Shown here: positions 1-4,507 of the stretch, in pieces
Numbering within the stretch: the stretch's first letter is position 1
Layout of the letters: each line of letters begins with the position of its first letter
IMG/VR virus record: IMGVR_UViG_2660238573_000008
Reading direction: 5' to 3' (one strand)
Length of the DNA: 4,507 nt
DNA from: a virus
Lineage: Duplodnaviria > Heunggongvirae > Uroviricota > Caudoviricetes
Notes under the pieces: model-generated
Databases searched by the model: none
Seen by the model: the letters and a program-made list of their open reading frames with translations, nothing else
Told to the model about the DNA's origin: nothing
Program-made: the position numbers and the translations under genes

Positions 1-159
1 TAGCACTGCCAGCTGAATAACACATCCCCGTCAATACGGCCCTCGCTGTACGCTTACTATTTATCAGGATTTATCGGTTTCTGAACCCTGGATATGTTTA
101 TCTGTCCCGGCCTGTTGAATCAGGCGGGGAAAAGGTAAAGACAATCAAGAGGATTATTT

Positions 160-432
160 ATGGACAATAACACCATTTCTCTACAGGAGTTGCTCGACTG
201 CATTTCAAAGCTTCGGGATGATGTAAATGCCCTCACTGTTGCATTTTCATATTTGGCCTTATCAATTCCCAGAGAACAAATGCAACCAACACTGGCATCG
301 CTCCTGCTTGAATCACGCAACCCCAAATGGTCCCAGGAACAACAAAATTCTTTCAAGTGGCTGGCGGCATTACTGGAAGAAAAATATGCTGGTAAAATTA
401 CCATTTCGGTGGAGTCTTCAGAGAATCAGTAA
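160..432 (+). CDS. Hypothetical protein, 90 aa, unknown function
   Basis: ATG at 160 preceded by AAGAGG about 8 nt upstream; stop TAA at 430-432. The translation (MDNNTISLQELLDCISKLRDDV...) has a mixed charged/hydrophobic composition that looks protein-like. I do not recognise the family. Its 3' end overlaps the ydfR-like gene by 35 bp on the opposite strand. Confidence 0.45.
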   Translation: MDNNTISLQELLDCISKLRDDVNALTVAFSYLALSIPREQMQPTLASLLLESRNPKWSQEQQNSFKWLAALLEEKYAGKITISVESSENQ

Positions 433-742
433 TTCTTCCTGGTAGCTTTCCTTTGTAGGTTATCCACACATTCTGCGCCTCTAAAATTACGGGGCGCTTT
501 TCCGGCGACTGCTCATCCCCTTCACATAACCCGGCTGCAACTTCCAGGAAGACCTGTCTGATGCTCCTTCTGGCTGCTGCCTCATAAAACTCCAGCGCGG
601 CACCTTCAACACGGTCCAGCGAGATGTCCAGGTCAAAAATTTCACCGTCAAAGCGTTTTTTGTCCCTTAATGCTACAGTTACCGCAACTTTATTCTCAAA
701 ATTGCGGATCCCTTTCACAATCAGTTCATAGTTTTGTGTCAT
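398..742 (-). CDS. ydfR: YdfR-like prophage protein, 114 aa from the ATG at 742
   Basis: Long minus-strand ORF directly downstream of the holin gene. The internal ATG at 742 is preceded by GGGGAGAG about 7 nt upstream and lies 4 nt after the essQ stop, suggesting translational coupling. The symbol rests on synteny with K-12 Qin as I recall it (essQ then ydfR), not on a verified alignment. Confidence 0.6.
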   Translation of the reverse strand: MTQNYELIVKGIRNFENKVAVTVALRDKKRFDGEIFDLDISLDRVEGAALEFYEAAARRSIRQVFLEVAAGLCEGDEQSPEKRPVILEAQNVWITYKGKLPGRITDSLKTPPKW

Positions 743-746
743 TGAA

Positions 747-962
747 TTACTCTCCCCGTGCAACCTTACGCTTGTCTTCTTTAATCTTGAAATAAAGGTT
801 TGTCAGGTACGTCAGCAAGCCAAATACCAGACTACCCAGCACACCGATTGCAGCCCACTGTGACGGAGTTACTTTATCGAGTAACTGCAATGCCCAGAAA
901 CCAGCATTACCAGCCGATGTGCCATAGGCGATACCTGTTGTTAACTTATCCATTGATTTCAT
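747..962 (-). CDS. essQ: Class II holin (pinholin), S21-like, 71 aa
   Basis: Translation [26 protein letters not shown]...[36 protein letters not shown] closely matches my recollection of phage 21 S / EssD-EssQ holins: two transmembrane segments, a charged C-terminus and an MKSM dual-start motif. RBS GGTGAGGA upstream of the ATG at 962. Confidence 0.9.
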
Positions 963-1149
963 ATCCTCACCCCGATGTACACAGATGGTGCAATATGTTT
1001 GAAAAGATCGGAGTCTATGGGGTAGTTTTTATAGCAAACGTTGTTCTCAACGGCGCTAAAAAACAGACACATTAAAAATGTGGGTAATTATTTTAAAAGA
1101 AAATCATATATTAAATAATAATACGAGATATGTTTTCATATTTAGTGTA

Positions 1150-1171
1150 CTGTATACGGCCATTTATACAG
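1150..1171. repeat. Inverted repeat CTGTATA-N8-TATACAG immediately upstream of the zinc-ribbon ORF RBS
   Basis: Read directly: CTGTATA (1150-1156), cggccatt, TATACAG (1165-1171). Could be an operator or an RNA hairpin next to the RBS; function unknown. Confidence 0.35.
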
Positions 1172-1180
1172 GAAAAGCCT

Positions 1181-1351
1181 ATGTCAGAACGTAAAGACTC
1201 AAAATCACGCCGTAATTATCTCGTTAAATGTTCCTGCCCAAACTGCACCCAAGAGTCAGAACACAGTTTTTCAAGAGTACAAAAAGGTGCCCTTTTGATC
1301 TGCCCTCATTGCAACAAAGTATTCCAGACAAATCTTAAAGCTGTAGCTTGA
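1181..1351 (+). CDS. Small zinc-ribbon protein, 56 aa, two CxxC motifs
   Basis: ATG at 1181 with AGGA 7 nt upstream; translation MSERKDSKSRRNYLVKCSCPNCTQESEHSFSRVQKGALLICPHCNKVFQTNLKAVA contains CPNC and CPHC spaced as in a zinc ribbon. A hairpin follows at 1417-1430. The ORF track's longer form from 1130 has no RBS. It may correspond to a small zinc-binding protein annotated in K-12 Qin, but I cannot verify that from memory. Confidence 0.5.
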   Translation: MSERKDSKSRRNYLVKCSCPNCTQESEHSFSRVQKGALLICPHCNKVFQTNLKAVA

Positions 1352-1410
1352 TTGATTTTATTCGTAACAAGTATTTTTTATATTTTAATAACATATTTAA
1401 AGCAGATAAT

Positions 1411-1433
1411 AAAAAACCCGCCTGAGCGGGTTT
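1411..1433. terminator. Bidirectional intrinsic terminator
   Basis: A-run (1411-1416), stem CCCGC (1417-1421), loop CTGA, stem GCGGG (1426-1430), then TTT. On the minus strand the hairpin is followed by TTTTTT, so it is stronger for leftward transcription (cspB side) than for rightward transcription from the zinc-ribbon ORF. Confidence 0.6.
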
Positions 1434-1714
1434 AATATTGTGGTACTTTTTGTGGGAGTCATCCACTTACGCACTTTGTTTTGCTATGCCAGCAGTTAGC
1501 TTCTGCTGTAAAACTATTCATGCAGCAAACCTGCACTTCACCACAATGGTTAGCATACTTTTCCTGATTAAGTTATTGCCAAATATGCTGGCCATTGTTT
1601 CATGTATTGGACCTCCTTACTCTTTATTAAAGAGATCCAATATTCACCACTCTGTCTGTATCTCCACTCAGGCATCAGCCTTCTTCGTTATCGTATACAG
1701 ACAAACTATGAATT

Positions 1715-1930
1715 TTAATCAGTAATTATGACATTTGCTGCTGCAGGACCTTTAGCACCACTCTCTACAGAGAAGGTAACCTTTTGACCTTCAAATAAGG
1801 TTCGATAATTATCATTCTGAATCGCAGAAAAATGCACAAACACATCTTTACTACCATCAACAGGAGAAATAAAGCCAAAACCTTTATCAGCGTTAAACCA
1901 TTTTACTAAACCAGTCATTTTATTTGACAT
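1715..1930 (-). CDS. cspB: Cold-shock protein CspB (CspA family), 70 aa
   Basis: Translation [71 protein letters not shown] carries the RNP1 (KGFGFI) and RNP2 (VFVHF) motifs and matches my recollection of E. coli CspB. RBS AAGGA upstream of the ATG at 1930. Confidence 0.93.
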
Positions 1931-2091
1931 TCTACATTCCTTAACTTGAGCCTTTCGGCATAAATGGCTTGTATAACAGAAACGACTTCGTACTTAATTG
2001 GAGAGACTCAAAGAAGGAATAAGTGAATAACACCTGAAATGAGAACTGCTTTAGTAAACTACTTCGTATATCGTCTGTTCTTCAAACCGAC
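1931..2091 (-). promoter_or_regulatory. Long cspB 5' leader (about 161 nt) with a cold-box-like element near its 5' end
   Basis: Minus-strand sequence GGTTTGAAGAACAGA (plus 2074-2088) resembles the cspA cold box region GGTTTGACGTACAGA. The leader length follows from the predicted promoter position; long leaders are typical of cold-inducible csp genes. Confidence 0.5.
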
Positions 2092-2097
2092 GCAATC

Positions 2098-2126
2098 ATT
2101 AACGCATAGTTGAACATATGAAGCAA
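2098..2126 (-). promoter_or_regulatory. Putative cspB sigma70 promoter
   Basis: On the minus strand: -35 TTGCTT (plus 2121-2126), 17-nt spacer, -10 GTTAAT (plus 2098-2103), with an AT-rich upstream flank. The layout resembles the cspA promoter as I recall it (TTGCAT, 17 nt, CTTAAT). Confidence 0.5.
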
Positions 2127-2230
2127 TGTTTATTTTAGACATCCAGCCATCTTCAACCCCATCAAAAAACTATAGCTTTCTTCAGGAACGTGTGTATAGT
2201 GCGCCAAGTTATCAGTATTAAGGAATTTTT

Positions 2231-2443
2231 TTGTCCCGTAAAATGACAGGAATTCTCAAAACCTTTGACGGCAAAAGCGGCAAAGGTCTTATAACCCCAT
2301 CCGATGGTCGTATCGATGTCCAGCTTCATGTTTCAGCGCTCAATCTCCGCGATGCAGAAGAAATTACCACCGGATTACGCGTGGAATTTTGCCGGATAAA
2401 TGGTCTGCGTGGACCATCAGCTGCCAATGTTTACCTTTCATGA
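2231..2443 (+). CDS. cspF: Cold-shock-like protein CspF, 70 aa, apparent TTG start
   Basis: Translation [70 protein letters not shown] matches the divergent CspF/CspH subfamily, in which the aromatic RNP1/RNP2 residues are replaced. The ORF starts at TTG 2231 with AGGA 6 nt upstream; the first ATG (2243) has no RBS at a usable distance. Confidence 0.88.
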
Positions 2444-2497
2444 GCTATATTAAAGCTTTAACTTCAAGCCCCATCGAATCAAACATGGAGAGTTTTC

Positions 2498-2587
2498 ATG
2501 AATAAACCCGTCTGTCTTGATGACTGGTTGATTGGCTTTAAAAGCTTATGCTGTACTTTGACCTTAATAGCTCTGCTAATAATATAA
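2498..2587 (+). CDS. Candidate small hydrophobic peptide, 29 aa
   Basis: ATG at 2498 with GGAG 7 nt upstream; translation [29 protein letters not shown] has a hydrophobic C-terminal half. No homology check is possible here, so this is speculative. Confidence 0.3.
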
Positions 2588-2735
2588 TAAGCAGACTCAT
2601 TGTATCTATGGACATTGTACTGGAAGAAAGCATTTTAAACATCAGGCAAAAAACAAAGTCACCCGATAAATAATAAGTAAACTAACATGAATCCCGTAAT
2701 GAGATTCAACATCTCTATTACCCTATTTAAAGCAC

Positions 2736-2760
2736 AAAAACCCGCTCATCAGCGGGTTTT
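2736..2760. terminator. Bidirectional intrinsic terminator, candidate tR' for the late promoter
   Basis: AAAAA, stem CCCGCT (2741-2746), loop CATC, stem AGCGGG (2751-2756), TTTT, with T-runs on both strands. It lies about 40-60 nt downstream of the predicted late promoter start on the minus strand. Confidence 0.65.
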
Positions 2761-2805
2761 CTACTTTTTCTTAACTTCGGGTATACAAAGCCCATCGTTG
2801 AAAAA

Positions 2806-2834
2806 ATTTTATCCATATTTTTTGAAAAATGCAA
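2806..2834 (-). promoter_or_regulatory. Near-consensus sigma70 promoter just downstream of quuQ, candidate late promoter pR'
   Basis: On the minus strand: -35 TTGCAT (plus 2829-2834), exact 17-nt spacer, -10 TAAAAT (plus 2806-2811). It sits about 30 bp after the quuQ stop and fires toward the terminator at 2736-2760 and the lysis genes. Confidence 0.55.
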
Positions 2835-2865
2835 GCATCACGTCGCCATCTTCGGCGAAAATCAC

Positions 2866-3618
2866 TTATCTCGTCACCTTTCTCAATTGTGCTTCAGCGT
2901 AAGATTCCTCCTGCCAGCACTTTGTAACCAGTTTATCAATGACATTTGCATATCCTTTATACCACTGATAATCACTCAGGTCCGGTACCAGCTTCTGGAC
3001 ATGATGCCGCGCCAGTGTGGTTGGTAAACGACTAAACCGTTTTCCATTGCAACGCCCACAAATCTTATAAACAGGTGTGCCATGAAGCCGGGTCCTTTTT
3101 TCATCCAAGACAATACCTTTACCCTTACACCCTCTGCACGCTGTGCTGACTTCTCCCTTACCATGGCAATGCTGACATAGTTCCTTCACCCACTCTTCTT
3201 TGATAACAGATTCCCCGCTTCTGGAGTGTTTCACCACTTCGCGCAATACATTATGAAATCCAGTACCAGCACAATGCTCACAACGAGCCTTACTTGCCGC
3301 AGACCTGGAATAATCAGCAAAGGCAAAATTCACAAGGTAAGGAATAATCTGTAGCCGGGTTTCTTCACTCAATTTATTCAATGTCGGGTTATCCAGTGCC
3401 ATCGCGTAATTGAGCAGACCTTCAATCGCAAACTGAGGATCCTGAACACCAACTTTTGCCAGGAATAAGGCAAACCCAAGCGGTGCTTTCGACTGCACCA
3501 TCCCCTGCGCAGCCATCACATCCGTAATCGTTAAACCACCAGAGCCTGTCGCCGGTGCGTCATCACTCAATTTTGGAGATTTTGGGGAGTAATATTTTGG
3601 TAAGGCTTCAAGGTTCAT
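2866..3618 (-). CDS. quuQ: Late-gene antitermination protein Q (phage 82 type), 250 aa
   Basis: 250-aa ORF with RBS GGAG 7 nt upstream of the ATG at 3618. The sequence carries four CxxC motifs (CEHCAGTG, CQHCHGKG, CRGCKGKG, CGRCNGKR). I recognise the N-terminal region and overall length as Q82-like antiterminator. Position directly upstream of the promoter/terminator module fits. Confidence 0.88.
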   Translation of the reverse strand: MNLEALPKYYSPKSPKLSDDAPATGSGGLTITDVMAAQGMVQSKAPLGFALFLAKVGVQDPQFAIEGLLNYAMALDNPTLNKLSEETRLQIIPYLVNFAFADYSRSAASKARCEHCAGTGFHNVLREVVKHSRSGESVIKEEWVKELCQHCHGKGEVSTACRGCKGKGIVLDEKRTRLHGTPVYKICGRCNGKRFSRLPTTLARHHVQKLVPDLSDYQWYKGYANVIDKLVTKCWQEESYAEAQLRKVTR

Positions 3619-3631
3619 GCTCGTTCTCCAC

Positions 3632-4507
3632 TTACGCCAGTACGCCTATTGCCAGCGCACGATCGATAAAACGAAATATCAGCTCCAGCTGGGAGCCATA
3701 CTTCTCTTCAAATGCCACGGTATCCGCATGCAGCTCGTCGTGATGCTTTCTGCACAAAGGCAACACAAAAAGGTCATGCGCTTTTGTACCCATTCCCCCC
3801 TGACCGTGGCCTATCAGGTGGTGGGGATCATCAGCAGGTTTTCCACAACATGCGCACGGCTGCGTCTTAACCCAGCGCGTGTACTTTTCATTAACCCAGC
3901 GGTGACGTTTTGGGCGTAACATAAAAGACTCCGGCGACTCCGGATCCACTTTCAGCGCCAGCACCTTTTTCGCCTTATCCTGGATGATGCTGGTGGCAGG
4001 AACCGAAGGCACAAGGTCACTTTCCCGGGTAACAGACGGCACAACAGGCTTCGGTAATCTCAGTGCCTTACGGGCTGCACTTTCCGGTAAGGCATCCGCC
4101 AGATCATTACGAATCAGCCACCAGCACAGTTCCGGCATTGTCACAACATGACTGTCATCAAAACCGAGATCCCGACGCACAACAGACAACACCCAGCGGG
4201 CACAGTTATCCGTTGCCATTGATTCCAGCCGTTCCGTGAACTGATCGCGCAGCTGGTTATCGCAGTGCCAGCACAGACGGATTGCGCCCGGAGCGTGTCG
4301 CATTGTTGTCATGTTCTCGCTGTGCCAGTCGGAATGAGGCCACTGGCAGCCTTTTTCACGAAGTAACCAGCTTTCAAGACATTCCACGCCACCAGCACGA
4401 CGGATCACTGCCTCATTGCGGAACACGGCCCGAACGGCAGGATCATCCGCCAGTGAACCGCCCCGGAAATCCTGGAGACTAAACTCCCTGAGAAAGAGGT
4501 AAACAGG
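3632..4507 (-). CDS. ydfU: YdfU-like prophage protein (DUF968-like), 5' end beyond the window
   Basis: The minus-strand reading frame is open from the right edge down to the TAA at 3632-3634; I translated 4427-4507 by hand and found no stop, so the GTG at 4426 used by the ORF track is probably not the true start. The C-terminal region has CACCGKPADDPHHLIGHG...CRKHHDELH, a Cys/His cluster. The stop is 13 nt before the quuQ start. Confidence 0.8.
   Translation of the reverse strand, partial: PVYLFLREFSLQDFRGGSLADDPAVRAVFRNEAVIRRAGGVECLESWLLREKGCQWPHSDWHSENMTTMRHAPGAIRLCWHCDNQLRDQFTERLESMATDNCARWVLSVVRRDLGFDDSHVVTMPELCWWLIRNDLADALPESAARKALRLPKPVVPSVTRESDLVPSVPATSIIQDKAKKVLALKVDPESPESFMLRPKRHRWVNEKYTRWVKTQPCACCGKPADDPHHLIGHGQGGMGTKAHDLFVLPLCRKHHDELHADTVAFEEKYGSQLELIFRFIDRALAIGVLA

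Follow-up and report, generated by a model that had tools for sequence, protein, structure and literature searches.

A small gene convergent with ydfR in the lysis region of Qin-like prophages, probably a moron-like accessory gene

The plus-strand open reading frame at positions 160–432, here called gene X, is a genuine coding gene. It is probably an accessory gene carried on a segment of about 290 bp in the slot between ydfR and rrrQ, where it is directed against the late lysis operon and behaves as a moron. The window, i.e. the whole stretch of 4,507 nucleotides that was analysed, was identical by sequence match to part of the chromosome of E. coli 2013C-4974 (NZ_CP027587.1) and sits within a Qin-like lambdoid prophage. 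The features at its left end are as follows.

1–57, plus strand: right end of ISEc8 (IS66 family), with the terminal repeat ...CGCTTAC; the ISEc8 transposase is annotated there.
58–65: 8-bp target-site duplication TATTTATC, present on both sides of ISEc8 (L001).
160–432, plus strand: gene X, a 90-aa frame with ATG start (ORF list; RefSeq hypothetical protein WP_001315200.1).
398–432: convergent overlap of 35 bp, encoding residues 80–90 of X (pLDDT below 50) and the end of YdfR, ...ITDSLKTPPKW-stop.
398–742, minus strand: YdfR-family (DUF1327) gene, 114 aa (PF07041, E = 8.9e-43; RefSeq; phrog_406).
747–962, minus strand: essQ holin (RefSeq).

RefSeq places ynfU, cspB, cspF, a ydfT/Q antiterminator gene and a DUF968 gene in the window as well. 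The Rfam model of the cspA thermoregulator matched the 5' UTR and coding region of cspB (1652–2091, minus strand; 156.7 bits, E = 5e-42), as expected of a cold-shock paralogue.

The original prediction had described a tail-to-tail overlap of 35 bp between X and the ydfR-like gene. This was confirmed, and RefSeq annotates both genes. The longest minus-strand frame in the ORF list spans 398–763, the RefSeq start being the ATG at 742. Against Pfam PF07041 the window YdfR scored 144.9 bits with a gathering cut-off of 25 and is thus a member of DUF1327; K-12 YdfR scored 179.9 bits, its tail fitting the model better than that of the window protein. The K-12 order given in the prediction, with ydfR followed by the lysozyme gene on one strand, was correct. 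In MG1655 essQ, ydfR (103 aa) and rrrQ share one strand, with an overlap of 4 bp between ydfR and rrrQ and no opposite-strand frame.

In all six sequences of the comparison, which reached down to 80% identity in DNA, the plus frame comprised exactly 90 codons and its pN/pS was 0.14–0.41. Two other plus frames, without shared third positions, gave values of about 0.6–8, mostly above 1. X was thus conserved and under purifying selection, and a lack of conservation, which had been named as an argument against a junction, was not observed. Antisense to X a second frame is found.

120–404, minus strand: 94-aa shadow ORF, its ATG overlapping the ydfR stop (ATGGTAA).

We considered whether this 94-aa frame is the real gene and the plus frame its shadow. 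It is co-directional with essQ-ydfR-rrrQ, its start looks coupled to ydfR as in translational coupling, and its pN/pS was also low (0.18–0.47), the third codon positions being common with X. Because of these common positions dN/dS cannot choose the strand; the two frames had nearly equal codon-position bias and gave similar values (pN/pS across 40 unique sequences was 0.39 for X vs 0.29 for the antisense frame), and this measure was dropped as a discriminator. The coding strand was instead settled by stop codons in diverged sequences and by distant homologues of the plus product. The minus frame contained one or two internal stops or had lost its ATG in four of the six sequences with an intact plus frame, and homologues at 24–42% identity exist for the plus product. 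The 94-aa product, which is Ser/Cys-rich and atypical in sequence, matched no family in Pfam or PHROG. A minus-strand gene is therefore most improbable, effectively refuted already, and we concluded that the 94-aa frame is the shadow of X.

The product of X had been called unrecognised, which was not completely so. X matched the HMM of phrog_2411 (unknown function) with E = 4.9e-57, residues 1–90 aligning to profile positions 1–90 of 90, and it is a hypothetical protein in RefSeq, yet it has no Pfam family or assigned function. Searches of Pfam, NCBIfam, PADLOC and PDB profiles returned nothing for X. In PADLOC (anti-phage defence, toxin-antitoxin) neither X nor YdfR matched a family at E ≤ 1, DUF1823 (Pfam PF08853) matched neither X nor two of its homologues, and no papers on the protein were found in the literature. 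The homology search and structure prediction that had been proposed as checks gave full-length relatives and three predicted helices. These relatives (81–97 aa, at the identities given above) emerged from a profile search against 1.8 billion representative proteins and a subsequent mixed-alignment search; they occur in Serratia, Sodalis, Yersinia, Citrobacter, Atlantibacter, Chania, Gibbsiella and other Enterobacterales, with a common core ...L(R)xxVNxLxxAFSYLAFS...FES.... AlphaFold2 modelled X with a mean pLDDT of 79 and three helices within residues 8–76, while residues 80–90 stayed below 50. X is thus predicted to fold as a three-helix bundle and to end in a disordered tail, the tail being the part that overlaps ydfR. 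X is acidic (pI 4.6, 10.2 kDa) and mildly hydrophilic (GRAVY -0.32). Such a product would be a small cytoplasmic helical protein that binds another macromolecule rather than an enzyme.

The opposite-strand frame had been taken to suggest a recombination junction near 400–430 that may also have altered the C-terminus of ydfR. Alignment with K-12 Qin and other lambdoid phages, the check proposed for this claim, supported the junction and the altered C-terminus but gave two nested mosaic boundaries in place of one junction, with breakpoints at about 64/65 and 534/535 and at 110/111 and about 403/404. They delimit the following parts.

58–110, plus strand: leader/spacer common to phages without X, which is the ydfR-to-lysozyme spacer in its uninterrupted form.
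111–403, plus strand: mosaic segment absent from otherwise collinear phages (alignment with L004).
398–534, minus strand: C-terminal ydfR allele, residues 70–114, unrelated to the K-12 tail (nucleotide and protein comparison).

The inner boundaries were read from phages that lack X and carry the same ITGSLKTPP allele of YdfR, namely vB_EcoS-689R5 and H-19B. Homology to vB_EcoS-689R5 covered 58–110 (L004 1501–1552) and broke off; towards both phages it was back from 403–407 on, and about 290 bp in the window stand in place of 19 bp there (L004). Towards H-19B and PhiR5_1 the left-hand homology spanned 58–98. The segment 111–403 contains the Shine-Dalgarno sequence and codons 1–81 of X, and its minus strand provides ydfR with the final two codons and the stop. 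Since the right-hand joint falls directly after the T-P-P codons, the last residues of YdfR differ among the phages: KW-stop here, ESQP-stop in vB_EcoS-689R5 and LA-stop in H-19B. The base composition of the segment was not distinct (G+C 42.8% at 111–402, vs 43.9% for the window and 47% for ydfR).

The outer boundaries appeared against K-12. Homology at about 92% identity spanned 535–1000 and returned left of about 65, and 470 bp here replace 90 bp there. Window and K-12 YdfR were alike up to residue 69 (...RQVFLEVA), beyond which tails of 45 and 34 residues were unrelated. An identical K-12 C-terminus had been named as evidence against a junction; as the K-12 homology stops at residue 69, the junction survives. 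The K-12 and ITGSLKTPP-type tails were compared over window 398–534 and L003 5055–5158. Binding of K-12 YdfR to RNase E has been mapped to residues 1–72, residues 73–103 forming a separate helix (PMC13232886). The allele breakpoint at 69/70 therefore falls on a domain boundary.

In Qin-like prophages the slot from ydfR to the endolysin gene exists in three states, all of them common in E. coli. Of 5426 complete genomes of this species, the X segment was found at ≥80% coverage in 1202 (any match in 1221, about a fifth), with CFT073, UM146 and an O25:H4 strain among the carriers; the junction without the segment occurred in 1125 and the K-12-type junction in 1775. The slot can also hold other cargo. 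In PhiR5_1 it is taken, downstream of the same leader, by an unrelated 86-aa plus-strand frame (phrog_2572). We concluded that X is cargo put in a recombination-prone, hypervariable slot of the lysis cassette, which is how a moron behaves. A further inserted module in the same lysis region was seen in an E. coli lineage with deleted ydfR (L090 1589–2123), where a ParE-like/ParD-like toxin-antitoxin pair stands after the lysozyme gene together with a Rha-type gene.

The folded part of X (the three predicted helices) is encoded inside the mosaic segment, and the frame then crosses the right-hand junction and runs about ten more codons antisense to ydfR ...ITDSLKTPP to the first stop, resulting in both the 35-bp overlap and the disordered tail. 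By itself an overlap of 35 bp is statistically unremarkable; the plus frame just continues for these codons beyond the junction. What exceeds chance is that the tail-to-tail arrangement was repeated with diverged homologues at four different prophage positions. The convergent overlap is a recurring property of the module and not an accident of one junction.

These four positions are between ydfR and the endolysin gene R in the E. coli prophage, between tail genes M and L in Atlantibacter, between tail genes I and J in Yersinia and upstream of the holin gene in Citrobacter. At all four X lies opposite to the late genes, again as a moron would. The intact X of L090, whose ydfR is largely deleted, and the existence of stand-alone chromosomal copies point the same way. 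Outside prophages, X was found in the chromosomal order pyrC-dinI-X-bssS-solA, on the strand of its neighbours, in Serratia odorifera, S. marcescens and Chimaeribacter (L093 5001–5285; L114 2501–2782; L115 2501–2770). In E. coli K-12 dinI and bssS are presumably adjacent, with no gene between them. The homologue of Sodalis stands alone, and some E. coli have a copy behind an AIDA-type autotransporter gene, at least once on a plasmid.

The sequence around X was searched for signals of expression, and the candidates are listed here.

70–98, plus strand: weak candidate sigma-70 promoter TTTATC-17 nt-TATGTT, 7 of 12 consensus positions by our own scoring (putative).
86–98, plus strand: leader motif CCCTGGATATGTT, 13 nt, pattern CC[CT]TGG[AT]TATG[AT]T (motif search across loci).
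106–129, plus strand: hairpin CCCGGCCTG-TTGAAT-CAGGCGGGG, 8 of 9 pairs, 7 nt after the leader motif (read from the sequence).
147–153, plus strand: Shine-Dalgarno sequence AAGAGGA, 6 nt before the ATG of X.
475–503, plus strand: 7-bp GC-rich hairpin followed by UUUUCC, 43 nt past the X stop and inside ydfR (fold; overall z-score -0.85).

A site of AGGA/GGAG type preceded the ATG of X in most loci examined, and none was found in two copies from E. coli AIDA islands. The leader motif occurred as one copy on the same strand, 74–99 nt upstream of the X ATG, in the E. coli, Atlantibacter and Citrobacter loci, where by our own estimate about 0.002 copies per locus are expected by chance. Its positions elsewhere are about 4908 in L096, about 4902 in L098 and 1529 in both L007 and L006. 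Neither L090 nor the loci of K-12, Serratia, Sodalis and Yersinia contained it. The leader motif also precedes the unrelated plus-strand frame of PhiR5_1, and in H-19B it occurs without any cargo frame. About 7–12 nt after the motif the hairpin was found in other contexts too, where its sequence changes (CCAGTG/CACTGG, CAGCG/CGCTG) and the pairing is kept. The leader motif and hairpin travel with plus-strand cargo frames in several prophage slots.

The consensus scan called no plus-strand sigma-70 promoter and no intrinsic terminator for X, and the -35 element of the candidate promoter was not conserved in the Atlantibacter and Citrobacter leaders. By eye the leader showed no convincing LexA box and no convincing sigma-54, sigma-32, sigma-28 or IHF site, and no Rfam family matched window positions 1–500, which include the leader. 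If the candidate promoter at 70–98 is used, the hairpin at 106–129 lies at the 5' end of the mRNA and could be a 5' stem-loop of the transcript. The hairpin at 475–503 is a possible terminator for X; the terminator scan did not call it, and its sequence is also present in phages without X (the same in L004). From these elements we infer that the transcript of X would start in the conserved leader, with its motif and hairpin, and that X would be expressed in the lysogen, working as a moron translated from its own Shine-Dalgarno sequence. Its transcription would be independent of Q-dependent late transcription and convergent with it.

Bases 1–57 were matched by NZ_CP027587.1 alone, and every other strain matched from base 58. 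In O55:H7 CB9615 (L002) TATTTATC is single-copy and the lysozyme gene rrrQ begins just left of base 58; the insertion point of ISEc8 is 11 bp upstream of the rrrQ ATG. The element (L001 3609–6065), whose transposase gene has an internal stop according to RefSeq, now separates essQ-ydfR from the lysozyme gene by about 2.4 kb, and because of this the lysis cassette in the strain of the window is probably disabled. Many database copies of X were frameshifted into the 227–445 frame at several positions (94-aa products) or truncated by nonsense mutations (56 and 50 aa); broken copies are among proteins P0041, P0046, P0048, P0051, P0054, P0062, P0065, P0047 and P0058. They point either to frequent decay or to sequencing errors. 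On the former reading X is often lost in cryptic prophages.

X might accordingly be a decaying passenger of a cryptic prophage, functionless in this strain, with the overlap as a by-product of recombination. The frequency of frameshifted and nonsense variants, the ISEc8 element between the lysis genes and rrrQ and the lack of a promoter call in the consensus scan all fit such a passenger. The copy in the window is, however, intact and identical to those of many strains, pN/pS of X was well below 1 across sequences, and the family is retained at a syntenic chromosomal locus in other genera. We regard a decaying passenger as quite improbable and continue to favour an accessory gene with moron-like behaviour.

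At each of its four prophage positions X has a tail-to-tail overlap with a minus-strand frame that bears the C-terminal motif (I/F)(T/G)(G/D)SL(K/R/F)xP.

E. coli (window): partner YdfR, overlap 35 nt.
Atlantibacter (L096 5261–5476): partner a 71-aa frame, overlap 7 nt.
Citrobacter (L098 5239–5430): partner a 63-aa frame, overlap 14 nt.
Yersinia (L104 2677–2835 and L111 2718–2933): partners a 52-aa and a 71-aa frame, overlap 47 nt.

The partner frames of 52–71 aa probably encode coiled-coil proteins and could not be aligned with YdfR outside the tail motif. Pfam and PHROG gave them only sub-threshold coiled-coil matches, including SlyX with E = 0.053, and one of them matched phrog_1805 at its N-terminus (E = 5.6e-10). 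The tail motif is kept in the protein while the DNA diverges, and the leader motif accompanies X in three of the four prophage slots. In PhiR5_1 the tail motif lies inside a 211-aa DUF1327 fusion protein and is followed by a stretch similar to the N-terminal part of the small Citrobacter frame. No ITGSL-tailed neighbour accompanies the chromosomal copies of X, whether in Serratia, in Sodalis or in the E. coli autotransporter island.

Two readings offer themselves: recombination in the slot may prefer the tail motif and the leader as its joints, or X may form a functional pair with the tailed protein. In the latter case X and the minus gene it overlaps would be one convergent two-gene module. 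The two genes would be coupled by their complementary 3' ends, with antisense control or transcriptional interference between lysogeny and lysis, or by X binding the conserved ITGSLxxP tail of the partner. The recurrence of the overlap with this tail in every prophage context, the conservation of the motif at the protein level and the leader beside X in three slots are in line with such a module, as is the report that K-12 YdfR binds the catalytic half of RNase E and co-purifies with RNA (PMC13232886). The pattern comes from four contexts only, and the tail motif could simply be a preferred joint. In L090, whose ydfR has lost its N-terminal 72 codons, X was intact with low pN/pS, the chromosomal copies do without the partner, and many phages carry YdfR with the same tail and no X. 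An obligate pair of X and YdfR is argued against, because X survives without ydfR and YdfR is abundant without X. A two-gene module is on balance unlikely.

A more far-reaching form of this idea, which we consider speculative and decidedly unlikely, is a mobile convergent two-gene cassette of enterobacterial prophages, composed of X, the CCCTGGWTATGWT-plus-hairpin leader and an ITGSLxxP-tailed protein, that serves as a switch between the lysogenic and late lytic states. The switch may act via the 3'-overlapping transcripts or via a complex of X with the partner tail, and it might connect to the reported binding of RNase E and RNA by YdfR.

Taking X as a moron-like accessory gene, the finding is ordinary lambdoid mosaicism, because X is already annotated as hypothetical and is widespread. 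Its main value lies in annotation and interpretation: the coding strand is settled and the odd convergent overlap is explained as a module boundary. It also defines an uncharacterised family of small proteins of about 90 aa without a Pfam entry, which has a syntenic chromosomal counterpart beside dinI and bssS in Serratia. Of modest further interest are the leader, which is conserved, and the ITGSL-tailed partner that keeps recurring. Should the pairing with ITGSL-tailed late proteins have a function, prophages would offer a small new case of regulation by convergent genes; otherwise the mosaicism is routine.

Morons of lambdoid phages, e.g. bor and lom of lambda and gene 15 of HK97, classically come with a promoter and a terminator of their own, and their base composition often deviates. 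Like them X is small, varies in its presence between conserved late genes in phage genomes that are otherwise collinear and occurs at varied genome positions, and because of its orientation it cannot belong to the late transcript. In contrast to classical morons, its candidate promoter and terminator are below consensus and its G+C content is unremarkable, the segment having no distinct base composition. As a small accessory gene of the late region X also resembles the Qin inserts cspB, cspF and ynfU in the window and cspI, ynfQ, gnsB and ynfN beyond it, some of the small-gene inserts of Qin likewise lying on the opposite strand. These stress-related inserts belong to named families (cold-shock, GnsA/B and others), whereas X is assigned to no family in Pfam or NCBIfam and does not occur in K-12 Qin. 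The phrog_2572 frame of Escherichia phage PhiR5_1 agrees with X in slot, orientation, leader motif and tail-to-tail overlap with a DUF1327 gene and is similar in size, but no sequence similarity to X was detectable. The N-termini looked alike by eye, BLASTP was empty and homology was rejected. This frame was deposited as 'DUF1823 containing', and its score of 15.3 bits lies below the Pfam cut-off of 25. The gene between dinI and bssS in Serratia and Chimaeribacter differs from X in its fixed chromosomal locus, in sharing the strand of its neighbours and in having neither an overlapping partner nor a CCCTGGWTATGWT leader, but it is homologous (about 30–40% identity to the family alignment), equal in length and built on the same AFSYLAF...FES core.

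Follow-up and report, generated by a model that had tools for sequence, protein, structure and literature searches.

The small zinc-ribbon gene ynfU in a Qin-type prophage, with the conserved block and the Escherichia-specific palindrome upstream of it

ynfU and its closest described counterparts

The morons of lambdoid phages (e.g., stx, bor, and lom) are accessory genes inserted after Q and before the lysis genes. In Lin28 and the plant CSPs, a cold-shock domain (CSD) and CCHC knuckles of the retroviral type are fused in one chain. Small ORFs adjoining csp paralogues have also been described, namely YnfR, next to cspI, and YmcF-like ORFs, next to cspG-type genes, and YnfR-SPA rises strongly after cold shock (PMC6001520). 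The closest described system is ynfU of Escherichia coli K-12 MG1655 (b4776; 1,640,805-1,640,975), which lies between essQ and cspB in the cryptic prophage Qin. It was discovered by ribosome profiling with stalled initiation complexes (Ribo-RET), SPA-tagged YnfU being the most abundant among the newly found small proteins, and its discoverers remarked on its two CPXC zinc knuckles and on a threading match of moderate strength to PA0128 (bioRxiv 10.1101/511675). YnfU was independently detected by PIRT-seq and RiboReport, and no function has been assigned to it in the literature that we found.

The locus analyzed here lies in a 4,507-nt stretch of DNA (the window) from an IMG/VR virus record. 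A first-pass annotation of its letters had singled out a 56-aa ORF with a good ribosome-binding site (RBS) and a CxxC...CxxC pattern, all of which were present where it had placed them. By direct reading and in the ORF list, the ORF runs on the + strand from an ATG at 1181 to a stop codon at 1349-1351 and encodes MSERKDSKSRRNYLVKCSCPNCTQESEHSFSRVQKGALLICPHCNKVFQTNLKAVA, with the cysteine pairs C19-P-N-C22 and C41-P-H-C44 and an additional C17. The RefSeq CDS "putative zinc-binding protein YnfU" (WP_001405948.1) falls exactly on this ORF in a record 100% identical over this region. The region 1000-1500 was present in 1651 of 5426 complete E. coli genomes (megablast); several of the matching records were 100% identical, and all labeled the ORF ynfU.

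Among the checks that the same annotation had proposed were a homology search of the 56-aa sequence and ribosome profiling with stalled initiation complexes. The former gave matches far above cut-off to Pfam PF23499 "YnfU" (107.7 bits, cut-off 27, full-length match to positions 1-49 of 49) and to NCBIfam NF038384 (79.8 bits, cut-off 36), while the latter is precisely the published experiment in which the ORF was found (bioRxiv 10.1101/511675). Since the family scores and the identical RefSeq records that annotate ynfU at this position agree, the 56-codon ORF is ynfU, a genuine, translated, and conserved gene that is already named, annotated, and published, which the first-pass annotation had not recognized. 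Compared with the K-12 copy, the window copy has the same essQ-cspB position, the same length of 56 aa, 96% identity, and an identical upstream palindrome; the visible difference is D6N, and the window derives from the Qin-type prophage of another E. coli strain. The features of the locus are collected in Table 1.

Table 1. Positions of the features discussed, in window coordinates.
Feature	Position	Strand	Basis
ynfU CDS, 56 aa plus stop, Cys4 zinc-ribbon small protein	1181..1351	+	RefSeq, Pfam, NCBIfam, dN/dS, published translation
Shine-Dalgarno (SD) AGGA, 7 nt before the ATG	1170..1173	+	direct reading; (near-)invariance of CAGGA in 51 upstream regions
-10-like hexamer TACTGT, family pattern TAnnGT	1148..1153	+	conservation; promoter function presumed
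Weak -35-like hexamer GAGATA, family pattern RRGCWA, 17 nt above the -10-like hexamer	1125..1130	+	presumed
A-rich tract AATAATAAT, possible proximal UP-like element	1114..1122	+	presumed
Palindrome CTGTATA-N8-TATACAG (arms 1150-1156 and 1165-1171), Escherichia-specific, probably incidental	1150..1171	.	no conservation or covariation
GC-rich hairpin common to the convergent ynfU and cspB	1414..1433	.	terminator scan; inverted repeat
cspB, convergent neighbor, in the AT-rich ynfU-cspB-cspF accessory block	1715..1930	-	ORF list, annotation
cspF, third member of the recurring ynfU / cspB-like / cspF-like cluster	2231..2443	+	ORF list, annotation

We then analyzed selection on the protein in 71 distinct sequences, drawn from the genomes of about 80 enterobacterial species. 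C19, C22, C41, C44, and H28 were unchanged in all 71, so that the conservation of the CxxC pairs, on which the first-pass annotation had staked its reading, was complete; C17 was kept in 69. The median pairwise dN/dS was 0.11, and third codon positions were the most variable (48 of 49 columns), which shows that ynfU is under purifying selection. The SEHSF motif between the two CPxC knuckles was likewise invariant, and distant members keep CPxC..SEHS..CPxC. A profile search against 1.84 billion representatives returned a narrow family of 44 clusters at E ≤ 1e-3. Where the match covered the full length, the proteins were stand-alone, measured about 50-60 aa, and had the pattern CPxC..SEHS..R[VI]xK..LxCPxC..LF, and YnfU itself is such a stand-alone protein of ~55 aa with two CPxC knuckles and the SEHSF core; the longer hits comprised gene calls extended upstream, sequences that were frameshifted or chimeric, and large multi-stretch proteins.

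An AF2 model of YnfU has four strands in a zinc-ribbon layout (pLDDT 64.8). The invariant Cys4 pattern and the matches to family profiles support well the assignment to the zinc ribbons that the first-pass annotation had proposed, in which the four cysteines would bind zinc; its suggestion of a nucleic-acid-binding regulator is a guess. YnfU scores below the cut-offs of known small zinc-ribbon families, including the N-terminal ribbon of PhnA/YjdM (PF08274; PA0128, PDB 2akl) and the zinc domain of PyrI (22.4 bits against a cut-off of 30.8 in one example), and its invariant SEHSF and basic N-terminal tail are specific to YnfU rather than to small stand-alone ribbons; function is not transferable to it from the PhnA/YjdM or PyrI ribbons. 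Our best guess is that YnfU acts through zinc-dependent binding of an RNA or protein partner, in connection with the neighboring CSD proteins.

A conserved block and candidate promoter before ynfU

To compare the sequence preceding the gene, we aligned genera-level orthologous ynfU upstream regions (51 sequences). The ~65 nt before the ATG form a block that is conserved at the nucleotide level, and the genera share nothing further upstream. Within the -10-like hexamer, T1148, A1149, G1152, and T1153 were invariant, most genera reading TATGGT, and G1147, C1160, C1161, T1163, and CAGGA (1169-1173) were nearly so. G1127 of the -35-like hexamer and A1117 and A1120 of the A-rich tract were also nearly invariant, and conservation between genera stops just upstream of this tract. 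The pattern extends to homologues that match the family profile only weakly (E 4e-12 to 3e-4): four of them carry GTGTATGGT or GGTATGGTG at an equal distance, ~34 nt before the ATG, two further ones have TAnnCT variants of the hexamer, and two have GGGCTA or AAGCTA exactly 17 nt upstream of it. This 17-nt spacing is seen in the distant homologues L178 and L179.

The position of upstream terminators narrows the search for a promoter. Seven of 75 distinct loci have an intrinsic + strand terminator, with its end 83-216 nt upstream of the ynfU ATG, and the ynfU copy of a Klebsiella phage has a similar hairpin just upstream of the conserved block; the ynfU promoter must therefore lie in the short interval that remains. 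Judged from conservation and position, the block is most likely a compact promoter of ynfU together with a leader of ~20 nt. Such a sigma-70-type promoter of the gene's own would comprise the A-rich tract, the weak -35 GAGATA, a 17-nt spacer, and the -10 TACTGT, with a predicted transcription start at ~1159-1162 and a leader of about 20 nt bearing a strong SD. A search of the literature found no published transcription start for ynfU.

The candidate elements fit the sigma-70 consensus loosely. The -35-like hexamer agrees with TTGACA at only 2-3 of 6 positions, and a consensus scan, the threshold of which lay above the match of the TACTGT candidate, did not call it; the scan called instead the E. 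coli-specific TTTAAA-16-AATAAT (1092-1119) and the overlapping TTAAAA-18-AATAAT (1093-1122). As neither the conserved G at -8 nor the GTG preceding the hexamer is standard for sigma-70, the block could be the site of another factor. The first-pass annotation had suggested that the AT-rich stretch 1076-1145 may hold the promoter, which would be right for the -35-like and A-rich parts (~1114-1130); the -10-like element lies outside that stretch, within the palindrome. A Zur or Fur box in the spacer was considered and rejected by eye, the spacer not being conserved between genera.

Part of the block could in principle be coding. A longer open frame from an upstream ATG (1130-1351) contains the ynfU frame, and the true protein might begin at ATG 1130 (73 aa) or at GTG 1145 (12 extra codons), which would make the palindrome coding sequence. 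That the frame is open from 1130, and that for homologues several gene calls in databases reach further upstream, through an in-frame V-Y-G (GTG TAT GGT), speaks for this. Yet indels of 1, 2, and 3 nt between genera occur inside the block and break the frame, which rules out coding conservation of the in-frame upstream GTG; what is conserved is the nucleotide pattern TAnnGT, not a codon pattern; a strong SD precedes ATG 1181, whereas none precedes 1130 or 1145; and both RefSeq and the initiation-site profiling study give the 56-aa product. We consider the probability of a longer protein to be close to negligible, and the 56-aa YnfU is retained in what follows.

A related signal may precede cspF-like genes. 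Upstream of these genes we observed an A-rich tract, TAGCTTT, ~16 nt, GTATAGT, a leader of ~25 nt, AAGGA, and a TTG start; this arrangement (2171-2200 on the + strand, and at cspF-like genes in L082-L161) resembles the ynfU block and is missing from cspB-like genes. The pattern AGCWW[TC]-N13-16-GTAnnGT, made by hand after viewing the sequences and hence only suggestive, occurred before 10 of 35 cspF-like genes and 0 of 59 cspB-like genes, and in 35 ynfU upstream regions. An nhmmer profile of the ynfU block gave only E = 8.8 upstream of cspF, and this search thus gave no support for homology of the two promoter regions.

The palindrome upstream of ynfU

We next consider the palindrome, which the first-pass annotation had described as abutting the RBS and proposed as a possible operator or mRNA hairpin. 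It is present as described: its arms are 100% complementary with 8 nt between them, and the end of the right arm overlaps the start of the SD by two bases. Judged by dinucleotide shuffles, the chance of meeting a perfect inverted repeat with arms of 7 bp or more and a loop of 3-12 nt was P = 0.033 in the 60 nt before the ATG and P = 0.20 in the whole 218-nt essQ-ynfU spacer. The palindrome is thus mildly unusual and not compelling for a feature picked after reading the sequence.

Its conservation was examined in 80 species-level ynfU loci and 80 E. coli prophage copies. Both arms were intact in 82 of 86 Escherichia-type copies, and in the four exceptions the left arm read TAATGTATA or TAATGTGTA while the right arm was unchanged, i.e., there was no compensation. 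Among the species-level loci, the exact dyad was absent outside Escherichia and Shigella. In the 51-sequence alignment, the seven palindrome pairs were formed in 43.8% of cells versus 44.3% after column shuffling, and slid controls paired as well as the palindrome did. RNAalifold predicted 0 pairs for the 51 orthologous leaders, and an alternative ATGG/CCAT helix, seen by eye in many genera, had 0 compensatory changes and did not exceed the controls.

Could the dyad nevertheless be a DNA operator, at which a dimeric prophage or host repressor, bound across the -10/start region, silences ynfU in Escherichia lysogens? The dyad occupies a position classical for operators, reaching exactly from the -10-like hexamer as far as the SD, and its perfect arms are kept in nearly all Escherichia-type copies. 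Each half (TACTGTATA / TATACAG) equals a LexA half-site consensus. The spacing, however, is CTGT-N14-ACAG and not the CTGT-N8-ACAG of LexA; the left arm is broken in natural variants with the right arm unchanged; and other genera lack the dyad. Repressor operators, moreover, usually recur, whereas a scan of the viral collection gave no second copy per prophage among the matches listed, each contig appearing once. We judge an operator to be quite improbable. A LexA box as such was rejected: the half-sites look right, the spacing is 6 bp too long, and a pattern search allowing 1 mismatch found no site at 1150-1171.

A second possibility is an mRNA hairpin in a longer leader that starts from the AT-rich region, partly covers the SD, and tunes translation, possibly by temperature. 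The promoter-like matches at 1092-1119 and 1093-1122 would put all of the palindrome into the 5' UTR, the 22-nt hairpin taken by itself has a folding energy of -4.8 kcal/mol (z = -3.3), its 3' arm takes in the first two SD bases, and the neighboring cspB has a known RNA thermoregulator. Against this, folding in 45-nt and 75-nt contexts was ordinary and no better than shuffles (z ~ -0.8), the 51 orthologous leaders had neither a consensus structure nor covariation, just 2 of 4 SD bases would pair, and the AT-rich sequence further upstream is unconserved outside Escherichia. An Rfam search of the ynfU leader (1150-1180, both strands) gave no match at E ≤ 1, and a hairpin that gains stability in the cold would reduce translation rather than raise it. 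Translational control by this hairpin is therefore very improbable. Two broader candidates were also discarded: a known RNA family at ynfU, as only the cspB thermoregulator reaches the Rfam gathering score, and a conserved cis-regulatory hairpin, as no compensatory pairs occur across the orthologues.

With one-sided breakage, restriction to Escherichia, no covariation, and no predicted structure, neither regulatory role given to the palindrome by the first-pass annotation found support, and the palindrome is probably a lineage-specific coincidence rather than a control element. Its left arm would be largely the -10 region and its right arm the conserved leader just before the SD; because the left arm overlaps the -10, it would probably not be transcribed, and no mRNA hairpin would then form. 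In the explanation that we favor, and which very probably holds as a whole, ynfU would be monocistronic and encode a zinc-ribbon protein of 56 aa, in which two CPxC knuckles flank an invariant SEHSF. Its transcription would start from a compact promoter of its own and probably end at the hairpin that it shares with cspB, and the palindrome before the gene would be a coincidence.

In Citrobacter copies, the corresponding position directly behind the -10-like hexamer is taken by another short palindrome, TGAACGTTCA (L091, ~3950-3965) or TGAAGTTCA (L088, ~3950-3960). Dyad symmetry near the presumed start thus recurs without conservation of sequence.

The finding in itself matters little: ynfU had a name, an annotation, and published evidence of translation, and the palindrome is unlike a conserved control element. 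The remaining value of the finding lies in two modest new leads, first the linkage to csp genes across Enterobacteriaceae and at least two more distant lineages, and second the compact upstream block, which is conserved more deeply than the YnfU protein. Both leads give concrete hypotheses toward the function of YnfU, namely cold or lag-phase expression and interaction with CspB/CspF.

Linkage to cold-shock-domain genes and the prophage accessory block

In 56 of the 80 species-level loci (L082-L161), ynfU had a CSD gene no more than 1.2 kb away, in nine arrangements, and in 24 of the 80 a cspB-like and a cspF-like gene were both downstream of ynfU. The trio ynfU / cspB-like / cspF-like recurs in phage PHB10, beside an integrase gene. 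Given roughly nine csp genes per genome, the chance of finding one in a 2.4-kb window is ~0.5%, a figure to be read with the caveat that the loci are not phylogenetically independent. Distant homologues near CSD genes came from two lineages (L176 and L179): one is oriented divergently from a CSD gene that is itself paired with a YmcF-like gene, and another lies 0.8 kb from the gene for a 160-aa CSD protein. The remaining distant homologues examined had no CSD gene nearby. As a separate observation, a DUF2058 (PF09831) gene is located just downstream of two distant ynfU homologues (L170, 4030-4569; L179, 2308-2847).

We also looked for fusions of the two modules. None of the 44 family clusters contained a convincing YnfU-CSD fusion. 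In the one candidate, P0058 (186 aa), a translated cspB leader followed by the N-terminus of CspB (..VKWFNADK) runs straight into YnfU from residue 17 onward; this candidate was rejected as probably an assembly or recombination artefact, since ynfU and cspB are convergent. YnfU resembles Lin28 and the plant CSPs in that a CSD is combined with a small zinc module, but in YnfU the combination exists only as a gene neighborhood, and a Cys4 ribbon encoded by a separate gene would take the place of CCHC knuckles in one chain, so that the likeness is no more than an analogy. Likewise, YnfR and YmcF-like ORFs share with ynfU the position next to csp paralogues and have no sequence relation to YnfU.

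These likenesses allow a wider reading, in which YnfU would be a zinc-ribbon subunit, encoded separately from the CspB/CspF-type paralogues but acting together with them on RNA, and would thus form with them a bacterial, split version of the CSD plus zinc-knuckle proteins. YnfU would then be expressed from an unusually deeply conserved RRGCWA-N17-GTGTATGGT promoter, recognized by a specific factor and similar to the cspF-like signature. We regard this reading, taken as a whole, as unlikely. The ynfU-csp linkage and the deep upstream motif appear to be new, as neither was mentioned in the literature that we found, in which there was also no report of cold induction of YnfU.

Within the window, essQ (747-962) and cspB both lie on the - strand, opposite to ynfU on the + strand, which bears out the first-pass statement that ynfU lies antisense to the late operon between cspB and essQ. 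On the - strand, the hairpin shared by ynfU and cspB forms a strong intrinsic terminator of 8 pairs for cspB; on the + strand its T-tail, TTTAATATTG, is weaker by direct reading, and the ynfU transcript likely ends there. A full-length match to the Rfam cspA thermoregulator RF01766 (156.7 bits) covers the leader and coding region of cspB (1652-2091, - strand), which would place the start of the cspB transcript near 2091, with a 161-nt 5' UTR.

The GC content is 35-37% across ~960-2860 (ynfU, cspB, cspF, and ynfS) against 44-57% in the flanking phage genes, and this block sits between a Q-type antiterminator gene (2866-3618, - strand) and the holin gene essQ of a Qin-type lambdoid prophage. YnfU had no significant PHROG family match and was encoded in just 8 of 50,697 phage records, while in other genera ynfU is chromosomal and outside prophages, so that the Qin copy looks like a captured accessory cassette. 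The gene is moron-like in its position between antiterminator and holin, in its low and apparently foreign GC content, in having a conserved upstream block of its own and a shared terminator, from which autonomous transcription would follow, and in its scarcity among phages; the Klebsiella phage copy occupies the same spot, before the holin gene. Unlike morons, however, ynfU is more often chromosomal outside prophages in other Enterobacteriaceae, which makes the phage copy look captured from a host.

Several further features of the window were observed in passing. A 29-codon ORF between cspF and the antiterminator gene (2498-2587, + strand), labeled "hypothetical protein" in the matching RefSeq record, is the published YnfS (K-12 b4750). 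A GC-rich hairpin of 10 pairs (2737-2760), located ~100 nt downstream of the antiterminator gene quuQ/ydfT, was called by the scan as a + strand terminator after cspF and ynfS; on the - strand it is followed by TTTTTGTGCTTT and may also be a Q-controlled late terminator. Finally, a 90-aa ORF (160-432, + strand) matches PHROG 2411, of unknown function (E 5e-57), and overlaps by ~35 nt the 3' end of a convergent ydfR-family gene (398-744, - strand); in one matching genome, an IS66-family element lies just upstream of this ORF.

Follow-up and report, generated by a model that had tools for sequence, protein, structure and literature searches.

A conserved multi-domain RNA structure in the 3′ untranslated region of the prophage cold-shock gene cspB, with a proposed role in 3′-end formation and mRNA stability

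Explanations of how E. coli regulates its cold-shock genes have so far rested almost entirely on their 5′ untranslated regions (UTRs). One example is the cspA thermosensor (Rfam RF01766), in which a cold-shock mRNA depends on alternative RNA folds, and whose model comprises the 5′ UTR, the coding sequence (CDS) and a short terminator. Downstream of coding sequences, protective 3′ stem-loops are known from processed and Rho-dependent transcripts (Dar and Sorek 2018, PMC6061677); these are stable hairpins without a U-tract, with abundant RNA ends a few nucleotides past the foot. A further group consists of 3′ UTR-derived sRNAs (PMC7398697), which arise from conserved 3′ UTRs that end in a terminator and for which there is evidence of upstream processing, while riboswitch aptamers and orphan motifs combine covarying helices around conserved junction nucleotides with mutually exclusive alternative helices. 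Small proteins may also be encoded in this position: the ynfQ and ynfR genes, short open reading frames (ORFs) 3′ of a cold-shock gene and on the same strand, follow cspI in the Qin prophage. The region downstream of cspB, described here, resembles each of these systems in the property just named and differs from each in others.

The DNA analysed, referred to below as the window, is a stretch of 4,507 nucleotides belonging to a Qin-type lambdoid prophage of E. coli, with 100% identity over the query to strain O55:H7 CB9615 and to other strains. Its genes were taken from the ORF list and from the RefSeq annotation of identical DNA, and in the case of ynfU from a family match.

747-962, minus strand: essQ
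1181-1351, plus strand: ynfU, the convergent neighbour of cspB, encoding a zinc-ribbon small protein (NCBIfam NF038384, E = 8e-23)
1715-1930, minus strand: cspB CDS, 71 aa
2231-2443, plus strand: cspF
2498-2587, plus strand: ynfS
2866-3618, minus strand: ydfT, Q antiterminator
3632-4426, minus strand: DUF968 gene

The gap between ynfU and cspB carries no RefSeq annotation in any of the genomes listed. Within it, the 281-nt interval at 1434-1714 is about 95.7% identical to its counterpart in K-12 Qin. The 5′ UTR and CDS of cspB match the cspA thermoregulator RF01766 with 156.7 bits over 2091-1652; the final hairpin of that model is forced onto a local hairpin (hairpin A, below), the match ends at 1652, and 1434-1650 is left uncovered. 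The unusually long 3′ region that the first-pass annotation had pointed out is borne out by the analysis: the sole strong minus-strand terminator past cspB, which is bidirectional and common to cspB and convergent ynfU, is the hairpin at 1433-1414, so that the 3′ region extends over about 280-300 nt.

On the cspB strand, the 313-nt 3′ region has a predicted folding energy of -104.7 kcal/mol (z = -7.0 versus shuffles), 21 kcal/mol better than that of the opposite strand (-83.8 kcal/mol, z = -5.2). Helices were defined from RNAalifold and explicit pair counts. In 5′ to 3′ order on the minus strand, the region consists of hairpin A, hairpin B, the P0 hairpin, a four-way junction (P1-P4) and the intrinsic terminator, which are placed in the window as follows.

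1654-1702, minus strand: hairpin A, whose outer stem of 8 bp (1702-1695 with 1661-1654) surrounds a GA-rich asymmetric internal loop and a short inner stem-loop
1605-1642, minus strand: hairpin B, formed by a 15-bp stem and a loop of 8 nt, whose 3′ arm (1619-1605) holds TAAGGAGGT
1548-1593, minus strand: P0 hairpin of 11 bp (1593-1583 with 1558-1548), with an AU-rich 24-nt loop (1582-1559)
1598-1594 with 1547-1543, minus strand: P0x, an optional extension of P0 that competes with outer P1
1437-1547, minus strand: four-way junction P1-P4, covarying in alignment A3
1547-1539 with 1445-1437, minus strand: P1
1536-1520, minus strand: P2
1508-1490, minus strand: P3, with the loop AAGCUAA
1466-1452, minus strand: P4
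1405-1433, minus strand: intrinsic terminator, an 8-bp GC-rich stem (1433-1414) with five GC pairs, followed by the U-tract TTTTTTATTAT

The four-way junction is supported by covariation, drawn here from roughly five or six independent lineages. In alignment A3, 97.2% of cells are paired, compared with 24-62% when the partners are slid, although such cell counts are inflated because the lineages are phylogenetically non-independent; 9 of the 25 pairs are compensatory, and the junction reaches a covariation score of 0.254, where controls give at most 0.084. When P0 is added to the junction, the figures become 95.3% of cells paired and 12 compensatory pairs out of 36, while P0 alone (columns 156-166 with 195-205 of alignment A4) has 89.7% of cells paired and three compensatory pairs. 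G.U pairs are frequent (GU:16 at A4 columns 217-233, UG:19 at 166-195), which, together with the better folding energy, assigns the structure to the cspB-sense strand. The two inverted repeats that had been noticed at 1490-1508 and 1521-1535 are real and correspond to P3 and P2 of this junction. The P3 loop and the junction strand AAAGUGCGUAA (1477-1467) are the same in every copy seen, an invariance in part imposed by the search, since both served as anchors for most loci; Klebsiella copies found by BLAST also keep the conserved loop and junction motifs. A tRNA or tmRNA reading of the junction was rejected, as ARAGORN was negative in the window and the spacer lengths and loops are, on inspection, unlike those of tRNA.

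Hairpin A is supported by compensatory changes in seven of its eight outer-stem pairs (alignment A5, 19 distinct sequences). Conservation of its internal loop, CGAYAACGAWGA / CUGAGURGA, extends across the Qin, phage-plasmid, Kosakonia/Enterobacter and Kluyvera lineages; in one copy (L135), Watson-Crick pairs stand in place of the putative G.A and A.G pairs. Candidate, and still putative, motif types for this loop are tandem G.A, K-turn-like and loop-E-like. A motif common to hairpin A and the cold-box region of the cspB 5′ UTR was inconsistent across lineages. Hairpin B is predicted to be stable (-18.3 kcal/mol at 37 °C and -26.2 kcal/mol at 15 °C), and by inspection its position is occupied by a strong hairpin of unrelated sequence in SSU5-like phage-plasmid lineages (L003, L105), by a shorter 7-bp hairpin in the PHB10 type and by only a weak, AU-rich one in Kosakonia/Enterobacter (L128). 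Lineages of the Kosakonia/Enterobacter type have no obvious strong hairpin B, and they also have no obvious terminator after P1.

Distant BLAST matches place the distal half of the interval 3′ of other csp genes, both in phage PHB10 and in SSU5-like phage-plasmids (p503025_100, phage Cyrano). When viral contigs, and genomes taken at one per species, were scanned for sequence patterns, it was recovered from Escherichia, Shigella, Enterobacter, Kosakonia, Kluyvera, Phytobacter, Superficieibacter, Leclercia, Atlantibacter, Pseudescherichia and Raoultella. The last nine of these genera, from Enterobacter to Raoultella, carry it on the chromosome, and SSU5-like phage-plasmid carriers belong to Escherichia and Klebsiella. 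BLAST added Klebsiella phage-plasmids and a conjugative plasmid of K. aerogenes. Qin-like prophages occur in 1640 genomes among 5426 complete ones of E. coli.

Linkage of the element to cold-shock genes is strict in both position and orientation. At essentially every locus with enough upstream sequence, the stop codon of a CspB-clade gene lies 130-220 nt upstream on the same strand, and each upstream CspB-clade gene examined has a cspA-type thermoregulator 5′ UTR. Conversely, a covariance model (R1) derived from 29 distinct copies yields a single match per locus, on the same strand, in 78 of 78 viral loci selected by CspB and having enough downstream sequence. The element is absent from cspA, cspG and cspI, and it lies 3′ of its gene, which sets it apart from the cspA thermosensor. 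Identity between lineages is 68-80% for the distal element, 68-82% for the CDS and 57-65% for downstream DNA. The module cspF (reverse), cspB (forward), RNA element and ynfU (reverse) recurs in Escherichia, Superficieibacter, Enterobacter, Kluyvera, Kosakonia and phage PHB10, and the phage-plasmid copies of the element stand without ynfU and cspF. None of the 4227 Rfam models matches the element in any of six lineages; sub-threshold matches in the window are weak and terminator-driven (Trp_leader, AaHKsRNA82 and others, E = 0.3-0.9), and the five other lineages give none. No earlier description of a cspB 3′ UTR element or sRNA was found in Rfam 15 or in a partial literature search.

Evidence on the RNA itself comes from published Term-seq data for K-12 MG1655 (Adams et al. 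2021, PMC7815308, supplementary file 1), obtained from cultures at 37 °C without cold shock and from another allele than that of the window. Minus-strand 3′ ends are recorded at 1641226 in LB at OD 0.4 (604,404 reads) and at 1641224 in LB at OD 2.0 (1,233,565 reads) and in M63 (2,464,295 reads). Alignment and annotation place K-12 coordinates at window position plus 1639624, so that these ends have the following equivalent.

1600-1602, minus strand: equivalent of the K-12 RNA 3′ ends, which lie on the U of the mini-ORF ATG (see below) and on the base following it, 3-5 nt beyond the foot of hairpin B

At the distal terminator, a plus-strand end (1641060) is listed and no minus-strand end in the three conditions at 37 °C (PMC7815308). 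The structure offers an explanation for this very strong "orphan" Term-seq peak of K-12, in that the in vivo ends fall a few nucleotides downstream of the stable hairpin B; processing and non-canonical termination are alike compatible with this arrangement. It has also been reported that cspB RNA is polyadenylated and is raised in a pcnB mutant (PMC6191717), which fits a decay substrate that ends in a hairpin. In its fold and its 3′ ends, hairpin B is thus like the protective stem-loops of PMC6061677, but it differs from them in being embedded in a larger conserved structure, with about 190 nt more to the true intrinsic terminator.

Taken together, the interval is best explained as the 3′ UTR of the cspB mRNA, forming a conserved, multi-domain, cis-acting RNA structure that does not code for protein and that probably controls the formation of the 3′ end and the stability of the transcript. 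The alternative left open by the first-pass annotation, a structured RNA element, is in this respect strongly supported. In the proposed mechanism, transcription would proceed to the distal terminator, after which the distal domain (P0, junction and terminator) would be cut off, most plausibly by an endonuclease acting in or near the AU-rich P0 loop. Exonucleases degrading from 3′ to 5′ would then trim the RNA and stall at hairpin B, leaving the abundant end 3-5 nt past its foot. The near-isoenergetic choice between P0x and outer P1 could set the ease of processing, for instance according to temperature or the level of Csp protein, and the outcome would be a tuned lifetime of this cold-shock mRNA. 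Processing is the presumed origin of the end at hairpin B. A natural variant narrows the model: an 82-nt deletion removing hairpin B, the Shine-Dalgarno (SD) sequence, the mini-ORF considered below and P0 occurs in 5 of 78 loci whose CspB is at least 99% identical to that of the window, and is also carried by Escherichia sp. E1V33. Hairpin B and P0 are dispensable in this variant, and the proposed processing route is therefore not universal.

The possibility of a switch arises from P0x and P1, which have 4-5 nt in common and are therefore mutually exclusive. Both show covariation, P0x at A4 columns 153-207 (UA:11/AU:7) and 154-206 (CG:18/UA:4), and P1 at 206-318 (GC:16/AU:5) and 207-317 (AU:15/UA:7). 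Under constrained folding, the two states are at most 2.5 kcal/mol apart in 16 of 23 representatives and 0.3 kcal/mol apart in the window. Two exclusive covarying helices, seen in about five independent lineages and evaluated with a nearest-neighbour energy model, are suggestive of a switch. A tentative extension of this idea is that cspB-type 3′ UTRs would represent a previously undescribed class of bistable regulatory RNA, in which a hairpin with a GA-rich internal loop is combined with a four-way junction that might toggle between P0x and P1 in response to temperature, Csp level or a bound factor (e.g., the co-inherited YnfU), and so decide whether the protective 3′ end is kept or lost.

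Among other readings, a trans-acting RNA has to be considered, namely that the distal domain (P0 or the junction, with the terminator) is released as a stable 3′ UTR-derived sRNA whose seed would be the conserved single-stranded AAAGUGCGUAAG or the loop of P3. The GC-rich terminator and its U-tail are typical of Hfq-binding sRNAs, conserved unpaired nucleotides are present, and the end mapped at hairpin B implies a second fragment downstream. However, with no minus-strand end listed at the terminator in three conditions at 37 °C, the K-12 Term-seq data show no stable RNA ending there, and several lineages have no clear terminator after P1. A four-way junction is also unusual for base-pairing sRNAs and does not follow the seed-plus-terminator layout of the sRNAs in PMC7398697, and neither an independent nor a conserved promoter for the distal domain was seen by scanning and inspection. 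The presence of cspB RNA among the partners of RyhB (PMC6191717) would be in keeping with sRNA activity, but the best predicted duplex of RyhB with the cspB 3′ UTR (-31.4 kcal/mol) is no better than shuffles (mean -33.5 kcal/mol) and gives no signal. An sRNA of this kind is regarded as unlikely.

A sensory role for the junction, either riboswitch-like or as a binding site for CspB, CspF or YnfU, that would control terminator read-through or the fate of the mRNA, is considered unlikely. This reading is suggested by the multi-helix junction with its conserved junction and loop nucleotides, by the two mutually exclusive covarying helices, by the terminator that directly follows P1 in the Qin, phage-plasmid and Superficieibacter lineages, and by the conservation of a gene module that includes the zinc-ribbon protein YnfU and CspF. 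Nevertheless, the element matches no Rfam riboswitch, and unlike riboswitches it lies 3′ of its own gene, where either a convergent gene or none follows, which leaves no obvious target of regulation downstream. The switch helices are, in addition, clear of the terminator stem, and both ynfU and cspF are missing beside the phage-plasmid copies.

The first-pass annotation had further proposed that a small protein may be co-transcribed with cspB, and the sequence features on which this rested are correctly placed.

1568-1603, minus strand: 11-codon mini-ORF MKQWPAYLAIT, codons 2-7 of which form the 5′ strands of P0x and P0

The sequence TAAGGAGGT at 1619-1611 (minus strand) is followed after 7 nt by the ATG at 1603-1601 and 11 codons ending with TAA at 1570-1568, and the longer 35-aa frame from the ATG at 1675 (ORF 1568-1675) is likewise present. 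An SD sequence and a start codon at functional spacing thus exist. The argument that such a signal is unlikely by chance holds for the 9-mer TAAGGAGGT, which occurs once against 0.03 expected (at least once in 4 of 200 shuffles), but not for the core pattern GGAGG-N5-9-ATG, which occurs once against 0.55 expected (at least once in 90 of 200 shuffles); an SD-plus-ATG arrangement is therefore not improbable in itself.

Translation of the 11-aa peptide from this SD and ATG 1603 is nevertheless very unlikely, even though the SD is of full consensus with 7-nt spacing, the SD and ATG are kept in 88 of 96 Qin-type loci, and ynfQ and ynfR provide a precedent for small ORFs after a csp gene. The SD is sequestered within the 15-bp stem of hairpin B, with a predicted unpaired probability of at most 0.04 at both 37 °C and 15 °C, and the strong K-12 RNA 3′ ends lie on the ATG or 1 nt past it. 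Among the 96 Qin-type loci (25 distinct 3′ regions), the peptide exists in six forms that differ by six substitutions, all of them nonsynonymous, and one allele has a stop at codon 4. The K-12 change from CCA to CUA (Pro to Leu) repairs a C.A mismatch to a U-A pair in P0, whose 5′ strand corresponds to codons 4-7. Variants of the SD are GGAGA (n = 6) and GGCGG (n = 2), and in the former a U.G pair becomes U-A, which makes hairpin B stronger and the SD weaker. The region is deleted in the five loci noted above, and in other lineages the nucleotides at this position are conserved, yet there is no SD, ATG or reading frame. Whereas ynfQ and ynfR are annotated genes, the mini-ORF is variable, deletable, sequestered, situated at or beyond the mapped RNA 3′ end and unannotated in RefSeq, and sequence comparison found no homology to the cspI-ynfQ-ynfR small-protein region. 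Comparison across Qin-like loci, which had been named as a check, speaks against the peptide. The mini-ORF is judged not to be a gene; its SD is the 3′ arm of hairpin B, and its own sequence the 5′ strand of P0 and P0x.

Other reading frames of the interval fare no better. In K-12, and in 62 of the 96 Qin-type loci, the 35-aa ORF is interrupted by a TAG as its fourth codon. No ORF of the interval, including the 35-aa ORF, a 95-aa ORF on the plus strand and the 25-aa ORF MASIFGNNLIRKSMLTIVVKCRFAA, belongs to an NCBIfam or Pfam family. A 12-codon frame, MLTIVVKCRFAA, which lies within the 25-aa ORF, runs through the junction and is open across lineages, was rejected as it varies most at codon position 1 and least at position 3, the reverse of coding periodicity.

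That the interval is a non-functional relic, its similarity reflecting the recent horizontal spread of one csp cassette, would accord with the confinement of all carriers to mobile elements or islands of a single family, Enterobacteriaceae, but is the least probable reading, given that lineages differ by 20-30% within the element while pairing is kept through compensatory changes, and that flanking non-coding DNA is at background identity while the element is level with the CDS.

These findings indicate that cspB, a K-12 gene studied for decades, has a 3′ UTR of about 300 nt whose architecture is shared by some ten genera and by mobile elements of several kinds, with a degree of conservation equal to that of the protein. 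They also illustrate that a textbook SD and ATG can be a by-product of RNA structure, and they remove a tempting false-positive small protein. The defined helices and conserved nucleotides provide concrete targets for mutation. If the two-state model holds, cspB would offer a rare case of a structured bacterial 3′-UTR switch governing mRNA lifetime, and, if the tentative class proposed here is real, it would represent a 3′-UTR counterpart of the cspA 5′-UTR thermosensor, portable on phages and plasmids.

At the upstream end of the cspB mRNA, the published Term-seq table of E. coli K-12 (Adams et al., PMC7815308) places 3' ends within the 5' UTR and the ORF, at K-12 positions 1641634 and 1641537, and the same study reports that Rho terminates transcription of cspB and of cspG prematurely. 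The cspB mRNA is therefore regulated at both ends. The window coordinates of this and other features are as follows.

160-432, plus strand: 90-aa ORF overlapping the end of the longer YdfR-family gene
398-763, minus strand: longer form of the YdfR-family gene
1181-1351: ynfU, with homologues at the compared csp loci L005, L128, L131, L132, L133 and L145
1411-1433: ynfU/cspB convergent terminator, bidirectional by sequence
1931-2091: cspB 5' UTR
2737-2760, minus strand: strong terminator hairpin directly 3' of ydfT (2866-3618), which encodes the Q antiterminator

At the convergent terminator, the K-12 table holds only a plus-strand 3' end, that of ynfU, at 1641060 (PMC7815308). The hairpin downstream of ydfT occupies the position of the lambdoid tR', and a minus-strand 3' end has been mapped to the equivalent K-12 site, at 1642356 (PMC7815308). 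This end fits a short "6S-like" transcript running from pR' to tR' in this Qin-type cryptic prophage.

YnfU is a zinc-ribbon small protein whose gene keeps its convergent placement to the csp 3' element, the structured RNA of the cspB 3' UTR, across genera. It weakly resembles a "Zn-ribbon RNA-binding protein" model (E = 0.08, below threshold), and it may be regarded as a candidate partner of the element RNA. Other neighbours include Rfam STnc100 sRNA matches above the gathering score in Superficieibacter (L132 2941-3070, 68.4 bits) and phage PHB10 (L005 4288-4489, 52.7 bits), at distances from the csp module of a few hundred bases to about 1.2 kb. Both the 90-aa ORF and the longer YdfR-family gene are annotated in E. 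coli O55:H7 CB9615, and K-12 Qin carries only the shorter ydfR at this position.

Within the element, the octamer GUGGUGAA occurs twice on the minus strand of the window (1643-1650 and 1539-1546). In the full-length minimum free energy fold of the window allele, the 3' strand of junction helix P1 pairs with the upstream octamer rather than with the P1 copy. Because K-12 has GUAGUGAA at the upstream position and other lineages lack this copy, it is probably allele-specific.

Disrupted or rearranged copies of the element also occur. In Raoultella lignicola (L140, ~4490-4558), a tandem (CCTGAAAG)n expansion in the P2-P3 interval replaces the J2/3 strand, and this copy is probably inactivated. In E. 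coli 873.10 (L006, ~2288-3084), IS1 interrupts the element and cspB is lost, leaving only the 3' 84 nt adjoining ynfU. At L081 (~2946-2965), unrelated DNA borders the element precisely where P1 begins.

Loci L166 (1760-1810, as an example), L167, L170, L177, L183 and L144 carry a naturally occurring allele in which 82 nt of the cspB 3' UTR are deleted. An 18-nt short hairpin, GUGGGUAUUGAAUCCCAU, stands in place of hairpin B, the 11-codon mini-ORF and P0. Hairpin A is still present, as are the junction and the terminator. This allele constitutes a natural mutant already at hand for tests of function.

Follow-up and report, generated by a model that had tools for sequence, protein, structure and literature searches.

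A cspB-cspF pair in a Qin-like prophage as probable exchangeable cargo between the late control region and the holin gene

The cold-shock genes cspB and cspF of the window (the whole 4,507-nucleotide stretch of DNA that was analysed) are the well-known and ordinary pair of a Qin-type lambdoid prophage of Escherichia coli. Very probably (at about 0.85) they are part of a self-contained 1.76-kb cargo cassette, which occupies a hypervariable slot between the late control module (Q, the late promoter pR' and the terminator tR') and the lysis genes and would work as outlined below. Positions 1-4453 are 100% identical to an annotated Qin-like prophage of E. coli 2013C-4974, and the cryptic prophage Qin of K-12 has 93.5% nucleotide identity to positions 535-3949 with an identical gene order. 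Insertion sequence ends bound the window at 1-57 and 4454-4507, the right-hand one truncating ydfU. Because the prophage matching the window lacks morphogenesis genes and the region is flanked by IS elements, late transcription may never take place in this prophage. That the two csp genes are chance orfs or an artefact is ruled out by their domain E-values and their 100% identity to annotated genes.

The late-gene antiterminator Q (quuQ, annotated as ydfT) is encoded on the minus strand at 2866-3618 and matches Pfam PF03589 (E = 1.5e-53). It had been taken for a Q82-type antiterminator, but this match, matches to lambda Q chains in the PDB (7ubm_Q, E = 1.1e-37; 4mo1_A, E = 7.3e-25) and a BLASTP alignment with lambda Q (35% identity, E = 5e-42) that is full-length except for a 48-residue insertion place it in the lambda-Q family; lambda Q chains are its sole homologues of solved structure. 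The insertion consists of extra CxxCxGxG zinc knuckles, and a Pfam scan of Q returned PF03589 alone, plus a DnaJ-type zinc-finger match. The late promoter expected near 2800 on the minus strand could be read from the sequence: pR' (2794-2834) has a -35 element TTGCAT (2834-2829), a 17-bp spacer and a -10 element TAAAAT (2811-2806), placing the start at approximately 2799. The hexamer AACGAT (2799-2794) after the start corresponds to the lambda-type -10-like pause element, the function of which is established for lambda pR'. The sequence AACGATGGG at +1 to +9 is identical to that of lambda and invariant in an alignment of pR' from lambda, SfV, 2H10 and Stx2c phage. A terminator scan identified tR' (2731-2760) as a bidirectional intrinsic terminator, with a hairpin 39-69 nt downstream of the pR' start (dG = -21.3 kcal/mol and z = -7.4 on the minus strand, -14.1 kcal/mol and z = -5.6 on the plus strand). 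It forms the right-hand edge of the variable slot and is predicted to act on both strands, terminating the short minus-strand transcript from pR' as well as plus-strand transcripts of cspF-ynfS.

On the other side of the slot, the first lysis gene is essQ (747-962, minus strand). Its product, which has no similarity to lambda S, is a class II holin of the expected S21 type, matching PF04971 (E = 1.1e-33; 115.4 bits against a cut-off of 26). Next in the lysis cassette is an annotated ydfR-family gene (398-742, minus strand; DUF1327, PF07041, E = 8.9e-43). The essQ start codon lies 1837 nt from the pR' start and 1769 nt from the end of tR', in agreement with an earlier estimate of about 1.8 kb between late control and holin.

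[quoted passage not shown] The cold-shock domain PF00313 (cut-off 27 bits) is matched over the full length of CspB (E = 1.1e-31, 108.9 bits) and of CspF (E = 8.4e-21, 74.1 bits), and CspB falls in PHROG 729 ("cold shock protein"). In a protein alignment CspB keeps the aromatic RNP1 (KGFGFI) and RNP2 (VFVHF) motifs; CspF has SGKGLI and VQLHV instead, a loss of aromatic residues that CspH and the F-like protein of phage PHB10 share. The pair is divergent across a 300-bp intergenic region (1931-2230), the control region recognized earlier, and the orientations relative to pR' agree with the earlier statement that late transcripts would be sense for cspB and antisense to cspF. The small zinc-ribbon orf reported before is ynfU (1181-1351, plus strand, annotated; PF23499, E = 2.5e-31), also antisense to late transcripts, which encodes a zinc-knuckle protein of 56 amino acids; its product has been detected in K-12 and its paired CPxC knuckles have been described (10.1101/511675). 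A fourth small cassette gene had been overlooked: ynfS (2498-2587, plus strand), between cspF and tR', is annotated in K-12 and encodes a small hydrophobic protein of 29 amino acids (PF23697, E = 3.9e-20) that has been detected there (bioRxiv 10.1101/511675). It probably shares one transcript with cspF.

The signals around these genes suggest that the cassette could be expressed autonomously. The predicted cspB promoter (2098-2150, minus strand) has the features of a sigma-70 promoter with an extended -10 element (TGcGTTAAT): an UP-like AT-rich tract at approximately 2127-2145, a -35 element TTGCTT (2126-2121), a 17-bp spacer ending in TGc and a -10 element GTTAAT (2103-2098), an arrangement that an alignment shows to be conserved in the cspG and PHB10 versions. 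The putative start, at 2091, is also where position 1 of the Rfam cspA thermoregulator model (RF01766) aligns; the model matches the minus strand from 2091 to 1652 over its positions 1-428 with 156.7 bits (E = 5e-42; gathering score 78). The 161-nt 5' untranslated region of cspB (1931-2091, minus strand) accordingly belongs to the cspA cold-thermoregulator class; it opens with a cold-box-like sequence GTCGGTTTGAAGAACAGAC and carries the box GCCGAAAGGC, and the alignment of csp pairs shows conserved blocks within it. Folded alone, it gives an uninformative minimum free energy (z = 0.11), and the evidence that counts is the covariance-model match. Scores above the RF01766 gathering threshold were also obtained for the cspB-like genes of Yokenella, Cyrano and PHB10, and no leader of this type was found for cspF. 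A putative cspF promoter (2173-2200, plus strand) consists of a -10 element TATAGT (2195-2200), invariant in an alignment of the cspF, cspH and PHB10 versions of the pair, and a weak -35 element near 2173-2178; it may be active, in which case the leader would be about 24 nt long. A second strong bidirectional intrinsic terminator was found by the terminator scan at 1406-1433, with an 8-bp stem containing five GC pairs and the tail TTTTTTATTATCT. On the minus strand (1433-1414) it has dG = -15.5 kcal/mol, z = -6.1 and a six-T tail, on the plus strand dG = -14.9 kcal/mol, and it is predicted to stop cspB transcripts ahead of essQ and ynfU transcripts in the opposite direction. This terminator and tR', both bidirectional, bracket the cassette.

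The edges of the slot were defined by a homology-block map against 14 loci. In SfV, mEp460, Ayreon, PhiR47_1 and Stx2c phages, which are approximately 96% identical to the window in Q, pR' and tR' and 86-94% identical in the holin, homology stops at 2733 and resumes at 974. The ribosome-binding site of essQ therefore lies within the shared block, and the variable slot is 975-2732 (1758 bp), holding ynfU, an RNA element 3' of cspB, cspB, cspF and ynfS in the window. Its GC content is 36.7%, versus 45.0% for 58-974 and 49.9% for 2733-4453. Between the same breakpoints SfV carries orf47 and a methylase gene; mEp460 and Ayreon carry orfs and a methylase gene; PhiR47_1 carries two orfs and four tRNA genes; and Stx2c phages carry orfs, a methylase gene, tRNA-Met, tRNA-Arg, stx2A and stx2B. 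In PhiR49_1 an OmpD porin gene precedes the same holin gene. The sequence-only reading took the holin gene to follow pR'/tR' directly in a canonical late region, but this is an idealisation, for the slot is almost never empty. Since 1.4-4 kb of cargo was found there in each relative examined, the csp genes are better described as an alternative cassette in a hypervariable slot than as an insertion into an empty site. The core of the earlier reading is supported: the genes form autonomous cargo within a late operon.

A moron, in the sense of Hendrix and Juhala, is an extra autonomous transcription unit within a phage operon. The presence or absence of the csp cassette at one site, its own promoter and terminator motifs, the RF01766 leader and the deviant GC content all support classifying it as one, as had been proposed. 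The comparison with related phages that was suggested as a check points the same way: the pair occurs in only six of the 35 phage records with this Q allele and pR' (six records representing five phages), the others having different cargo at the same breakpoints, and because it is not universal the moron reading stands.

How the promoters are used, how efficient the terminators are and whether Q drives read-through are deduced here from sequence motifs and from analogy with lambda and Stx phages. In a repressed or cryptic prophage, cspB would be transcribed from its own sigma-70 promoter, be controlled post-transcriptionally by its 161-nt cold-sensing leader, and be halted at the 1433-1414 terminator before the holin gene, while cspF-ynfS transcription would run in the opposite direction, starting at a weak promoter and ending at tR'. 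Upon induction, the geometry and the lambda and Stx-phage precedents suggest that RNA polymerase modified by Q would proceed from approximately 2799 past tR', antisense over ynfS and cspF, sense over cspB and its 3' element, then on through the 1433-1414 terminator, antisense over ynfU, into essQ. With late read-through across the slot, cspB would therefore also be a late gene, and late transcription would run against cspF, ynfS and ynfU. A strong, apparently cold-inducible promoter would lie about 1.1 kb upstream of the holin gene with one terminator alone to restrain it. Recombination in the conserved flanks, pR'/tR' on one side and the start of the holin gene on the other, would carry the cassette from phage to phage. 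A benefit to the host is suggested by studies of K-12, in which cspB and cspF are expressed from cryptic Qin, for instance in long-term stationary phase, where cspB, cspF and cspI are co-upregulated and cells lacking cspB or cspI survive less well in competition (PMC7406224).

The genome records of phages 2H10, PhiR42_1, PhiR63_1, HannyBb and Tritos carry the csp cassette. Among 5426 complete E. coli genomes, the whole arrangement from essQ to Q is present in 1604 (about 30%), compared with about 1616 records containing a csp pair of at least 90% identity. In PhiR63_1 and HannyBb two cassettes are stacked, and a copy of the 3' end of Q together with pR' stands ahead of each; a search of their extra 1.55-kb insert for tRNA genes found none, and its sole sizeable orf (94 amino acids) has no Pfam match. 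A prophage of Yokenella (L109) has a homologous csp pair between a Q of another Pfam family (PF06530) and a different holin gene. A scan of genome contigs with two exact peptide patterns, the matches of which are thus limited to Escherichia, Shigella, Yokenella and Enterobacter, found the pair outside Escherichia solely in prophages or prophage remnants.

These distributions bear on two other views of why the pair is where it is. The order Q-csp-holin might be ancestral to the lineage, with the other cargoes as later replacements and no insertion of csp genes at all. The abundance of the cassette in E. coli, its fixed internal order in 80 of 80 IMG/VR loci and the homologous pair in the equivalent slot of the distant Yokenella prophage would fit such an ancestry, which is nevertheless very improbable: the GC content of the cassette is sharply unlike that of both flanks, its edges fall on the two breakpoints that at least four unrelated cargo sets share, the Yokenella copy lies next to a different Q family and a different holin gene and has therefore moved, and the stacked cassettes with duplicated pR' are a footprint of acquisition. 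Alternatively, CspB, which is an RNA chaperone and belongs to a family with transcription-antitermination activity, might be made from the late transcript and sustain late transcription and translation in the cold, so that the csp genes serve the fitness of the phage. In part this overlaps the cargo-cassette explanation. Relative to pR', cspB is always in the sense orientation (in the window, in Yokenella L109 and in Morganella phage IME1369_01, where a csp gene directly follows Q); the same phages have a second csp gene, cspI, after Rz; in SSU5-like phage-plasmids the replication module includes a cspB-like gene that has the same cold-type 5' untranslated region; and PHROG 729 is an established phage protein family. 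Since csp genes recur after Q in unrelated phages and in the replication modules of phage-plasmids, the phage itself could profit from them. As the main account this is doubtful, given that the cassette is absent from most of the phages that share Q, pR' and holin, that a purely late gene would not need the promoter and isolating terminator of cspB, and that the cassette survives in prophage remnants unable to make phage.

Another question is whether the phage pair was captured from its host, the core cspH-cspG pair having been picked up and then having diverged into cspF-cspB. The core locus of Escherichia (cspH-cspG with ymcF-ymcE-gnsA) has the same divergent architecture of a B/G-class and an F/H-class gene, is 76-78% identical to the phage pair across both genes and the whole intergenic region, conserves the UP, -35 and -10 elements, the cold box and the cspF/H -10 element, and occurs in almost every E. 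coli as well as in other species of Escherichia; the identity and this wide occurrence would be compatible with capture. It has no Q, holin gene, ynfU, ynfS or 3' RNA element, and the 3' half of cspG with its downstream genes resembles the second cassette of the phage, cspI-ynfQ-ynfN-gnsB. The cspG gene is in fact a mosaic: its promoter and 5' untranslated region are 69% identical to those of cspB versus 40% for cspI, and its downstream region is 61% identical to that of cspI versus 33% for cspB. The gene order of the core locus follows that of two separate phage cassettes, cspF plus the 5' part of cspB, and cspI-ynfQ-ynfN-gnsB. A Qin-like late region that lost its lysis genes by deletion explains this pattern more simply than a capture split around the lysis cassette, and the pair's confinement to prophage contexts outside Escherichia in the contig scan is also at odds with capture, which is judged unlikely. 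The cspH-cspG-ymcF-ymcE-gnsA locus looks instead like a collapsed and domesticated Qin-type late region, which would have lost its lysis genes by recombination between cspB and cspI. In the literature searched, nothing was found on a prophage origin of the cspG locus.

The cassette may be more than protein cargo, for the 3' region of cspB contains an unannotated, conserved RNA element of about 165 nt (1441-1615, minus strand). RNAalifold predicts a long hairpin followed by a closing helix around three hairpins, and the covariance model built from it (CM R1) recovered copies outside its seed alignment. In the alignment 97.4% of cells are paired and 12 pairs have changed on both sides, compared with 4.7 +/- 1.5 in shuffles. 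Its conservation exceeds that of the cspB coding sequence. In 58 of 59 loci it is found 57-116 nt 3' of a cspB-like coding sequence, and it occurs with cspB-like genes carried by phages in four genomic contexts that are unrelated to one another, an intrinsic terminator usually coming next. Small proteins were considered for the same region: a plus-strand orf of 95 amino acids (1438-1725) and a minus-strand orf of 25 amino acids were rejected since both are broken by indels in other lineages, and a short opposite-strand orf (MQQxCxSS...) varies in length from 14 to 30 amino acids with changes that are radical and pair-compensatory, making an RNA likelier than a protein. An Rfam search assigned the element to no family, giving only sub-threshold, terminator-driven matches, and no description of an RNA in the cspB 3' untranslated region was found in the literature searched. 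It could be an sRNA derived from the 3' untranslated region, or act in cis on cspB mRNA stability or on read-through towards the holin gene. That it is a new phage-associated regulatory RNA and that the cspH-cspG locus is a domesticated Qin-type late region are together offered as a tentative proposal, at somewhat less than even odds.

The location of cspB and cspF in Qin is already known, since all K-12 annotations show it, and the Stx phages have made cargo downstream of Q/pR'/tR' textbook knowledge. In the literature searched nothing was found on the csp pair as a moron. What the slot contributes is a clean and quantified case in which the breakpoints, exact at 974 and 2733, have been reused by at least five unrelated cargo sets. 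The RNA structure 3' of phage-borne cspB and the collapsed-late-region view of cspH-cspG may be new, and these by-products, a candidate RNA family of phage cspB genes and a model of a prophage-derived "core" cold-shock locus, could outweigh the main finding. Three of the nine csp genes of E. coli are phage cargo, and the cold-shock papers PMC6719143 and PMC7406224 make no mention of phage.

Among known systems the closest is the cryptic prophage Qin of K-12 (essQ-ynfU-cspB-cspF-ynfS-ydfT(quuQ)-ydfU), which has the same genes, order, orientations and spacing as the window and the same pR'/tR' and terminators. It differs in its site, which is next to ydfJ, whereas the prophage of 2013C-4974, the closest complete-genome match, is next to prfC. 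The 3' end of ydfR in the window also deviates, and a 90-amino-acid orf takes the place of the K-12 sequence left of 535. Phage PHB10 and prophage remnants of Enterobacter likewise have a divergent pair of cspB-like and cspF-like genes with ynfU and the same 3' RNA element, but at approximately 67% nucleotide identity and at the integrase-proximal cargo end, where the pair adjoins umuDC and an SRAP peptidase gene outside the late operon. The classic cargo between Q/pR'/tR' and the holin gene is the stx cassette, and Stx2c-converting phages have the Q allele, pR', tR' (approximately 96% identity) and slot in common with the window. Published work on Stx phages shows that stx is boosted by Q read-through; cspB, like stx, is read in the sense direction after tR', so by analogy Q read-through should boost it too. 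The csp cargo differs from stx in comprising cold-shock genes rather than a toxin, in having half of the cassette (cspF, ynfS and ynfU) antisense to the late transcript, and in the strong autonomous signals for cold-regulated expression of cspB, with a terminator of its own. Morons of lambdoid and HK97-like phages, such as lom and bor of lambda and the nmpC/ompD porin genes after Q, also have their own promoter and terminator, a deviant composition and a patchy distribution among near-identical genomes; unlike these single-gene morons, the csp cassette has multiple genes, is bidirectional and includes a structured RNA.

Nucleotides 1-4453 of the window are 100% identical to a prophage remnant adjoining prfC in Escherichia coli 2013C-4974, and nucleotides 535-3949 are 93.5% identical to the cryptic prophage Qin of E. 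coli K-12, in which the gene order is exactly the same. The late operon is on the minus strand, and the ORF list, Pfam matches and public annotation are concordant: a ydfR family gene (DUF1327; 398-742, minus strand), essQ encoding a class II S21-type holin (747-962, minus), ynfU encoding a zinc-knuckle protein (1181-1351, plus), cspB (1715-1930, minus), cspF with a TTG start codon (2231-2443, plus), ynfS (2498-2587, plus), the Q gene ydfT/quuQ (2866-3618, minus) and ydfU (DUF968; 3632 onwards, minus). The csp pair proposed by the sequence-only reading thus exists, at exactly the coordinates given. A 90-residue ORF of unknown function (160-432, plus; PHROG 2411, E = 4.9e-57; no match in a Pfam search) overlaps the ydfR 3′ end in antisense and occupies the position of rrrQ in K-12, to which homology ends at 535.

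This copy of the prophage is a remnant: morphogenesis genes are missing, an IS66-family element lies to the left, and the window ends are IS termini. The left end (1-57) is an ISEc8-like terminus of the IS66 family, whose transposase ORF stops at window position 20 in 2013C-4974, and the right end (4454-4507) is an IS3-family inverted-repeat end (TGAACCGCCCCGG...) that interrupts ydfU. The window has the look of a contig from short reads with repeats at its borders; the right-hand IS3/ydfU junction was found in no complete genome of the collection searched.

The Q protein had been taken for the Q82 type, but QuuQ belongs to the lambda Q family. Its best solved relatives are lambda Q chains (7ubm_Q, E = 1.1e-37), and its alignment with lambda Q is full-length (35% identity, E = 5e-42) save for a 48-residue insertion (residues about 121-169) that contains extra CxxCxGxG zinc knuckles (DnaJ-type match, E = 2.6e-07) and falls outside the coverage of the solved lambda Q complexes. 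Downstream of Q on the minus strand is the late promoter pR′ (-35 TTGCAT at 2834-2829, 17-bp spacer, -10 TAAAAT at 2811-2806), with a start at about 2799, in agreement with the late transcripts from 2800 that had been proposed. The start is followed by AACGATGGG, identical to the beginning of the lambda pR′ transcript, in which AACGAT acts as a -10-like element where RNA polymerase pauses and Q is loaded. The tR′ hairpin (2760-2737, minus strand, dG = -21.3 kcal/mol, T-run to 2731) also resembles a terminator when read on the plus strand.

When homology blocks were mapped between the window and 14 related loci, ydfU-Q-pR′-tR′ was about 96% identical in SfV, mEp460, Ayreon, PhiR47_1 and an Stx2c phage, in all of which homology ends at 2733, the last base of tR′; in the phages that share the holin (mEp460, PhiR47_1, PhiR40_1, PhiR49_1 and Ayreon) it returns at 974, which is 12 bases before the start codon of essQ. 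The slot between these breakpoints is 1758 bp with 36.7% GC, versus 45.0% and 49.9% in the flanks. Its occupants elsewhere are orf47 and a DNA methylase (SfV), small ORFs and a methylase (mEp460 and Ayreon), two ORFs with tRNA-Met, -Lys, -Thr and -Gly (PhiR47_1), two ORFs, a methylase, tRNA-Met, tRNA-Arg and Shiga toxin A and B (Stx2c phage), or an OmpD porin (PhiR49_1, which has a different Q). The csp pair is present in only 6 of 35 phage records with the same Q and pR′, representing five phages (2H10, PhiR42_1, PhiR63_1, HannyBb and Tritos), so the Q-csp-holin order, whose universality would speak for ancestry rather than insertion, is not universal among relatives. The proposal that the pair was inserted between late promoter and holin thus holds as regards exchangeable cargo; insertion into an empty site does not, since no relative examined has an empty slot, and "one of several alternative cassettes" is the better wording. 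In lambda, S begins about 400 bp after tR′.

In PhiR63_1 (3851-5700 of its locus) and HannyBb (3723-5572), a further 1.55 kb separates Q from the csp cassette. Two cassettes thus stand in tandem, and ahead of each is a diverged copy of the final 58 nt of Q together with pR′, a duplication left as a footprint when a cassette was gained through recombination in this conserved flank. The extra piece contains a 94-residue ORF with a C-terminal hydrophobic tail and no match in a Pfam search. In Tritos, a 257-bp deletion (at 3397 of its locus, window 2434-2690) has taken away all of ynfS and the final 10 nt of cspF with its stop codon, but cspB is retained; maintenance of the cassette thus differs between its two halves.

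A csp pair of at least 90% identity occurs in about 1616 E. coli records and the whole essQ-to-Q arrangement in 1604 of 5426 complete E. coli genomes, and so the pair is essentially always in this context. Among IMG/VR loci retrieved with CspF, the order is alike in 80/80, except for truncation at contig ends. Other backbones carry related genes. A lambdoid prophage of Yokenella regensburgei (locus L109, 2466-10174), whose Q falls in another Pfam family (PF06530), has a KAP-family NTPase, three tRNAs, ynfU and the divergent csp pair from Q to holin, and cspI-like, ymcF-like and ynfN genes after the lysis genes; the same two cold-shock cassettes are thus found on another backbone. PHB10 (L010, 1519-7889) and an Enterobacter locus (L111, 2058-6939) carry the pair along with ynfU, ynfN and the structured RNA described below. 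This block is accompanied by an SRAP peptidase and umuDC at the prophage end nearest the integrase, and in Enterobacter it adjoins purB-hflD-mnmA, with no integrase in the fetched locus. In the SSU5-like phage-plasmids Cyrano (L116, 1961-2379) and Klebsiella pJN2-26 (L117, 1985-2400), a cspB-like gene lies between the DNA polymerase III alpha gene and recombination/SSB genes; a complete cold leader of the cspA type precedes that of Cyrano (Rfam, 187.6 bits), and that of pJN2-26 is mis-annotated as "putative portal protein". Relevance of the csp genes to the host has some support. That they benefit the phage directly in the cold is a live alternative, compatible with host benefit, and is consistent with their presence in these phage-plasmids, after the PF06530-family Q of Yokenella, and after Q in the unrelated Morganella phage IME1369_01.

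The cassette has its own signals. The predicted cspB promoter has -35 TTGCTT and TGcGTTAAT separated by a 17-bp spacer (2126-2098), with an AT-rich tract upstream, and a start at 2091 would give a 161-nt leader. Because the Rfam cspA thermoregulator model matches 2091-1652 with 156.7 bits (threshold 78), the prediction is that cspB responds to cold as cspA does, which is reportedly the case for K-12 cspB. The cspF leader would be about 24 nt, behind a poor -35 and a -10 TATAGT that does not vary among three diverged forms of the pair. The aromatic RNP1/RNP2 residues, which CspB retains, are missing from CspF. Two predicted bidirectional terminators bracket the cassette: tR′ is predicted to end cspF-ynfS transcription, and a hairpin at 1433-1414 (dG = -15.5 kcal/mol, then six T) to halt cspB before the holin gene and ynfU from the opposite side. 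The latter is probably of functional importance, since in its absence transcription from a strong cold-induced promoter would enter essQ.

Between cspB and this terminator, on the minus strand, RNAalifold and a covariance model delineate a structured RNA of about 165 nt (1441-1615), with further copies in PHB10 (4663-4826), Yokenella (5200-5368), Cyrano (1722-1882) and 50 IMG/VR loci (L119-L168). It is better conserved than the cspB coding sequence (78.6% identity to PHB10 over 1463-1560, versus 66.7%). The fold from nine sequences has a long hairpin and a closing helix around three hairpins; the covariance model built from them matched the unseeded Cyrano copy with 112 bits and 50/50 further IMG/VR loci, which had been fetched by sequence pattern. 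Across 26 distinct sequences, 97.4% of cells pair, versus 25-58% with slid partners, and two-sided changes occur in 12 pairs, versus 4.7 ± 1.5 after shuffling (0/500 shuffles reach 12). One U-G pair never varies, and the cspB-sense strand has many G-U pairs; read from the complementary strand, these would become A-C mismatches. In 58/59 loci the element is 57-116 nt past the cspB-like stop codon on the same strand, and a GC-rich intrinsic terminator follows in most lineages. Neither cspG nor cspI is followed by it, the K-12 annotation lacks it, and it matched no family in Rfam 15. That the region encodes protein is unlikely. Candidate functions are a cis-acting stability or termination element or a 3′UTR-derived sRNA.

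The K-12 core locus cspH-cspG-ymcF-ymcE-gnsA (L016, 4964-6241), compared with window 1816-2439 and locus L007 5609-6672, is colinear with two separate Qin cargo cassettes: cspH-cspG is 76-78% identical to cspF-cspB over the whole control region, and ymcF-ymcE-gnsA are homologues of the second cassette, cspI-ynfQ-ynfN-gnsB, which comes after Rz. Moreover, cspG is a mosaic, with identities to cspB and cspI of 69% and 40% in the promoter and 5′UTR, 87% and 85% in the first half of the coding sequence, 51% and 66% in the second half, and 33% and 61% downstream. Read most simply, this colinearity and mosaicism suggest that a Qin-like late region gave rise to the core locus when cspB-cspI recombination deleted its lysis genes; the opposite course is conceivable. 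F/H-class genes are divergently paired with a B/G-class gene in 18/18 cases in reference genomes, and outside Escherichia they are in prophage or prophage-remnant settings. No paper stating a prophage late-region origin was found in the literature library searched. This model and the RNA element are modest leads.

The geometry, signals and modular exchange of the cassette are legible in its sequence, and support the sequence-only reading with the corrections made here. In a lysogen or cryptic prophage, cspB and cspF-ynfS would be driven by their own signals and insulated from Q and the lysis genes. Upon induction, Q-modified polymerase from pR′ would pass tR′ and the 1433-1414 terminator, so that the late mRNA would include cspB, as it includes stx in Stx phages, while cspF, ynfS and ynfU would meet head-on antisense transcription. 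The finding of the csp genes is correct and already known, as they are annotated genes of a named prophage in a classic cargo site.

Follow-up and report, generated by a model that had tools for sequence, protein, structure and literature searches.

A lambda-type late regulatory cassette next to the quuQ gene of a Qin-type lambdoid prophage

The locus and its Q protein

The stretch of DNA analysed here (the window; 4,507 nucleotides) is a segment of a Qin-type lambdoid prophage. Positions 2440–2900 are 100% identical to Escherichia coli 2013C-4974, and the K-12 prophage Qin matches them at 92% identity. Among the complete E. coli genomes, 1,944 of 5,426 contain a match to this region. Read along the minus strand, the order is ydfU (DUF968), quuQ (also named ydfT), the cassette described below, ynfS together with cspF, then cspB, ynfU, essQ and ydfR. 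Three of these, ynfS, cspF and ynfU, occupy the strand opposite to quuQ, and cspB carries a 5′ UTR of the cspA type. The lysis or late genes, essQ and then ydfR, lie downstream on the same strand as quuQ, with the cargo genes in between; in K-12 the RrrQ lysozyme comes next. The product of essQ (747–962, minus strand) is a holin (Pfam PF04971, phage 21 holin S, E = 1.1e-33). This gene is the first lysis gene that read-through could reach, beyond cspF and ynfS (both antisense), cspB and ynfU.

A lambdoid late cassette is defined by a Q gene, a promoter PR′, a sigma-dependent pause element, a terminator and the downstream genes (PMC9388147). To which family does the Q of this locus belong? The gene quuQ (2866–3618, minus strand) encodes a full-length protein of 250 amino acids that matches Pfam PF03589 (E = 1.5e-53) and, apart from a sub-threshold match to the DnaJ zinc finger, no other Pfam family. 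PF03589 is the family of lambda Q, separate from those of Q21 (PF06530) and Q82 (PF06323) (PMC9388147); neither of these two was found in the Pfam search of QuuQ. The search of the PDB gave the same answer: the lambda Q chain 7ubm_Q was matched at E = 1.1e-37, and the antiterminator matches consisted of lambda Q chains only. The two proteins share the N-terminal ~50 residues that form the nozzle, G39 and the C-terminal L..VTR. Prompted by the ‘q21’ allele of STEC, we also looked for similarity of QuuQ to the solved Q21 structures in the PDB search and found none. We conclude that QuuQ is a member of the lambda Q family, and the assignment to a ‘non-lambda Q type’ implied in the initial annotation is therefore wrong.

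QuuQ does differ from lambda Q in one respect. An insertion of ~43 amino acids with two extra CxxC pairs lies in the zinc-ribbon arm. The insertion is present in a longer form in phi80 Q and in most other relatives, and QuuQ falls with phi80 Q in the long-arm subgroup. The Q proteins of phages SfV and mEp460 are much nearer to QuuQ, at 98% identity.

Promoter, pause element and terminator

The stop codon of quuQ (TAA, 2868–2866) is followed 31 nt beyond by the first nucleotide of TTGCAT, in agreement with an earlier estimate of some 30 bp. This hexamer (2829–2834, minus strand) is recognized from sequence as the –35 element of the late promoter pR′ and is spaced as is the TTGACT of lambda. The –10 hexamer, TAAAAT, lies at 2806–2811 (minus strand), 17 nt further downstream. 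The two hexamers and the spacer of 17 nt are thus as first described, whereas the description of the promoter as near-consensus goes too far: TTGCAT matches TTGACA at 3/6 positions and TAAAAT matches TATAAT at 5/6, 8/12 in total. Because the match is only 8/12, the promoter is absent from the output of a consensus promoter scan.

Six nucleotides beyond the –10 hexamer lies the feature that we regard as decisive and that had been overlooked in the initial annotation, the 9-mer AACGATGGG (2791–2799, minus strand). It comprises the start nucleotide, A2799, within AACGAT (+1 to +6), and a discriminator-like GGG triplet; its assignment rests on identity with lambda and on the K-12 start described below. 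In lambda, the sigma-70-dependent pause at pR′ is caused by AACGAT at +1 to +6, followed by GGG (PMC4005639). The lambda promoter reads TTGACT-17-TAAATT-6-AACGATGGG and that of the window TTGCAT-17-TAAAAT-6-AACGATGGG, the same layout ending in the same 9-mer. A search for the composite pattern TTGCAT-N17-TAAAAT-N6-AACGATGGG gave a single match in the window and none in 200 dinucleotide-preserving shuffles, even with up to three mismatches allowed. The corresponding pause, transferred from the K-12 copy, is predicted at +17/+18 (2782–2783, minus strand).

Where might Q bind? The spacer between the hexamers, TTTTCAAAAAATATGGA (17 nt; 2812–2828, minus strand), is a candidate Q-binding element by virtue of its position and conservation. 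Within it, TTTCAAA (2827–2821) together with TGG near the –10 hexamer forms a candidate site. It sits where the lambda Q-binding element does, between –35 and –10 (PMC9388147). The TTTCAAA coincides in position with the annotated Q-binding site of phi80 (spacer positions 2–8), and the TGG beside the –10 hexamer is common to all relatives. An inverted repeat between the Q stop codon and the –35 hexamer (2858–2843) was considered as a further feature and rejected, because the changes that relatives carry there are uncompensated.

Downstream of the start lies the intrinsic terminator tR′ (2732–2760, minus strand), identified by its fold, by covariation, by K-12 Term-seq data and by the annotation of phage SfV. 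Its hairpin, AAAACCCGCT-GATG-AGCGGGTTTT, has a stem at 2760–2737 and the loop GAUG. With A2799 as the start, it spans +40 to +63, so that the earlier placement at about 40–60 nt was correct, and the hairpin cited there, 2741–2756, is the GC core of this stem. The stem is followed by T-G-T-G-C-TTT, a U-rich tail, and the predicted 3′ end is C2732. The predicted terminated pR′ transcript, the counterpart of lambda 6S RNA, therefore extends over 2732–2799 (minus strand) and measures 68 nt. It folds at –22 kcal/mol (z = –4.3), and none of 200 shuffles folds as well. A permissive Rfam search over 2731–2824 (minus strand) gave no family match reaching its gathering score; the sole hit, to Phe_leader (E = 0.49), scored 25.2 bits where 55 are required and was driven by the generic terminator. 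A leader-peptide attenuator was also considered and rejected, because the 35-amino-acid open reading frame in question starts before the transcript does and lacks conservation.

Is there evidence that these elements operate in cells? The in vivo data all come from the K-12 copy, which is 92% identical overall to the window region. From –35 to +22 this copy is the same as the window; it differs at +24 and its T-run is one T shorter. The first A of the K-12 AACGAT was placed at 1,642,422 of NC_000913.3 (minus strand). Summing the differences between NC_000913.2 and NC_000913.3 up to this place, we take the offset to be +1,976, so that this A would be 1,640,446 in the older numbering. A published dRNA-seq start at 1,640,446 (minus strand, NC_000913.2) is, after this conversion, that same first A. 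It is equivalent to A2799, so the minus-strand start that had been expected near 2800 is borne out by the K-12 map.

The pause was found in the sigma-70-affinity RNET-seq data from ΔgreAB cells (Supplementary Data 1, Sun et al. 2021, PMC7876045). Two minus-strand pauses are recorded, at 1,640,429 (score 6881) and 1,640,430 (score 5783), which lie 17 and 16 nt from the start. The former ranks 12th of all sites in the sheet and fourth among the sites listed as G1d, a class likened to lambda pR′ by the authors; the K-12 pause sites recur in other sheets of the same file (PMC7876045). The 3′ end was found by Term-seq at 1,642,356 (minus strand, NC_000913.3), where it is classed as ‘orphan’ (Adams et al. 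2021, Supplementary file 1, PMC7815308). It is the C of GGGUUUUGUGC, 8 nt beyond the GC stem, and was read 103,591 times in LB at OD 0.4 and 55,368 times in LB at OD 2.0. Start, pause and 3′ end agree with each other, and the K-12 RNA is 67 nt long and abundant. Since the T-run of the window is one T longer, 68 nt are predicted there.

The hairpin had initially been called a strong bidirectional terminator. As a terminator it is upheld by the K-12 3′ end. The K-12 Term-seq tables contain no plus-strand 3′ end at the hairpin, and ‘bidirectional’ is therefore a statement at the level of sequence, to which the terminator scan lends its sole support: it calls the hairpin on the plus strand only, the greedy stem on the minus strand consuming the T-run.

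The cassette in close and distant relatives

We examined 80 IMG/VR loci that encode a Q 97–100% identical to QuuQ. They keep the promoter and AACGATGGG, and their terminator hairpins, placed at the same distance, are of at least six different sequences. Conservation was measured as minor-allele cells per column among 44 distinct sequences. The most conserved columns are those of the GGG (0.00) and of the pause element AACGAT (0.33), with the –35 hexamer second (1.0). The spacer follows at 2.4, the –10 hexamer and the last 30 nt of quuQ at 4.2 each, +10 to +34 at 6.9, and –6 to –1 at 8.7. The changes in the –10 hexamer are confined to its two least critical positions; relatives have TAAAAT, TAAGAT or TAGGAT, keeping T1, A2, A5 and T6. 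The sequence TTTTCAAAAAA is nearly invariant among the relatives.

The terminator varies in sequence and keeps its helix. In an alignment of 25 distinct leaders the helix is 90% paired and five of its nine pairs have changed on both sides, giving the compensatory stems CCCGC/GCGGG, CCUCGC/GCGGGG, CCGC/GCGG and CUCGC/GCGAG. As a control the partners were slid by 1–3 columns, upon which only 25–55% of the cells were paired. The homology shared with SfV, mEp460 and both the Stx2c and the Stx2k converting phages ends near 2733, just past the terminator, and the sequence beyond differs from locus to locus. A break of this kind is what a mosaic module boundary should look like. The A-tract that flanks the hairpin and gives it its symmetry is found only in relatives with downstream csp cargo; relatives that lack cspF still carry a terminator at the same place.

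These closest phages (SfV, mEp460, 2H10 and the Stx2c and Stx2k phages) have a Q 96–98% identical to QuuQ, a matching promoter and pause element and an equidistant terminator; the SfV record has a ‘putative rho-independent terminator’ annotated there. In SfV, mEp460 and the Stx phages, on the other hand, the hairpin sequences and everything downstream differ from the window, because of the mosaic joint just past the terminator. The A-tract-flanked hairpin with csp cargo is confined to the Qin/2H10 type, and the viable phage 2H10 has the gene order of the window: Q, cspF, cspB, holin, lysin. In an Stx2c converting phage the Q-pR′-tR′ module lies 2.6 kb upstream of stx2c, with tRNA genes between, and in phiSTEC1575-Stx2k it lies upstream of tRNA genes and stx2k.

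How does the cassette compare with that of lambda itself? Common to both are a Q of family PF03589, a pause 16–17 nt from the start, a short RNA that is constitutively made and terminated, and lysis genes downstream. The differences are several. The –35 hexamer is TTGCAT here and TTGACT in lambda, the presumed Q-binding element in the spacer has TTTCAAA in place of ATTGAAT, and the leader measures 67–68 nt against 194 nt for 6S RNA. In lambda a TTGACT adjoins the pause element and helps Q to reposition sigma region 4; here the pause element lacks a good adjacent –35-like element.

P22 (P-late/t-late, gene 23) and phi80 (pR′/terminator, gene 17) also have a lambda-family Q, and their records annotate the late promoter, the Q site and terminators. 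Their Q proteins are only 34–41% identical to QuuQ and their spacer (Q-binding) sequences differ from that of the window. Their terminators lie ~30–90 nt from the start, so that they too have short leaders. Phi80 shares in addition the TTGCAT –35 hexamer and the long-arm Q, while its pause element is AACGCT, 7 nt after the –10 hexamer. In lambda, P22, phi80, Evi, a Klebsiella phage and YeP1 the same layout recurs: a –35 hexamer, 16–17 nt, TAnnnT, 6–7 nt, and a pause element (AACGAT, AACGCT or AAGGAT) followed by GG or GGG. A first promoter pattern that required TTG missed many cassettes on 80 species loci; with the relaxed pattern the layout was found in 53 of 88 genome and phage loci, and about 50 bacterial species show it. 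Since the terminator lies within ~30–90 nt of the start in P22, phi80, Evi and YeP1, a short leader is normal in the lambda family, and it is lambda's 194-nt 6S RNA that is the exception. The transcript had rightly been predicted to be much shorter than 6S RNA; its shortness had wrongly been taken as typical of non-lambda Q types.

Mechanism and alternative explanations

We consider it very probable that the cassette is the late regulatory switch of a Qin-type lambdoid prophage, that it follows the lambda plan and that it works as described here. RNA polymerase containing sigma-70 would start at A2799 on the minus strand from the promoter TTGCAT-17-TAAAAT. Sigma region 2 would then re-bind the –10-like AACGAT in the non-template strand, giving a scrunched pause with an RNA of 17–18 nt. 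Without Q, the polymerase would escape and terminate at the hairpin (2760–2737), leaving the 68-nt RNA that ends near C2732. When present, QuuQ would bind the spacer site (TTTCAAA...TGG), load on the paused complex and form a lambda-type nozzle at the RNA exit channel. The polymerase so modified would ignore tR′ and later terminators, crossing cspF/ynfS (antisense) and cspB to reach essQ, ydfR and rrrQ.

In the K-12 copy, polymerase initiates at the predicted A, pauses in a sigma-70-dependent manner and terminates after the hairpin. The binding of QuuQ, its loading and the Q-dependent read-through we infer from its family membership and from the lambda structures; our search of the literature found no experiment on QuuQ binding or on Q-dependent read-through at tR′, and no paper describing the quuQ late promoter of Qin. 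That this is a pR′/tR′ pair serving the adjacent Q gene had been proposed from the arrangement, and the proposal is sustained by the match to lambda, the family of the Q protein, the conservation and covariation, and the K-12 data.

Some observations tell against the mechanism. The –35 hexamer matches the consensus poorly, the pause element has no good –35-like element next to it, and before it reaches the lysis genes the late transcript must cross the opposed ynfS and cspF as well as at least one further terminator. Of the differences from lambda, the weak –35 hexamer, the longer arm of Q, a terminator only ~40 nt from the start, a pause element that lacks an adjacent TTGACT-like element and the two opposed genes to be crossed could all be relevant.

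Might the hexamers be chance matches, and the hairpin no more than the terminator shared by two convergent units, the plus-strand cspF–ynfS and the minus-strand quuQ operon? The consensus scans leave the promoter uncalled and flag the hairpin as a plus-strand terminator, and the A-tract that makes the hairpin symmetric is restricted to relatives with downstream csp cargo. The relatives that lack cspF nevertheless keep an equally placed terminator, a plus-strand 3′ end is unrecorded at the hairpin in K-12 Term-seq, and the composite pattern was not met with in the 200 shuffles. With start, pause and minus-strand 3′ end all mapped in K-12, we give this explanation almost no credence; the start and pause data effectively refute it. 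A different possibility is that the cassette is intact and yet a relic, in which the promoter fires but the switch stays shut, either because no QuuQ is ever produced or because of a defect in the prophage. The K-12 equivalent does belong to a cryptic prophage, the late operon contains cold-shock cargo in both orientations, and the window gives nothing on immunity or the early region. Yet QuuQ is full length and nearly identical to the Q of SfV and mEp460, phage 2H10 has a matching Q, cspF, cspB, holin and lysin order, and constraint is visible on the pause element and promoter. A relic is conceivable, if doubtful.

Could it instead be the short RNA itself that matters, as a stand-alone, constitutive regulatory sRNA to which antitermination is secondary or has been lost? 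A precedent exists in StxS of the Stx1 and Stx2a phages, which is likewise made constitutively, by termination at tR′ of a transcript from a late promoter under Q control; it binds Hfq and acts in trans, and its authors suggest that terminated pR′ regulators may be general (PMC7547250). StxS, by contrast with the window RNA, is predicted to be transcribed as 258 nt and is processed to 74 nt. The K-12 RNA is abundant, is classed as an orphan and has the typical shape of an sRNA, with a 5′ stem, a 3′ terminator hairpin and a U-tail. Our literature search, however, found no Hfq-binding or target data for the short RNA. Of the whole module, the middle of the RNA (+10 to +40) is conserved least, and the terminator is freely swapped between relatives, and a conserved seed sequence is therefore unlikely. 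As an account of the cassette we think this improbable, and an sRNA would in any case be compatible with a role in antitermination.

The lambda-type late switch, our preferred reading, leaves the textbook picture unchanged: this is an ordinary lambda-type late regulatory cassette. What it adds is a function for an unannotated stretch in a widespread family of E. coli and Shigella prophages. In K-12 it accounts for an ‘orphan’ start, for a sigma-70 pause that is among the strongest and for an orphan 3′ end that is abundant; the public K-12 data that support the cassette had previously been left unassigned. Since the same module heads the late operons of the Stx2c and Stx2k phages, it would gate toxin expression there, and the terminated RNA of 67–68 nt is shared with those phages. 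The cassette also offers a second natural lambda-type set of Q, pause and terminator with which the generality of the lambda Q loading model may be tested, because its presumed Q site, the length of its Q arm and the ~40 nt to its terminator differ from those of lambda.

A minor observation concerns the 5′ end of the leader RNA, where pairing and covariation point to a terminal stem (2773–2799, minus strand). In the leader of most relatives, nucleotides +1 to +4 or +5 are paired with a complement that lies 13–28 nt downstream. AACG pairs with CGUU, and an inner helix is formed by UGGG and CCCG; the window has AGUU, hence one mismatch (G4 against A24). Among 25 close relatives helix 1 of the leader is 96% paired. 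In distant cassettes the partner changes along with the pause element. Lambda, P22 and many others have AACGA/UCGUU, and other types are AACGG/CCGUU, AAUGA/UCAUU, AACAA/UUGUU, AACA/UGUU, AUAA/UUAU, AAGGA/UUCUU and AGAAU/AUUCU. In a permutation test each element was set against downstream sequence taken from loci with another element; the mean stem was 4.65 bp, compared with 3.83 ± 0.21 bp for the permuted pairs, and none of 2000 permutations reached the observed value, relatedness being uncorrected. Because most loci share AACGAT and relatedness is uncorrected, the evidence for the stem resides in a handful of compensatory types. A search of the literature found no paper describing a 5′ stem in lambda-family late leaders. 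That the leader is more than a switch, with a 5′ stem built on the pause element and an RNA of 67–68 nt acting in trans as StxS does, is a speculation that we hold to be rather unlikely. As a guess, the 5′ stem might protect the 5′ end of the late RNA or tune the escape from the pause.

Structure at the 5′ end of the leader

Into what structure does the sigma-pause element enter once it is transcribed? At the head of the minus-strand leader (window 2773–2799) the element, +1 to +4/5, is predicted to pair with a downstream complement in a 5′-terminal stem. A stem of this kind is present in lambda (L003), in P22 (L087) and in the compared loci L093, L113, L117, L123, L125 and L162. Across the lambda-family Q cassettes the element and its stem partner covary, with at least six types of compensatory change. 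In a permutation test the observed stem length was attained in 0 of 2000 permutations. We found no account of this stem in the papers searched.

Hairpins and leaders downstream of tR′

What lies beyond tR′ on the minus strand? K-12 Term-seq (PMC7815308; NC_000913.3) places a further 3′ end of the minus strand at 1,642,188 (LB, OD 2.0), about 170 nt beyond tR′ and antisense to the small-protein gene ynfS (2498–2587, plus strand). It corresponds to window position ~2564 (minus strand), with a hairpin at 2594–2573 within ynfS. This 3′ end may derive from read-through, from processing or from a distinct antisense RNA.

Further along, the minus-strand 5′ UTR of cspB (window 1652–2091) matches RF01766, the cspA thermoregulator family (E = 5e-42; 156.7 bits), so that a cold-shock gene under independent regulation lies within the late operon. 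Between cspB (minus) and ynfU (plus) the sequence holds a second hairpin, AAACCCGCTCAGGCGGGTTT (window 1414–1433), very similar to tR′ and with a T-run on each strand; a plus-strand 3′ end maps to it at K-12 1,641,060 (Term-seq). A Q-modified polymerase would reach the holin gene only after passing this hairpin.

The zinc-ribbon arm of QuuQ

In lambda Q the zinc-ribbon ‘arm’ makes contact with sigma region 4 as well as with the Q-binding site. The arm of QuuQ contains an insertion of about 43 amino acids (residues ~118–160; window 3139–3267, minus strand) with two additional CxxC pairs; QuuQ also gives a sub-threshold match to the DnaJ zinc finger. In phi80 Q and most relatives the insertion is longer still.

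The module in related phages and prophages

The same Q–pR′–tR′ module heads the late region of an Stx2c converting phage (L095, 6820–10698), where stx2cA lies 2.6 kb downstream of it with tRNA genes intervening, and likewise that of phiSTEC1575-Stx2k (L085, 546–4885). In one relative, L061, the terminator downstream of Q, GAACCCGCCATCAAGTAGGTATTTT, has decayed to a fold of merely −11.5 kcal/mol; it is a naturally occurring candidate for constitutive read-through or for a decaying prophage.

Outside the window, the RNET-seq table (PMC7876045; NC_000913.2) records, in the K-12 DLP12 prophage region, a sigma-70 pause cluster separated by 11–15 nt from a plus-strand start at 576,452; this is possibly the DLP12 late promoter. 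This cluster is stronger even than the pause of the Qin copy.
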